Virus record (IMG/VR): IMGVR_UViG_3300020055_000004
Strand: one strand, 5' to 3'
DNA from: a virus
Length of the DNA stretch: 64,000 nucleotides
Below are positions 1-64,000 of this stretch, in pieces; positions within the stretch are counted from its first letter, which is position 1; each line of letters begins with the position of its first letter. Both the position numbers and the translations under genes were made by a program. Under the pieces are notes generated by a model, which saw only the letters and a program-made list of their open reading frames with translations, had not been told where the DNA came from and did not search any database.

Positions 1-666
1 CCTTTGCCTGACAATCTTAGTTTTGCATTTAATGTCAAATATCAAGAGCGTGATACTGGTATTATGGGAGATGTGATGAATTCTTCTGTTGCTCAAGCTG
101 CTATTAATGAATCTGCCAATAAGAAAGGTGCGGAAAGAATGAAATCTGCAGGCAGTGCACTCATTAATAGTTTATCTGAATTGACAGGCGATGATGCAAC
201 GTCGGCGGCTGGTCAAGTCGCGATGCGAGCAGGATTCGCTGCATTAGAAAGTGCAAATGATATAGCAGGAGGATTGGCTGGACAAATTGTTGGATCTATT
301 CCTAATCCACATCCAACGGTATTTTTTAAAGGCATGGAACTTCGACAATTCCAATGGTCATGGAAGTTTGTACCAAGAAGCGAGCAAGAAGCTAACGATT
401 TGACTCAGGCATTGACTATGATTAAGAGATTTATTTTGCCCGAGAAAGAAAATAATTTTCTTAAGTATCCAAAAATGGTTCAACCTATTATTGAGGGTGA
501 CAACGTTGCAATGTATGGTACATTTAAAAAGGCTTTAGTGAGTGCTTTTAGCGTTAATTATACAGGCGAAGGTCAATCTGCTTTCTTTGTAGATGGTCAA
601 CCAGTTTCAATTTTATGTAATATGACTTTCCAAGAAGTTGAAAATTACACATCAGGCGACGCATAA
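1..666 (+). CDS. gp48: Baseplate tail-tube cap, T4 gp48-like (5' end truncated by window)
   Basis: Frame is open from base 1. Motifs NPHPTVFFKGMELRQFQWSWKFVPRSEQEA and FQEVE are typical of the gp48/gp54 family; lies directly upstream of gp53. Confidence 0.8.
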   Translation, partial: PLPDNLSFAFNVKYQERDTGIMGDVMNSSVAQAAINESANKKGAERMKSAGSALINSLSELTGDDATSAAGQVAMRAGFAALESANDIAGGLAGQIVGSIPNPHPTVFFKGMELRQFQWSWKFVPRSEQEANDLTQALTMIKRFILPEKENNFLKYPKMVQPIIEGDNVAMYGTFKKALVSAFSVNYTGEGQSAFFVDGQPVSILCNMTFQEVENYTSGDA

Positions 667-1526
667 TGAAACATAATCAATATTTCAGAAAGTTTCCTCT
701 AATCAGCTATAATGGAATTCCATCAGTTGATATCTTAACACGCGTAGATTTTCAATCTACTGTTAGAAAATATTTTGATGCTTTTTTTCAATACACAATG
801 CAAGATGGCGAGAAGATAGAAGACATCTCATTTAATATGTACGGGGATGTTGATTTAGATTGGTTGTTATTGCATGCTAACGATATCATTGATCCCTATT
901 ACGACGTACCTCTTGATAATCAAACATTTGATAGTAATATTCGAAAAAAATATGGATCAATTGAAACAGCTTTAAGATCTGTATATGCGTATAGAAATAA
1001 TTGGAGAAGCGACGAAACAATATTATCTGTCGCAGCATATAATGCATTGCCAGGTGAAAGAAAAAAATACTGGCAACAGGCACAAGGTGCGTTAGGCATG
1101 ACTCTAGGTTATGAAAGAAGTAGAGAAGACTTTTTAACCTCTACAAATATAATCATTTCTCTTAGCTATGCTGATGGAGAAGAAGATGAATTCGAAGTAG
1201 GTTCATATGTATCTAGTGATACGGCTACCGCTCAGGTCGCAGGATCTTTAAATGGCATAGTAACGTTACAACATATCAATGGTGATTGGGACAGACAATC
1301 TGATTTTGTTGTTAATGCAGTGGATGGTTCAAAGTCAATAACTTTAAAAGCTAATTCATATAAAAAATTATATGACGTAATACCAGAAGTTGAGCAAATA
1401 TATTACTCACAATATAGTGTATATGATTATGAATTTGATATAAACGAAAGAAGAAGAGACATATATTTGGTGCAAGATGCATCAACGTCTATCCTTAATA
1501 AACAACTTACAGACTTATTGAAATAA
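666..1526 (+). CDS. gp53: Baseplate wedge protein gp53
   Basis: YFRKFP N-terminus, LysM-like DGEKIEDISFNMYGD..LDWLLLHANDIIDP, C-terminal YDYE..INERRRDI; TAATG overlap with the upstream gene. Confidence 0.85.
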   Translation: MKHNQYFRKFPLISYNGIPSVDILTRVDFQSTVRKYFDAFFQYTMQDGEKIEDISFNMYGDVDLDWLLLHANDIIDPYYDVPLDNQTFDSNIRKKYGSIETALRSVYAYRNNWRSDETILSVAAYNALPGERKKYWQQAQGALGMTLGYERSREDFLTSTNIIISLSYADGEEDEFEVGSYVSSDTATAQVAGSLNGIVTLQHINGDWDRQSDFVVNAVDGSKSITLKANSYKKLYDVIPEVEQIYYSQYSVYDYEFDINERRRDIYLVQDASTSILNKQLTDLLK

Positions 1527-1529
1527 ATC

Positions 1530-2813
1530 ATGGCTGATCCTTCTGAATTTGATGTATCTGATGTAATTATTCCGAATAAAGAGGTTATGCTTTATTCGTT
1601 TAATAAATCAAAAAAACTAAACATCTATCCACAGGTCACTGGGATCGATATTTTCGAATCCCTTGACAATTATACTATCACAGCAGAAATTTATATTGCT
1701 GATGGTATAGAACTAATGAATGAATTTCCACTAGGTGGAGAAGAAATAGTCGAAATTACTTTGCAAACACCTAATCGCGATTCACTTACGTATGAATTTT
1801 TTGTCGAAAGTATTCAGGGTTTGACTGTTAACACACAACAGAATTTACGTTCATACAGATTACGTTGTGTTACAAAAGATTTTCTTAAAAACTCGTTTAA
1901 AGTATTTACACGTAGATATAAAGATTTAAAATACGATGAAGCATTACAAGAACTATTAAATACGGATTTAGGTTCTGAAGTATCTCTTATGACAACAGAA
2001 AGTACAAAAGGAAAATTTGATTATGTTGTCAATAAAGTCAGACCCTTTCAAGTGATAGATATAATAAAAGAAAGAGCTGTATCAGCTGAAGGTAATAAGT
2101 CTTCGGCATTTGTTTTCTATCAAGACTCTAAAGGATATCATTTTCAAACAATTGAAAAACTAATAAAAGATAGAAAAGGTGGTGCTAGCCAAAAAGAATT
2201 CTTTTATGATACATCAAATAGAGCAGCAGAATATGATAAAGTAATTAATGCTAGAAATATGTTGGCTTATGAAATTATGAAACAAGGTTCTTCTATTACG
2301 AAAGTAAAAGATGGCGCAATGAGATGTCAATTTCGTGAATTTGATATTTTACGAGGAACATATTGGCCAGTACAAGAATATAATAATCCATCGGATCAAG
2401 CTTTGTTTGAAAAAACTGATGATTCGAATGATTTTAATAGCGCAGATTATAATTCATTTACTACTGAATTGCCAGCTGTTACAAGAATGATGGTAAAAGA
2501 TGGATTGCGTCCTGAAATGGAACATAATAAAAATGTACATTATCAGAGACCGTTTATACAACGTATGCAACAATATGGTGTAAGAGTAAAAGTATATGGT
2601 GATACTGGAATAAGGGTTGGTGATGTTATTAAATTAAATATACCAGATATATCAGGCACAACTACGACACCGAAACAAGCTCAAATTTTTAGTGAAAACT
2701 ATATCGTAGTAAATTTAAAACATCAACTTGAAAAAAGATCTAATTCTGATTTCGAGCATTTTTTAATAATGGAAGTGACGAAGCCAAATCAATACAGCAA
2801 GTCATTGGGGTAA
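1530..2813 (+). CDS. Baseplate hub protein (gp27/VgrG-N-like)
   Basis: IDIFESL...EFPLGGEE, FVFYQDSKGYHFQTIEKL, VYGDTGIRVGDVIKL and YIVVNLKH motifs; sits between gp53 and gp5. Confidence 0.65.
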   Translation: MADPSEFDVSDVIIPNKEVMLYSFNKSKKLNIYPQVTGIDIFESLDNYTITAEIYIADGIELMNEFPLGGEEIVEITLQTPNRDSLTYEFFVESIQGLTVNTQQNLRSYRLRCVTKDFLKNSFKVFTRRYKDLKYDEALQELLNTDLGSEVSLMTTESTKGKFDYVVNKVRPFQVIDIIKERAVSAEGNKSSAFVFYQDSKGYHFQTIEKLIKDRKGGASQKEFFYDTSNRAAEYDKVINARNMLAYEIMKQGSSITKVKDGAMRCQFREFDILRGTYWPVQEYNNPSDQALFEKTDDSNDFNSADYNSFTTELPAVTRMMVKDGLRPEMEHNKNVHYQRPFIQRMQQYGVRVKVYGDTGIRVGDVIKLNIPDISGTTTTPKQAQIFSENYIVVNLKHQLEKRSNSDFEHFLIMEVTKPNQYSKSLG

Positions 2814-2816
2814 ATT

Positions 2817-4508
2817 ATGTCATATTATTCTATGGGAGATTCTTTTAAATGGTTCATGGCTCGGGTCATCGATATTAAAGATCCCGAATCATTGGGCCGT
2901 GTAAAGATTCGAGTGATTCATGATCAAACTGGTGAACTAGGTAAAAAGACAAAAACATTTGGCATTTTAGATGACGATTTATTGTGGGCATATCCAATAT
3001 CTGCTATTCAATCTGCCAGTTTATCATGGAAAAAAGTAGTAGAGCTTGAAGAATATCCAGTGCCCGATTGGATTGATGCTGTTGGTTTATCTCCTACCGG
3101 TATAGCAGTTGGCTCGTATGCATTTGGTTTTTATTTAGATGGTCATGAAGGAAACATTCCACTCATCTTTGGTACGTATCATAAAATCTCTGCATATCCT
3201 GAACCACCTACAGATCCACAAACTGGTGAGATGCTGCAAATCAAACCACCGGAAGAAGATAAACCATATTATGATGTTGCTGCTTTAGCTAAAGGATTCT
3301 TATTCGATCCTGAAGCTGAGGAAACGCGGCCTGGTCAAACATTACCAAAAGAACCATATTCTATAAGCTCGTTATGGAAAGAGAACGAGACCGATCTGGC
3401 ACCGGTTGATGAGTTTGTAACAGCATATAATGCAGAATATCCATATAATTTGACTTATACAACAAAAGCCGGACATGCCATTGAATTGGATGATACCATT
3501 GGTGCAGAAAGAATTCATATCTGGCATAAATCAGGTAGCTATGAAGAAATATCATCGGGTACTAATCCAACAATCGATGATGATGATTCTAAGGAATGGC
3601 CACTCGATGGCCCAGTAGGATATAGCTATAAAACGGCAGGCGGTGTAGATGAGAATGAATATGATGGTCGACGTAATCGAAAGACAATGGATTCATTTTT
3701 TGATACAGTAATTAAAGATAAGAACGAACTTACTTTACGTGATCATAATACCGAGGTTGCTAATACCGAATCAATAAAAATTGGCAACACACAATTTGTA
3801 ACTATAGGTCATAAAGTATGGCCAGGCAATCGTATTAATGATAATGGCGAGACTGATTATGAGGGCGGTGGTCTTGCTGAATTAAATTCATATTTTGATG
3901 TAGCTAATAATACATCAGTCACAACTGGTAATAATTATCTTTTGCAAGTAGGATATGTTCCTGATGCAGAACGTAGATTCAGAGATACAGGTGATCCTAT
4001 CGATGAATTTAATTATCTGGTTGATGTGGCAAATAATGTTGAATGGACATCGGGTAATAATTTTAATCTCGCTATAGGATATGGACATAAAGGTGAAAGA
4101 GACTTATTAAAAGAAGATGAATTTAATCTGATTATTGATACTGCTAATAATTCAGTATATACATCTGCAAACAATTCTCAAAGATGGGTTGGATATGGTA
4201 AAAGCTCGCGAGTACAATTAGGAGAATTTGAAGATAGAACAGATGTTGCAAATAATCAGTATTTAAACGTAGGTAATAATCAAATAATTACAATTGCCAA
4301 TAATCAGAATGTTTCTGTTGGTGCAAATTGTGTGGTAGCTATAGCTGATAACTGTACAGTGACTATTGGTCAAAATTGTAGTATTACTGTTGGAGGCAAT
4401 GCTACGATTTCAGTGTCTGGTACTATGGATATGAATTCAGGTGGTGCTATGAATATTAGTAGTGGAGCATCTATAACGATGTCCGCACCAACGATTGATA
4501 TCAACTAA
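2817..4508 (+). CDS. gp5: Baseplate central spike gp5 (OB-fold and beta-helix, no lysozyme domain evident)
   Basis: N-terminal OB-fold WFMARVIDIKDPESLGRVKIR, YPYNLTYTTKAGHAIELDDT..AERIHIWHKSG, C-terminal 8-aa beta-helix repeats ending APTIDIN; followed by PAAR. Confidence 0.85.
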   Translation: MSYYSMGDSFKWFMARVIDIKDPESLGRVKIRVIHDQTGELGKKTKTFGILDDDLLWAYPISAIQSASLSWKKVVELEEYPVPDWIDAVGLSPTGIAVGSYAFGFYLDGHEGNIPLIFGTYHKISAYPEPPTDPQTGEMLQIKPPEEDKPYYDVAALAKGFLFDPEAEETRPGQTLPKEPYSISSLWKENETDLAPVDEFVTAYNAEYPYNLTYTTKAGHAIELDDTIGAERIHIWHKSGSYEEISSGTNPTIDDDDSKEWPLDGPVGYSYKTAGGVDENEYDGRRNRKTMDSFFDTVIKDKNELTLRDHNTEVANTESIKIGNTQFVTIGHKVWPGNRINDNGETDYEGGGLAELNSYFDVANNTSVTTGNNYLLQVGYVPDAERRFRDTGDPIDEFNYLVDVANNVEWTSGNNFNLAIGYGHKGERDLLKEDEFNLIIDTANNSVYTSANNSQRWVGYGKSSRVQLGEFEDRTDVANNQYLNVGNNQIITIANNQNVSVGANCVVAIADNCTVTIGQNCSITVGGNATISVSGTMDMNSGGAMNISSGASITMSAPTIDIN

Positions 4509-4795
4509 TGCCAGCTGCAGCAAGAAAAGATGATGCGATCGCATGTGGTTCTAAGATCAATGCGGGTTCTGGTAACGTTAATATAAATGGTAAAGCTGCA
4601 GCCAGAAAAGGTGATGCATGTGTTGAACCGGGTTTTTCTGACCATGTTATAGATGAGGGATCAGGCACAGTAAACATTAATGGTAAAAAAGCAGCGCGTG
4701 TCGGTGATAAGGTTACGACTCATACGAAGTCTCCACCTGAACACGTTACACCAGCAATTAGTGCTGGTTCTGGTAATGTAAATATAGGCGGATAA
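4508..4795 (+). CDS. PAAR-repeat spike tip protein (T4 gp5.4-like)
   Basis: Three PAAR-type motifs (PAAAR, KAAAR, KKAAR) and GSGNVNING repeats; immediately follows gp5. Confidence 0.9.
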   Translation: MPAAARKDDAIACGSKINAGSGNVNINGKAAARKGDACVEPGFSDHVIDEGSGTVNINGKKAARVGDKVTTHTKSPPEHVTPAISAGSGNVNIGG

Positions 4796-4821
4796 ATAAG
4801 AAAAATAAGTAGGACACTTAT

Positions 4822-5256
4822 ATGGGCGTCAGAGTAGCAAAACAAAATGAAGAGTATAAATTATCAGGTCGGGTAGATGATATCTATTCCGATTTTAATC
4901 ATACTTTTCGAGCACACCCAAACACTGGTCAAATCGTAAGAAAAACGAATGTTGATGCAGTGAAATTGGCTTTGCGCAATTTGATTTTGACTAATAAATA
5001 TGAGAGACTACGCAATCCTCGTTATGGTGGAAATATACGACGATATCTGTTTGAAACAATTGAACCGCGTATTGAATCAGAGATTGCGCAAGAAATTGAA
5101 TATATGGTTCGAAATTATGAACCACGAGTTCAGTTAGTAGAGACAAAAGTAAAAGCATCGGAAGAAGATCAAGCTGTTTACGTAAGATTAATATTTTATA
5201 CAGTAAGCGCTAAAGATCAACAAGAAATTGATTTAGTATTGTATAAGGTAAGATAA
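4822..5256 (+). CDS. gp25: Baseplate wedge / sheath initiator gp25
   Basis: YSDF...HP, AVKLALRNLILTNKYER...PRYGGNI..YLFE, NYEPRV. Confidence 0.9.
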   Translation: MGVRVAKQNEEYKLSGRVDDIYSDFNHTFRAHPNTGQIVRKTNVDAVKLALRNLILTNKYERLRNPRYGGNIRRYLFETIEPRIESEIAQEIEYMVRNYEPRVQLVETKVKASEEDQAVYVRLIFYTVSAKDQQEIDLVLYKVR

Positions 5257-5399
5257 TGGCAAAAACAAAAGCGGGCTTCGGTGTAGCCGTACATGAAAGA
5301 ACACCAAAAAGCACTTCTATTGGTAGAGGTAAAATCAAAATGTCGTCCATGAATAAAAAGAAGAAAGCGTCTTATAAAAAATATAGAGGACAAGGCTAA
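5256..5399 (+). CDS. Small basic protein, 47 aa (MAKTKAGFGVAVHERTPKSTSIGRGKIKMSSMNKKKKASYKKYRGQG), absent from ORF track
   Basis: Translated by hand. TAATG overlaps with both the gp25 stop (5254-5258) and the gp6 start (5397-5401), filling the gap exactly. Confidence 0.85.
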   Translation: MAKTKAGFGVAVHERTPKSTSIGRGKIKMSSMNKKKKASYKKYRGQG

Positions 5400-7198
5400 T
5401 GGCCACTAGTAACGATCTAACATCATTAGATTTCGATTCGATCAAGGAAAACTTGAAGACTTATATGAAGTCTCAAGATATTTTTCAAGATTATGATTTC
5501 GATGGATCTAATCTTAATGTGCTGCTCGATGTGTTATCATATAATACGTATTTAAACGCTTTCTATTTAAATATGATTAGTAACGAAATGTTTCTCGATA
5601 CAGCATTATTGAAAGACTCTATTATTTCGCATGTAAAAGAATTGAATTATATCCCTCGATCATTTCGATCTGCCGTTGCCGAAGTTAATATTACATTAGT
5701 CGATTCATCTGATGATGCTACTATTCTTTTACCTCGAGGTACTACATTTACCGGCACATCAGGTAATCGAAATTTTACTTTTACTTTAGCAGAAAATGTA
5801 CAAGCTATTAGTACTAATGTAAATAATGAATTCGTCGCTTCTAATGTAATTATTCATGAAGGAGATTATGTAAGTGATTCATATGTTTCGAATGACTTAA
5901 GTCCAGTCAGATATGTAATTAAAAATAAAACCGTTGATACTAATAGTATTCGCGTAACTGTAATTGAAGATAATGGTGCTGTTGTAATTAATTATACTAT
6001 TAGAGATAGTCTTTTTGGTATTGATTCGACAGATACGGTATTTTTCTTACAAGCTATGGAAAACGATACTTATGAAATTTTATTTGGGGATGGTGTAATT
6101 GGCCGGCCGCCTAAAAACAATTCAATTGTTTTAATTGAATATCGAACATCTAATGGTGAATTGCCAAATGGTATTGCAACATTTGTAGCAGATGACGATA
6201 TTGGAACGGCTACAGTTACTAAAATCGAAACATTATCAAAGGCATCAGGTGGTTCAATTCCGGAATCACTGTCATCAATTAAATTTAATGCGCCGCGCGC
6301 CTTTACAACTCAAGAACGTGTAGTAACGGCGGGTGATTATTCAACATTATTAAAAGCAAATTTTTCAGAAATAAATGATGTACTCGCCTATGGTGGAGAA
6401 GAATTTACACCACCACAGTTTGGTAAAGTTATTGTAGCAGTAGATTTAAATAATACAGATGAATTACCACAAACTTTTAAAGATAAGTATTATGATTTCA
6501 TTAAACCTAGAAGTCCTCTATCTATCGATCCAATATTTGTAAAACCTGAATACACATATGTGAGTGTAAAAACAAACGTTAAATATGATATTGGTCAAAC
6601 ATCTTTGAATGTTGACGATATTCGCAGTCTTACTATTTCTGCTGTACAACAGTATAATGATGAATTTTTAAATGGCTTTGGTAAAACATTACGTTTTAGT
6701 AAATTAACTGCTGCTATCGATGATGTACAACCTGCCATTATTAGTAATGATACAACAGTTGTTGCTACTAAGTTTATTCCATATGATGAGAATAGACAAA
6801 ACTATACGTTAGATTTTTCTATGCAAATTGAAGATAATCGTGGACAGAAACGAGGTAGGCATGCTTCAAAACAATTGTCAGCTGTTTATAGTTCAGCATT
6901 CCAATTCCAAGGCGATGAGTCTTTCATAGAAGATGATGGTGAAGGCAATTTGTGGGTTGTAAGAAACGTAACAGATAATGATGATATTATTGAACATGAA
7001 CAAGTCGCTAAAATTGGTTCTGTAGATTATACTCAAGGTTTAATTATTATTGAAAACTTTGCTTCATCACAAGTATATGGTGGTAATTTAAAGATTTCAG
7101 TTATACCAAAAGATAGCGATATCGAAGCACAGAAGAGATCTATTCTTCGTGTTCTCGACGAAGATATTGTAGTTAACGTGCAACAGGTTCGAATCTAA
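5399..7198 (+). CDS. gp6: Baseplate wedge protein gp6
   Basis: LDFDSIKENLK..F.DYDFDGSNLNVLLDVLSYNT, YEILFGDGVIG, ESLSSIKFNAP..FTTQERVVTAGDY. Confidence 0.93.
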   Translation: MATSNDLTSLDFDSIKENLKTYMKSQDIFQDYDFDGSNLNVLLDVLSYNTYLNAFYLNMISNEMFLDTALLKDSIISHVKELNYIPRSFRSAVAEVNITLVDSSDDATILLPRGTTFTGTSGNRNFTFTLAENVQAISTNVNNEFVASNVIIHEGDYVSDSYVSNDLSPVRYVIKNKTVDTNSIRVTVIEDNGAVVINYTIRDSLFGIDSTDTVFFLQAMENDTYEILFGDGVIGRPPKNNSIVLIEYRTSNGELPNGIATFVADDDIGTATVTKIETLSKASGGSIPESLSSIKFNAPRAFTTQERVVTAGDYSTLLKANFSEINDVLAYGGEEFTPPQFGKVIVAVDLNNTDELPQTFKDKYYDFIKPRSPLSIDPIFVKPEYTYVSVKTNVKYDIGQTSLNVDDIRSLTISAVQQYNDEFLNGFGKTLRFSKLTAAIDDVQPAIISNDTTVVATKFIPYDENRQNYTLDFSMQIEDNRGQKRGRHASKQLSAVYSSAFQFQGDESFIEDDGEGNLWVVRNVTDNDDIIEHEQVAKIGSVDYTQGLIIIENFASSQVYGGNLKISVIPKDSDIEAQKRSILRVLDEDIVVNVQQVRI

Positions 7199-10100
7199 TG
7201 GCTATAGATTTTACAAAAAATATAAGCAATCTTGTCGCTGATCAATTTCCTGCGTTTTATCAGGAAGAAGGCGAAATGTTTATTGCTTTTGTAAAAGCAT
7301 ATTATGAATGGATGGAAACTGAAGGTCAGGTTCTGTATGGTGCACGAAGATTATCAGAATTTAGAGACATCGATAAAACTGTCGATGATTTTATTCTACG
7401 ATTTAAAAACAAATATCTAGCAAACATTCAATTTAACGTTGCAACTAACAAGCAGTTATTCATCAAAAATGCTTTGGAATTTTATCGAGCCAAGGGTTCT
7501 GAGCGCGCCGTTGATTTATTCTTCAAACTCGTATATGGATTAGAAGCACGAGTTTATTATCCCGGTGATGATCTATTTAAATTATCTGATAACACTTGGC
7601 AGAATGAACGCTATCTTGAAGTCATTCCAAATAGAGATAACTTAAATTTTGTAGGACAGCAAGTATTTGGAGCAATCTCCGGTGCGACGGCTTTTGTAGA
7701 AAGATTAGTGCGAGTAAAAAAAGGCTCGCAAATGATAGAAGTTTTATATCTATCTGGTTTAAATGGAGATTTTCAAACAGCAGAAAATGTTATCACTCGA
7801 AATTTAGGTGATAATAATGTAACAGCTCGAATAAATGGCTCACTTACAAGCTTTGAGATTTTAACTTCTAGTGGCGGATTTGATGTAGGTGAACAGGTAT
7901 ATGTTGTAGATGGTCGAGGAAAGAAAGCAAGAGCCTTCGTAAAACAAACCACTGACTATGTAGGTATCGTAGAATTTAAACTTATCGACGGTGGTTGGGG
8001 ATATTCTAACGAAGCACAAATTATTGGTTCAGAAAGATCATTCAGATTTGATAATATAACATTTGAAGACACAGATTATTTTTATCATACAGATTTAGAA
8101 AGACAATTTCAATTAGTTACACAAGACTTGGCTCTTATCGACTTAGATCCAAATTCTGTTAATACTGAAACAGCATTCCAATTGAGTATTGGTACAAAAA
8201 TATATGCATATGAGAATAATGATCCATCAACCTATCCAACACCTTTATTTGAAGCAAAAATTGTAGAAAAAAACTCTACTTCTAATACAATGGTAATTAA
8301 TTATATTGAAGCAGATTATATCGATGCGAATGGTGATATTATTTTAGATTCGAATAATAATATTGAATTATTCGGTAATACTGTCACAGAATTCTATACA
8401 TCGACAGATTCAGCTGGTACAGGCGGTGCAAACACAGATCTGACAATAAACATTGATAGTAATGCGGCTGCTATCACAGATGTAAAAGCACAAGCAAATA
8501 TTATTGCATGGGGTGATACTTTTACAATTGAATATACTGGCGGAAATTTAAATGCTGGTGATGTATTATATCAACACGAAGATATAGCAGAACAAAGATA
8601 TAGTTATTATAGTGTAGCAAATACATACGCAATTGTTGATGACGGAAGTCAAAAACAATATGCTAATGTAAAACGCAGTGTAGGTTTTCCGCGAACTAAT
8701 AGAATATCATATCGCGAAACTGATGGGCTTGAAATTAGTATTGTTGATATTTCAAATGTAGAAGCCGGTGCTATTAGTTTTGGTAATGACTTAGTTAATC
8801 AGACTCCATTTAAAGATTTTGCAAATACATACAGTTCGAACACTGGTTTTCATTCTGCAAAAAACGATAGCTTTACATATACTCAGGCGGCCATATTTCA
8901 AATAGATGAAAGATCTGAATTGCAAGGTTTAACACAATGGGCATCTGGCGAAGTCATTAATACCGAAGCAAATCAAATTATTCATGGTGGTTCAGCATCG
9001 GCTAATTTGACAGTCGCAATCGATTATGTCAATGAAAATGGACTAGGCAGTGTTGACTTTGCTAATACTACACTTGCAGATGCTTTGTCGATTGATACCA
9101 ATTTACAAAAAGAATACGGTTCAATACAGGCGATTGTAACCACGGCACAAGGTCGAGAATACTCACGTGACCCATTCTTTATTGTATATGAACCTGATTT
9201 TTATCATTGGGACCGATATGATTTTTATATCAAATATAAGTTAGAACCACAAGTAAAAGCTTTTCGAATCGGTGAAAATATTGTTACACTAAACGGAAAT
9301 CCAGAAGCAAAAGCTCGTATATACGAACATAACCCAACAACCGGTGAAATTAAAGCCCGTCGAATTAAAGTATCTGATTATGATGATGTTAGAAATATTA
9401 GTTTGATTACCGGTAATAGTGGTAGTGGTACTGTTACAGTAACTGTTACTGCTAAACATACTATAGAAGATGGTGATGTAGTTTCGATTACAAATACAAC
9501 CAATTTTAATGTTGCTGATGTGGTAGCTACGAAGATAGATGAGTTTACATTCGAATATGCAGCAACCATTGTAGCTGCAGATGAAACAACTGGTAACATA
9601 ACTGGTAATATTGAAGATCACGTTTGGTTAAGTGATGACTTTAGAATTGGTGATACAATTACTGGTGAACAATCAGACGTCTCAGCTGATATTGAAGTTG
9701 TAGATGAAATGCGAATGCAACCTCGCACGGGTTTAAATGCAGACGTCGACGCTAGAGCATTTAGTGGTAGTGGTTTTGCGACTGAGATCGAAGTATTAGA
9801 TTCTGGTTTTGGTTACTTTGGTAAAAGATATGCTGCAGGCGTATTAACAGAACAAGCTAATAGACCTGCGATTCCTGGCGAAACTTTAAATTTAAAATCG
9901 GCTGTTGACGAAGATAGAACTATTCAAGCTTATGGTTTCCTTGGTAAACAAGGTGTAGCTCCGGGTGTACATCCAAATCGAAAATCATTTTTAAGTGAAG
10001 ACAAATATCTAGCTGATAATGATTTCTATCAAGAATATTCTTATCAGGTATTAACAGCCTTGCCGTTCGATAAATATAAACAAACGTTGATCGATGTGTT

Positions 10101-10254
10101 ACATGTTGCCGGCACAAAACCATTTGGTGGTTATGTAGGAACATCTATATCAAATTTAAATATTCAGACGTCGACTTCGATGGCTCAATATACAATTAAG
10201 CAATTCCCGATGTTTGTTAATGATCAGTCCTTCTTTACACATACGGCGACATAA
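7198..10254 (+). CDS. gp7: Baseplate wedge initiator gp7-like
   Basis: QFPAFYQE...FIAFVKAYYEWME, FYRAKGSERAVDLFFKLVYG, C-terminal DNDFYQEYSY...LHVAGTKPFG; lies between gp6 and gp8. Confidence 0.8.
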   Translation: MAIDFTKNISNLVADQFPAFYQEEGEMFIAFVKAYYEWMETEGQVLYGARRLSEFRDIDKTVDDFILRFKNKYLANIQFNVATNKQLFIKNALEFYRAKGSERAVDLFFKLVYGLEARVYYPGDDLFKLSDNTWQNERYLEVIPNRDNLNFVGQQVFGAISGATAFVERLVRVKKGSQMIEVLYLSGLNGDFQTAENVITRNLGDNNVTARINGSLTSFEILTSSGGFDVGEQVYVVDGRGKKARAFVKQTTDYVGIVEFKLIDGGWGYSNEAQIIGSERSFRFDNITFEDTDYFYHTDLERQFQLVTQDLALIDLDPNSVNTETAFQLSIGTKIYAYENNDPSTYPTPLFEAKIVEKNSTSNTMVINYIEADYIDANGDIILDSNNNIELFGNTVTEFYTSTDSAGTGGANTDLTINIDSNAAAITDVKAQANIIAWGDTFTIEYTGGNLNAGDVLYQHEDIAEQRYSYYSVANTYAIVDDGSQKQYANVKRSVGFPRTNRISYRETDGLEISIVDISNVEAGAISFGNDLVNQTPFKDFANTYSSNTGFHSAKNDSFTYTQAAIFQIDERSELQGLTQWASGEVINTEANQIIHGGSASANLTVAIDYVNENGLGSVDFANTTLADALSIDTNLQKEYGSIQAIVTTAQGREYSRDPFFIVYEPDFYHWDRYDFYIKYKLEPQVKAFRIGENIVTLNGNPEAKARIYEHNPTTGEIKARRIKVSDYDDVRNISLITGNSGSGTVTVTVTAKHTIEDGDVVSITNTTNFNVADVVATKIDEFTFEYAATIVAADETTGNITGNIEDHVWLSDDFRIGDTITGEQSDVSADIEVVDEMRMQPRTGLNADVDARAFSGSGFATEIEVLDSGFGYFGKRYAAGVLTEQANRPAIPGETLNLKSAVDEDRTIQAYGFLGKQGVAPGVHPNRKSFLSEDKYLADNDFYQEYSYQVLTALPFDKYKQTLIDVLHVAGTKPFGGYVGTSISNLNIQTSTSMAQYTIKQFPMFVNDQSFFTHTAT

Positions 10255-10280
10255 ATATAAATTTAGGATTAAAATAAGTC

Positions 10281-12488
10281 ATGGCAAAGACACTCATACC
10301 ATCAGAATTTAAGACTCATATAATTGATCAGCTGATCGAGTCTGTTACTGAATCTGCAAATACAGTTTATTATGCATTTATCGGTGATCATATCGCTGCA
10401 GGTGCAACTGAGGAAGAAGTTGATCAGCCTGTTCAAAACTATAATTCAATTCAAATACAAACATATCGAAATATGTTAATTGGTAAAAGAATGAGTTTTG
10501 ATGATATTAAATTTATGATTCCTCGTTATGACTGGGAAACAGGTACAGTATATGAAATGTATGATGATACTGTAACTAATCTACTCGACAAAAATTTCTT
10601 TGTATGTGTTGATGAGAATGCATATAAGCATGTTTACAAATGTCTCTATAATGCCAATGGCGCACAAAGTACATCCAAGCCATTATTTAAAGATGCACAG
10701 TACGATGCAGAATTATATGAAGAAGGCGATGCATATTATGAAACAACAGATGGTTATCAATGGAAATATATGTATTCTATTGATTCGCGTACTTTTTCTA
10801 AGTTTGCTACTCAAAAATATATTCCAGTAACAGCTAATACTACTATTGAAGCCAATGCAAGTGAGGGATCGATCGACGTAATTAGAGTTATATCTACTGG
10901 AAAAAACTATAGAAATTCAAAATCGGGTCAATTCATTGCTGAAGATTTTAATCGTATTACAACCACGATTGCCGATGGAGCAGGCATTGCTGATCCGACT
11001 CTATGGTATCGTATTCGCGAAGCTTCGCAGGTAGAAAATTTCTATGCCAACACTGTGATGTATCTTACGAGTGGCACTGGCTCCGGAGAATATAGATCAG
11101 TTGTACAATCTAAATATGTTACAGGCGTTGGAGTTGTTGTAAAAATCGAACAGCAATGGACACTAGCACCTGATGATACTACTACATATGAACTATCACC
11201 AGAAGTTAGAATTACCGGAAATGGTGATGAATCAGTAAAAGCCATTGCACGTGCCGTGATTAATACTGCAGCTGCAGATAGTATTGATCGAATCGAAATG
11301 TTAGAAAATGGAAGAGGATATACATACGCAGTAGCCGATGTCTTAATTGGTGCACCTGCAGATGAAGATCTCGAACAATCGGGTGTGTTAATTGAAACTA
11401 CACCTGCACAACTTAGACCAATTATTTCTCCTCAAGGTGGCCACGGCGCAAATACTGCAGTTGAATTGGGTGCTAAACATCTAGCGATGTACATGAAATT
11501 TAATAGAGACGAAACTGGTTTGATTGCAACAGAAAATACGTTTGGTCAATTTGGAATCGTAAGAGATCCAATGTATGCAAACGTTGAAATATATTATACA
11601 TCTCCCACTGGTATTTTTATTGAAGATGAAGCCGTCGAACAATTTATACCATTAAAATTAAATGGAACGTTTAATGCAAACACTACATTGCAAGATGGAA
11701 AATTTGTGCAAAGAACAGACGGATTAGAAGATAATTACGCTGAATTTTTTGACACAGGCGATAAGATCTATATAAAGAATGCAGATAATACTGATCAAGT
11801 TTTTATGACAGAAGTTGCAGTGGGTTCAAATACTACCGCGATTTCATTGAAAGATGAAATCGCTTTTCTTGTTGATGGATTTGATTTTAATGTTGAAGTC
11901 TTTAGGTCTAAAACAGTTGCAACTGCAAAAATTACAAACACAAATCCACCTGTAGCATCACCGGGTGCTACTGCGTTCTTATGTGATAAGGTAGAACCTA
12001 ATTTTGTGGTCGGCGAATTAGTATATGGTAGAACATCGCGAGTCGTAGCAGAAGTCACTGGTATTGATATAAATAATAGGATTAATAGTAGTACTGCAAC
12101 ATTTAACTTTGCTGATTACAATCAAATGTTAAAAATTCAAGGTACTACTACTGATACACTAGAATATAATGAAAAAGTAAGACAAGTACCTTTTAATACT
12201 GCTGAAATTCAAGGTGCTTCTCCCATCGATGCAACTGGATTTATACATTCGTGGACAAGCGATCAAATAAATCTAACAAGAGTCGAAGGTGATTTTCAAT
12301 CCGGAGGAAATGAAATTACTGGAGACAACAGTGGTGCAGTTTTTGAACGAGTGCCAGGTGATAACTTCGATATCACATACGGAGATCTAGATCCAAATGA
12401 AGGATCGATCATATATATACAAAATGATATACCTGTTTCCAGAGAACAGAATCAATCAGAAGAAATTCGAGTAATCTTGGAGTTTTAA
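10281..12488 (+). CDS. gp8: Baseplate wedge protein gp8-like
   Basis: IPRYDWETGTVYEMYDD, VYKCLYN, DGYQWKYMYSI, IISPQGGHG, C-terminal GSIIYIQN..PVSR...QSEEIRVILEF. Confidence 0.85.
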   Translation: MAKTLIPSEFKTHIIDQLIESVTESANTVYYAFIGDHIAAGATEEEVDQPVQNYNSIQIQTYRNMLIGKRMSFDDIKFMIPRYDWETGTVYEMYDDTVTNLLDKNFFVCVDENAYKHVYKCLYNANGAQSTSKPLFKDAQYDAELYEEGDAYYETTDGYQWKYMYSIDSRTFSKFATQKYIPVTANTTIEANASEGSIDVIRVISTGKNYRNSKSGQFIAEDFNRITTTIADGAGIADPTLWYRIREASQVENFYANTVMYLTSGTGSGEYRSVVQSKYVTGVGVVVKIEQQWTLAPDDTTTYELSPEVRITGNGDESVKAIARAVINTAAADSIDRIEMLENGRGYTYAVADVLIGAPADEDLEQSGVLIETTPAQLRPIISPQGGHGANTAVELGAKHLAMYMKFNRDETGLIATENTFGQFGIVRDPMYANVEIYYTSPTGIFIEDEAVEQFIPLKLNGTFNANTTLQDGKFVQRTDGLEDNYAEFFDTGDKIYIKNADNTDQVFMTEVAVGSNTTAISLKDEIAFLVDGFDFNVEVFRSKTVATAKITNTNPPVASPGATAFLCDKVEPNFVVGELVYGRTSRVVAEVTGIDINNRINSSTATFNFADYNQMLKIQGTTTDTLEYNEKVRQVPFNTAEIQGASPIDATGFIHSWTSDQINLTRVEGDFQSGGNEITGDNSGAVFERVPGDNFDITYGDLDPNEGSIIYIQNDIPVSREQNQSEEIRVILEF

Positions 12489-12491
12489 TCA

Positions 12492-15400
12492 ATGCCCCTT
12501 ACTACAAATTTATCGGTTTCTCCTTACTTCGACGATTACGATACAAATAGCGAATACTATCGTATCTTATTTAAGCCAGCAACGGCAGTCCAAGTACGTG
12601 AGATGAATCAATTGCAGGCTATGCTGCAACACCAGATTGAAGAATTTGGTGATCATATATTGAGATCCGGAACGATTTTATCAGGATGCCAATTCTCATT
12701 TAAATACTCAATGCCATACGTTAAGATTCTCGATAATGCAGAATCTGGTGCAGCGGTTGATGTAGCTCGATATACTGGTTACTTTGTTGAGGGGCAAACA
12801 AACAAAGTAAACGCACGAATTACTCATACAATTGCAGGTTTTGAAGGATCTGATCCTGATCTTAACACCCTATATGTTGAATATACTGATTCCGGTACTA
12901 ATTTCGATATTGATGGTTTTGTAGAAGACGAAGTATTAAAAATTTATTCTGCGGATAAAAGACTACACGATATTATTATTACCGACCCGTCATCAGGCTT
13001 TGCTAACTCAGATACTGTAGTTATTTTGTCTGCAATTGAAGTATCAAACGTAACATCTGGTACATCTGAAGGTATATCATTAGGATCATCTGAAGTATTA
13101 TTGGATGACAGTGGCACACCGACGGTTCGTGTTGAAACATACGCTGCACAAGAAGTATTAGAAGAAGAAAATACTGTATTACTTCGTATTAAACCAGTTG
13201 ATTCTGATTTGGCGCCAACGCCAGATGCTACATTCTGGGAAAATTTGGAAGAAGGTACAACTCTTATTGGTCAAACAACCGGTCAAGAAGTAAAAGTTGT
13301 TAAGATTCGAGGAACTGGTGCAACAGGCAAAATTACTACAACTCGTACTGGTTCTATTGCATCAGCAGAAATTTCTACTGGTGGTAAAGATTATGATATA
13401 TTACCATATGTAACTCTTTATTCTACAACTGCAACTACACTTCAGGTTGGCCAATTAACTCTTACTGCACAGGATTATGTAACTAGAGTTAAAGTTGCAT
13501 CATCTGCACAGTTTACTGATCCGATTGGTTATGGTTTTGGCGTTAATGTAACTGAAGGTAAAATTTATCAGAAAGGTCATTTTCTAAAAGTTGATACTCA
13601 ATTTGCAATTGTCAGCAAATATTCTAATACTCCATCAGATTTGTCGGTTGGTTTCGATACAACTGAATCGATTGTAAACGTTTTTACAGATTCTACGTTG
13701 TATGATAATGCACAAGGTTTTTCAAACGAAGGTGCACCGGGTGCTAACAGACTTAAATTAATACCAAGATTGGTTGCTAAAACATCAGCTGAAGAAGAAT
13801 CTGATGCTGCATATTTTCCAATTATTAAATTTAATAATGGTCGACCTTTTGCTATTAATGAACTGACACAATACGGTAAGTTAGGTGATATGATTGCCCG
13901 ACGTACCTATGAAGAATCGGGTAACTATACTCTCGATCCCTTCCGATTGGCCACTAAATCATCAGAAAATATTGCAAATACAGATACACATTTTACATAT
14001 GTAATTGATCCCGGTCATGCATATATTAATGGTTATCGAGTAAAAACAATTGCTAACTTCATTAAAGAAGTACCTAAGGGATTGGAGGTTTTATCAGAAA
14101 CCGCCCTTGGTCGAGATATGGAATATGCTAACTACATCATTGTTAATAATTTAACTGGTGTATTTGATTTTAAAAATGCAGATGATATTGAATTATATAG
14201 TACTGCTGCATCGAAGTTAGATGATGCAAATGGTCCTGCCAGTGGAACTGCCGGCATGGGTACACAGGTTGGTTCTGCTAAAATTAGAAGTATTGTATTA
14301 GAAAATGGAACACCGGGCACACCATCGGCAACATATAGACTTCACTTATTTGATATTACAATGCAATCCGGTAAAAACTTCCAGCGCGATGTACGAAGTG
14401 TATATTCATCTGCTGGATCATTATTTGGTGCTGCAGATGTTGTTTTGACATCTGGTAGTGAATATACCTTACGTGAACTAAAGAGCACAGGAACTGGTGA
14501 TGCTAACGGCGAGTTTATACCAGCATCATATCGACAAAAAGCAGATATCTATGGATCAACAAATCAAAGTCTAATCGTAGATACTGGTCGAGCCACAACT
14601 CTTGATGGTGATGCAGCTAATAATGTTACATACACATATCGTACTAGTACAGATGATTTGACTGTAGGTTCTGCTGGTACAATTTCTATCAGTGCTGCAG
14701 CTTCTACGATATTTCCATATATTGGAAATCTTACAGATGCTGAAAGAAAAGAACTTATACTTGTACCTAATCAAGATTTAGTTGCAGGTTCGACTTTTGC
14801 ATCTGGTTTGACGTTTACTACTGATACTTCAGGTACTTATACTCTTCTAACTGCAACAGCAGGTACACCTAATTTCTCTTCGAATGTTCAAGCAGGAGAT
14901 TGGATTACAGATGGTGTAAATACTTCGCTCATCATTGAAGTAGTAGGACAAGATGCAATTAGAGTAATTAAAAATGGATCTTATCCTACAGCTGGCACAC
15001 TAAAGCGCGTATTCCCCGCGTATGTTCCTATTAATAGATTTACTGCATCATCTACGGCACCTTATTCTTCGTTGATTGTAGATCTCGGTATTACATTTAG
15101 TTCAGATATTACTAATGCACTAACTGCAACATATAATTTAAAGAGTGAAAATACTTCACCAATAGCGTTTACTGTACGAAGAAAAAGATATGTCAAATTA
15201 ACGACTGCAGCTGGTTTTACAAAAGAAGCAAATAGATCATTAGGTATACCGGGTATCTTTAGATTGCGCGCCGTATATAATGGTACGACAACAGCGGCAA
15301 CAGATATTACAAATGAATTCTTTGTTGATATGGGTCAGACTGCTAATTATTGGGGTTTAGGATCACTTCGAAAAAATGATACATCATCTGTGTCATTAGC

Positions 15401-18251
15401 AGCAACGATTTTGGTCGAAGTAGATTATTTGGAACCAGCTGCCCGCGGCGGCTTAAAAACTGTTGACTCATATCCTATTGATGATGAAAAAGATTTAGAT
15501 GCATTGACCACAGCTGGCACGAATATTCATAATCTTGAAATTCCTGTTATTACAGTACAAGGCATTACGTATGATTTACGAGAAGCATTTGACTTTAGAC
15601 CATTTGTAGATCAAACTGCTGCTGATGCTACCACAGATGCAACAGCATCAACCGATCCGAGTGGAACAATTGCATTTACTGGTCTCAGTGGTCTAAAATT
15701 CCCACGGCCGCAGGGCGATATTATATACGATATAAGATCATATAAGGGAAGAACAGATGAGATCATGATCGATATTGATGGTGATTTTCATATTGCTCAA
15801 GATACCAACAAATTAGATAAATCAGATCCAAACGCGATTGTCTTATATAAGGTAGATGTTGCTCCCTATCCTAGTTTACCACAAGTATTGTCGACAGACA
15901 TAACTACAATTCTATACACAAATGTCATCAGCGAACGCGATACTTCAGGATATCGTGGTGATCGATATTCTATCAAAGCTACCAGAATTGACGATCAAAA
16001 TGAAGGTTATACAATGTCAGACATCGCAAAATTAGAGCGACGTCTAGAAGCATTAGAATATAATCAAAATATATCAGAACTTGAAGACTCAGTTAAGAAT
16101 AGAAAAATCCCAAGTTCGGTAGATTCTACACTTGAAAGATTTAAGTTTGGTTTCTTTGTTGATAATTTTGAAAACTATGATCTGGCAAATATTCAAAATC
16201 CTGAATATAATGCATCAATTTATGAATATGTATTGCAACCAGCTCGTGGTACATCTACAATTGATTATAAGCTCGATGCACAGTCAGGACCATATAGAAC
16301 AGGAAATAAAGTTACTTTTCCATTTTCACGCAAAAGATTATTATCACAAAAATTTGCTACTTATGGACCATATATTCCTGAGCCACAGCCACCTGCCATT
16401 ACTGATGCATGTCAATTTGTATCGAATAGAAATACAAAGAATATAGGAGATTCAACGGGTAGTTGGTCTAAACTACAAAATGTTTGGGAAGAAGCTAGTT
16501 TCTTAGCACCCGATTTTACTGATAATTCAACTAGAAATATCGATCTTACTTTTTATATTCCGAGGGGCAAGGTTGCATTTGAAATTATTCAATCATCTAC
16601 TAAGCCTACGCGTGGATTGGAAAATGCAAATATAGTTTGGTCAAGTGCATCACAAACACCAGTCGCCGTAACACCGCCTGATGCAATTGCTCTTTATAAA
16701 AAATTATATCCTGTTAAAAATAGTAGAAATTCAGCTATTTCATATGCCGATAATCCGTGGTTTGTAGCATTGTCTGCAGCCGGAACTATAACCTTGACCG
16801 GTTCACCATCGGGCACTATTAATTACAATTGTTTTAAAGGTGCTGGAAAAATTTCCATTCCTTATGATTATACAAAAGGAAAATGGATCACAGTACGTGC
16901 TATTAAGGGTGGTGAAATATTTAACTATGAAATCTGTTATCCTACAATTACAGTTGCTGATCCAATCTTTGACACAGGTGCGACCGAAAGAAATACACGA
17001 CCACCTTCATCAGCTAAAGGCACATTCCTCTATACTAAATGTATTGGTACAACATTAGTAACATATGTTTCTGATGGCAATTATGGTACTCAAGTTGGTA
17101 ATAGGGCTCCTAATTCAACTAAATGTGGTTATGTAATACCTGTTCCTAATCCGGTACCAGTGCCTGAACCTGTTATTCCTGCTCCACCTGCGTGTCCTCC
17201 ATCTGGCACAGTAGCAAAAACATTTTGTACGGCTACTATTGATAAAACATTAAATACATTTGTTTTTACTGGTAAAAGAGGAACAAATGGTAAGTGTGCC
17301 ATTAAATTGTCGACATCAGATCCAAATAATGTTCCAGTATGTAAATATGTGGCACCAAAACCACCACCGCCTGTTTGTACGAGTCCTGTACGACCAGCAC
17401 CAAAACAAGACGATGGCTGTGATAATCCAACACCAACAAATCCGGATTGTTCAATTGCAGTAGCGCCACCGGTGAAACCAGCTGTACCTCCGGTAGTTGT
17501 TAGGCCACCAATCATTCGGGGAAGTCCTCCGCCCGTAGTACCTCCGGTGAAGGCACCACCAAAAGTTCCGCCGCCTATGCCGGATCCTTTGCCTGTGCCG
17601 CCTAAAGTGATTAAGCAGCCGCCAAGACAGCCAGCACCTAATCCAATACCGGATAAGGTACCTACTAGAAGGCCGCCGTATAGATCACCTTCGGTGCCGC
17701 CTAGCATTCCTCCGATTGCAACTAATCCGGTGACGCCGGCTACACCAGATCCAGCACCAAAAACAACACATGGTGGTCATGGATGCTTTGTAGCAAATAC
17801 GAAAATATTAATGAGTGATTTCTCTTATAAGAATATTCAAGATATTGTCGTAGGCGATGAAGTTGTAGGTCAACATGGCGAGTTTAATGATGTTGTAGAA
17901 TTGTTCCCAATTCCAGTTGAATTGAGACCGATGGCTACTATCAATGATAAACTAACATTGACAGCATATCATCCTATTTTAACCTCAGAAGGATGGCGAG
18001 CAGTTGATGCAGTTAAAGCAGCACAAATGCATCCTGATATGGAAATATCACAACTAGAAATTGGTGATACAATTATAACGTTAACTGATGCTGGTATGAC
18101 ATCTTCTGAAGTTGTAATAAATATTCATAAGTTTGATGATAGTATTGAAGTGTTTAACTTCCACGTTGATGGTGATAATACTTACACAGCCGACAACGTC
18201 GTTGTACATAATAAACTAACCAGACATATTAGAACTACTAGACTACATTAA
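12492..18251 (+). CDS. VrlC/DUF4815-like large virion protein (N-terminal part) with Cys/Pro-rich linker and C-terminal Hint domain
   Basis: NLSVSPYFDDY...YYRILFKP..AVQVREMNQLQ, APGANRLK, ARRTYEESGNY, YTMSDIAKLERRLEALEY, RFKFGFFVDNF; Pro-rich tract near 17130-17760; Hint domain at 17784-18212. Confidence 0.8.
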   Translation: MPLTTNLSVSPYFDDYDTNSEYYRILFKPATAVQVREMNQLQAMLQHQIEEFGDHILRSGTILSGCQFSFKYSMPYVKILDNAESGAAVDVARYTGYFVEGQTNKVNARITHTIAGFEGSDPDLNTLYVEYTDSGTNFDIDGFVEDEVLKIYSADKRLHDIIITDPSSGFANSDTVVILSAIEVSNVTSGTSEGISLGSSEVLLDDSGTPTVRVETYAAQEVLEEENTVLLRIKPVDSDLAPTPDATFWENLEEGTTLIGQTTGQEVKVVKIRGTGATGKITTTRTGSIASAEISTGGKDYDILPYVTLYSTTATTLQVGQLTLTAQDYVTRVKVASSAQFTDPIGYGFGVNVTEGKIYQKGHFLKVDTQFAIVSKYSNTPSDLSVGFDTTESIVNVFTDSTLYDNAQGFSNEGAPGANRLKLIPRLVAKTSAEEESDAAYFPIIKFNNGRPFAINELTQYGKLGDMIARRTYEESGNYTLDPFRLATKSSENIANTDTHFTYVIDPGHAYINGYRVKTIANFIKEVPKGLEVLSETALGRDMEYANYIIVNNLTGVFDFKNADDIELYSTAASKLDDANGPASGTAGMGTQVGSAKIRSIVLENGTPGTPSATYRLHLFDITMQSGKNFQRDVRSVYSSAGSLFGAADVVLTSGSEYTLRELKSTGTGDANGEFIPASYRQKADIYGSTNQSLIVDTGRATTLDGDAANNVTYTYRTSTDDLTVGSAGTISISAAASTIFPYIGNLTDAERKELILVPNQDLVAGSTFASGLTFTTDTSGTYTLLTATAGTPNFSSNVQAGDWITDGVNTSLIIEVVGQDAIRVIKNGSYPTAGTLKRVFPAYVPINRFTASSTAPYSSLIVDLGITFSSDITNALTATYNLKSENTSPIAFTVRRKRYVKLTTAAGFTKEANRSLGIPGIFRLRAVYNGTTTAATDITNEFFVDMGQTANYWGLGSLRKNDTSSVSLAATILVEVDYLEPAARGGLKTVDSYPIDDEKDLDALTTAGTNIHNLEIPVITVQGITYDLREAFDFRPFVDQTAADATTDATASTDPSGTIAFTGLSGLKFPRPQGDIIYDIRSYKGRTDEIMIDIDGDFHIAQDTNKLDKSDPNAIVLYKVDVAPYPSLPQVLSTDITTILYTNVISERDTSGYRGDRYSIKATRIDDQNEGYTMSDIAKLERRLEALEYNQNISELEDSVKNRKIPSSVDSTLERFKFGFFVDNFENYDLANIQNPEYNASIYEYVLQPARGTSTIDYKLDAQSGPYRTGNKVTFPFSRKRLLSQKFATYGPYIPEPQPPAITDACQFVSNRNTKNIGDSTGSWSKLQNVWEEASFLAPDFTDNSTRNIDLTFYIPRGKVAFEIIQSSTKPTRGLENANIVWSSASQTPVAVTPPDAIALYKKLYPVKNSRNSAISYADNPWFVALSAAGTITLTGSPSGTINYNCFKGAGKISIPYDYTKGKWITVRAIKGGEIFNYEICYPTITVADPIFDTGATERNTRPPSSAKGTFLYTKCIGTTLVTYVSDGNYGTQVGNRAPNSTKCGYVIPVPNPVPVPEPVIPAPPACPPSGTVAKTFCTATIDKTLNTFVFTGKRGTNGKCAIKLSTSDPNNVPVCKYVAPKPPPPVCTSPVRPAPKQDDGCDNPTPTNPDCSIAVAPPVKPAVPPVVVRPPIIRGSPPPVVPPVKAPPKVPPPMPDPLPVPPKVIKQPPRQPAPNPIPDKVPTRRPPYRSPSVPPSIPPIATNPVTPATPDPAPKTTHGGHGCFVANTKILMSDFSYKNIQDIVVGDEVVGQHGEFNDVVELFPIPVELRPMATINDKLTLTAYHPILTSEGWRAVDAVKAAQMHPDMEISQLEIGDTIITLTDAGMTSSEVVINIHKFDDSIEVFNFHVDGDNTYTADNVVVHNKLTRHIRTTRLH
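17784..18212 (+). other. Hint (intein-like autoprocessing) domain, aa 1765-1907
   Basis: Block A CFVANTKILM, block B TAYH (TxxH), block F/G VFNFHVDGDNTYTADNVVVHN; the residue after Asn is Lys. Confidence 0.9.
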
Positions 18252-18263
18252 TAAGGTACAATA

Positions 18264-21029
18264 ATGGCTCGTAAAAGATTAATAGGAAATTTAGCAGCTT
18301 TAAAGCAAAAAGATGATAATTTCTTTTCATTGCCTGAAAAATATGAGTTGAATCATGTGCCAGGTGGTTTAACTAAAATCAAAGCGGCTGGGTTAAAACC
18401 TAATACTCGTTATAAGGTAATGTTAGATAATAAACCCGGTCAACAATTTGAAGATGTGACTGATTTCTCTTTACCTATCGGTGAATCTATAAAAAATAAT
18501 TTACACCGGGCTGGCAATAGAGGCATACTGACATATTTAAAAACTGATGATGCTGGTAAATTAGATTTAACGGTAATGAACTTTGGCGGCGATGCTATTA
18601 GTACTGTCGGTACTCCTACGGCTGGTCAACGTAGTGCAGTCGAACTGTGGAAACAATATCGGCAGCGTAGTAAGAGTCATGATAAAGGTCGGGAAAAAAT
18701 TAAACTTATCGAGTATTCACAAGTTAATAATCCTGATTCTGATTCAAGAATTAAAACTGTAAAGTTTCAATATAATAGTAGTACAATTGATGACGAAGCT
18801 AATATTGGTGATGACGCGTTACCTCCGGGTATTATTGCAGATGCAACACTGCCAAAAACAGGTAAACATCGACCAAGACGACAAACCGAAACAACTGGTG
18901 CATTTTATCAAACGTTTTTCATTAATTCTAGACTTGTCGGTGGATCAAAAACTGTCGATATTACAGATGTAGTTTTATATTTACGAAGAAAGCCTGGCCA
19001 AACAGGTAATAGAAGCGGCCGAAAAAATCCGGGCATTAACGTTATTTTGTTGGAATGTAATGCAGATGGAAGTCCAAATATCAGTGGTCGATTTGAAGAC
19101 GGTGTCGCTCGAGCAGAATGGCACGAAACTAAAGCTTCACCACTCGCTGCATCAGGTACTAGATTTGAATTCGATTCTCCAGTAACTGTTGACACCAATA
19201 AATCATATGCTCTTTGTATACAACCAGAAGATGAAGAATATATTTTTTGGTACAGTCAAAAAGGTGATTTATTATTGGTAAATGGTAATAGATCCGAACA
19301 GCGTTCAGGTGGATCATCAAAAGAACATCAAGGTGATTATTATCCTGCACGTACTTCTGCTAGTCGCGGTGCAGTCTTAAGTGCTAAGAGAGAACGACCT
19401 TGGCAACCTGATACAAATCTAGATTTAAAATTCGATGTAAATATTGCTGAATATAATATCGGTGATGTATCAGTAAACTTTATACACAAAGACTATGAAT
19501 TTATACAATTAGTTTATGGCACAGACGATAATTGGATGCCCGGCGAATGGGTTTATAAAGATAAAACAGCAGATTCTACTGGTATTTCAATTACAGCAGG
19601 TCAAAAAGTTATTACCGGAACAGGAATGGCATCTGTTAACGACGGCGATAAGTTAGTTGTAATAGATGGTACAGATAGTACAATTGTACAAATATTTACA
19701 GTAGATACGAGTATCGCTGCACCGTCATCAACTAAAATATATGTAGAAGAATATTGTGAAAGAACAATTACTAATGGTAGTTTTAAAAACACAGTAATTG
19801 GAAGAATCGAAGTATATGATTTCGATTTTAAATTTATGAGATTGAATGATTCGTCAGTAAATGTTACACAATATGATGTGGATAATACTAAACGTTTTTG
19901 GGCAGCCGATACTATTATAGGTCATCAATCAGGATCTACAGGTACAATTGATTATATGGATACTCTTGATGTATCTATTTTTAGAACAGCTTGGAATGGT
20001 GATTTGCCTACTGAATTCGATGCTACATCTTATTACAAATTTGCAGAATCGGTTGGCGGTGGTGTATATGAATTAGATGATACTACTCCAAATATGTATT
20101 TGAACGCAGTAAATAATGTTGACTATACTGCTGAAATTCTATCAAAATCAATAGAAGTTGATCAATCTACTAATATGCATAATGCATCAAGCGATTCAAA
20201 ATCATCTATACTTAATCTATCATTTGTTTATAATGGACAAAAAACAAAAGTCTATAATGTACCAGCTTTTGAAATTGATGAATTACAGGTTGTTGCTCAT
20301 AGATTTGCTATTAACAATGATTCGACTAACGAACATACGAATGATGGTAATGCGATTACTAAACATATTTCTAAGAAATTAGAGTTTGATGGCCAAAGAG
20401 CCGAGGACATACGTGTTATTATTAATGCATACAGACCACGACAAACAGAAATTGAAATTTATGCTAAAATTCTAAACTCAGATGATCCAGCATCGTTCGA
20501 TGATAAGTATTGGACCAAATTGACAAATTTATCTTCTATTGATGATTATTCATCATCTTTGAATAGAACGGATTATAGAGAATATGAATACGGATTTCCA
20601 TTCTATCCACCTTCTGCAACAACATTGAGTGGAGAATATACGGCTACATTAGATAGTGCAGTTTTAACGACAACATCTGGAACTGGTACAGATGTATCAG
20701 CAGGCGACGTAATTAAAATTTATAGTCCTATTTTCTCAGATAATTATGGAGTATTTTCAGTTGAAACTTCAGATGCTGGATCAATTACATTGAATGAACC
20801 TGTATCAAATACCAGTATAGCACAAGATGGTTTAAAAATTGATACACTAACGACACCATATACTGCATTTAAGAATATCGAAAATGACGATATCGTTAGA
20901 TACTTTGGTGTATCAGGTGAATCATATGATAACTATGATACTGTTGCAATAAAGATTGTGTTACTGGCGGAAGATCGTAAATTAACACCTAAAGTTGATG
21001 ATTACAGAGTTATAGGAGTTTCTGCATAA
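18264..21029 (+). CDS. VrlC-like virion protein, C-terminal part
   Basis: GLKPNTRY, QTFF...VDITDVVLY, T.FEFDSPV, DLKF, YREYEY and C-terminal IKIVL....P.V.DYRVIGVS resemble the C-terminal half of VrlC-type proteins. Confidence 0.65.
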   Translation: MARKRLIGNLAALKQKDDNFFSLPEKYELNHVPGGLTKIKAAGLKPNTRYKVMLDNKPGQQFEDVTDFSLPIGESIKNNLHRAGNRGILTYLKTDDAGKLDLTVMNFGGDAISTVGTPTAGQRSAVELWKQYRQRSKSHDKGREKIKLIEYSQVNNPDSDSRIKTVKFQYNSSTIDDEANIGDDALPPGIIADATLPKTGKHRPRRQTETTGAFYQTFFINSRLVGGSKTVDITDVVLYLRRKPGQTGNRSGRKNPGINVILLECNADGSPNISGRFEDGVARAEWHETKASPLAASGTRFEFDSPVTVDTNKSYALCIQPEDEEYIFWYSQKGDLLLVNGNRSEQRSGGSSKEHQGDYYPARTSASRGAVLSAKRERPWQPDTNLDLKFDVNIAEYNIGDVSVNFIHKDYEFIQLVYGTDDNWMPGEWVYKDKTADSTGISITAGQKVITGTGMASVNDGDKLVVIDGTDSTIVQIFTVDTSIAAPSSTKIYVEEYCERTITNGSFKNTVIGRIEVYDFDFKFMRLNDSSVNVTQYDVDNTKRFWAADTIIGHQSGSTGTIDYMDTLDVSIFRTAWNGDLPTEFDATSYYKFAESVGGGVYELDDTTPNMYLNAVNNVDYTAEILSKSIEVDQSTNMHNASSDSKSSILNLSFVYNGQKTKVYNVPAFEIDELQVVAHRFAINNDSTNEHTNDGNAITKHISKKLEFDGQRAEDIRVIINAYRPRQTEIEIYAKILNSDDPASFDDKYWTKLTNLSSIDDYSSSLNRTDYREYEYGFPFYPPSATTLSGEYTATLDSAVLTTTSGTGTDVSAGDVIKIYSPIFSDNYGVFSVETSDAGSITLNEPVSNTSIAQDGLKIDTLTTPYTAFKNIENDDIVRYFGVSGESYDNYDTVAIKIVLLAEDRKLTPKVDDYRVIGVSA

Positions 21030-21214
21030 TGTCAGAAAGTTTAGTGAAGATTGATGAAGGTGTGTTTATAAATAATAATATCGATGAATTCGAACAATAT
21101 AAATTAGCAAGACGCCGGGCAAAAAGAGAAGTAGATTTGTCAGCTCGTATTTCACGGTTAGAAAACGAAATCGCAGATTTAAAAAAAATAATCAAAGATT
21201 TAACAGTAGGATAA
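21029..21214 (+). CDS. Small coiled-coil hypothetical protein
   Basis: TAATG coupling; heptad pattern ISRLENEIADLKKII. Confidence 0.75.
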   Translation: MSESLVKIDEGVFINNNIDEFEQYKLARRRAKREVDLSARISRLENEIADLKKIIKDLTVG

Positions 21215-21218
21215 AGTA

Positions 21219-24200
21219 ATGGCATTACTTTCAGGTTTTGATCAGATAGATCCAGCTAACGACTCATTTAGCGATTGGTTACAAAAAACCAATGAGATGT
21301 TGTTGATCATCCGAGGTAACACAGTTCCCGGTACTACACAGGCAATGACTGCAAATAGTTTGCCCGGTGGTTCTATGACTTGGGGTAATGCGACACTCTT
21401 CGGTCAATTTACTGCCAACACAATGGTTGTACTCAATGATGGTGGAAACGACGGATCAGATGATAATGTTTTCGCTAACGGAAGCTTTGGTGGTTTAAGG
21501 GGCGGCAACTGGGATCCAGCAACTAATAATATTAGCGCCGATACACTTTACGTAGTTTCAAATACTACATTTACAGATGAAGGTAACGTTGTATATGTCG
21601 ATACAATGTACGGTCTTCAAGTAGAAGCCAATACAGAACTACGACATGATGTTTTGTTCGTAGGCAATGGCGGCACAGCCGTTAATCCAAAGTTGAAGTG
21701 GGAAGATGCTGATAATATCCTCAGCTTTAATGATAATGTCCGTGCAGTCTTTGGTAAAGATTCGGGTTCAGAAGTTGTAGGCGGTACAGGTCAAGCAGAA
21801 TTCTTATTTGTTGACGCAGATAGTCGAATGTATGTCAACACAGAGAACATGAACATTCGTGCAAATACTGACGTCAACTTTATTACAGATAACTTCGAGC
21901 TGAAGTCAGATATAGGTTCAGAACTTTATATCTCAGCTGATGTTGCAGATAACAGCACAGTCAAGCTATATTACGAAGGAAATCTTAGACTCTCCACGAA
22001 TACTCATGGTGTTGTAGTCGATGGTGATACTATTATCAAAGATGACATCGTAATGTTTGATACCGGTCGAATCATGATGGGTGGAACATACCCATATGAT
22101 GGCACACAAGATATTGCAACATATAACTTCCAGATTTATACTGATGGCACAGACGGTATTATTGTATCAGGTGATAAGGATCTAAATATTTTCGTGCACG
22201 AAGGATTCAATCTTACGAATGAGCCCGGTACGATAAACTTTATTACTGCAAATAACGATGGCTCGAGCGAAGTTGTTCTTTATAACAATGGTGATGCTCG
22301 TCTCGAAACAACAGGAACACAATTAGGTGAAGTACCGGGTGTAGAAGTATTTGGCGAAGCTAATACAACAACACTTCGAGTCAGAGAAGATGCAAACTTT
22401 GATGGATTTGGTGGACTTAATTCAAACAACGTACATTGGGATGCATCAGCAAATACGTGGAACTATCGTGACGCAACTAAGATTACTCTTGGTGACAGTG
22501 ATGACTGGGAAATGTTTTATACTGCTGCCGGTCGAGCCTATTCGAATACGGACAATCAAGACATTCGAGCTCGCGTCGATCTTAATATCATTTCAGATAT
22601 TGTAGAAATTAAATCAGAACTCGGTAGCGAATTGTATATGTCGGCCGATGTTGCTGACAATAGCACAGTTAAACTTTACTACGAAGGCAATGTAAGACTG
22701 TCGACAAATACACACGGTATAGTTGTTGATGGTGATACGATTGTAAAAGACAATGTCGTAGTCTTCGATAATAATAAGATTTTGATGGGTGGCACATATC
22801 CATACACAGGCGCCGAAGACATCGCTGATTATAATTTCCAAATTTACACCGATGGAACTGATGGTATTATTGTTTCTGGTGATAAAGATCTAAATATTTT
22901 TGTACACGAAGGATTTAATCTTACTAACGAGCCTGGCACTATTAGCTTTATTACTGCTAATAATGACGGATCGAGTGAAGTTGTTCTTTATAATGGTGGT
23001 GTTGCTAGACTTGAAACAACAGGAACACAATTAGGTGAAGTACCCGGCGTTGAAATACACGGTGAAGCAAATACAGATACGTTAAGAGTCACAGAAGATG
23101 CTAACTTCGATGGATCTGGTGGATTAGATTCTAATAATGTTCATTGGGATGCATCGGCTAATACATGGAACTACCGTGATGCAACTAAGATTACTCTTGG
23201 TGATAGCGATGATTGGGAGATGTTCTATCTAGCAGCTGGCCGTGCATACTCTAACACCGATAATATGGATATTCGTGCTCGCACAGACATGAATATGATT
23301 ACCGACACGTTTGAGTTGAAGTCTGAATCCGGTGCAGAATTATACATGTCAGCTAATGTAGCTGATAATAGCACAGTTAGATTATACTACGAAGGTTCTG
23401 AACGTCTACAAACAAATACACACGGTGTTGAAGTTACAGGTGAATTGGTAGCCAACGGTGGTATTGTTACATACAACGACCAACCAATCGAAATGGGTGG
23501 CGCGAACTACGCTGCAGCTCATAACTTTACGATTGTTACCGACGGTACTGATACAACAATTACAGAAACAGCTAATGATCTATTTGTTCGTGTACAAGAT
23601 AATTTCCGTGTCACTGATGATACCGGTGTTACTTCTCTTATCGTAGCAAACACATCAGGCGAAGTAACTCTCTATCATAATAACAATCAAAAGTTACAAA
23701 CAAATAATTATGGTATCGAAGTTACTGGCGAAGCTAATACTGGAACATTGCGGGTTCGTACTGACGCAAACTTCGACGGTACCGATGCTAATGGAGATAT
23801 TTTATTAGATTCTAATAATATGTCATGGGATGGTAGTGCTAATACATTATATTTAAAAGACAGTTCACCAATTGTAATTGGTGATGGCGGAGATCTAAGC
23901 ATTTATCATGACGGCACTAATAGTTATATTGAAGAAGCTAATACCGGTAGCCTTATTATCGAAGGTACAAATTTAGTACTAAGAGCGACTGACGATTCTC
24001 GCTATCTAGAAGGTATCGATGGAACTGGTACTCGACTTTATTCACCTGATGATACTATAGCATTAGTTGCAAACAATAATCAGATTCATATTACTGACCT
24101 CGCTAATACTTCAACTTTACGCGTCCGTAGTACTTCATTGTTTGAAGGTAGTATTGATATCGAAGGTTCTACAAGTGTTAATACTCTTACTTGGACTAAA

Positions 24201-26483
24201 TCGTCCAATACACTAAACTTCGATGATGATAACTTCGCTACATTTGGTACAGGTGGAGATTTAAGCGTTTATCATGATGCAAATAATTCATACATTGAGA
24301 ATATTACTGGTGAATTATATATTCAAGGCGATGGTATTACAATTAGAAGTCATACTGGCACTGAAGAATTTATAACTGCAGACGTAGGCGGCGCTGTCAC
24401 TTTATATTGGGATGATGCAATAAAGCTTCAAACAAATACAAATGGTATTGAAGTTACAGGTCAAGTCATTGCATCAACAGGTTTTGTTACATATAATGAT
24501 CAAAAGATTGAGATGGGTGGTACTAATTATGCAGATGCCCATATTTTCGAAATTTATACAGATGGTTCTAATAGCTATATTACAGAAACCGGTGGCGGCG
24601 ACTTAAATGTTCAGGCCAATAATCTTATTTTAGAAGCTACAGATGGAACAGATTATTTTGTAGCTACGAGTGGTGCAAATACTACTATTCATCATGGCGA
24701 CGGTACACAAATTCTAGAAATAAGAACTGACGGCGTCGACATTGAAGGCGAAGCTAATACTGATACGTTGCGTGTTCAAGGTAATGCTAAATTTGAAGGT
24801 ACAGACGATACAATTTACCTTGAGTGGTTGGCAGGCACTAAAGTACTTGATTTTAACGATGATGTAAAAGCTAGATTTGGCGATAATCATGACCTAGAAA
24901 TCTATAGCGACGGTTCGATTTCACATATCTTAGAAAGTGGTAGTGGTAATTTAGTTATTGAAGGTACAAATTTAACACTAAGAGCCACAGATGATACTAA
25001 TTATATGGCTGCTACAGACGGTGGCAGTGTACAATTGTACTACGCAGGCGAAGGTGCGAATAACATAGTACGAGTTTCTACGACTAATCTTGGTGTAGAT
25101 ATTGAAGGTGAAGCCAATACTGATACATTAAAAGTTCAAGGCGATGCAGCATTCCAAAATGGTGGAAATGATGAAATAAATTGGGAAGCTACTAATAATA
25201 TTCTAAATTTCAATGATGGTGTAAAAGCTACATTTGGTACTGATGATGATTTAGAAATTTACTTTGACGCTACAGGCAACAATTCAATAATTCGCGAAAC
25301 TGGCGGCGGCGATTTATATCTTCAAGCTAATGGTATGATACTTGAAGATACATCCGGTAATAATTATGTTGATATGGTAGCTGGTGGTGCGGTTTCTTTA
25401 TATCACAATGGTGCTACAAAATTAGCCACAAAGTCGACAGGTGTAGGAGTAACTGGACAATTAGATGTATCTACAAATATTGTAGCTGATGGTAATCTTA
25501 CTGTAAAAGGTAATACAACACTTGGTGATGCTAATACTGATACTATTGATGCAGTGGCCGAATTTGTAAGTAATTTAATACCTGAAGCAAATACCACATA
25601 TAATATTGGTAGCAGTGATAATAAATGGAATGATTTGCATCTAGATGGAGCCATGAATTCAGGCTCAATTCAAACTGGAATAATTGCCGGTGGCAATACT
25701 ACAATTACCGGCGACGTTGATGCAACTACATTTACTGGTAATGGCGCTGCGATTACCAATTTAAATGCATCCAATATTGATGCTGGTACAATTGGTGATG
25801 ATTATTTGCCTGATGAAATTTCATCCGATATTACCGGTACTGCAGCTCAAGCAAATACAGTTGAAATTCATACTTCTACAGACGATCAAGAATTTAGAGT
25901 AGCATTTACTGCCAATACTGCTGATTATCATGATATATATGCAGATTCTGGTTTATTATATAATCCAGTAGATAAGATACTATATGCTGACAATCTGACG
26001 GTCAATACAAATATTACTTTACCATCAGAAGTAACTTTAGCATTAGCAAATGTTACTGATCTTGAAGTGTCGAATACAGCAACAATTCTCAATCTAGAAG
26101 TAACATCGCTTGAAGCCAATGGCGTAGCATTTACCGGTACAGGTGGAGATGTAACTAGTAATGTAGCAACGCTTATCGATACTTTCCCAATCGAGCAAAC
26201 TCGTGGATTTAAATACTTTGTTCATGGTGAAGTTACCAACGATGATACTAAAGGATATGCAGTTGAGATCAATGTTATAACAACTGATACTGGTGCTGAT
26301 ACAAAGATTTTCTACACTCGATATGGTGAAGTAGAGAGTGGTATGGCAGATGTTAATTTAGTACCACAACTCGCTGCAAATAATACTCATATCGATTTAA
26401 TGGCCACGTGCGACTCTGCAACGGCTACTGATATTCATAGATTTAATGTACTTAAAATTGAAACAAGGGATAATGGTGTATAA
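21219..26483 (+). CDS. Long tail-fibre-like protein with internal repeats
   Basis: 1754 aa, beta-rich. N-terminal DSFSDWLQKTNE motif, recurrent DL.IY.DG.NSYI, V.LY...KL.T...G.EV.G and GEANT.TLRV units, and a 708-nt tandem duplication. Confidence 0.75.
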   Translation: MALLSGFDQIDPANDSFSDWLQKTNEMLLIIRGNTVPGTTQAMTANSLPGGSMTWGNATLFGQFTANTMVVLNDGGNDGSDDNVFANGSFGGLRGGNWDPATNNISADTLYVVSNTTFTDEGNVVYVDTMYGLQVEANTELRHDVLFVGNGGTAVNPKLKWEDADNILSFNDNVRAVFGKDSGSEVVGGTGQAEFLFVDADSRMYVNTENMNIRANTDVNFITDNFELKSDIGSELYISADVADNSTVKLYYEGNLRLSTNTHGVVVDGDTIIKDDIVMFDTGRIMMGGTYPYDGTQDIATYNFQIYTDGTDGIIVSGDKDLNIFVHEGFNLTNEPGTINFITANNDGSSEVVLYNNGDARLETTGTQLGEVPGVEVFGEANTTTLRVREDANFDGFGGLNSNNVHWDASANTWNYRDATKITLGDSDDWEMFYTAAGRAYSNTDNQDIRARVDLNIISDIVEIKSELGSELYMSADVADNSTVKLYYEGNVRLSTNTHGIVVDGDTIVKDNVVVFDNNKILMGGTYPYTGAEDIADYNFQIYTDGTDGIIVSGDKDLNIFVHEGFNLTNEPGTISFITANNDGSSEVVLYNGGVARLETTGTQLGEVPGVEIHGEANTDTLRVTEDANFDGSGGLDSNNVHWDASANTWNYRDATKITLGDSDDWEMFYLAAGRAYSNTDNMDIRARTDMNMITDTFELKSESGAELYMSANVADNSTVRLYYEGSERLQTNTHGVEVTGELVANGGIVTYNDQPIEMGGANYAAAHNFTIVTDGTDTTITETANDLFVRVQDNFRVTDDTGVTSLIVANTSGEVTLYHNNNQKLQTNNYGIEVTGEANTGTLRVRTDANFDGTDANGDILLDSNNMSWDGSANTLYLKDSSPIVIGDGGDLSIYHDGTNSYIEEANTGSLIIEGTNLVLRATDDSRYLEGIDGTGTRLYSPDDTIALVANNNQIHITDLANTSTLRVRSTSLFEGSIDIEGSTSVNTLTWTKSSNTLNFDDDNFATFGTGGDLSVYHDANNSYIENITGELYIQGDGITIRSHTGTEEFITADVGGAVTLYWDDAIKLQTNTNGIEVTGQVIASTGFVTYNDQKIEMGGTNYADAHIFEIYTDGSNSYITETGGGDLNVQANNLILEATDGTDYFVATSGANTTIHHGDGTQILEIRTDGVDIEGEANTDTLRVQGNAKFEGTDDTIYLEWLAGTKVLDFNDDVKARFGDNHDLEIYSDGSISHILESGSGNLVIEGTNLTLRATDDTNYMAATDGGSVQLYYAGEGANNIVRVSTTNLGVDIEGEANTDTLKVQGDAAFQNGGNDEINWEATNNILNFNDGVKATFGTDDDLEIYFDATGNNSIIRETGGGDLYLQANGMILEDTSGNNYVDMVAGGAVSLYHNGATKLATKSTGVGVTGQLDVSTNIVADGNLTVKGNTTLGDANTDTIDAVAEFVSNLIPEANTTYNIGSSDNKWNDLHLDGAMNSGSIQTGIIAGGNTTITGDVDATTFTGNGAAITNLNASNIDAGTIGDDYLPDEISSDITGTAAQANTVEIHTSTDDQEFRVAFTANTADYHDIYADSGLLYNPVDKILYADNLTVNTNITLPSEVTLALANVTDLEVSNTATILNLEVTSLEANGVAFTGTGGDVTSNVATLIDTFPIEQTRGFKYFVHGEVTNDDTKGYAVEINVITTDTGADTKIFYTRYGEVESGMADVNLVPQLAANNTHIDLMATCDSATATDIHRFNVLKIETRDNGV

Positions 26484-26896
26484 TGGCAAATGTAATCTAT
26501 GATAAATACAAAGAAGCATTGATTAGTGCTAGTAATGATGTTGCTCTCAATGCAGGTAATTTAAAAGTATCACTTATAGATTCTGATGTAACTATGTTTG
26601 GATCTACAGATGAATTTTATGCTGATCTTAATTCGTCAGCTGGAGTGGCAGCTACAGTGACATTAACAAATGTTACAGTAACTAATGGTGTACTAGATGC
26701 AGATGACGTTGTTTTCGAAAGTGTGGCAAATACAACACCCGAGTCAGAAGCACTTTTATTTTGGATTGATACTACTAACACTGCTACTTCACGATTAGTA
26801 GCGTGGCTTGATACAAATATAGACGGGTTTCCGATTACGCCAGATGGTTCTAACGTAGATATTACGTGGAGTACTTCAGGCATTTTCAAATTATAG
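26483..26896 (+). CDS. Small putative virion/fibre subunit (beta-sandwich-like)
   Basis: TAATG coupling; LKVSL, LDADDVVF, PITPDGSNVDITW..GIFKL pattern seen in small phage structural proteins. Confidence 0.6.
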   Translation: MANVIYDKYKEALISASNDVALNAGNLKVSLIDSDVTMFGSTDEFYADLNSSAGVAATVTLTNVTVTNGVLDADDVVFESVANTTPESEALLFWIDTTNTATSRLVAWLDTNIDGFPITPDGSNVDITWSTSGIFKL

Positions 26897-26906
26897 AGAG
26901 AAGTAA

Positions 26907-28085
26907 ATGACTGCTACCTCACAAAAATTTGACACATTAGACGGGTTAGTTGTTACTGGCTCAATGGAGGTTGGTGCCAATTTAGCAGTTGACACCAATG
27001 TCTTATTCGTTGATACCGTAAACAATCGGGTCGGCATAAACGATTCATCACCATCATATCCGCTTGATGTAGTTGGCACTGCACAAATTACAGGTGGCTT
27101 ATATATTGGCACCAATATTACTCACGTCGGCGACACTGATACCACGATCGGATTCTCGAACAATCAAATTGATATTACAGCTGGCAATGCAAATATAGCA
27201 AGTGCTAATACTACTATGCTATCAATTAATGCTGGTGATGGTATACAAGTAAGAGGTGTTAGTCCTACTAGTACATTTGCTACAAATACAGAAAAAGCTG
27301 ATGGCGGCATTGGTGTTAATTCTATAAACACATCAATGATACTATCACAAGATGATACTGCCACTGGTATTATTTTTGGTGCTTTGACGAACGATGATGT
27401 ACCAGATCCTAATTTTGGTGGTACTTGGTCAAGCACATCAGCTGATGAAATATCGATAATTATTGGTGATCGAAGACGGGCATATTTTGATAACGACGGT
27501 CTTCATTTTTCTAACCTCTCGGCATCTGATAACACAATTGATGGTGTTGATAATGTAGAGATTCTTAGTAGTATTACTCATAGCGGCGATGTTGCAACAA
27601 AATTAGAATTTGATGCTACTGCATCTATAAGATTGGTATCAAATGGATCTGAAAGATTAAAAGTTAATGCTACACAAACATATATTAGTGGTGATTTAGA
27701 TGTAACAACTGACATCATGGCGCGCCGTATTCAAGTAGAAGATTATTTTAAGGAAACTGTAGTAGCTGCATCAACAGGAAATTCAGTAAACATAAACGTA
27801 AATTCTGGTTCGGTATATACATTTACGCCAAATGCTAACTATTCGGTTGATTTTACAAATTTCCCAACGGCAGCTGGTGAAGCTGCAGCGTTTACTTTAG
27901 TCATAGATAACAATGGCACCGCAAGAGAAGCTACGTGGCCAGGGGAACTAGAAGGAGATGCTATATATTGGGCAGAATCAGTAGAACCTCCATCGTCATC
28001 TGGAATTGACATATATAATTTTGTAGTAATTGCTGGTAAAATATATGGTTCATTATCAATTCGAAATGCTGGTTGGGCACAGTAA
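26907..28085 (+). CDS. Tail-fibre-like protein with C-terminal adaptor-like domain
   Basis: VDTNVLFVDTVNNRVGIN..SPSYPLDVVG fibre motif; C-terminal domain shared with 38345-38986. Confidence 0.7.
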   Translation: MTATSQKFDTLDGLVVTGSMEVGANLAVDTNVLFVDTVNNRVGINDSSPSYPLDVVGTAQITGGLYIGTNITHVGDTDTTIGFSNNQIDITAGNANIASANTTMLSINAGDGIQVRGVSPTSTFATNTEKADGGIGVNSINTSMILSQDDTATGIIFGALTNDDVPDPNFGGTWSSTSADEISIIIGDRRRAYFDNDGLHFSNLSASDNTIDGVDNVEILSSITHSGDVATKLEFDATASIRLVSNGSERLKVNATQTYISGDLDVTTDIMARRIQVEDYFKETVVAASTGNSVNINVNSGSVYTFTPNANYSVDFTNFPTAAGEAAAFTLVIDNNGTAREATWPGELEGDAIYWAESVEPPSSSGIDIYNFVVIAGKIYGSLSIRNAGWAQ

Positions 28086-28100
28086 TAAAGAGGATGTAAT

Positions 28101-30449
28101 ATGCCAATAGGAGGCGGAAAAAGTTTTCTAGATAGAACGTGGGCTGCCACTTTTTCTGAAACTAGATATAAAGAAGCAACGTCAGGTACAACTGATGCTA
28201 CTCCTATCTCTATTCCTTATGGTCGTCAAATCATTGAGATTGAGGCTAGAGGTGGTGGTGCTAGTGCTCCAACATTAAAAGCAGCATATAGTACAACTAA
28301 AGCAGTTTATCAAACTAATGCAATTACTAATTATCCATCACGATTGCAGAAGGCTGCCTATCAGAATCAAACAAACTATCCTTCTAGATTACAGAAAGCT
28401 GCTTATCAGATTCAAACCAATTTTCCTTCTCGGTTGCAAAAATCTGCTTACCAAAATCAAACTAATTATCCTTCTCGGTTGCAAAAAGCTGCCTATCAGA
28501 ATCAAACCAATTATCCTTCTCGGTTGCAAAAATCTGCTTACCAAAATCAAACTAATTATCCTAGTAGACAGCAGAAGGCCGCCTATAGTGTTATCACTAA
28601 TTACCCTAGTAGAGAACAAAAAGCTGCTTACCAAAATCAAACCGATTATCCTAGCAGACAGGTGAAAGCTGCCTATAGTGTTATCACTAATTATCCTAGT
28701 AGAGAACAAAAAGCTGCTTACCAAAATCAAACGGATTACCCTAGTAGACAGCAGAAGGCCGCTTACCAAAATCAAACCGATTATCCTAGTAGACAACAAA
28801 AGGCCGCCTATAGTGTTATCACTAATTACCCTAGCAGACAGCAAAAAGCTGCTTACCAAAATCAAACGGATTATCCTAGTAGACAGGTGAAAGCTGCCTA
28901 TAGTGTTATCACTAATTACCCTAGCAGACAGGCGAAGGCTGCCTATAGTGTTATCACTAATTATCCTGGCAGACTGCAAAAATCTGCCTATAGTGTTATC
29001 ACTAATTATCCTAGTAGACAGCAGAAGGCTGCCTATCAAAATCAAACCGATTATCCTAGTAGACAGGTGAAAGCTGCCTATCAAGATCAAACAGATTATC
29101 CTAGTAGACAGGTGAAAGGTGCCTATAGTGTTATCACTAATTACCCTAGCAGACAGCAAAAGGGTGCTTATTCTAATGTTGCTAACTTCCCAGCAAGGAC
29201 CACTTCTTTTACTCAAGCAGCTTATTCTTCAGGTTATACTTTCGGGCAGGTATTTTTTCCGACCTATCAAACATTTACTGCTACAGCGTATTACCCGTCG
29301 CGAGTTGTATATTCGGGAAAAGCTGCTTATTCACAAACAACAAACTATCCTGCTAGAAATAATCCAGCATACCAAAATCAAACTGATTATCCTGCTAGAA
29401 ATCAAGCAGCATATTCAGTTGTAACAACCTATCCTGCTAGAAACAAAGCAGCATATTCGGTTATAACAAACTATCCTGCTAGAAACAATCCGGCATACCA
29501 AAATCAAACTGATTATCCTGCTAGAAATAATCCAGCATACCAAAATCAAACTGATTATCCTGCTAGAAATAATCCAGCATACCAAAATCAAACAGATTAT
29601 CCTGCTAGAAATCAAGCAGCATATTCTGTTGTAACAAATTATCCTGCTAGAAATAATCCAGCATACCAAAATCAAACTGATTATCCTGTTAGAAATAATC
29701 CAGCATATTCGGTTGTAACAAACTATCCGTTGCGTAATAATCCAGCATATTCAGTTGTAACAAACTATCCTGTTAGAAACAATCCGGCATATCAAAATCA
29801 AACAGATTATCCTGCTAGAAATCAAGCAGCATATTCTGTTGTAACAAATTATCCATTGCGTAATAATCCAGCTTATTCGGTTGTAACAAACTATCCTGTT
29901 AGAAACAATCCGGCTTATTCTGTTGTAACAAACTATCCATCACGTAATCAGCCGGCTTATTCAGTTGTAACAAATTATCCATTGCGTAATAATCCAGCAT
30001 ATGCGGTTGCAACATATTATCCATTGCGTAATAATCCAGCATATTCTGTTGTAACAAACTATCCTGCTAGAAATAATCCAGCATACCAAGTTGTAACAAA
30101 TTATCCATCACGCAATCAGCCGGCATATTCGGTAACTAATGTTACTAATTATCCTTCTCGTGTAACTAATTATCCAGCAAGAACTACACTCGGGCTTGCT
30201 GGTGATGACACAACAGTTCAATGGACAACTCCTGATGGTACTCCTGTTAGTGTAACTGCGCCGGGTGCTGCACCTAATGTTACAAATTATGTTACGGCTG
30301 CAGCAACAGCAACATATGTACAAATTACTAATCCAAATGAAGTCGATGGTATAGATGGTACAGACTTATCGGTAAGTGTTGGTAATTCCCCAGCTGGTAA
30401 TAATAATGCTACTAATAGAGGATATATAAATATAAAATACAGTGGTTAA
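28101..30449 (+). CDS. Mirror-repeat fibre protein: long predicted beta-hairpin inserted into a small Gly-rich beta domain
   Basis: 18 x 15-aa repeats, an aromatic turn, then 18 x 14-aa repeats. The flanks (IPYGRQIIEIEARGGG ... LSVSVG...GYINIKYSG) look like two halves of one phage Gly-rich adhesin-type domain. Confidence 0.8.
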   Translation: MPIGGGKSFLDRTWAATFSETRYKEATSGTTDATPISIPYGRQIIEIEARGGGASAPTLKAAYSTTKAVYQTNAITNYPSRLQKAAYQNQTNYPSRLQKAAYQIQTNFPSRLQKSAYQNQTNYPSRLQKAAYQNQTNYPSRLQKSAYQNQTNYPSRQQKAAYSVITNYPSREQKAAYQNQTDYPSRQVKAAYSVITNYPSREQKAAYQNQTDYPSRQQKAAYQNQTDYPSRQQKAAYSVITNYPSRQQKAAYQNQTDYPSRQVKAAYSVITNYPSRQAKAAYSVITNYPGRLQKSAYSVITNYPSRQQKAAYQNQTDYPSRQVKAAYQDQTDYPSRQVKGAYSVITNYPSRQQKGAYSNVANFPARTTSFTQAAYSSGYTFGQVFFPTYQTFTATAYYPSRVVYSGKAAYSQTTNYPARNNPAYQNQTDYPARNQAAYSVVTTYPARNKAAYSVITNYPARNNPAYQNQTDYPARNNPAYQNQTDYPARNNPAYQNQTDYPARNQAAYSVVTNYPARNNPAYQNQTDYPVRNNPAYSVVTNYPLRNNPAYSVVTNYPVRNNPAYQNQTDYPARNQAAYSVVTNYPLRNNPAYSVVTNYPVRNNPAYSVVTNYPSRNQPAYSVVTNYPLRNNPAYAVATYYPLRNNPAYSVVTNYPARNNPAYQVVTNYPSRNQPAYSVTNVTNYPSRVTNYPARTTLGLAGDDTTVQWTTPDGTPVSVTAPGAAPNVTNYVTAAATATYVQITNPNEVDGIDGTDLSVSVGNSPAGNNNATNRGYINIKYSG
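28353..29162 (+). repeat. Coding tandem repeat, 18 x 45 nt, consensus AAY[QNQT|SVIT][ND]YPSRxxK
   Basis: Parsed unit by unit from the translation (aa 85-354). Confidence 0.95.
29364..30119 (+). repeat. Coding tandem repeat, 18 x 42 nt, consensus [PA]AY[QNQT|SVVT][ND]YPxRN[NQ]
   Basis: Parsed unit by unit from the translation (aa 422-673). Confidence 0.95.
30425..30432 (+). promoter_or_regulatory. T4-type late promoter TATAAATA upstream of the oxygenase cassette
   Basis: Exact consensus about 30 nt before ATG 30465, inside the last codons of the fibre gene. Confidence 0.6.
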
Positions 30450-30464
30450 CAAGGTAATTATATT

Positions 30465-31079
30465 ATGCATGAAATTGAGAAGTTGACTCCCGGTCATAAT
30501 CTCCAGCGATTTGGTGTTTATGAAAATGTATTTGATGAAGATGAAATTAATAAAATTAGATTTTTTAAAAAAATTATTAATTTCGAATCTGGTGAAACAT
30601 ATTCTGAACGATCTGAAGGTAAAAAAGTACCTGATTCTACAGATAAAGTTCGGGATTGCAAAGTAGCAAGCCTTCATAGAGAACAAAATACAAATATAGT
30701 CTATGAAAAAATTGGTCATTTAGTTGGCAGAGCTAACTATGATCATTTTCTTTATCCAATTATAGGTATGGAAGATATTCAATATGTTATCTACGACGGG
30801 CCAGGCACTAAATATGATCCACATACAGACGTTCTATTACAAGGCTATAGACCAAAAGATAGAAGAATTTCTGGTATTGTTATGCTATCTGATCCTGAAG
30901 ACTATGAAGGTGGTGAATTAACTATAGATTTAGATGGAAATGGCCATTTATATCCAATTGAATTGAAGAAAGGTGCTGTCGTGTTTTTTGACAGTCATAT
31001 GTTACACCAAGTTACTCCACTTATATCTGGCAATAGAGAAACGCTAGTGTTTTGGGTTTGGGGAGATAGTCAAATATAA
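30465..31079 (+). CDS. 2OG-Fe(II) oxygenase, prolyl-4-hydroxylase/PKHD-like
   Basis: HxD (YDPHTD), LSDPEDYEGGEL, distal His in HQVTP, 2OG-binding Arg in GNRETLVFW. Confidence 0.9.
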   Translation: MHEIEKLTPGHNLQRFGVYENVFDEDEINKIRFFKKIINFESGETYSERSEGKKVPDSTDKVRDCKVASLHREQNTNIVYEKIGHLVGRANYDHFLYPIIGMEDIQYVIYDGPGTKYDPHTDVLLQGYRPKDRRISGIVMLSDPEDYEGGELTIDLDGNGHLYPIELKKGAVVFFDSHMLHQVTPLISGNRETLVFWVWGDSQI

Positions 31080-31783
31080 TGTTTTTTAATAACGATAAAA
31101 TTGAATTTATTATTGAACCAGAATTGCATGAAGTTTTACCTGAGCCAGTACCTGCAAATAAACACATTCCGGAATGGTTTAGAAAGATTCCTTTAAAAAC
31201 TGAGCAAAGAACGAATACTATGCCGGGTGCCACGGCAAAAAAATGTTTGCCTATGTTGGATGCTATGACGCTTGGTTATATTGTGCCTCTTCAAGGCGAT
31301 GTTCATGTTATTACTAATGACGATTGTAGTGTATTATCTGCAGAACATATGCAAGATAGTACTTTACCATTTGTTGAAAGACATTCGTTTAGTCAACTTA
31401 AATCAACTGGTTGGAAAACTGGAAAACAAGATCCTTTAAAGTTTATAAATTATTATGGAATTAAAACTCCGCCTGGATGGTCGTGTTTATTTCAACCACT
31501 ACCTAGTGTCTGGAATTTACCATATACAGTTTTAAGTGGTGTTGTTGATACTGATCAATATCATAGTCCAGTTAATTTTCCAGTAATTTGGCATCAACCA
31601 AATTTTGATGATACACTACTCGCAGGTATGCCATTAGTACATGTCGTGCCATTTAAAAGACAAAAGCATAAACACATTATTAGACCTATGAATGAAAAAG
31701 AATGCAAACAGCGAGATAAACTTAATGTTGCAAATCGAACACGATTAGGAACTTATACAAAAGAATTGCGTGAAATAAGATGA
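31079..31783 (+). CDS. Conserved phage protein, DUF6065-like (dUTPase-like fold suspected)
   Basis: PVPANKHIPEWF, KKCLPMLDAMTLGY, IKTPPGWSCLF, SGVVDTD, AGMPLVHVVPFKR; paralogous to the next gene. Confidence 0.55.
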   Translation: MFFNNDKIEFIIEPELHEVLPEPVPANKHIPEWFRKIPLKTEQRTNTMPGATAKKCLPMLDAMTLGYIVPLQGDVHVITNDDCSVLSAEHMQDSTLPFVERHSFSQLKSTGWKTGKQDPLKFINYYGIKTPPGWSCLFQPLPSVWNLPYTVLSGVVDTDQYHSPVNFPVIWHQPNFDDTLLAGMPLVHVVPFKRQKHKHIIRPMNEKECKQRDKLNVANRTRLGTYTKELREIR

Positions 31784-32496
31784 TTGAAAATAATGTAGAA
31801 TTTTATGATATGGATGGCACATATTATAAATTGCATCCAATTCAAAAAGCGCGAACCTTTAATGCCTGTCCTCATAAAGCCGTGCAAAAAGAAAAATTTG
31901 GGAAAGAAAAATTTAATGATTGCCCCGGTATTGTAGATTATAAAAATCTAGGATGGATTTTGACAGCGTGGGATGAGATTCAGGTATTTAATGATGGTCC
32001 AAATACGATGGCATATGTAATGTCTAGAGATAAATCTGGAAATGAATCACATAAACCATTAGGTAATCAAGTATGTGGTCCTATGAGTGAAGAAATAGCT
32101 ACAGGTATACCTGATCAAAACTGCGCAGCTAACCCATTACATTTAACAACCCCTTGGATGGTGAAGGCAAAAAATATTTCATTATTAATTATGCCTCCTC
32201 ATTATCATTCGAATATAGTAGAGAAGTTATACATTTACCCTGGCGTAGTTGATTATTCAGAGAGATTTACTACACTCAATATTATTTTTAAGCCAAAAGA
32301 AAAAGGCAGTTTTACAATCAAAGCCGGTGAACCTTTAGTGCATATTATACCATTTAAGAAAGAAACATACAATGGTTTTTATGGTCCAATGGTAGAAAAA
32401 CGAGAAGCTAGATCTCGAGGATTCGCGAGTGTAGCTCAATGGTATAGAAAATATTGCATGCGAAAAAGCAATTATACATTAGAAGAGAAACAATAA
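31780..32496 (+). CDS. Paralogue of the preceding DUF6065-like protein
   Basis: CPGIVDY..LGW, PGVVDY, IKAGEPLVHIIPFKK; ATGA overlap with the upstream gene. Confidence 0.55.
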   Translation: MIENNVEFYDMDGTYYKLHPIQKARTFNACPHKAVQKEKFGKEKFNDCPGIVDYKNLGWILTAWDEIQVFNDGPNTMAYVMSRDKSGNESHKPLGNQVCGPMSEEIATGIPDQNCAANPLHLTTPWMVKAKNISLLIMPPHYHSNIVEKLYIYPGVVDYSERFTTLNIIFKPKEKGSFTIKAGEPLVHIIPFKKETYNGFYGPMVEKREARSRGFASVAQWYRKYCMRKSNYTLEEKQ

Positions 32497-33365
32497 TGTT
32501 TGCAAAAGAACAATTCGAAAAAGATTTTGAAGAAATTTATTTTAATGATAAGCTTATTGTTTTAAATAATTTTATAAGAGAAGAAGAGTGTTGTCATCTC
32601 GGTACAATTGGTGATTTTAAAAAATTAATATTATTTAAAGAAGACCAATTTACTTATTATTTTGTAACTGCACTATCTAAGATGCAAACAGATGAAATTC
32701 AATCTACTACAAATAGAATTCTAGAGGATTATAAAAATAATCCTCAATTTACTCCGCTTACTACAAAAAATCCTGATAGTGTAGAATTTGATGATCAAAA
32801 TCAAAAATCAGAAATATATCAAGATTTTATTAATTATTGTAAATTGTCATTAGAATATATTGAAAAAAATAATCAAACAATGATGATTAATAAATTTGAA
32901 ATTTTTAACAATCATGTCTATGAACTGTTACAATTTTTATTAAACCAATTTTATTGTAATCTTGAATATTATGGAGTCTGGCCTGTACGACCTGTTCATA
33001 CGAGTGGTTGTATTCAAGCTTATTATCATCCATCAAAAGATGCCGATAAACATTTACCGTGTGCTAAAACGTGGAGTAATTTTTTTCTAGGTGTAGATGA
33101 ATCATTTAAAATTATTGTTTATAAAAATAGATGTTCTGCATTATGCGATCATAGTTTTCCAGAAGATTGGGATGTTAGAGATTATCAAGTTTTTTTTGAT
33201 AAATTAGAGATAGAACAAGAAATTACAGTAAACAAAGGTGATATTGTTTATATTCCTGCTCATCAATACTACAGCATTGAACCACTTGGCGAAGCTTTGT
33301 TTTTTAATATACCTTTAATTCTAAAAGGTCCATATGCTACACACGGCATACAGGAAAAACCATGA
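32496..33365 (+). CDS. Cupin/JmjC-like protein, metal ligands apparently degenerate
   Basis: EITVNKGDIVYIPAHQYY cupin signature. Start moved from 32454 to ATG 32496 because of the TAATG overlap with the upstream stop. Confidence 0.55.
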   Translation: MFAKEQFEKDFEEIYFNDKLIVLNNFIREEECCHLGTIGDFKKLILFKEDQFTYYFVTALSKMQTDEIQSTTNRILEDYKNNPQFTPLTTKNPDSVEFDDQNQKSEIYQDFINYCKLSLEYIEKNNQTMMINKFEIFNNHVYELLQFLLNQFYCNLEYYGVWPVRPVHTSGCIQAYYHPSKDADKHLPCAKTWSNFFLGVDESFKIIVYKNRCSALCDHSFPEDWDVRDYQVFFDKLEIEQEITVNKGDIVYIPAHQYYSIEPLGEALFFNIPLILKGPYATHGIQEKP

Positions 33366-33961
33366 TTGAAAGAATTGATATATTTGTCGATAGTATTTTT
33401 AAAATGGTTTTTGATGATGTCAATTCTGAAGAAATTGTTAAATTTATGGATTATATTTGTAGTCAAGATGAGGGGAGGGATTTATCAAATATTGGAGGCT
33501 GGCAACGAGAATATAATATAAATGAAAATAAACATATAGATAATTTAATTGGTCGTATTAACGAAGCTGCCAATCAAATATGTAGAGATGCTTATGAATC
33601 TGATGTAAATGTAAAAGTTGATAATTTATGGATGAACATTAATTTCCAACATTGTTACAATATGCACCATTCTCATCCTGGCCCAACATGTGTTTTATCT
33701 GGTTGTTATTATCCAAGAAATGTAGAGCAAGAACAAGGTGAAATTATGTTTATTAGAAAAGGTGATTATTCATGGGCATTACAAAATGGCTCATTAGGCG
33801 ATGATTTATGCAATCCATTAATAACAACCGATCATTTTGAACCAATCACCGAAAAAAACACATGTTTATTTTTTCCTAATCATATGACACATGGCGTATT
33901 AATAAATCAAATAGAAAAACCTCGTTATTCGATCGCTTTTAATATAGTACGGTTCGAATAA
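33362..33961 (+). CDS. Putative 2OG-Fe(II) oxygenase (TIGR02466/PF13759-like)
   Basis: SNIGGWQ, WMNIN...YNMHHSHP, LSGCYY, LFFPNHMTHGV, RYSIAFN. Confidence 0.85.
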   Translation: MIERIDIFVDSIFKMVFDDVNSEEIVKFMDYICSQDEGRDLSNIGGWQREYNINENKHIDNLIGRINEAANQICRDAYESDVNVKVDNLWMNINFQHCYNMHHSHPGPTCVLSGCYYPRNVEQEQGEIMFIRKGDYSWALQNGSLGDDLCNPLITTDHFEPITEKNTCLFFPNHMTHGVLINQIEKPRYSIAFNIVRFE

Positions 33962-33962
33962 T

Positions 33963-33970
33963 TATAAATA
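33963..33970 (+). promoter_or_regulatory. T4-type late promoter TATAAATA
   Basis: Exact consensus, intergenic, followed by GAGGA and ATG 33996. Confidence 0.85.
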
Positions 33971-33995
33971 AAAGTAAAACGAGGACGTTTCTCTC

Positions 33996-34343
33996 ATGGC
34001 CCGTACCGAAGATTTAACCATAGTCGAAGGTGCTGACGCTACTATTAAAGTATTCATTGTTGACACAAATGGCGCAGCTAAAGACATTAATAATAAATTG
34101 TTTAGTGGAGGAATGAAGAAAACTTATTCTGATCCTACCACTATTTCATTCAGCACTGCTGTTGTAGACGCCAACGGTGGTGTAATTCAATTGAGTTTGA
34201 ACTCGACACAGACTAGTACACTCGATACCAGTGTGAGATATGTATATGACGTTGTTATGTACGAATCAGGAAATACAAATATAGAAAGAATTATGGATGG
34301 TAAAGTGTTTATTAAACCTAGCGTTACAATTTTAGGGAGTTAG
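33996..34343 (+). CDS. Small virion adaptor protein (BppU-N/Ig-like)
   Basis: LTIVEGAD, G.IQLSL...QTSTL...RYVYDV, RIMDGKV.IKPSVT. Confidence 0.65.
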   Translation: MARTEDLTIVEGADATIKVFIVDTNGAAKDINNKLFSGGMKKTYSDPTTISFSTAVVDANGGVIQLSLNSTQTSTLDTSVRYVYDVVMYESGNTNIERIMDGKVFIKPSVTILGS

Positions 34344-34346
34344 TAA

Positions 34347-35222
34347 ATGGCGATCATTCTACGTGCAGATGATGATGCTCTTACACACACTGAGCTTGAC
34401 GCAAACTTCACATCTCTTTTACCAACAACTAACGGCCAATTAGTAATTGGTAATACTGGAGCCGCAAGAAGTCCGACTATTGGTACTCTCACGCCAGGAA
34501 ATGGTATTGATATTACTAATGGTGCAGGATCTATTACAATCACAGCAGAAACTGCTAATACTACCAATGCCGGCGTAGTTGAGTTAGCCACCATCGCTGA
34601 AACAAATACTGGTACTGATGCTACTCGAGCAGTAACGCCTGATAGTCTCGATGGTTGGACAGGATCAACCAACGTAGCAACACTTGGTACTATAACATCT
34701 GGTACATGGCAAGGTAGTGTTATTGCTTCTGCTTATTTGGATGCTGATACCGCACATCTTTCGACTACACAGACGTTTAGCGGTGCAAAAACATTTAGTG
34801 CAGTTACTACAATTTCCAATGCAACTGCGTCTAGCAATACTAGCACAGGCGCTTTAAAAGTCACGGGCGGTGTTGGTATTCAAGGTGCGCTGTATGCCAC
34901 GTCTAAGTCATTCGACATTCCACATCCTACTAAAGAAGGCATGGGATTACGTCATGGATCATTAGAGGGACCAGAATTTGGTGTGTATGTGCGAGGTAAA
35001 ACTACAGAACAAGTTATCGACTTGCCAGATTATTGGGTAGGCCTTGTAGATGAATCAACAATCACAGTACAATTAACTGCGATCGGCCATCCTCAACATT
35101 TATGGGTTAAGAAAATAGAAAATAATCAAGTTCATATTCGTAGCGTAGATCAAGTTAATTGTTACTATCACATCTTCGCAGAGCGCAAAGACATCGATAA
35201 GTTAGAGGTGGAATATGAATGA
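34347..35222 (+). CDS. Short tail-fibre-like protein with conserved C-terminal domain
   Basis: LTHTELDANF N-terminus, GVVELAT..ET, STGALKVTGGVGI, C-terminal KSFDIPHP...LRHGSLEGPE...LPDYW...AERKDI. Confidence 0.7.
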   Translation: MAIILRADDDALTHTELDANFTSLLPTTNGQLVIGNTGAARSPTIGTLTPGNGIDITNGAGSITITAETANTTNAGVVELATIAETNTGTDATRAVTPDSLDGWTGSTNVATLGTITSGTWQGSVIASAYLDADTAHLSTTQTFSGAKTFSAVTTISNATASSNTSTGALKVTGGVGIQGALYATSKSFDIPHPTKEGMGLRHGSLEGPEFGVYVRGKTTEQVIDLPDYWVGLVDESTITVQLTAIGHPQHLWVKKIENNQVHIRSVDQVNCYYHIFAERKDIDKLEVEYE

Positions 35223-35325
35223 GTGTGCAATTTGTCATTGTGAATGCGAAGATATTTGTTGTTCACAAGAATGTCATGAAGAATTAGAAAGATTGAATAC
35301 GGCAGTAAATCAGGATGACGACTGA
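35215..35325 (+). CDS. 36-aa Cys-rich peptide MNECAICHCECEDICCSQECHEELERLNTAVNQDDD, absent from ORF track
   Basis: GAGGTGG Shine-Dalgarno before ATG 35215; its TGA overlaps the next ATG (TGATG 35323-35327); fills the gap exactly. Confidence 0.75.
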   Translation: MNECAICHCECEDICCSQECHEELERLNTAVNQDDD

Positions 35326-36014
35326 TGTCCGTAAAATTTGGAACAACTTCTAATTTAAGAGCTCTTCGAAAAATTGGTTCAGACATGGAAAGAGAGGGTA
35401 CTCAACAAAATACCATGACTTTTACCTTTCCTACTGGATGGCAAGCCGGCGACTTGGCCATTATTAGTGCATGGTGGGATTCATCAATTACCATTAGTAC
35501 ACCAACAGGATGGACAAGTATAGTAACAAATGAAGATGGATCAGAATATCCTGAAGGACAAACATTCTATAGAATTTTGCAATCAGGTGATAGTGGTTCA
35601 GTAAGTGTTGTTTCAAGCTTAGCCGATTACTATTCTGGTGTTATTCATATTTTTAGAGGCAATGCTCCAATATCATCTGTGACAATAGGTAACACTGCTT
35701 TTGCAGATGGTCCAAGCTCTTTAAATTCTACAATAGCCGCCGATTCTCCAGCTACAGTATCAGCAAATACAGTACGCCTTAAATTATATTTTTTAACAGG
35801 TAGGCAACAAACAACTTATATTCAAAATCCAATACCAACATTTACTCCAAATGATTGGACTGAATATTACGACGGCGAAAACAAAGTTACTTTGGATAAT
35901 ATGGATTGGTCATATAAAATATTATTGCCGGGTACTTTAGACGCCAGTAATCAGGTTACAACAAATGATACAGGGAGGCAAGGACATCATTTAGCGTCCT
36001 TGACACTGAGCTAA
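35325..36014 (+). CDS. Putative virion beta-sandwich/adhesin protein
   Basis: PTGWQAGDLAII, TPTGWT, FYRIL; translationally coupled on both sides. Confidence 0.55.
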   Translation: MSVKFGTTSNLRALRKIGSDMEREGTQQNTMTFTFPTGWQAGDLAIISAWWDSSITISTPTGWTSIVTNEDGSEYPEGQTFYRILQSGDSGSVSVVSSLADYYSGVIHIFRGNAPISSVTIGNTAFADGPSSLNSTIAADSPATVSANTVRLKLYFLTGRQQTTYIQNPIPTFTPNDWTEYYDGENKVTLDNMDWSYKILLPGTLDASNQVTTNDTGRQGHHLASLTLS

Positions 36015-36916
36015 TGGCAATTCCACAAAAATTTCTTCGTTGTCTTGTCGATGCTCGTAACTCAAAAAGTTATCCGGGCACAGGCACAGTATGGACTGAT
36101 ATATCAGGATATAATAATAACTTCAATCTCGCGAATGTAACTTATAATTCTGCTGGATATTTTACTTTTAATGGAAGTACAAGTAGTGGTACGATGACAC
36201 CATCTACACCAAATGGTTTCGGAGTTGATAATAGACAATCTACTGTTAGTGTTTTATGTAGACCGACTTTAAATACCGCTGCAAATAAGCCTATCATTAC
36301 CGACAACTATGGACCAGAGTGGGGCATATGGTACGATGGTGATGAATTTAGATCATATGTTTATGGCGGATCCGCTGCACAGGCACATTCTATCAATGGT
36401 TGGGCTAATGTTACGATGGTGGTTGATTATGTTGCAAGACCACCATTAACTTATACTGTGACTGGTGGTTCACACACTTCTGGAACAACAACTCTAAATG
36501 TCACTCACAATGGTAATTTTATTTATAACGCGTCTGGTCCATTAAATGATAGAATTACCGTATCAGGTCTATCACCTTCAGGCTATAACGGAACTTTTGC
36601 TTTAACTGGTGCAACGACCAGTACTATATCATATGCTCAATCAGATCCCGGTACATTTGTTTCAGGAGGTACCGCTACCACCAAAGTAGGCAATTATAGA
36701 TTTAAACAATATTTAAATGGTGTAGCTACAACTGATGCTACAGGCTCAGTAGGAAATGGATGTGATGATTGGCCTATTACTATCGGTTTTGATTCGCAAA
36801 GTGGCTCACCTGTTAATTATTTTACTGGTGATATTGCATGGATTGGTATATGGCAAGAAGCATTGAGTGCTGCTGAAGTAAATGATATTTACAACGCTCT
36901 TCGAGGTAGAATGTAA
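36014..36916 (+). CDS. LamG/concanavalin-A-like domain virion protein
   Basis: DARNSKSYPGTGTVWTDISG..N, FTFNG, YFTGDIA..IW..ALSAAEV..IYNA. Confidence 0.85.
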   Translation: MAIPQKFLRCLVDARNSKSYPGTGTVWTDISGYNNNFNLANVTYNSAGYFTFNGSTSSGTMTPSTPNGFGVDNRQSTVSVLCRPTLNTAANKPIITDNYGPEWGIWYDGDEFRSYVYGGSAAQAHSINGWANVTMVVDYVARPPLTYTVTGGSHTSGTTTLNVTHNGNFIYNASGPLNDRITVSGLSPSGYNGTFALTGATTSTISYAQSDPGTFVSGGTATTKVGNYRFKQYLNGVATTDATGSVGNGCDDWPITIGFDSQSGSPVNYFTGDIAWIGIWQEALSAAEVNDIYNALRGRM

Positions 36917-38319
36917 TGTCTATAAAAAATAGTATAGTTACAAATGGATTGACATTCTATTATGATATGTTTAATGATAAAAGTTTTCGAGGTGCGCCTA
37001 CTACAAATATCGAAGAAAACGGTAATGCTGATCGTAATATGACGCAGTCCGATGCCTTTTCTAGCTATAGTGGAACGGTATCAGGCGGCAGATGGGCCCT
37101 AAATCATCATGATGCTATTAAAGTTTACAATAGAGCCGGCTCTAATATTTCATCTAAAATTAATAGTGGTGTACAAAATTACAAAAACACATATCATGGT
37201 ATTTGGACATACGAAGAAGAATTAGGCTATCCGGTCGTTACGATGAGAGACATTGGTGACGGATCATGGATGTATGCTGGTTTTGGTATAGATGGCAGCT
37301 ACAATACTCCAGCCAAATGTGGTTTAGGTTTAGGTGATAATTACGTTATATCATGGGATCAATGGACTACAAATACGAGTAAATCAGCTAACTGTGGATT
37401 GTATGGTCAAAATACGACAGGAACACAAAACAATTTTCACGATGGATTATCTAATAGTTCCGGAACTGGTAAAAAATATAACACAAGAACACATACATGG
37501 GAAAGATTGTGGTGTATATTTACAATAGGTGCAAATCGTGGTTTGAACGCCACATGGAGCCAATATAATTATGGTCATTATGGCGGAAGAGGTATAACAA
37601 AAGTTGCTAATTGGCAGCTCGAAGTAGGTAATACTCCATCTAAATATGTTATACCTAAGACAGCAACTAGTACTCAAACTAGAAGTAATACAGAATCTAT
37701 AGTTGATTTAGCACCTAATCCTGCTGCTATTACACAGACTAATTTGACATATTCTATTGCAAATACGACTGATTTGCAATTACCAGAAAGATTTTCTTTT
37801 ACGAATAGTACGTCACGTTTAGACATCGAATCATCTGCGCTTTCTGCTCAGGCTTCGTCTGGTACATGGACAATTGATATATGGTTAAAAAGAACAGCAT
37901 TGAGTAGTGGTGATATCGACACATTTCTACAAACAGGTTCAGCAAATAATTTTCTTTGGTATTTTAGACAAACTACTGGCAATATAGAATTTGAAAATAC
38001 TGCTAAAGTTACGTGGAGTTTTACACCTACGACTGATGTCTATTATCACTTTGTAGCAACAGGATCTGGAGGATCTGTAGAAGTCTTTATAAATGGGGTT
38101 TCTCTCGGCACGCGTGCAACAACATCTACTTTTTCGATTGCATATGCAAATGGAATTTGTGTAGGTCAAGAATTAGATAGCAACTCAGCGACTCCTTCTG
38201 TTGATCCTAATCAAAGATTTCAAGGAGAAATACCTTCTATGAAATTTTATAATAGAGTTTTATCAGACACAGAAATACTACAAAACTTTAATGCATCTCG
38301 TGGAAATTACGGCGTATAA
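36916..38319 (+). CDS. LamG/concanavalin-A-like domain protein with inserted carbohydrate-binding-like domain
   Basis: IVTNGL.FYYD, WQLEVG..PS.Y, WTIDIW, FQGEI...KFYNRVLS..EILQNFNA.RG.YG. Confidence 0.8.
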   Translation: MSIKNSIVTNGLTFYYDMFNDKSFRGAPTTNIEENGNADRNMTQSDAFSSYSGTVSGGRWALNHHDAIKVYNRAGSNISSKINSGVQNYKNTYHGIWTYEEELGYPVVTMRDIGDGSWMYAGFGIDGSYNTPAKCGLGLGDNYVISWDQWTTNTSKSANCGLYGQNTTGTQNNFHDGLSNSSGTGKKYNTRTHTWERLWCIFTIGANRGLNATWSQYNYGHYGGRGITKVANWQLEVGNTPSKYVIPKTATSTQTRSNTESIVDLAPNPAAITQTNLTYSIANTTDLQLPERFSFTNSTSRLDIESSALSAQASSGTWTIDIWLKRTALSSGDIDTFLQTGSANNFLWYFRQTTGNIEFENTAKVTWSFTPTTDVYYHFVATGSGGSVEVFINGVSLGTRATTSTFSIAYANGICVGQELDSNSATPSVDPNQRFQGEIPSMKFYNRVLSDTEILQNFNASRGNYGV

Positions 38320-38322
38320 ATA
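38315..38322 (+). promoter_or_regulatory. T4-type late promoter TATAAATA
   Basis: Exact consensus overlapping the upstream stop codon; AGGA and ATG 38345 follow. Confidence 0.8.
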
Positions 38323-38344
38323 ACTATACACATAGGAAGATTAA

Positions 38345-38986
38345 ATGGCCACTACTGACCGCGATCTATTAATTACTCCAAATGATGGCAACGCTAGCAA
38401 TGATCCAAAGATCGAATTTAAAAGCGGCGGAACATCGGGAGATCCAATTACATTATCTGTAACAGATGATGGAACAACTACTACGCTCGATTTTAGTGGG
38501 TCGGCTGGCCAATTATTTTCAATTGCAAATGATTTGAGCGGTACAATTTTTGCTGCAGCTGATGGTTCTGGTGTACCAATAATTGAAGCAGATGCTGATG
38601 GCACCGTCCGGTTTGCTCCGTTTGGTGGTACAATTGAGGCTGGTGCACCTTTTAGAGAAAAAATAATTACATCATCTGGTACAACAGCAGCATTAGATTT
38701 ATCGGCCGGATCAGTTTTCTGGCATGTAGCTGGAGCAGGTACAACTACTTTTAGTTTTTCTAATGGTCCAGCATCAGGATATTCACAAACAATTACTGTT
38801 ATACATCAACAAGATAATACAGGTAGTCGAGCTGCATCTTGGCCTGGAGCTTTATATTGGGCAGAAAATGTAGAACCACCCGAATCTACTGGTGCCAGTG
38901 CTATAGATGTTTATACAATTAGTATTATAAATAATGCTGGGACGACTTATTATTGGGGTTCTCTGAGCATTAGAAACGCAAGTTAA
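38345..38986 (+). CDS. Short fibre/adaptor protein
   Basis: DLLITPN...PKIEF, FSGSAGQLFSIANDLSGTIF; C-terminal domain shared with 26907-28085. Confidence 0.65.
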   Translation: MATTDRDLLITPNDGNASNDPKIEFKSGGTSGDPITLSVTDDGTTTTLDFSGSAGQLFSIANDLSGTIFAAADGSGVPIIEADADGTVRFAPFGGTIEAGAPFREKIITSSGTTAALDLSAGSVFWHVAGAGTTTFSFSNGPASGYSQTITVIHQQDNTGSRAASWPGALYWAENVEPPESTGASAIDVYTISIINNAGTTYYWGSLSIRNAS

Positions 38987-38997
38987 AAATTGATTCT

Positions 38998-39005
38998 TAT
39001 AAATA
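38998..39005 (+). promoter_or_regulatory. T4-type late promoter TATAAATA
   Basis: Exact consensus, intergenic; a second copy lies at 38926-38933. Confidence 0.8.
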
Positions 39006-39017
39006 ATGGAGTAGATA

Positions 39018-39203
39018 ATGACTACGGGTAAAGATAAAACATTAGCCGAAAAATTAAAAGGCGCTGGTTTATCTGGTGTTCTAGAGGTTAAGAAAGCCGA
39101 CGGCACTGTAGCTAAACTTTATTTAAAGCAAAAAAACTCAACAGGAGATAGTTTAAATGGCGACATTAACACATCCAACAGCAACCAGGGACGCAATCAC
39201 TAA
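39018..39203 (+). CDS. Small hypothetical protein (61 aa)
   Basis: GGAG SD and a late promoter directly upstream; overlaps the next gene by 47 nt. Confidence 0.5.
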   Translation: MTTGKDKTLAEKLKGAGLSGVLEVKKADGTVAKLYLKQKNSTGDSLNGDINTSNSNQGRNH

Positions 39204-39558
39204 TACTGTCGTCGACCTTATTGACGGTGGCGCTTCAGCTGGAACGCTTGTATTCTTGACCGCTGCAGATGCAACGGTTGCAACTCTTACTTTTAGTGAT
39301 CCTGCTTTCGATGCGTCGGGTTCAGGCGGTGGTAACCCTGCTGGTGTAGCCACGGCTAACGCCATCACTGCTAATACGAACTGTAACGAAGGAACAATTA
39401 CTAAGTTTGAGGTTCGTGATTCGAACGCAGCAGTAGTTTTCCAAGGCGATGTATCTGACGATAACACTGGTACTGGTTCTATTCAGCTGTCATCTACAGC
39501 GATTGGTTCTGGTGACACATTGTCAGTAAGCTCACTTACTTACACCGCTCCAGCTTAA
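39157..39558 (+). CDS. Small putative fibre subunit (133 aa, Ala/Thr/Gly-rich beta protein)
   Basis: Strong GGAGA SD; VATLTFSDPAF, IQLSSTAI..GDTLSVSSLTYT pattern of small phage fibre proteins. Confidence 0.7.
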   Translation: MATLTHPTATRDAITNTVVDLIDGGASAGTLVFLTAADATVATLTFSDPAFDASGSGGGNPAGVATANAITANTNCNEGTITKFEVRDSNAAVVFQGDVSDDNTGTGSIQLSSTAIGSGDTLSVSSLTYTAPA

Positions 39559-39572
39559 TAGTATGAATCTCT

Positions 39573-39598
39573 TGGGTAACTACATATTCAGTTACCCA
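39573..39598 (+). other. Intergenic stem-loop TGGGTAACT-8 nt-AGTTACCCA
   Basis: Perfect 9-bp inverted repeat. Confidence 0.7.
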
Positions 39599-39614
39599 CA
39601 TGGTAAACTGAAAA

Positions 39615-39643
39615 GCAAACAGACCTACGGGTCTGTTTGTTAT
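39615..39643 (+). terminator. Stem-loop with cUACGg tetraloop (terminator/attenuator)
   Basis: CAAACAGACC-TACG-GGTCTGTTTG perfect 10-bp stem, UNCG loop, weak T-rich tail. Confidence 0.75.
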
Positions 39644-39659
39644 GCATGGGAGATGATCG

Positions 39660-42600
39660 GTGAGTGATTTAACACGTGTTATATACGTCGACGATGGTAC
39701 CCCAGCCAGTAGCGATTTATATGTTACTCCTCACGGCTACGTAGAAAAATCAGAAGAAGCCGGTCACGGCTTCGTTGGCATAACCAATGCATCCACTTCA
39801 GGTGTCGGCGAAAGACAGGTTAAGCGAACGGCAGGTGTCTTAGGTATTACCAATGGATCTACTTCAGGCATTGGCGAACGCACAGTCAAATCCACATCAG
39901 GTTCGTTAACTGCTTCTACTGGTCCTTCAGTATCATCACCGGGCGAACGCAGTGTAGTATCATATAGTACCGCTGTTGTAGCAACTACTCCTCCATCATC
40001 GTCTGGTATCGGCGAACGGCAAATTGATCAAACTTCAGGTTCTTTAGCTCAAGCTGGTAATGCAAGTTTATCATCAACTGGCGAGAGGCAAGTTAAACGA
40101 ACAGCTGGTGTTGGCGGTATAGCTAATGGATCTACATCTGGTGTAGGTGAAAGACAAGTTAAGCGAACGGCTGGTGTCTTAGGTATTGCCAATGGATCTA
40201 CATCTGGTGTCGGTGAAAGACAGGTTAAAAGAACTGCTGGTATCTTAGGTATTGCTAGCGGATCAACATCAGGTATTGTTGAAAGACAAGTTAAACGGAC
40301 TGCTGGTGTCTTAGGTATTGCCAATGGATCTACTTCAGGTGTAGGTGAAAGACAAGTTAAACGGACTGCTGGTGTCTTAGGTATTGCCAATGGATCTACT
40401 TCAGGTGTAGGTGAACGGCAAATCGATCAAACCTCAGGTTCTTTAGCTCAAGCTGGTGATGCCAGTTCATCGGGTATTGGTGAAAGACAGGTTAAAAGAA
40501 CTGCTGGTGTCTTAGGTATTACCAATGGATCTATTTCTGGTATTGGTGAACGTCAGATAGATCAAACGTCTGGTTCTTTGGCGCAAGCTGGTAATGCTAG
40601 TTTATCTGGCGTTAGTGAACGCACAATTACTCAGACTGCCGATAATTTACCAGCGAAAAGTAATCATACACTTGTAGGTATCGGCGAACGGCAAATAGTT
40701 TCTACTTCTGGTTCACTAACGGCATCTACAGTTGGCTCAGTATCGTCACCCGGTGAGCGTACTGTAGTATCCTATAGCACAGCGGTTGTTGCGCAAAATG
40801 GATCTACTACTGGTGTTGGTGAAAGACAAATAGATCAAACTTCTGGCTCTTTGGCTCAGGCTGGTAACGCAAGTTTAGTCGGTATTGCTGAAAGGCAGAT
40901 TACGCAAACAGCCGATAATTTACCGACAAATACTGGTTCTACTTCGGGCGTCGGTCTTGCAGGTAAAGACGTTAAAGTCGGCATTTTAGGTATAGCTAAT
41001 TCTGAATCGTCCGGCATTGGTGAGAGACAAATAACACAAACTGCTGATCTATCAGGATTTGCCGCTGGTTCAACTTCTGGTACTGGCTTACGTACTATTA
41101 AATCAACGTCAGGTTCTTTGGAAGCTTCTACCGGCCCGGTAATATCAAGCCCTGGCGAACGTATTATTACGACTTATAGTTCTGCTGTCGTTGCTCAAGA
41201 TGGATCTACGGTTGGTATTGGTGAGAGACAGATTACGCAGACCGCTGACAACTTACCAGCTAAGAGCGATCATACACTCGTAGGATCTGGCCTAAGAACT
41301 ATAACACAGACTGCTGATCTATCAGGATTTGCCGCTGGTTCAACTTCTGGTATTGGTTTACGTACTATTAAATCAACATCAGGTTCTTTGTTAGCATCAA
41401 CTGGACCTTCTGTATCAAGTCCCGGTGAAAGAACTATTACAACTTATAGTTCAGCTGTTGTTGCTCAGGATGGATCTACATCAGGCACTGGTTTACGTAC
41501 TGTAACTCAAACAGCAGACAATCTTCCAGCTAAGAGTAATCATACACTCGTAGGAACTGGTCTAAGAACAATTACTCAAACAGCTGATCTATCAGGATTT
41601 GCAACAGGATCTACGGCAGGCACTGGTTTACGAACTATATTACAAACGTCTGACAATATTCCTATTAATACAGGTTCTACAACTGGTATTGGTGAACGAC
41701 AAATAATAACTAATTCAGGTTTAGATGGCTATCAAGTAGTAACCGGTTCTATATCATCTGTTGGTGAACGTACAATTACTCAAACCGCAGATCTTTCTGG
41801 TTTTGCAGAAGGATCAACATCTGGCACCGGCTTAAGAACTATTGTACAGACAGCTGATAACTTACCTACTAATACAGGTTCTACAACTGGTACAGGTACA
41901 ATTGAAACATTAGCTGTTGGTATTTTAGGTATTGCTAATAGTTCTGCATCTGGTACTGGTTTAAGAACTGTTGTGACTACTGATGGTTCGCTAACACCAT
42001 CAACTATACCAGTCGTATCATCACCCGGCGAACGTATCATTACAACTTATAGTTCTGCGGTTGTGGCCACAACACCTCCGGAGCTTGATGGTGTCGGTGA
42101 ACGTCAGATTACACAGACTGCTGATAATCTTCCAGCTAAGAGTGATCATACGCTTGTAGGTATCGTCGAAAGACAAATTATTCAAACAGCAGATAACTTA
42201 CCAGCTAAGAGTAATCATACTCTATCAGGTACCGGTGAAAGACAGATTACCCAAACTGCAGACCTTTCTGGATTTGCAACTGGATCTACATCAGGTACCG
42301 GTGAACGACAAATCAATCAGACAGCAGATATCACAGGATATGATATATCAAGTGTAAATGCTATTGGTGAAAGAACCGTTGTACAAACGGCCGATAATCT
42401 ACCAACGAATACTGGTTCTACAACTGGTATTGGTATTTCCGGTAAAGTTGGTTCTGGTCAATTAACAGCATCAACACTTGGTTCTACATCTGGTATCGGT
42501 GAACGACAAATTGTTTCTACGTCTACCAGTTTACAAGCAAGCAATGCTTCTGTTTCAAGTGATATTGGTGAAAGACAGATAGATCAAACTTCCGGAAATC

Positions 42601-43976
42601 TTGCGCAAGCAAGTGATGCTAGTGTTAGTGCGATCGGTGAAAGAACTATTGTACAAACAGCTGATAATATTCCTGTTAATTCTGCTTCTGTATCAGGTAT
42701 TAGTGAACGTCAGATTACACAAACCGCTGATAATTTACCAGCTAAGAGTAATCATACATTATCAGGTGTCGGTGAAAGACAAATAGAAAGTACAGCTGGT
42801 ATTTTAGGCATTATTAATGGATCAACTTCTGGTATAGGTTTACGTAGTATTACATCTACATCAGGAGCACTTGCTCCGACTACAACACCAAGTGTATCAT
42901 CACCGGGTGAACGTACTATCACACTATATGTTGGCACAGCTGTAGCTACAGATGCTAGCTTAGTAGGTATTGTCGAAAGAACTATTGTACAGACAGCTGA
43001 TAATCTACCTGTTAACACTGGTTCAATAAGTGGTACAGGTATAATTGAAACATCAGCGACTGGTGTTTTAGGTATTACTGATAGTTCTGTATCTGGTATT
43101 GGTGAACGACAAATTGTAATTACTTCTGGAATATCACAAGCAGAAGATGCATCGGTCAACAGTGTCGGTGAAAGACAAATAGATGAGACTTCCGGAAGCT
43201 TGGTTGCTGATAATGCCGTCGTCAATAGTATTGGCGAAAGACAAATTACGCAAACAGCCGATAATATTCCTGTTAATACTGGATCTACTTCTGGTATTGG
43301 TGAAAGACAAATTGTTTCTACAAGTGGTAATTTAACGCCGTCCACTGTACCTATTGTATCATCACCCGGTGAACGTATCATTACAACATACAGTAGTGCT
43401 GTTGTTGCAACTACTCCTCCTGAAACAAGTGGTATTGGTGAGAGAACTATTAATCTTACGGATGGTGTATCTCAATCAGAGATATCACAAGTAAATGGTA
43501 TTGGTGAAAGAGAAATAACCAAGACCGCTGATGATGCTCCTACACTTTACTCGCAAGTTGTGGGTAATGTAATTAGAGAAGTTAAATCTGTTGTTGCAGT
43601 CGGTGGAATAGAAAACAGTGTTGTTAACGGTAATGGTGAAGTTGAAGTTCGAGGTCAAGGTTTTGCCGGTATTACAAATTCATCGGTATCTGGTATTGGT
43701 GAAAGAGAAGTAAATACTGAAAACGGTTCAGGCAATCTAGTAAACGCTGGAATTGATAATGCAGTCGTAGGCCAAGGTCTTAAGTCGTATAATATTGCAT
43801 TACAAGCTACGACAGGGCCGTCAGTATATGGTCTAGGTGCAAGAATAACAGACTTTGCTCAGCTAGTTCGTGTAACAGATACGGGCGAATCTACTATTAC
43901 TACTAGTTTATCTGACGAAGATCAAATTGTTACATATAAAGAAAAAGAATACATTAAGAAAATAACAGTAGCATAA
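39660..43976 (+). CDS. Long repeat protein, about 60 units of 21-24 aa mostly ending in G[E/L]R (putative fibre scaffold)
   Basis: GTG start after GGGAGA; repeats such as QVKRTAGVLGIANGSTSGVGER and QITQTADNLPAKSNHTLVGIGER. Confidence 0.75.
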   Translation: MSDLTRVIYVDDGTPASSDLYVTPHGYVEKSEEAGHGFVGITNASTSGVGERQVKRTAGVLGITNGSTSGIGERTVKSTSGSLTASTGPSVSSPGERSVVSYSTAVVATTPPSSSGIGERQIDQTSGSLAQAGNASLSSTGERQVKRTAGVGGIANGSTSGVGERQVKRTAGVLGIANGSTSGVGERQVKRTAGILGIASGSTSGIVERQVKRTAGVLGIANGSTSGVGERQVKRTAGVLGIANGSTSGVGERQIDQTSGSLAQAGDASSSGIGERQVKRTAGVLGITNGSISGIGERQIDQTSGSLAQAGNASLSGVSERTITQTADNLPAKSNHTLVGIGERQIVSTSGSLTASTVGSVSSPGERTVVSYSTAVVAQNGSTTGVGERQIDQTSGSLAQAGNASLVGIAERQITQTADNLPTNTGSTSGVGLAGKDVKVGILGIANSESSGIGERQITQTADLSGFAAGSTSGTGLRTIKSTSGSLEASTGPVISSPGERIITTYSSAVVAQDGSTVGIGERQITQTADNLPAKSDHTLVGSGLRTITQTADLSGFAAGSTSGIGLRTIKSTSGSLLASTGPSVSSPGERTITTYSSAVVAQDGSTSGTGLRTVTQTADNLPAKSNHTLVGTGLRTITQTADLSGFATGSTAGTGLRTILQTSDNIPINTGSTTGIGERQIITNSGLDGYQVVTGSISSVGERTITQTADLSGFAEGSTSGTGLRTIVQTADNLPTNTGSTTGTGTIETLAVGILGIANSSASGTGLRTVVTTDGSLTPSTIPVVSSPGERIITTYSSAVVATTPPELDGVGERQITQTADNLPAKSDHTLVGIVERQIIQTADNLPAKSNHTLSGTGERQITQTADLSGFATGSTSGTGERQINQTADITGYDISSVNAIGERTVVQTADNLPTNTGSTTGIGISGKVGSGQLTASTLGSTSGIGERQIVSTSTSLQASNASVSSDIGERQIDQTSGNLAQASDASVSAIGERTIVQTADNIPVNSASVSGISERQITQTADNLPAKSNHTLSGVGERQIESTAGILGIINGSTSGIGLRSITSTSGALAPTTTPSVSSPGERTITLYVGTAVATDASLVGIVERTIVQTADNLPVNTGSISGTGIIETSATGVLGITDSSVSGIGERQIVITSGISQAEDASVNSVGERQIDETSGSLVADNAVVNSIGERQITQTADNIPVNTGSTSGIGERQIVSTSGNLTPSTVPIVSSPGERIITTYSSAVVATTPPETSGIGERTINLTDGVSQSEISQVNGIGEREITKTADDAPTLYSQVVGNVIREVKSVVAVGGIENSVVNGNGEVEVRGQGFAGITNSSVSGIGEREVNTENGSGNLVNAGIDNAVVGQGLKSYNIALQATTGPSVYGLGARITDFAQLVRVTDTGESTITTSLSDEDQIVTYKEKEYIKKITVA

Positions 43977-44010
43977 ATAAATTTATTAAAGCTAAAACGG
44001 AGCACATTCG

Positions 44011-44754
44011 ATGGCAGTTCCATCCACACGAGACGAGTTTAAAGAGTATTGTCTAAGATCACTAGGCAAGCCCGTCATCGAAATTAATGTAGCAGACGAG
44101 CAGGTCGAAGATAGAATCGATCAAGCTCTACGTTTTTTCTGGGATTATCATTTCGACGGCACAGAAAAAATCTACTATAAAATTTTAGTTACTCAACAAA
44201 TTAAAGATGATGGATATGTAGATCTGCCCGAGAATATTATCGGCGCCGTACGGTTGTTTCCGATGGGTGCACTTGGTACTTCATCAGGAGATATATTTAA
44301 TATTCGATATCAAATCGCATTAAACGATCTATACACTCTTACTAACATTGCTCTTATAGATTATTATATGACAATGGAACATCTCGCGATGGTTCAAGAA
44401 ATACTTGTTGGTAAACCACAAATAAGATATAATCGTCATCGTAATCGTTTACATATAGACGAAACAAAACAAGATTTAAGAGTAAATGAATATCTTATAT
44501 TGGAAGCATATGAAATTGTTGATCCTGCTACATACACGGATGTATGGTCAGACCGATGGTTACAGTATTATACATCACAACTTATTAAAAGACAATGGGG
44601 TACAAATCTTACTAAGTTCGAAGGACTACAACTTCCAGGTGGTGTAACTTTTAATGGTAGACAAATATATGATGATGCTCAGACTGAGATCTCTAAACTA
44701 GAAGAAGAGATGATTAACAATTACAGCTTGCCTGTAATGGATATGATTGGATAA
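44011..44754 (+). CDS. gp13: Neck protein gp13
   Basis: EFKEYCLRSLGKPVIEINV..EQVEDRID, QWGTNLTKFEGLQLPGGVTFNG. Confidence 0.93.
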   Translation: MAVPSTRDEFKEYCLRSLGKPVIEINVADEQVEDRIDQALRFFWDYHFDGTEKIYYKILVTQQIKDDGYVDLPENIIGAVRLFPMGALGTSSGDIFNIRYQIALNDLYTLTNIALIDYYMTMEHLAMVQEILVGKPQIRYNRHRNRLHIDETKQDLRVNEYLILEAYEIVDPATYTDVWSDRWLQYYTSQLIKRQWGTNLTKFEGLQLPGGVTFNGRQIYDDAQTEISKLEEEMINNYSLPVMDMIG

Positions 44755-44797
44755 AGAGCATAGCTCTATTATACTCAAAAAATAGGATTTGTACACA

Positions 44798-45529
44798 GTG
44801 GCAACCAATTTATACTTCAATAATTTTAATAGTACATCTGAACAAAGTCTAATTGAAGACCTTGTTATCGAGTCTATTAAAATTTATGGCCATGATCTAT
44901 GGTATTGTCCACGTACAATAGTAGCCAAAGATGATATCCTAAACGAAGATCCGTTATCAACATACAATGATTCATATCAAATCGAAATGTATATCAAAAA
45001 TGTTGAAGGATTCGAAGGTGAAGGTGATTTCTTATCTAAATTCAATATTCAGATTCGAGACGAGATTACATTTACTGTTGCTAGAAAAGTATATCAAGAA
45101 ACCGTTGGAGACTTCGAAGATAATGATCGGCCATTTGAAGGTGATCTTATTTTTATGCCATTAACTAATAAAGTATATCAAATCAAGTTTGTTGAACATG
45201 AGCCGGTATTCTATCAAAATGGTGCACTACAAATGTTTGATATCAGGTGTGAATTGTTCGAATACAGCAATGAAGATTTGAATACAGGTTTACCATATGT
45301 AGATAATCTCGAAATCATTCATTCATTATCTGCAGACGAACTGGATGGTCTTACATACGATGCTAACAATAATATTATTATTGATCCTGATACAGGTCGA
45401 CCAGTAGGATTAGATAGCAACTGGAATCCTGATGATCCGTATGCAGACAATAGTTCATTCCAAGTAAGTGCTAATTCATTCATTGATTTTACGGAACGAG
45501 ATCCATTCAGTGAAGGCGGTAGATACTAA
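44798..45529 (+). CDS. gp14: Neck protein gp14
   Basis: EQSLIEDLVIESIKIYG, GFEGEGDFLSKF.IQIRDE, PFEGDLIF, DFTERDPFSE. GTG 44798 has better spacing from AGGA than TTG 44789. Confidence 0.92.
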   Translation: MATNLYFNNFNSTSEQSLIEDLVIESIKIYGHDLWYCPRTIVAKDDILNEDPLSTYNDSYQIEMYIKNVEGFEGEGDFLSKFNIQIRDEITFTVARKVYQETVGDFEDNDRPFEGDLIFMPLTNKVYQIKFVEHEPVFYQNGALQMFDIRCELFEYSNEDLNTGLPYVDNLEIIHSLSADELDGLTYDANNNIIIDPDTGRPVGLDSNWNPDDPYADNSSFQVSANSFIDFTERDPFSEGGRY

Positions 45530-46626
45530 TGTTTGGACGTACTTTTTATCACGATACTCTGCGTAGATATGTTATCTTATTTGGTACATTATTCAATGAT
45601 GTTTATATTAATCGCGAAGACGAGAATGGCAACGTAAAACAGGTCATTAAAGTTCCTCTTGCATATGGACCTCGAGAAAAGTTTCTCGCGAGGATAGAAG
45701 GAATAGAATCGAATCGTGATCCATTACAACAGCCATTTTCAGTTGTATTGCCTCGCATGGGTTTCGAAATTACAGGTTTTAATTATGCACCTGAACGAAA
45801 ATTGCCTACCCGAAATAAATTTAAGATTGAAGATATTGATGGTGATGGCGACCGTCGTGTCTCAATCTATAATCCAGTTCCCTATGATATTCAATTTAGT
45901 TTGTCCATTTTTGTAAAGAACACGACAGATGGTACTAGAATTATTGAACAAATACTTCCATACTTTACACCTGAATGGACATCAACAGTATTACTAACTG
46001 AAACTCCTGAAGTTAAATTGGATATACCACTTGTTTTAACTGGAACAAGTCAAGATGATGTATATGAAGGTTCTTTTGAAGATCGCCGCGCCTTGATATG
46101 GACACTCGATTTTACAATGAAAGGTTATTTCTATGGTCCAGAATATAAAAGTGATGTAATTAAATTATCTAATACACAAATATTTGATTCATCATTGTAT
46201 GATGATATAGATCAATCAATTAACAATGTTGAAGTAGCTTCACGTTTACTCGCTGAACCTGCCATATTAGCTAATAATTCTCCTACTGTTTTCTCAGATA
46301 TTAATGCCGAAACTGCTACAGCTGTTGCCGTGATTAGTAGTGGGAGTGTAACAGAAATTGTACTTACTAATATTGGTTATGGATATAGTGACACACCAGC
46401 AACTATTACTATTGATGGTAATGCTACTGCAACGGCCGTAATGGGTAATGGATATAATATAGATAGAATAGTAATTACTGATGGTGGCTCTGGATACACT
46501 GAAACACCTACCGTAACAATATCTGCACCTGACTTAGTATCGATAGCAAATACGGCAGCTATTGATTCTGAATCTACTTATGGTGTTGCAGAAGTGAATA
46601 TAGGTCCATTCCCTGATGAAGGATAA
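45529..46626 (+). CDS. gp15: Tail sheath stabiliser/terminator gp15 with C-terminal extension
   Basis: FYHDTLRRYVILFGTLFND, KVPLAYGPREKFL, LPRMGFE, QILPYFTP, RRALIWTLDF; extra GGSGY..PTVTI module. Confidence 0.92.
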   Translation: MFGRTFYHDTLRRYVILFGTLFNDVYINREDENGNVKQVIKVPLAYGPREKFLARIEGIESNRDPLQQPFSVVLPRMGFEITGFNYAPERKLPTRNKFKIEDIDGDGDRRVSIYNPVPYDIQFSLSIFVKNTTDGTRIIEQILPYFTPEWTSTVLLTETPEVKLDIPLVLTGTSQDDVYEGSFEDRRALIWTLDFTMKGYFYGPEYKSDVIKLSNTQIFDSSLYDDIDQSINNVEVASRLLAEPAILANNSPTVFSDINAETATAVAVISSGSVTEIVLTNIGYGYSDTPATITIDGNATATAVMGNGYNIDRIVITDGGSGYTETPTVTISAPDLVSIANTAAIDSESTYGVAEVNIGPFPDEG

Positions 46627-47038
46627 AGATATGAAGCATGATATATTGAATGATGTTTTGAATATGAATAGTGGACAACTCATCGAACAAGAAGAAAAAC
46701 TACCTACAACTTATCGTCCAAGTCTCGAAACAGATAAAGAAATCGAGAACGATACAAAATATGTTCGTCAGAATTTTTATGATCTTATCGAAAAAGGTCA
46801 TGGTGCAATCGACGAATTGCTTGCAGTAGCAGATCAGTCTCAACACCCCAGAGCATATGAAGTCTTAGCTAATATGATCAAAACAATGGGTGATATGAAT
46901 AATGATCTGCTAGCCATGCATGAAAAGAAACAAAAACTTACAGGCGAGAAACCAGAAAAACCAGATACTGTTAATAATAACTTGTATGTAGGTAGTACGA
47001 GTGATTTGCTGAAGTTATTAAATAAAGAAAATGAGTGA
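46616..47038 (+). CDS. gp16: Terminase small subunit gp16
   Basis: HPRAYEVL, NNNLYVGSTSDLLKLL. Confidence 0.92.
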   Translation: MKDKDMKHDILNDVLNMNSGQLIEQEEKLPTTYRPSLETDKEIENDTKYVRQNFYDLIEKGHGAIDELLAVADQSQHPRAYEVLANMIKTMGDMNNDLLAMHEKKQKLTGEKPEKPDTVNNNLYVGSTSDLLKLLNKENE

Positions 47039-48686
47039 AATTCAAGATATTATAGATTATCGATCTTATCTCGGTAATGTAAATCTTAAGCGCAAGGGTG
47101 TTACAATTGAATGGACCGAAGATATGGTCCAAGAGTTTGTGAAGTGTGCTAAAGATCCAATATACTTCTCAGAAAAATATATACAAATTGTACATGTTGA
47201 TCATGGATTGATTCCGATAAATTGCTATGACTATCAAAAAGAAATCATTAAAAAAACCACCAATAATAGAAGAGTCTGTGTTGTTACGTCACGGCAGGCA
47301 GGTAAAACTACTACTGCTGTATGTCTTATACTTCATTACATATTGTTTAACGACCATAAGCTCGTGGCTCTCCTCGCTAACAAAGGAGATGCAGCTAGGG
47401 AAATATTGGACAGAATTAAAACTGCGTATGAAGCGTTACCGAAATGGCTTCAACAAGGAGTCATCGAATGGAACAAAGGATCAGTAGAATTTGAAAACGG
47501 ATCCAAAATCATTGCGGCTGCTACTTCTTCTTCTGCTATTCGAGGCAAATCCGTATCCTTCCTATACATTGATGAGACAGCTTTCGTGGAGAATTGGGAC
47601 GAATTCTTTGCCTCAGTATTTCCAACAATCTCATCCGGAACTAGTACTAAAATCCTTCTTACATCCACACCAAATGGATTAAATCACTTCTATAAAACAT
47701 GTGAAGGTGCCAAAGCAGGCAAAAATGGTTACGAGTTCGTGCAGGTTATGTGGCATGACGTCCCGGGCCGTGATGAAAAATGGAGAGAAGAAACACTCGC
47801 TGCGATGGACTTTGATACAGAAAAGTTCGCGCAGGAAATGGAATGTGAATTCCTAGGTTCATCGGGTACACTCATATCGGGATGGAAATTAAAGCAACTT
47901 GTATATAGAGAAGCTATTAAAGAAGTCGGTGGTATAAACATATATGAAGAACCGATGCAAGAAGGCAACTATGTGATAGTTGTTGACGTCAGTAGAGGTA
48001 AAGGATTAGACTATTCTGCCTTTCAGGTCGTTGATATATCAGAGATGCCGTACAGACAGGTTGGAACATATCGTAATAATATGATCACACCTATAGATTA
48101 TGCTGCAGCTGTGCATAGCGCGGCAAAGTATTACAATGAAGCCAATATATTGGTTGAAGTCAATGATATTGGAGAACAGGTAGCTTCTATTCTTTTCGAA
48201 GAATATGAATACGAAAATATGTTACTCACTGAAAATAATGGACGTGAAGGAAAACGTCTATTATCAGGTGTAGCAGGATTCAGCGGAAGAGCAGATAAAG
48301 GTATACGTACTACTAAATCTGTAAAATCTGTTGGTTGTTCAATGATAAAATTATTAGTAGAACAAAATCAAATTATAATTAATGATTTCGAAACAATACG
48401 TGAATTTTCGACATTTAGTCAAAAAGGTACATCATGGGAAGCAGAACCGGGCAATCACGACGATTTAGTGATGTGTTTAGTTCTCTTTGGTTGGTTGTCA
48501 AACCAGAAATTCTTTAAAGAATTGACTGATATAAATACGGTTATCAATCTCAAAGAAATGAATGAAGAAAAAGTCTTTAGTGAGCTGGTTCCATTCGGTA
48601 TCATTGACGACGGGCAAGACGTACACGAGCAAGAATCTCAAGTAAAGACTGCCAGAGGTGGAGATGACTATAGTTGGCTAATGTAG
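47031..48686 (+). CDS. gp17: Terminase large subunit gp17
   Basis: Walker A SRQAGKTT, Walker B LYIDETAF, TSTPNG, nuclease motifs VDVSRG and HDDLVM; no intein insertion. Confidence 0.97.
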   Translation: MSEIQDIIDYRSYLGNVNLKRKGVTIEWTEDMVQEFVKCAKDPIYFSEKYIQIVHVDHGLIPINCYDYQKEIIKKTTNNRRVCVVTSRQAGKTTTAVCLILHYILFNDHKLVALLANKGDAAREILDRIKTAYEALPKWLQQGVIEWNKGSVEFENGSKIIAAATSSSAIRGKSVSFLYIDETAFVENWDEFFASVFPTISSGTSTKILLTSTPNGLNHFYKTCEGAKAGKNGYEFVQVMWHDVPGRDEKWREETLAAMDFDTEKFAQEMECEFLGSSGTLISGWKLKQLVYREAIKEVGGINIYEEPMQEGNYVIVVDVSRGKGLDYSAFQVVDISEMPYRQVGTYRNNMITPIDYAAAVHSAAKYYNEANILVEVNDIGEQVASILFEEYEYENMLLTENNGREGKRLLSGVAGFSGRADKGIRTTKSVKSVGCSMIKLLVEQNQIIINDFETIREFSTFSQKGTSWEAEPGNHDDLVMCLVLFGWLSNQKFFKELTDINTVINLKEMNEEKVFSELVPFGIIDDGQDVHEQESQVKTARGGDDYSWLM

Positions 48687-48703
48687 TTTGAAATGTGCTT
48701 TGT

Positions 48704-48711
48704 TATAAATA
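48704..48711 (+). promoter_or_regulatory. T4-type late promoter TATAAATA
   Basis: Exact consensus, intergenic before gp18 (GGGAGA SD). Confidence 0.85.
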
Positions 48712-48756
48712 AAACTACGAAATACATTATAATCAATTTACAGGGAGAAACACAAC

Positions 48757-51279
48757 ATGCCTTTTCAATTAAGCCCAGGCGTTAATGTTACAGAGATCGA
48801 TTTGACGACTGTAATCCCTGCCGTAGCCACAACTGACGCCGCCATTGGTGGTGTTTTTCAGTGGGGACCGGTAGATAAGCCTTCGCTCGTTGTAAGCGAA
48901 GATGAATTAGCACAAGTTTATGGTAAGCCTAATAGCGATAATTATGAAACATGGATGACCGCTGCTAGCTTCCTATCTTATTCTAATCGTCTTTATGTTT
49001 CACGAGCTCATCACTCATTTGGAAGTGATATTCTAACGTCAGCGTACGCTCAAAGTGGTACAGACTATTTTGTAATCGATGGTACTGTTAGTGAACTGGA
49101 AACCGGCCTAGTAGTAGCTGCTATTGACGGATCAGTTTCAGAGGCAGCAATTACTGTTGATACTACAGACGCATTTGATACATTTAATGATGTTACAGCT
49201 ATTCACGACGGTGACGTACCTACAGGTCTTTTTACTGGTACATTATCTAATGTATTGAATGGCGAAGCAGTAACGCTAAGCACTGATGGTACATTGCCAC
49301 AAGGTTTTGATAACTTAACTACTTACTTTATTGTTAACTCGGTAGGAAACCAATTTGGTCTGTCACTAACTCAGGGTGGATCAGCTATTCCTTTGGTATC
49401 GACTGGCGATGGTACAGGTTCTGGATCATTGGTTCTTACTCGATCCGGTGATACTCGAGTAACTATGACTGGTCAAACATGGTCAGGCGCCACCGGTGCA
49501 GCTACATTAGAATTTCATGACGCTAGCTATTCATTCAACTCCGTAGCATTTGATGGTGCTACATCATCTGTTGCTGCTTCACACATTGTTAAAAACGATG
49601 ATTCATATACAGATGCACTGGCAGGTTTTGATGACGCAGCACGCTGGGTTGCAAAATATCCCGGTCTCATAGGCAATTCACTAAAAATTTCTGTCTGCGA
49701 TTCGAACACGGCATTTAGCTCTGATGTAGAAATCGCGGCTGGACAAGTAACTACGCTTGCTATTAATGTTGGAGCAAATACTGGTACGATTACTTCAGCG
49801 GTTGATGGCGATGTAACAAATGTTACGTCTAATCTTTCCGTAGGAGATCAAATTAAAGTTGGTAATACAACAATTGGTGTTCAGTATCTTGAAATTACAT
49901 CAATTGGAGCTGTTTCTGCTGGAGAAGCTGAAATCGAATTTGCTCAAGCTCTTACTACTACAGAAAATATTAGCGTCGCCTCTTCGGTTTCTGCAGCTGC
50001 AACCATTGAACGATATTGGCAGTATTGGGATTTAGTTGAAGGTGCACCTACTCAATCAGCTTATGTTGCATCTCAAGGTAATACAGCAGCAAATGACGAA
50101 GTTCATGTTGTTGTAATTGACGAAGATGGTAAGATTTCTGGAATTCCTAACACAGTACTTGAAGTGTATAGTGGTCTTTCTCGCGCAACTGACGCTAAAG
50201 GTGAACAAGGTAATAATATATACTACAAAGATGTGATTAATCAATCTTCAGGTTATGTTTGGTGGGCAAATGATGATACAAATGCAACATCAGCATCAGC
50301 GTTACTTGTTCAATCATCAACTAATACTGGACCTGCTACTTACTCATTTATTGGTGGCCGAGACGTCGGTACTGAAACTACATGTGCTCTAGGTGATGTA
50401 TTACGAGCTTATGACGTATATCGATCAGCTGAAGACATTGACATCTCATTGGTGTTGACTGGTAAGTCTCGAGGTGCATCAAACGGTGCACAGCTTGGTA
50501 ATTACTTGATTGACAACATTGGCGAACGACGTAAGGATTGTGTTGTATTCATCTCACCTGACAAGGATGATGTTGTTGGTAATTCATCCGATATCACAGA
50601 AGATGTTGTTCAATTTAGAAACAGCTGCCGATCATCTTCATACGCTGTACTCGACTCAGGTTATAAGTACATGTATGACAAGTATAACGACGTATATCGA
50701 TGGGTACCTATTAATGGTGACATCGCCGGTCTAGCAGCATATACAGATGAATTGCGTGATGCATGGTGGTCACCTGCAGGTTTCAATCGTGGCCAAATTA
50801 AGAATATTGTTAAGCTCGCTTGGAATCCGAAGCAAGCTGAGCGCGATATTCTTTACAAGAACGGTATTAATCCAATTGTTAACTTCCCAGGTCAAGGTAT
50901 CGTAATGTTCGGTGATAAGACTCTGTTGGCTAAGCCTTCAGCGTTCGATCGTATCAACGTACGACGACTCTTCATTGTTCTTGAGAAAGCAATTGCTACA
51001 GCTGCTAAGTTTACATTGTTTGAGTTCAATGACGAATTCACACGCGCTAGCTTTGTTAATCTTGTAACACCTTTCTTACGAGATGTTAAAGGCCGCCGAG
51101 GTGTAACAGACTTTGTAGTCGTATGTGACGAGACAAACAACACAGGTGAAGTCATCGATCGCAACGAGTTCGTTGGTGACATCTACATCAAACCTGCTCG
51201 AAGCATCAACTTTATCCAGTTGAACTTTGTCGCAGTGCGAACAGGTGTAGAATTCTCCGAAGTTATTGGAAATTTCTAA
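48757..51279 (+). CDS. gp18: Tail sheath protein gp18
   Basis: FQLSPGVNVTEIDLT, FQWGP, WWSPAGFNRG, FDRINVRRLF, IYIKPARSINFIQLNFVAVRTGVEF. Confidence 0.97.
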   Translation: MPFQLSPGVNVTEIDLTTVIPAVATTDAAIGGVFQWGPVDKPSLVVSEDELAQVYGKPNSDNYETWMTAASFLSYSNRLYVSRAHHSFGSDILTSAYAQSGTDYFVIDGTVSELETGLVVAAIDGSVSEAAITVDTTDAFDTFNDVTAIHDGDVPTGLFTGTLSNVLNGEAVTLSTDGTLPQGFDNLTTYFIVNSVGNQFGLSLTQGGSAIPLVSTGDGTGSGSLVLTRSGDTRVTMTGQTWSGATGAATLEFHDASYSFNSVAFDGATSSVAASHIVKNDDSYTDALAGFDDAARWVAKYPGLIGNSLKISVCDSNTAFSSDVEIAAGQVTTLAINVGANTGTITSAVDGDVTNVTSNLSVGDQIKVGNTTIGVQYLEITSIGAVSAGEAEIEFAQALTTTENISVASSVSAAATIERYWQYWDLVEGAPTQSAYVASQGNTAANDEVHVVVIDEDGKISGIPNTVLEVYSGLSRATDAKGEQGNNIYYKDVINQSSGYVWWANDDTNATSASALLVQSSTNTGPATYSFIGGRDVGTETTCALGDVLRAYDVYRSAEDIDISLVLTGKSRGASNGAQLGNYLIDNIGERRKDCVVFISPDKDDVVGNSSDITEDVVQFRNSCRSSSYAVLDSGYKYMYDKYNDVYRWVPINGDIAGLAAYTDELRDAWWSPAGFNRGQIKNIVKLAWNPKQAERDILYKNGINPIVNFPGQGIVMFGDKTLLAKPSAFDRINVRRLFIVLEKAIATAAKFTLFEFNDEFTRASFVNLVTPFLRDVKGRRGVTDFVVVCDETNNTGEVIDRNEFVGDIYIKPARSINFIQLNFVAVRTGVEFSEVIGNF

Positions 51280-51315
51280 TAAATAGAACAAAGCTAAATT
51301 AAAGGAGAATAACAA

Positions 51316-51822
51316 ATGGCTTTTAGCTTACAAGACTTTAAATCAGGCGCAATAGAGGCGGGCGGTTATCGTCCCGCCCTCTTTGAAGTTGTTGCTACAT
51401 CGTTTCCTGAACAGTTTAGATTTCTTTGTATGTCTTCACAGGTACCTGCTGCCACCCACGGTGTAATCGAAGTTCCTTACTTTGGCCGTAAAGTTAAGAT
51501 TGCTGGTGACAGAACGTATGCTGAATGGACAACAACTCTCATGCTCGAAGAAGATTTTGCAGTCCGAAATTCACTCGAGCAATGGGCAGATCAAATCAAC
51601 GATCCTACATCAGGTGTTCGAACATTTGGTGGTCCTGAAGATTATAAATCAGATCTTGAAATCAAATTGTATGGAAAGACAGGTGATGTCAAGCGCACAT
51701 ACAAACTAGTAGATTGTTGGCCTACAGATGTAGGTACTATAGAATTGGATTGGAATACAACTGATACGATTGGTACTTATACTGTAACTTGGGCCTTTGA
51801 TGAGATGGCTGCTGGCAGCTAA
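51316..51822 (+). CDS. gp19: Tail tube protein gp19
   Basis: RPALFEV, IEVPYFGRKVKIAGDRTYAEWT, WPTDVGTIELDW. Confidence 0.95.
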   Translation: MAFSLQDFKSGAIEAGGYRPALFEVVATSFPEQFRFLCMSSQVPAATHGVIEVPYFGRKVKIAGDRTYAEWTTTLMLEEDFAVRNSLEQWADQINDPTSGVRTFGGPEDYKSDLEIKLYGKTGDVKRTYKLVDCWPTDVGTIELDWNTTDTIGTYTVTWAFDEMAAGS

Positions 51823-51848
51823 TTTCATCCAGTTCTAAAAGTGGGTTG

Positions 51849-51889
51849 AGGGGGATTATAAATAATCTTATAGTCCCCCTTATTTTTAT
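51849..51889 (+). terminator. Rho-independent terminator-like hairpin after gp19 containing late promoter TATAAATA (51857-51864)
   Basis: AGGGGGATTATA ... TATAGTCCCCCT stem with one G-U pair, followed by TATTTTT. Confidence 0.75.
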
Positions 51890-51902
51890 CGGAGCGTTAT
51901 GA

Positions 51903-53609
51903 ATGGAACTGTTTGGATTTGAGATAAACCGCAAGAAAGAAGAGAAGCAAAAAGAAAAGCTTGTCTCCTTCGTACCTCCGTCAAACGAAGATGGTGCATT
52001 AACCGTTGCCGCCGGCGGCGTATATGGCACTTATGTCGATCTCGATGGTTCAGTCAGAACCGAAGCAGAATTAGTAAACAAATATCGTGCCATTTCGTTT
52101 GACCCTATTCTCGACATGGCAATTCAAGAAATCTGTAATGAAGCTATTGTCGAAGATTCAGACGAAGAAACAGTTAGTATTGTCCTTGACAATTTAGATA
52201 CACAAGAATCAATTAAAAAATCAATTCAAGAAGAATTTGATGAAGTATTAAAACTTCTAGAATTTAATCGTTTGAGTTATGAATTGTTTCGTCGTTGGTA
52301 TATTGATGGTCGCTTATACTATCATATACTTGTAGATGAAAAGAAACCGGCTCGAGGTATTCTAGAAGTAAGATATATTGATCCCCGCAATATCAAAAAA
52401 GTAAGAGAAGTTAAAAAAGAAAAAGATCCAAAGACTGGTGTTACAATTGAAAAAATTGTTAACGAATACTATATGTACAGTCCATCAGGATTTTTAAAGA
52501 GAACTGGATCTATAACCGGTTCATCAATGAGTTCGTACGGATCTAGTAGTCCTGCAGCAAATGCTGAAGGAATTAAAATTTCTAAAGATTCTATCGTATA
52601 TAACACCAGTGGATATCAAAGCTTAGATAACAAACTTATTCTCTCTTGGTTACAAAAAGCTATACGACCTCTTAATCAACTGCGATCTATGGAAGATTCG
52701 TTAGTAGTATATCGTATTTCTCGTGCGCCTGAACGTCGAATTTTCTATGTTGATGTAGGCGGTCTGCCAAAAGCTAAAGCAGAACAATACTTGTCTGATA
52801 TCATGACTAAGTTCAAAAATAAAGTAGTTTATGATTCTGCAACTGGCGAAATTAAAGACGATCGTAAATTCATGACAATGCTAGAAGATTTCTGGTTACC
52901 ACGAAGAGAAGGTGGTAAAGGTACAGAGATTACTACATTGCCAGGCGGTGCTAATCTAGGAGATATTGAAGACGTACAATATTTTCAAACTAATTTATAT
53001 CGTGCGCTCAATGTACCTATTTCTCGATTACAGCCAGAATCTACATATAGTCTTGGAAGAGCCACAGAGATTACCAGAGACGAAGTTAAGTTCAGTAAGT
53101 TTATCCTACGTCTTCGACAAAAGTTCTCAGAATTATTTCTGAAACTTCTCGAGAGACAACTTATCCTAAAGCAGATTTGTTTGCCAGAAGAGTGGGAAGA
53201 ATGGAAAGATGAAATTAATTTTGACTTTGCTGTCGATAACTATTTCGAAGAATTAAAATCACTAGAAATGAATCGCGATCGCATTGGTCTATTGCGAGAG
53301 ATGGAAGAATATGTTGGTAAATATTATTCTCATGAATATATTCGTCGATATGTATTGCAACAATCAGAAGAAGAAATAAAAGATCTTGATGAGCAAATTA
53401 AAGCTGAAACAACAGATCTACGATATAATGAACCTGAAGAAGAGATGGAAGATGAGCCAGAAGAAGAACCAGCACCGCCGGCTCCTACATATAAGTTAGT
53501 TCCTGATGATTCAAAAGAACAAGAAGAAAAACCAGAAAAGAAAGAGGAGTATAACGAACTTCAGGTAAACTTGATTGAAAGTATGACACGATATCTAAAC
53601 GATGAATAA
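51903..53609 (+). CDS. gp20: Portal protein gp20
   Basis: MELFGFEI, FRRWYIDGR, NQLRSMEDSLVVYRISRAPERRIFYVDVG, EDFWLPRREGGKGTEITTLPGG. Confidence 0.97.
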   Translation: MELFGFEINRKKEEKQKEKLVSFVPPSNEDGALTVAAGGVYGTYVDLDGSVRTEAELVNKYRAISFDPILDMAIQEICNEAIVEDSDEETVSIVLDNLDTQESIKKSIQEEFDEVLKLLEFNRLSYELFRRWYIDGRLYYHILVDEKKPARGILEVRYIDPRNIKKVREVKKEKDPKTGVTIEKIVNEYYMYSPSGFLKRTGSITGSSMSSYGSSSPAANAEGIKISKDSIVYNTSGYQSLDNKLILSWLQKAIRPLNQLRSMEDSLVVYRISRAPERRIFYVDVGGLPKAKAEQYLSDIMTKFKNKVVYDSATGEIKDDRKFMTMLEDFWLPRREGGKGTEITTLPGGANLGDIEDVQYFQTNLYRALNVPISRLQPESTYSLGRATEITRDEVKFSKFILRLRQKFSELFLKLLERQLILKQICLPEEWEEWKDEINFDFAVDNYFEELKSLEMNRDRIGLLREMEEYVGKYYSHEYIRRYVLQQSEEEIKDLDEQIKAETTDLRYNEPEEEMEDEPEEEPAPPAPTYKLVPDDSKEQEEKPEKKEEYNELQVNLIESMTRYLNDE

Positions 53610-54756
53610 TATTGATCCGATTGTAACCTCATTCGCTATCGCTGCAGCGAAGAAGGAAGCAAAAAAATTAGAAGATAAAATCTTCGATGTATTAGAAGAA
53701 GTTCAAACCCGCGGCCCTATGGGTCTTGATGGAGAACAAGGCCCACAAGGCCTAACTGGAAAAACCGGTCCGATGGGCCCACAAGGTCTACCCGGACCTC
53801 GTGGAGAAAAAGGAGAAACTGGTGAGCAAGGAATACAAGGAGAAACCGGAGAAATTGGACCAGCTGGTGAGCGGGGCGAAACTGGCTTACAAGGCATTCA
53901 AGGAGAACAGGGCCCACAAGGACCACAAGGGATTCAAGGAGAGATTGGTCCAATTGGTGAGCAAGGTCCGCAAGGTCCGCAAGGAGAACGCGGAGCAGAT
54001 GGACAACGCGGCGCTCAGGGAGAAAAAGGTGAAAAGGGTGACGTCGGCCCAACTGGCGCTACAGGAATTGCAGGACCGATCGGACCTCAAGGAGAAAAAG
54101 GCGATAAAGGCGATTCGGGAGAACAAGGTCCGCCGGGCAAGGATGGCAAAGATGGCCAAGACGCAGATCACGAACAAATAAAAGAACAAATCAATACTTT
54201 ATTTGATGATGCTAAAAATTATTTAGATACACAACAAAAGAATTTACAAGAGCAATTAGATGCTACTCAATTACAAGATCTAACTGAGTTTAAAGCAAAA
54301 CTTACAAAAGAAGTATCTGATACTATTGAGAAGCATAAGAAATTTATTGATACACAAATTTCTAATAAATGGGCGTCATCTGCTGGTGGTGGTTCGGTAA
54401 ATATCCTACAGATGGATGACGTTCAGTTTCAAAAGAGACATGAAGTCGAAGGCGATGCTATTTTAATATTTGATGCAAGTATAAAGAAATTTGTATCAGA
54501 ATCATTTAGCGCTATTATAGACAGATTAGAATTAAATATTGGGACGGCATTAGAAGTGCAATACGATAAATTAGTTGATCAAGAAGGTGATTTCACTTAT
54601 ATCGGTGAAGCAGCACCGGGCTCTGCTCGTGATGCGGCGGTATGGAGAATTAAAAGAGTCTATGAAATAGGCGATGATATTGAAATCATATGGGCAAATA
54701 ATACTGCCAATACAGAACTTATCTGGGACAATCGAGCAACGTACGAGTACAACTAA
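53602..54756 (+). CDS. Collagen-like protein (50 uninterrupted Gly-X-Y triplets), coiled coil and C-terminal globular domain
   Basis: Gly-X-Y tract at 53713-54162; C-terminal YIGEAAPG...WRIKR...WDNRATY. Confidence 0.9.
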   Translation: MNNIDPIVTSFAIAAAKKEAKKLEDKIFDVLEEVQTRGPMGLDGEQGPQGLTGKTGPMGPQGLPGPRGEKGETGEQGIQGETGEIGPAGERGETGLQGIQGEQGPQGPQGIQGEIGPIGEQGPQGPQGERGADGQRGAQGEKGEKGDVGPTGATGIAGPIGPQGEKGDKGDSGEQGPPGKDGKDGQDADHEQIKEQINTLFDDAKNYLDTQQKNLQEQLDATQLQDLTEFKAKLTKEVSDTIEKHKKFIDTQISNKWASSAGGGSVNILQMDDVQFQKRHEVEGDAILIFDASIKKFVSESFSAIIDRLELNIGTALEVQYDKLVDQEGDFTYIGEAAPGSARDAAVWRIKRVYEIGDDIEIIWANNTANTELIWDNRATYEYN

Positions 54757-55142
54757 TGTGTAATCCAAATTGTTTAACAACTCTCAATGACGATACACAA
54801 AAAGAAATCGCTAGCATTTCAATCGGTGATGTCATTAAAACAAAAAACTATGATACATTAGCAGATGTAGAAGCAACTGTCACTGGTAATACTGTAAAAC
54901 TAGCAGATCAAATTATTTTTTATTATACTGATGACACATTACATCAGTATGGAACTACACAAGAAATATACACTGACGATGGATGGAAATTAGCAACAGA
55001 CATTGTTATTGGAGATACGCTAAATTCTGGTAGTAAAGTTGTACAATCATGGGAAATTGAAAAAAATAAAATAGTTACAGATGTTATTTCATCTGAAAAT
55101 ACTTTTATAGCAAATGGATTTTTAGTAAGGTGTAGTGTCTAA
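54756..55142 (+). CDS. Stand-alone Hint-like domain protein (degenerate)
   Basis: KEIASISIGDVI, IYTDDGWKLATDIVIGDTL and NTFIANGFLV align by eye with Hint blocks; no TxxH and no terminal His-Asn. Confidence 0.65.
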   Translation: MCNPNCLTTLNDDTQKEIASISIGDVIKTKNYDTLADVEATVTGNTVKLADQIIFYYTDDTLHQYGTTQEIYTDDGWKLATDIVIGDTLNSGSKVVQSWEIEKNKIVTDVISSENTFIANGFLVRCSV

Positions 55143-57538
55143 TGGCTATCGGAGGAAACCCAATTGTTGTCGATTCGTCTGCTGCAAATGATACTGCTCC
55201 TGCTCAAACACAAGCGACAACTACATTTGAATTTGTCGTATCTGATACTTTTGCAAACCTAAACAACGGTGATATCGGAGCTGGAACTTTTGGTCCGGGT
55301 TCTACATATGTTGGTAGATTGGTATGTATTAGGCCACACACAAGTACAGAAGTTACTAGACGCGTTACAGCTGATACTGCAGGAACTGGCACAACTCGAA
55401 TTTTAACAGTATCAGAAGCATTTGCTTCGGGTGAAGAACCTGCACAAAACGACGAAATTCAATTTTGTTACAGAGCCGAAGATGTATCAACCGCAACAGG
55501 TTATACATATCGAACTCGAACCGGAGTATTTGAAGCCGGTAGAAATTTATTAATTGGTGATCCTACCGCTCAACCCGCAGCCGGCACTTTTCCTTGGTTA
55601 GCCGTACTTGATTCAGAATTATTTGAAATTAATGATGCTGGCGCAGCAGGTACTGGTCTTATTATTGGCCAACGATCACGTTTTCAAAGTGGATTTAAAG
55701 TTGCAGATACACCAGTATCAGGTGGTACAATACTATTTCTCAGTGCATCTGACGGCGAAAACGCATTTGAAATGGCTAATACATGTTCAATGCAAATCTA
55801 TAATACTTCCTTGATTGCACCCGTAGCAGATTTAAATAGTATCGTATATACTGGTGATACTGTAGTTGTTCCTACAGAATATAGTGAATTTGAGAATGTG
55901 TTTATTGCAAATTTGACAAATAGCTTGTCTTTAAGTGGTGCTGGATTTGATATAAAAGATGTTAGTATTACAGGTTCAGATAATACAACATCTTCAGTGG
56001 AAACAATGGATAACTTTGGTGGTGGTAGTACAGGACCGTTTGAAAATGTTATCTTTAACACATTAAGTGGATTAGCATTTCCATTTGGTGGCGGTGCTAC
56101 ACTAAGAAATTGTAAATTTATTAACTGTGTTGGAAATTTTAATGATACAAGCTCTGCAGTCGGTATTACTGCAATTGATTGTCTATATAGTAGTAACCCA
56201 CCTGATTTAAATTTAGTATCAAATGGTGGAGATGTATTTAGAGCATTAAGTACTACATCGTCTATTGATAGAGCACTTAGATTAAATCTATCAGTACAAG
56301 ATATCAATCAGTCTCCAGTAGATGCTCGATATAGAAGATATGAAGCTCTGCAAACAGACGGCCAAATCGGCAGTCCTCAGGTTTTTGGTACAGATGGTGT
56401 TGCTAACTCTTCTATCACTGCTAATACATATACGTATACGTCAGGCACCACTGTAAATACACAAAACTTTAATAATTATGCTGTAAAAATATATGAGTAC
56501 GGTGATATACCATTAGATACAGGATTGCTGAGCCCAGTAGGTAGAAATGAAGGTTGGGATTTTTCTTTTACCTCTGTTGCTGATCCAGAAATAACACAGG
56601 CAACTCAAGCCACCGCTGAATCAGAAGGAAGCGGCGCGGTGATTACTCGACACGGCGCCGGTGAAACTGATACACAACCAATGAAATTACTAGCATATGA
56701 TGGTGGCTCTGGTACTTTGCCATCAGCTGGAACGACATTAACCGCAGGTGGTGGTGCAACTGGAGATGTGGTAGAATTCTTTGATACTACATTTATTTCT
56801 GATGTTACGAGTGGATTTGTGTTAGTTGAAAACTGGAATGGTACTGAATTTGGTGATAACGAATCATTGACAGGTACTGGTTTTACAGCTACGACAGATA
56901 CTGCTTCTTTATATCAAGAATATACATGGGAGTATGATCCTACTGCAGCATCAAATACTGATATTAGAGCAATTTACGATTATCAATTCGCAGCACTTGA
57001 TACCCAAACTTCTAATACTTATACAGCATCAGTGATGGAGTTTAATGGCACTGAACACACTCATATGGTGTTTAAAGAAAATAATGAGTTATCAACTAAA
57101 CGAAATGTTACAAAAACTGAAGGCGTCTATATACGCGGTTTGCTAGCAACAGAAGTAGATTTCTTTACTTCTGATAGTGGCGCATTATTCAATTCACCAA
57201 CAGTTGTAGAATTTATAATTAGTAATTTGCATGAAGATACCGAAGTTAGATTGTTCACAGATCCAGCTCTGTCTCCATTAGGTGGTGTTGAATCAGTTGG
57301 TAATACAGCTTCATATGATACTGCGTTCACAGCTGTGGCTGGTTCGCATCCTGATGCGACAACAGGACTATATGATATTAAATATACGTATGTATATACA
57401 TCTGATACAGATATATATGTAGTAGCACATTCACTTGAATATCAATATCAAAGATTAGAAACTACTTTAGTATCTACCAATTCAACTTTGCAAGTTAATC
57501 AAATTGCTGATAGGCAATACGATGCTGGAAGTGTTTAG
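55142..57538 (+). CDS. Putative virion protein (beta-rich, possible beta-helix segment)
   Basis: 798-aa acidic Thr/Gly-rich ORF with TAATG coupling; ends DRQYDAGSV. Confidence 0.55.
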   Translation: MAIGGNPIVVDSSAANDTAPAQTQATTTFEFVVSDTFANLNNGDIGAGTFGPGSTYVGRLVCIRPHTSTEVTRRVTADTAGTGTTRILTVSEAFASGEEPAQNDEIQFCYRAEDVSTATGYTYRTRTGVFEAGRNLLIGDPTAQPAAGTFPWLAVLDSELFEINDAGAAGTGLIIGQRSRFQSGFKVADTPVSGGTILFLSASDGENAFEMANTCSMQIYNTSLIAPVADLNSIVYTGDTVVVPTEYSEFENVFIANLTNSLSLSGAGFDIKDVSITGSDNTTSSVETMDNFGGGSTGPFENVIFNTLSGLAFPFGGGATLRNCKFINCVGNFNDTSSAVGITAIDCLYSSNPPDLNLVSNGGDVFRALSTTSSIDRALRLNLSVQDINQSPVDARYRRYEALQTDGQIGSPQVFGTDGVANSSITANTYTYTSGTTVNTQNFNNYAVKIYEYGDIPLDTGLLSPVGRNEGWDFSFTSVADPEITQATQATAESEGSGAVITRHGAGETDTQPMKLLAYDGGSGTLPSAGTTLTAGGGATGDVVEFFDTTFISDVTSGFVLVENWNGTEFGDNESLTGTGFTATTDTASLYQEYTWEYDPTAASNTDIRAIYDYQFAALDTQTSNTYTASVMEFNGTEHTHMVFKENNELSTKRNVTKTEGVYIRGLLATEVDFFTSDSGALFNSPTVVEFIISNLHEDTEVRLFTDPALSPLGGVESVGNTASYDTAFTAVAGSHPDATTGLYDIKYTYVYTSDTDIYVVAHSLEYQYQRLETTLVSTNSTLQVNQIADRQYDAGSV

Positions 57539-57540
57539 AG

Positions 57541-57548
57541 TATAAATA
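57541..57548 (+). promoter_or_regulatory. T4-type late promoter TATAAATA
   Basis: Exact consensus, intergenic, followed by AGGAGA SD and ATG 57587. Confidence 0.85.
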
Positions 57549-57586
57549 ACTAGAACAATAACCCCTCTTAATAGGAGAAAACCACA

Positions 57587-59656
57587 ATGGCAGTATTCGT
57601 TCCCAGTGAAGTAATCACTGATCCCGATGCACTATCTGCTACAGTGAAATTGACGACGGAGACACGTGCTGCGACGTCAGAAATTTTCATCGATACTACA
57701 CCTGCAGGTACGTTAGGTTCTGAGCGTACAATTCAGGTAGCTATTGATGCGTCAAATGATATGAAAGAAGCAGGTTTGACACTTAAGTGTCTTTATTCAT
57801 TCCTCAAAGATCGATGGAAGGCTGATGCTAATCTGATCAAATTCCCATTTCCAATGACTCCAATTACGGACGAACAGTTTGAATTTACGAATGGTTGGAA
57901 ATTGGAAGATACAGTTACTTCTGGTACTGGCGATGATGGTACAGGTGTAACTACCCCTTATTTAATTCGTACTGGTGGCTGGGCTGTCAATCAAGGTCCC
58001 GGTACTAACGACTCAGAGCGCTGGGTAAACGTTATCACACTGGGCGAATTGGACTCAAATGACCAAGTTTATTATCGTCAAGTTAATGATACGACGACTG
58101 CTCCTACAGATTTTCTTCTAGAAGGTCGTGTAAATCAGGCGATTCAATTTTATACTGATACGAACGCTGATGGTACACCAGATAGTAATTTATCTTCTTT
58201 CCTCGAAGTGTTTGTACGTACATTTGGTAAGACGTATTCACAAACGGACTTGGAAGATATTGGTGCTGCAGACGGTGTTACGTATCAAGCATATCGTTTC
58301 CCACTTGTGAATTCATCCGACGTTAAGATTACTGCATCACAGGCTGCAGCATCTGGTGATGATATTGCTCTTTCTAATATTACTGGTAACAGCTCTAACG
58401 GCACAGTTACAGTAACAACTGGAGGAAATCACGGTCTTGCAAATGGTGATTATGTAGACGTAACAGGTACTACTAACTTTAATAGTACAAACAATGCTAT
58501 TACAACTACAGGCGCGACTACATTTACATTTACAGAAACTAACGCTAATGCAGACGAAACTTCTGGTAATGTTTCCGGTACATATTTCAATAATATGTCA
58601 ATGTCTTGGGCAAATACTGCAGATAATACGCAGCAAACTGGATTCAATGATACATTTGATACAACTGGTGTATCAGTTCCAGAAGCTTACTTCACCGTAA
58701 ATATTGATGCCGATGTCGCAAATAATATTACGCCAAATCCTTCTGCTGAAACAATCTACACGTGGATTCAGGCTCAGCTGAAGAAGACAAGTGACATTAA
58801 TACCAATACTTCACAAACAGGTGTTCGTCGTGGTGATATTACACCATTGAAGGCACGATTTATTGGTGACGATCTGTATACTCTTGGTCAAGCTGACGTA
58901 CCCGGATCACAAGACTTCGAAGGTGTATATATTACTGATTATGCAGATGCTGACCAGAACAGATTGCATTTCTGGGGTTATGGATCTGAAGAAAATGATT
59001 CAGCTGTAATTTCAGTTATTGGTCGTGTAGCAAATGGTCAAGTTACTGTTGATACTACGGCAGATCATGGTTTTGCAAATGGTGATTATATTACTATTAC
59101 TAATGTAACTTCAGCTGGAGATGCATTTACTGGTAATTATGAAATTACAACAGTTCCCGATGCGAATACATTTACATATGATCAATCATCCACAACGGTA
59201 GAATCTGGCACAGTAAGTGGTACATCTCTAGCATCACCTGCTGAATTCCAGAACTTGACATTCCCATTCGTTTCTACATTGACATTGAGTTTTAACTCAA
59301 ACCTTGTTAATGATGGCGATGGTATCTTCCGTGTATTCTTCTTGAACGATGATGCACCGGGCGATAATACTGGTCGTGATTTCGGTACGAAGGATGCATT
59401 GCTTGTAAAAGATAATGGTAACGCTGATATTGCAGGTAATATTACACAAGCTACTGAAACCTTTAACTTCGCATATGATTCGAATATTCAACGAGGTGCT
59501 TCTACTGCTGCAACAGATGCACCGATTGTTGTTGTTGCTATCGGTCTAGATACGGCGCAATATGTAAAAGTTGATGATCAGGTTATTCAACGAGGTGACT
59601 TAACAGTATCGTTAGTTGCTCCACTCGAGAGAAACTACGATCCTGGCAGTGTATAA
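57587..59656 (+). CDS. Putative abundant virion protein with two inserted small beta-barrel modules
   Basis: Own promoter, strong SD and downstream hairpin; LYSFLKDRW..FPFPM..IRTGGW; two HG[LF]ANGDY modules; ends ERNYDPGSV. Confidence 0.6.
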   Translation: MAVFVPSEVITDPDALSATVKLTTETRAATSEIFIDTTPAGTLGSERTIQVAIDASNDMKEAGLTLKCLYSFLKDRWKADANLIKFPFPMTPITDEQFEFTNGWKLEDTVTSGTGDDGTGVTTPYLIRTGGWAVNQGPGTNDSERWVNVITLGELDSNDQVYYRQVNDTTTAPTDFLLEGRVNQAIQFYTDTNADGTPDSNLSSFLEVFVRTFGKTYSQTDLEDIGAADGVTYQAYRFPLVNSSDVKITASQAAASGDDIALSNITGNSSNGTVTVTTGGNHGLANGDYVDVTGTTNFNSTNNAITTTGATTFTFTETNANADETSGNVSGTYFNNMSMSWANTADNTQQTGFNDTFDTTGVSVPEAYFTVNIDADVANNITPNPSAETIYTWIQAQLKKTSDINTNTSQTGVRRGDITPLKARFIGDDLYTLGQADVPGSQDFEGVYITDYADADQNRLHFWGYGSEENDSAVISVIGRVANGQVTVDTTADHGFANGDYITITNVTSAGDAFTGNYEITTVPDANTFTYDQSSTTVESGTVSGTSLASPAEFQNLTFPFVSTLTLSFNSNLVNDGDGIFRVFFLNDDAPGDNTGRDFGTKDALLVKDNGNADIAGNITQATETFNFAYDSNIQRGASTAATDAPIVVVAIGLDTAQYVKVDDQVIQRGDLTVSLVAPLERNYDPGSV

Positions 59657-59672
59657 TAAATAACTATGTGAC

Positions 59673-59696
59673 GGGGGACATTTCGTCCCCCATTTC
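59673..59696 (+). terminator. Terminator-like hairpin GGGGGAC-ATTTC-GTCCCCC
   Basis: Perfect 7-bp GC-rich stem after stop 59656, with a short T tail. Confidence 0.6.
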
Positions 59697-59708
59697 TGAG
59701 GAATTATA

Positions 59709-60254
59709 ATGTTTACGAGATACGAAATTAGAAATACTGCCTATAAAATGAAAAACGGAAAGCCTCCGGTTTTTCCTGAAGTTGTTGAAACTTTACAACC
59801 AATGCTAGATGAAAAAGGATTTCATTGGGCAGATTTTCCAGAAATTTGGGATGTAGTAATTGTACAAGGTGAATACAAAGTTATTCATGCAATTAGAAAT
59901 CTACCTGCGGTAGAAATGATTTGTGCTCAAAAACAAATGGCAGAAAAAGTTGGTGCCGATCCTGATTTTGATGATCAAGGTAATGCTATTGTTGAATCTA
60001 TTGAAGCACAGTTTTTAGACGGTATTATGACTTGGGAAAACTATGCTCGAGAATGGGGTGTAGCTAAAGATGATACGGGTAGAATTATAACTAAACTTAT
60101 AAAACGTAAACCGGTTCAAAAAGTAGAGATCACACAAGATGTGATTGATCAAAAAATAAAAGAACAGCTGGCTCAAAATTCTGGTTCATCAGATATAGAT
60201 CAAGCGAGAGAAAATGTTACGCCACATGTTCGAGTCACAAAAGTAGTGGAGTAA
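59709..60254 (+). CDS. Hypothetical protein
   Basis: GAGGA SD, 181-aa ORF, no recognised motif. Confidence 0.6.
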   Translation: MFTRYEIRNTAYKMKNGKPPVFPEVVETLQPMLDEKGFHWADFPEIWDVVIVQGEYKVIHAIRNLPAVEMICAQKQMAEKVGADPDFDDQGNAIVESIEAQFLDGIMTWENYAREWGVAKDDTGRIITKLIKRKPVQKVEITQDVIDQKIKEQLAQNSGSSDIDQARENVTPHVRVTKVVE

Positions 60255-60257
60255 TAA

Positions 60258-63008
60258 ATGGCAGGCGAAAAGAGATATACTAGGATACCACCGGAGAGCA
60301 CTGGCGACCGTGTGTACATGATACACACTGCGGAACTTGAATTTAAGAACGGCGGTAATTCTCCAACAGCAACATACGGTAATCACGACTGGAAAACAGG
60401 TGAAAGATATGATGTTGCTGGATTTGGGATGGTTCACGTTCATGGCGTGTACGACCGTCAGGATGGCACTGGTATTCTTGCAATACATTACTCTCAAACC
60501 AATAAGATGGAAAACAACGTTCCGGAAGCCGATTCGTTAATCTCGCTTGACGGTGTAAACGTTGGTCAAGTTGACACTGCATATGATGTTTATATCCCTG
60601 CACAAAACATTATGGGATATGACAATCCGGAATATGGATGGAACATTGATCGTTTTGGTTCTGGACCTGTTACATTTGCGGAGGGCCCACCTCTGCTTAC
60701 TGGGTTCGGTGCGCTTAAAGTTAACGATGCTAGAATATTGGCCACTTATGATTTTAATAAAAGCAATTTACCTAACGAATTTGTAAACTCCCGAGAAGGT
60801 GGTTCAGCAGTAAGTAACACATGGGATCCTGTTACTCGTGGTGTAAAACTTGCGGTGGGCGTAGATCAAGGTGATCGTGTAACACAAACATCAAACCTGT
60901 TTCACAGTACAGAAGATGGTGCAAGTATGTTGTTCGTGATGGCTACCAGAAGTGGTGATGCAGGAAAGGAAAATGTTGCCCGAAACTGGGGAGCATTTGA
61001 TTCAACAGATGGATACTTTTTCCAAATAAAAGGATCGGACTTAGCACCAGGTGGCAGAACACAAATGGGTATGCCAGTATCAGTAACACCTGCCGCTGGT
61101 TCAGCATTAAGAATTGTTCATCGTTATACATTCAATGGTACAACGGGTAATCACGAAGTACTTCAAAATGAGTGGAACAAAGACACTCTCTTAGGTACTG
61201 GTGGTGCTACAAACCCCTCTGGTATGCAATTAGACGTTACAAAAATAAATACGTATTGGGTTGACTATCAATACTTAGGAGGAGGTAGAACTCGTTGGGG
61301 TGTATTCTATAGAGGTGACCGCATTGTATGTCATGAAATGATTCATGGCAATGCAGAAGAAGGTCCAATGACTCAAAATAGTCATCCGATTTCTAATCCC
61401 AATAGACCTGTGTGTTGGGCAATGGCTAATTATGGAACTGCTGGTAGTAGTTCAGAATTTTATGCTTATGGTGCTGGTGTATTCATTGAAGCATCAACAG
61501 ATCCATTAAAATCTGCTCAACAAATTAGTATTGATGTACAGACAAAAACATGGGGTCAACCAGAACTTCAACCTTATTGGAGAACTAAACAAACTCGAAG
61601 TGGTAGTTCCAGCCAGTTCCCCGCCCTGTTAAAATCAGGTACATATAGCAGTCAAAGCAGCACACAGTATGCAATGACTTTATCTCCCGAACAGTTTTTA
61701 TCTAACGGGGATGAAAACCACACTGTGTATCAGCCAATTATTTTTCAGTTAAATAATCACGAGATAGAAACCGGAGACCCATCTCTTGTAGAGATTCGTG
61801 CTTTCTATGGTTGTATAATGCGAGGGTTCGAATGGGACGACAGCAAACCAAGCACCCCAACTGTTCTTTTTGATGAAGAAGGTGACCATTTAGCCCACGT
61901 AATAGAAATTGGTAGATTTGTGATTGACGGTTCAAAGGAATTCAACTTCAGTGAACTATCGGACAATTTCCAATACGGTACTGTAAGAAATCTTAGTGAC
62001 CAAAAGTTGTCAAGAGCACTACAACCTTTGACAGGATGGACAAGCACCGATGATCGTTATGGCACCGGACAAGCCAAAGTCGTGGTTGCAGTAGGTCCAG
62101 ATCCAGTTTATGGTTCCAGCATACACTATTTTGCAGATAAACAACCTGTTGCAATCAGAGAGGTTGATGGAGATCAAGTAATCAGTGACGCATTTAGCAC
62201 TGCAACAACTTTCACAAATATTAAAACAGCAGGTGCTTCTGGGTATGCTTCTGTAGATCAAGTAGATAATCCTGCGGATTGGCATTATATATCGTATGTA
62301 GATAGAAACGAGGCTTGGTTATATAATAGTCAAGCAGATATCGATGATGATCGTTTGACTCGTACTGTTGATGTAGATGATTGTCTAAGTTTAGATTTAG
62401 GGCAAAAACTCACCGTAACACCTACTGGTGCAACTGCGTTTATTATGAAGATAGACGTGGATACTACTGGTGCAATTGCAGCGACAGCAGCAACTACTGC
62501 TGAATATCAAATTGTTACAAGAGGCACAACTGACTTCACTGCTATTGGAGCACCAGATAATAATCCGGGCACTATCTTTACTGCCACCGGAGCGGGTACA
62601 GGAACAGGTACATTAGTAGCAACAAGTGGCACAGCAGGCACACTGGCAATTTGTGGTAGAAGTTCGGCGCAGGTAGATTACTTGGGATTATTTACTACAG
62701 ACGGTGGTGGTGCTGGTACAATCACATCAAATGGTACCGATGCAGGTGTCGCTAAAGATTACTGGACCTCGATCAATGCCCTTAGTTACACTGATTTGGG
62801 TATGGATGCTGACGAAGATTTATCAGGTTCAACTGCTCCGACTTATACTGGTTTGGCGTTATACGGTAATCCAAATCCAAGAGCAGCATGGACATTTATG
62901 ATTAAGCATTTGGATAATCCAAACGAAGACGGTGACGGTGACCGAGCACCAGTTAAGAAAAATTCCAGAACAAATTGGAATATATTCTGGCGTGAGAAGT
63001 TACAGTAA
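60258..63008 (+). CDS. Putative virion protein with lectin-like beta-sandwich domain
   Basis: RIPPESTG N-terminus; WGAFD..DGYFF, Q.EWN.D.L.G.G..NPSG..LD, YQYLGGGR.RWG; short motif YQIVTRGTTDFTAIGA. Confidence 0.6.
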   Translation: MAGEKRYTRIPPESTGDRVYMIHTAELEFKNGGNSPTATYGNHDWKTGERYDVAGFGMVHVHGVYDRQDGTGILAIHYSQTNKMENNVPEADSLISLDGVNVGQVDTAYDVYIPAQNIMGYDNPEYGWNIDRFGSGPVTFAEGPPLLTGFGALKVNDARILATYDFNKSNLPNEFVNSREGGSAVSNTWDPVTRGVKLAVGVDQGDRVTQTSNLFHSTEDGASMLFVMATRSGDAGKENVARNWGAFDSTDGYFFQIKGSDLAPGGRTQMGMPVSVTPAAGSALRIVHRYTFNGTTGNHEVLQNEWNKDTLLGTGGATNPSGMQLDVTKINTYWVDYQYLGGGRTRWGVFYRGDRIVCHEMIHGNAEEGPMTQNSHPISNPNRPVCWAMANYGTAGSSSEFYAYGAGVFIEASTDPLKSAQQISIDVQTKTWGQPELQPYWRTKQTRSGSSSQFPALLKSGTYSSQSSTQYAMTLSPEQFLSNGDENHTVYQPIIFQLNNHEIETGDPSLVEIRAFYGCIMRGFEWDDSKPSTPTVLFDEEGDHLAHVIEIGRFVIDGSKEFNFSELSDNFQYGTVRNLSDQKLSRALQPLTGWTSTDDRYGTGQAKVVVAVGPDPVYGSSIHYFADKQPVAIREVDGDQVISDAFSTATTFTNIKTAGASGYASVDQVDNPADWHYISYVDRNEAWLYNSQADIDDDRLTRTVDVDDCLSLDLGQKLTVTPTGATAFIMKIDVDTTGAIAATAATTAEYQIVTRGTTDFTAIGAPDNNPGTIFTATGAGTGTGTLVATSGTAGTLAICGRSSAQVDYLGLFTTDGGGAGTITSNGTDAGVAKDYWTSINALSYTDLGMDADEDLSGSTAPTYTGLALYGNPNPRAAWTFMIKHLDNPNEDGDGDRAPVKKNSRTNWNIFWREKLQ

Positions 63009-63592
63009 TGCCTTCTATCCATTTCAATTACGGCAATTGGTGGAATTGGGCTGACTATCCCGATCAAAAGGTAGTATTTGATGGGCCTACGAAAACCATA
63101 TTCGTAAGTGAAGGTGTTACAGAACTTGATGTAAAGGTTGATATCTATTCTGCATGGAAAGAGTGGAGTATCTATTCTCCAGAACAAGGCACGGCATCGA
63201 CGTGGCCAAAGGCTATTACAGCAATTGGTGGTGATCCGATTACTGACGATCGTAATGTTGGTACAACATACTTCCTTGAGAATGGATGGAGAATACAGCC
63301 GTTTGCTAGCAAAGATCCATATGTGTTAACAGTAGAAGGAAATATTTACACACGAGAAACCGGACAAAATCCATTCCTTTTTGCCGAAGGTGTATCCACT
63401 TCACTCGTAAGATCTAACATTGTAGATTTGATTAGAGTTGAAGCACTTGGTGTAAATATTACAAATACAGATATTGCTGCGATTGCTGGTAGCGTTTGGG
63501 ATGAGGCGCTTGTTGATCATGTTGCAGCTGGAACTACAGGTAATAAGCTTGGTAAGATCGCAACTAAGATTCAAGATATAGCTTTAAGATAA
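63008..63592 (+). CDS. Putative virion protein
   Basis: FDGPTKTI..DIYSAWKEW..GGDP..FLENGWRI; IAGSVWDE..DH..AGTTG.KL. Confidence 0.6.
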   Translation: MPSIHFNYGNWWNWADYPDQKVVFDGPTKTIFVSEGVTELDVKVDIYSAWKEWSIYSPEQGTASTWPKAITAIGGDPITDDRNVGTTYFLENGWRIQPFASKDPYVLTVEGNIYTRETGQNPFLFAEGVSTSLVRSNIVDLIRVEALGVNITNTDIAAIAGSVWDEALVDHVAAGTTGNKLGKIATKIQDIALR

Positions 63593-63598
63593 AATAGA

Positions 63599-63606
63599 TA
63601 TAAATA
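63599..63606 (+). promoter_or_regulatory. T4-type late promoter TATAAATA
   Basis: Exact consensus, intergenic before the gp67-like gene. Confidence 0.8.
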
Positions 63607-63610
63607 GATC

Positions 63611-63844
63611 ATGGAGAATAATATGACAAATGTAACAGATTTTATTCAATCAGCAGTAACTGACAAACCAGTTGCAGCTCAGAAAGCTTTTGCAGCAGCT
63701 ATGGACGATAGAATTCAAGATGCCTTGACAGCTAAATATGATGAGGTATCTCAACAGGTTTTCAATGCTACTTATGATGAGCAAGAAGTAGAAGTTGACG
63801 AACCAACAGATTTAGAAACAGAAATGGAAGATAACGATGTCTGA
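63611..63844 (+). CDS. Prohead core protein, gp67-like
   Basis: Small, helical, with an acidic tail (DFI......A..AF..AM..RI..AL). The true start may be the second ATG (about 63623, after GGAGA). Confidence 0.6.
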   Translation: MENNMTNVTDFIQSAVTDKPVAAQKAFAAAMDDRIQDALTAKYDEVSQQVFNATYDEQEVEVDEPTDLETEMEDNDV

Positions 63845-64000
63845 TATACTTAACAACTTACTTGAAAAATTCAAGAAGGTCGATGGAGGACCTCTTGATC
63901 CTCAGCGTTCTGGTGCTGATGGCCATGAAGACGATTTTATTGGAAAGCATATCGATAATATCGAAGTAACTGACGGGCCTGGTATTGAAAAAGAAAAAGG
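63837..64000 (+). CDS. Hypothetical protein, 3' truncated (MSDILNNLLEKFKKVDGGPLDPQ...)
   Basis: ATG overlaps the upstream gene end; frame is open to the end of the window. Confidence 0.55.
   Translation, partial: MSDILNNLLEKFKKVDGGPLDPQRSGADGHEDDFIGKHIDNIEVTDGPGIEKEK

What the first reader, a model, noticed from the sequence alone, without database searches (positions are those of the whole stretch)
28281..30182. Protein-level 'reverse complement': a mirror-coded giant beta-hairpin fibre with a two-letter pairing code
Seen in sequence: arm 1 has exactly 18 units of 15 aa (aa 85-354) and arm 2 exactly 18 units of 14 aa (aa 422-673). Each unit has a Q core (QNQT) or an S core (SVIT/SVVT; AVAT and QVVT scored as S-like). 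Reading outward from the centre, arm 1 is SQQSSSQSQQSQSQQQQQ and arm 2 is QSSQQQSQSSQSSSSSSS, so 17 of 18 opposed pairs are Q:S and none is Q:Q. A random shuffle puts all six arm-2 Q units opposite an S unit with probability 7/18564. A second, not fully independent signal agrees: all four arm-1 RQVK linkers face the only four arm-2 linkers lacking Pro (RNQA/RNKA). Irregularities are mirrored too: a core 2 aa longer at each outer end (QTNAIT / SVTNVT), short outer stubs (AAYSTTK / YPSRVTN), odd inner cores (SNVA / SQTT) and extended inner linkers (RTTSFTQ / RVVYSGK). The arms are not DNA inverted repeats, so the symmetry is in the protein. Inference: the chain folds back into one antiparallel two-stranded ribbon of about 310 residues per arm, up to about 100 nm at 0.33 nm per residue. 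The 15 vs 14 mismatch would give one bulge per repeat, and the Q/S pattern would act as a barcode fixing the pairing register. I know of no described phage fibre with such a complementarity code.
Basis: partly seen in the sequence, partly recalled or inferred. Interest (0 to 1): 0.95.

Follow-up and report, generated by a model that had tools for sequence, protein, structure and literature searches.

The report
Fold-back phage fibre with pairing code
A protein in the tail-fibre gene block of a T4-like phage seems to fold back so that its two long repeat arrays run side by side in opposite directions. A polar repeat unit in one arm faces a hydrophobic unit in the other, and distant relatives keep this rule through matched changes in both arms, much as base pairs co-vary in an RNA stem.

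Summary
Window 28101-30449 (+) encodes a 782-aa protein with 18 units of 15 aa, an aromatic centre, and 18 units of 14 aa. Read outward from the centre, 17 of 18 opposed units are Q-type against S-type (p about 4e-4 in the fixed register).

- AlphaFold places the conserved N-terminal (about 60 aa) and C-terminal (about 90 aa) segments in one beta-sandwich, so the chain must return.
- The unique centre sits at 0.47-0.52 of the insert in 18 relatives.
- Arm sizes change together: 4+4, 6+6, 8+8, 11+11, 19+19 units.
- Two diverged relatives with other unit sequences are also mirror-complementary (10/10 and 17/17 by blind clustering; combined p about 5e-7).
- One pair of opposed units is swapped between the arms in close relatives.

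Not shown: the three-dimensional form, the oligomeric state, the 100-nm two-stranded ribbon, or physical contact between the arms. AlphaFold leaves the arms unmodelled.

No Pfam, PHROG or PDB relative exists. A PKHD-type 2OG hydroxylase gene follows the fibre gene in every locus examined.

The scan's first readers noted the same kind of mirror protein on another genome (e1-5741676, e1-5741689).

The parts
28101..28283 (+). N-terminal segment (aa 1-61). It holds the most conserved motif of the family near the N-terminus and the first strands of a split beta-sandwich.
   Evidence: Alignment A1/A3 shows 50-57% identity across the family. AlphaFold gives pLDDT 66-83 for aa 13-62 with strands 18-23, 36-38, 43-50 and 58-60.
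28284..28355 (+). Outer end of arm 1 (aa 62-85): a core-only stub followed by a unit with a core 2 aa longer.
   Evidence: It is mirrored by the long-core unit and the linker-only stub at the outer end of arm 2.
28356..29165 (+). Arm 1: 18 units of 15 aa (aa 86-355), with 11 Q-type and 7 S-type cores.
29166..29219 (+). Odd inner unit of arm 1 (aa 356-373) with an extended linker.
29220..29285 (+). Apex (aa 374-395): the only non-repetitive stretch. It is aromatic-rich with a central G-Q turn, and is the candidate distal tip.
   Evidence: The least self-similar segment lies at 0.51 of the insert. Relatives have aromatic hairpins or small domains at the same central place.
29286..29366 (+). Inner end of arm 2 (aa 396-422): a linker-only piece with an extended linker, then an odd 14-aa unit.
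29367..30122 (+). Arm 2: 18 units of 14 aa (aa 423-674), with 6 Q-type and 12 S-type cores. Serine is coded TCN here and AGT in arm 1.
30123..30191 (+). Outer end of arm 2 (aa 675-697): a long-core unit followed by a linker-only stub.
30192..30449 (+). C-terminal segment (aa 698-782, plus the stop codon): the remaining strands of the split beta-sandwich.
   Evidence: AlphaFold gives pLDDT 65-87. VIA alignments of 94-123 residues spanning model residues about 15 to 782 match single-domain jelly-roll chains. The region is conserved in alignments A2/A3.
30465..31079 (+). 2OG-Fe(II) oxygenase (PF13640, PKHD-type hydroxylase-like), always the next gene. It is a candidate modifier of the fibre; this is inference only.
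   Evidence: Pfam E = 2.9e-15. PDB sequence hits to PKHD-type hydroxylases. The same gene follows the fibre gene in every related locus examined.
26907..28085 (+). Conserved upstream neighbour (392 aa) with weak tail-fibre PHROG hits. It is a possible attachment partner; this is inference only.
   Evidence: A 350-392-aa gene sits in the same place in L001-L004.

Best explanation
The gene encodes a virion fibre or whisker of a distant T4-like myovirus, with an out-and-back architecture. About 60 N-terminal and 90 C-terminal residues fold together into one small beta-sandwich. This base carries the family's most conserved motif and is probably the end that docks on the virion. The roughly 640 residues between them form an excursion. 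Arm 1 runs out to an aromatic apex and arm 2 runs back beside it in the opposite direction, so unit i of arm 1 lies level with unit n+1-i of arm 2.

Each unit is a short core strand bounded by two tyrosines, followed by a proline-containing linker. The cores of opposed units most likely pair antiparallel, with the tyrosine of the unit-opening AY motif opposite the tyrosine of YPxR, and the linkers act as loops. Units come in a polar, amide-rich type and an aliphatic type. A polar unit is tolerated only opposite an aliphatic one. This makes the two arms specific for each other and helps fix their register. The arms lengthen, shorten and change type only in matched pairs. The variable apex is the likely host-contacting tip.

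Shown here: the pattern, its recurrence and covariation in relatives, and co-folding of the termini in models. Inferred: physical contact of opposed units, the geometry, the oligomeric state and the function.
For: 1. Split base. AlphaFold models of the whole protein and of the 179-aa minimal relative P0152 give confident N- and C-terminal segments. VIA aligns 94-123 of those residues to single jelly-roll domains, including the C3 CUB domain, which also carries a large insertion (Z 7.6-8.6).

2. Central apex. The least repetitive segment lies at 0.47-0.52 of the insert in 18 of 27 sequences from at least 7 subfamilies, with inserts of 314-638 aa.

3. Matched arm sizes:
- 18+18 units here.
- 4+1+4 (P0005), 6+6 (L009/L011) and 8+8 (L005), with the same unit-length order counted from the outer ends. 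L005 differs from L011 by +2 units in each arm.
- 11+11 in L016 and 19+19 in L035.
- L005 is a residue-level palindrome of motif spacers around the apex.
- P0004 and L006 carry an HPPSP-type insertion at mirrored places in both arms, and the insertion is absent from both arms in their relatives.

4. Complementarity recurs. Blind clustering gives 17/18 here, 10/10 in L007 (different units, aperiodic order) and 17/17 in L035 (three mirrored switch points). Parallel and shifted controls fall to chance for the window protein and L007. Switch-point p values of 9e-4, 4e-3 and 6e-4 combine by Fisher's method to 5e-7.

5. Compensatory swap. At level 5 from the outer stubs, L022 has ETST in arm 1 facing VVYQDH in arm 2. 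L029 and L030 have the reverse. Other polar variants face extra-hydrophobic variants, while standard units face standard units.

6. Context. The gene lies in the baseplate and tail-fibre block.
Against: - No tool showed arm-to-arm contact. AlphaFold leaves the arms at pLDDT about 27 with no secondary structure.
- Why a polar core should prefer an aliphatic partner has no obvious physical basis. The three core residues have nearly equal volume in both types (my calculation from standard residue volumes).
- Heterotypic pairing is not universal. The L005/L009/P0005 subfamily is almost all S:S.
- Runs of like units, produced by tandem duplication, lower the number of independent events. L020's 10/10 follows from a periodic order repeated in both arms.
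- Arm counts are not always equal. P0154 has 10 versus 11 units. L021 lacks four arm-2 units relative to L020, which is otherwise 100% identical.
- L035 carries two frameshifts, so two of its units could not be typed.
- The beta-sandwich matches are only middling (Z under 9), and Foldseek found nothing at E <= 1e-3.
Confidence: 0.75

Rival explanations
1. Fold-back is real, but opposed units do not recognise each other directly. Each level of a trimeric six-arm bundle, like the gp37 needle, needs one hydrophobic unit per chain for the central core and one polar unit outside. The complementarity then reflects which arm is buried at that level, and contacts may be between chains.
For: Phage fibres are usually trimers (general knowledge). 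The base resembles trimeric TNF/C1q-type jelly rolls about as well as monomeric ones (Z about 6). The rule 'never polar:polar, S:S allowed' fits a need for at least one hydrophobic unit per level.
Against: The oligomeric state was not tested. The best fold matches (CUB, GOLD, CBM) are monomeric domains. The residue-level mirror of spacers fits direct pairing at least as well.
Confidence: 0.25
2. This is an ordinary linear trimeric shaft, for example triple beta-spiral-like 15-residue repeats with a conserved proline, in two segments separated by a knee. The mirror pattern is chance plus duplication history.
For: The repeats are 14-17 residues long with a conserved proline turn, and AlphaFold gives two short strands per unit. 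This recalls the adenovirus and reovirus shaft repeat (my knowledge). Tandem duplication does make runs of like units.
Against: The termini co-fold in the models. The apex is always central. There are matched indels and a matched insertion. Complementarity appears in three lineages with p about 5e-7, and there is a reciprocal swap. A direct duplication of arm 1 would give identity in parallel order, which is not seen here or in L007.
Confidence: 0.06
3. The repeat order is an assembly artefact of highly similar tandem units.
For: Repeats of 42-45 nt at 72-83% identity are hard to assemble. L021 compared with L020 shows a 222-nt repeat-mediated deletion or collapse. L035 has frameshifts.
Against: A random mis-order would not create mirror complementarity. 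The same architecture appears in at least 29 distinct complete sequences from many independent samples and assemblers. The units differ enough in synonymous sites to be placed.
Confidence: 0.03
4. The symmetry is selected at the nucleic-acid level, through mRNA or DNA structure or control of recombination, rather than in the protein.
For: None found. Only the fact that the arms share near-identical Q-core DNA.
Against: There are no inverted repeats between the arms. Q-core and S-core DNA are not complementary. The rule holds in relatives with unrelated unit sequences.
Confidence: 0.02

Closest known systems
Needle domain of the phage T4 long tail fibre tip (gp37, PDB 2XGF)
   Same: Both are phage fibres in which each chain runs out to a distal head and back, so outgoing and returning segments lie antiparallel and carry repeated motifs at matching levels. 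The fold-back description is my own knowledge of the 2010 structure. The seven iron sites along the needle are described in PMC6957217.
   Different: - There is no sequence similarity and no HxH iron motifs.
- gp37 pairs like with like (His with His).
- The gp37 needle is about 15 nm long and involves only the C-terminal part of the chain.
- Here both termini are in the base, the arms have 20 units each, and pairing is heterotypic.
SMC, Rad50 and MukB arms (intramolecular antiparallel coiled coil)
   Same: The plan is the same: a globular head made from the N- and C-terminal segments, a long arm made of the two halves of the chain running antiparallel, an apex domain at the midpoint, and arm halves whose lengths and irregularities co-vary (my knowledge).
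   Different: Those arms are alpha-helical coiled coils on an ATPase head and act on DNA. Here the units are proline- and tyrosine-containing beta repeats on a small beta-sandwich, in a phage tail-fibre module. This is an analogy of design only.
Triple beta-spiral shaft of adenovirus fibre and reovirus sigma1
   Same: Both have repeats of about 15 residues with two short strands and a conserved proline or glycine turn (my knowledge; compare).
   Different: The triple beta-spiral is a linear parallel trimer with the head at the C-terminus. It has no fold-back, no two arms and no unit complementarity. Pfam gives no hit.
CUB domain of complement C3 and alpha-2-macroglobulins, with the inserted thioester domain
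   Same: These are the best structural matches to the base. A beta-sandwich is interrupted by a long insertion, so that N-side and C-side strands come from distant parts of the chain (Z 7.6-8.6).
   Different: The similarity is a generic fold at middling Z with 8-14% identity. The insertion there is a globular helical domain, not a repeat hairpin.
Heterospecific coiled coils and RNA stems (pairing codes with compensatory change)
   Same: Two antiparallel segments are held in register by complementary positions. Evolution proceeds by paired changes, as in the ETST/VVYQDH swap.
   Different: Here the unit of pairing is a whole 14-19-residue repeat, and the chemistry is unknown.

Membership tests
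T4 gp37-type needle domain | Sequence similarity to gp37 or its relatives | tested here: not met
   There is no PDB sequence match at E <= 0.1, no Pfam family, and the tblastn search of phage records gave no gp37 hit.
T4 gp37-type needle domain | HxH motifs on the outgoing and returning strands that bind iron | tested here: not met
   The arms of P0001 contain no histidine.
T4 gp37-type needle domain | The chain reverses at a distal head, so outgoing and returning segments are antiparallel | tested here: inconclusive
   Supported indirectly by the termini co-folding, the central apex and the mirror covariation. No model of the arms was obtained.
T4 gp37-type needle domain | Homotrimer | not tested
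Triple beta-spiral (adenovirus or reovirus shaft) | Linear parallel trimer with the N-terminus at the virion and a C-terminal head | tested here: not met
   The N- and C-terminal segments are modelled in one domain.
Triple beta-spiral (adenovirus or reovirus shaft) | Repeat of about 15 residues with two strands and a Pro/Gly turn | tested here: met
   The units are 14-15 aa with an invariant YP. The P0152 model has two short strands per unit.
Jelly-roll or beta-sandwich head (TNF/C1q, CUB, GOLD, CBM-like) | Two-sheet beta-sandwich of about 140 residues matching solved domains | tested here: inconclusive
   VIA gives Z 5.3-8.6 over 87-123 aligned residues, with many unrelated sandwich families tied. 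Foldseek found nothing at E <= 1e-3. Atlas TM scores are below 0.5.
SMC/Rad50-like architecture (design analogy, not homology) | Head formed by the N- and C-terminal segments, with the apex at the midpoint of the chain | tested here: met
SMC/Rad50-like architecture (design analogy, not homology) | Alpha-helical coiled-coil arms and an ABC ATPase head | tested here: not met
   The models contain no helices of four or more residues, and there are no ATPase motifs or Pfam hits.
Annotated phage tail-fibre families (Pfam, PHROGs) | Profile match above threshold | tested here: not met
   Pfam gives no family. PHROGs gives only two weak, unnamed hits with no significant stretch of their own.

The most novel reading that the evidence does not exclude
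This is a new fibrous protein architecture. Two beta-repeat arrays of one chain recognise each other unit by unit through a heterotypic polar/aliphatic code that sets partner and register. The arrays evolve by compensatory changes: paired indels, paired insertions and reciprocal unit swaps, the protein counterpart of covariation in an RNA stem. Fibre length is tuned by adding unit pairs. The hydroxylase gene always found next to the fibre gene may modify the invariant YP or other residues during assembly.
Probability: 0.55. Interest if true: 0.92.

Novelty: categorically new. Interest (0 to 1): 0.86.

Why it matters
If opposed units really contact each other, this family offers a naturally occurring, sequence-readable pairing rule for beta-repeat proteins. 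A fibre's internal register could then be read from sequence alone, and helix-like covariation analysis could be applied to a protein.

It would add a new fold class to the small list of phage fibre architectures. It would explain how fibre length can change in steps without losing the fold. It would also give protein designers a heterospecific beta 'zipper'.

The family is unannotated yet recurs in metagenome contigs (at least 29 distinct complete sequences), always next to a PKHD-type hydroxylase. That points to an unstudied fibre-maturation step.

Tried and rejected
- **AlphaFold2, whole protein.** The arms were not modelled (pLDDT about 27), so there is no contact map and no test of the ribbon.
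- **Complex prediction, arm 1 (aa 266-395) against arm 2 (aa 396-506).** The verdict was 'no answer' (score 0.00, partner poorly folded). This is neither for nor against.
- **Structure libraries.** Foldseek against PDB, the ESM Atlas by shape and by features, and PDB by sequence gave nothing usable beyond a generic beta-sandwich.
- **Known phage records.** Megablast of 6 kb found no match. tblastn found one weak repeat hit in a Ruminococcus phage.
- **First viral-contig scan with the window's own N-terminus.** Nothing was found. The alignment-based scans worked.
- **Locating the apex as the largest gap between aromatic-Pro anchors.** This failed on heterogeneous relatives. I replaced it with a self-similarity minimum. 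That method still mis-set the C boundary in L022 and L030, and in the P0014 group it picked a second unique insertion.
- **Nucleic-acid complementarity between Q and S cores.** Rejected by inspecting the unit DNA and by the inverted-repeat search.
- **Size complementarity of the cores.** Rejected, because the summed residue volumes of the two core types are nearly equal (my calculation).
- **L020's 10/10 complementarity.** Discounted, because its order is periodic and the same in both arms.
Full report
**What is in the sequence**

Window 28101-30449 (+) is one ORF of 782 aa, stored as P0001. Tandem Repeats Finder reports a 45-nt array and a 42-nt array.

- a conserved N-terminal segment of about 60 aa;
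- a core-only stub and a long-core unit;
- 18 units of 15 aa (aa 86-355), then an odd unit;
- a 22-aa aromatic, non-repetitive centre;
- a linker-only piece and an odd unit, then 18 units of 14 aa (aa 423-674);
- a long-core unit and a linker-only stub;
- a C-terminal segment of about 85 aa.

Each unit has a QNQT-type or an SV(I/V)T-type core. Read outward from the centre, 17 of 18 opposed pairs are Q:S, one is S:S and none is Q:Q.

**Is the pattern more than chance?**

- Shuffling in the fixed register gives p = 3.8e-4.
- Allowing both orientations, identity or complement, and shifts of up to 6 gives p = 1e-3.
- A switch-point test that respects runs of like units gives 9e-4.
- Blind two-cluster typing of the units reproduces 17/18. 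The parallel arrangement gives 11/18 and shifted registers fall to chance.
- The RQVK linkers of arm 1 and the proline-free linkers of arm 2 occupy the same four junctions.
- There is no DNA inverted repeat.
- The S cores use AGT for serine in arm 1 and TCN in arm 2, while the Q-core DNA is nearly identical in both arms. The arms are therefore old, and only the Q cassette is shared.

**Genomic context**

The window is one long block of same-strand genes. It includes baseplate-wedge proteins of the gp6, gp7 and gp10 types and giant fibre-like proteins. The nearest known gp6 is only 38% identical, from Caulobacter phage Cr30 and the Sinorhizobium phiM12 group. No known phage record matches the DNA.

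P0001 has no Pfam family, no PHROG with a significant stretch and no relative in the PDB.

**The family**

Searches of protein and contig collections recovered at least 29 distinct complete relatives of 179-782 aa. All share the N-terminal and C-terminal segments. The middle varies from about 45 to 640 aa.

Gene order is conserved: a large fibre, a 137-aa protein, a 350-392-aa protein, this protein, then a 2OG-Fe(II) oxygenase.

**Evidence that the chain returns**

AlphaFold2 does not model the arms (pLDDT about 27). It does model aa 13-62 and 692-782 with pLDDT 65-87. VIA aligns 94-123 of those residues, spanning both ends, to single jelly-roll or beta-sandwich domains. Since the confident C-terminal part has about 90 residues, alignments above 100 residues must include the N-terminal strands.

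The best match is the CUB domain of complement C3 and its relatives, a sandwich that also carries a large insertion (Z 7.6). The 179-aa minimal relative P0152 gives the same domain at mean pLDDT 74 (Z up to 8.6). In that model each repeat unit forms two short strands.

These Z values are middling, so I claim only a split beta-sandwich and not a named family.

1. *The apex is central.* An objective measure, the least self-similar 9-residue windows, places the unique segment at 0.47-0.52 of the insert in 18 of 27 sequences, with inserts of 314-638 aa. Each exception has an identifiable cause: no unique apex, no repeats, a second unique insertion, or a mis-set boundary.

2. *Arm sizes co-vary.*
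 - In one subfamily the unit-length order counted from the outer ends is the same in both arms. It grows from 4+1+4 units (P0005) to 6+6 (L009/L011) to 8+8 (L005). L005 differs from L011 by two extra 17-aa units in each arm.
 - In L005 the spacers between the AY-type and YPxR-type motifs form a residue-level palindrome around the apex.
 - L016 has 11+11 units, with a stub between units 10 and 11 on both sides.
 - L035, the closest relative of the window protein, has 19+19 units.
 - P0004 and L006 carry an HPPSP-type insertion at mirrored positions in both arms, and the insertion is absent from both arms of their relatives.

3. *Complementarity recurs.*
 - L007 has unrelated 18-19-aa units of two types and an aperiodic order. 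It is 10/10 complementary in the mirror register and 8/10 in the parallel control.
 - L035 has 17-aa units of two other types and is 17/17 complementary. Its three switch points fall at the same levels in both arms. By eye, its two 18-aa variant units face the only two F-type units, at levels 13 and 16.
 - The switch-point probabilities are 9e-4, 4e-3 and 6e-4, and combine to 5e-7.

4. *A natural compensatory swap.* At level 5 from the outer stubs, L022 has ETST in arm 1 and VVYQDH in arm 2. L029 and L030 have the reverse. In these proteins, standard units face standard units, and polar variants face extra-hydrophobic variants.

**Limits**

- Heterotypic pairing is not obligatory. The L005/L009/P0005 group is nearly all S:S. 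The rule across the family is that a polar, amide-rich unit faces an aliphatic one, and polar:polar is not seen.
- L020's 10/10 is weak evidence, because its order is periodic and identical in both arms.
- P0154 has 10 versus 11 units.
- L021 lacks four arm-2 units. It is 100% identical to L020 on both sides of a 222-nt repeat-flanked deletion. It is either an assembly collapse or a very recent variant, so it is not a settled counter-example.
- L035 has two frameshifts.
- Nothing here shows contact, geometry or oligomeric state.
- The arm periods are 15 and 14, and each arm-2 unit has prolines 5 and 9 residues apart. This argues against one continuous hydrogen-bonded ribbon of 100 nm. It favours short paired core strands joined by loops. 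That also explains why unit number, not residue number, is what matches between the arms.

**Likely function (inference)**

The strongly conserved N-terminal motif and the base domain would dock on the virion or on the upstream neighbour. The arms would form a shaft of adjustable length. The hypervariable apex, an aromatic hairpin here and a small cysteine-containing domain in L007 and L020, would be the distal contact site.

The PKHD-type hydroxylase gene follows within about 50 nt in every locus examined. Twelve loci are confirmed by Pfam and six more by visible similarity. It may modify the repeats, which all carry YP. This is untested.

**Comparison with what is known**

- Fold-back exists in the T4 gp37 needle, but that needle is short, histidine- and iron-based and homotypic.
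- The overall plan is that of SMC/Rad50 arms, but built from beta repeats.
- The repeat length recalls the triple beta-spiral, but the topology excludes it.
- I found no described protein with unit-level complementarity between two repeat arrays. Two literature searches returned only gp37-type work. Absence from that library is weak evidence.

**Earlier notes in this scan**

First-reader notes flagged the same kind of mirror protein in another genome: a 625-aa ORF that appears to be the L005 protein. I checked its spacer palindrome myself.

**Verdict**

The fold-back, mirror-paired reading is well supported by independent comparative evidence. The physical mechanism and the dimensions remain open.

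Noticed in passing
window 30465-31079 (+), and the gene after the fibre gene in L001-L005, L007, L009, L013, L015, L016, L021, L022, L025, L026, L031, L033 and L035: A roughly 200-aa 2OG-Fe(II) oxygenase (PF13640; PDB sequence hits to PKHD-type hydroxylases) follows the hairpin-fibre gene within about 50 nt in every locus examined. Every repeat unit carries an invariant YP, so fibre hydroxylation is worth testing.
   Followed up: partly
window 28356-29165 compared with 29367-30122: S-type cores use the serine codon AGT in arm 1 and TCN in arm 2. Q-type cores, together with the preceding TAC tyrosine codon, are almost identical in DNA in both arms. The Q cassette looks as if it was exchanged between otherwise old, separate arms.
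   Followed up: partly
L020 54-2063 compared with L021 1953-3740: These two metagenome contigs are 100% identical except for a 222-nt (four-unit) deletion in arm 2, at a junction where the flanking repeats are about 90% alike. This is either an assembly collapse or a natural variant with unequal arms.
   Followed up: partly
L035 4001-6517: The closest relative of the window protein (72% identity at the N-terminus) is split by two frameshifts within its repeats, on a 62.8-kb contig. These are probably sequencing errors, and the unit order remains readable.
   Followed up: partly
window 28389-29216 (-): A 275-aa ORF is open on the opposite strand across arm 1. It is most likely a by-product of the repeat composition and not a gene.
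   Followed up: no
window 28001-30000: GC skew turns negative (-0.15) only over the fibre gene, in a window that is otherwise uniformly positive. This reflects the C-rich, G-poor repeat codons.
   Followed up: no
window 21219-26483 (+): A 1754-aa fibre-like protein has large internal repeats of about 250-300 aa and hits several tail-fibre and virion-structural PHROGs. A homologous large gene sits at the same position in the related loci.
   Followed up: no
P0004 residues about 462-500, and the L006/L015 equivalent: In this subfamily only, the C-terminal half of the base domain carries an extra insertion of about 27 aa.
   Followed up: no
L016 213-294 (protein coordinates): Around the apex, bulky RWIVQP linkers face small RGSTQP linkers twice in the mirror register. 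This is a possible size complementarity in the linkers. It was seen by eye only.
   Followed up: no
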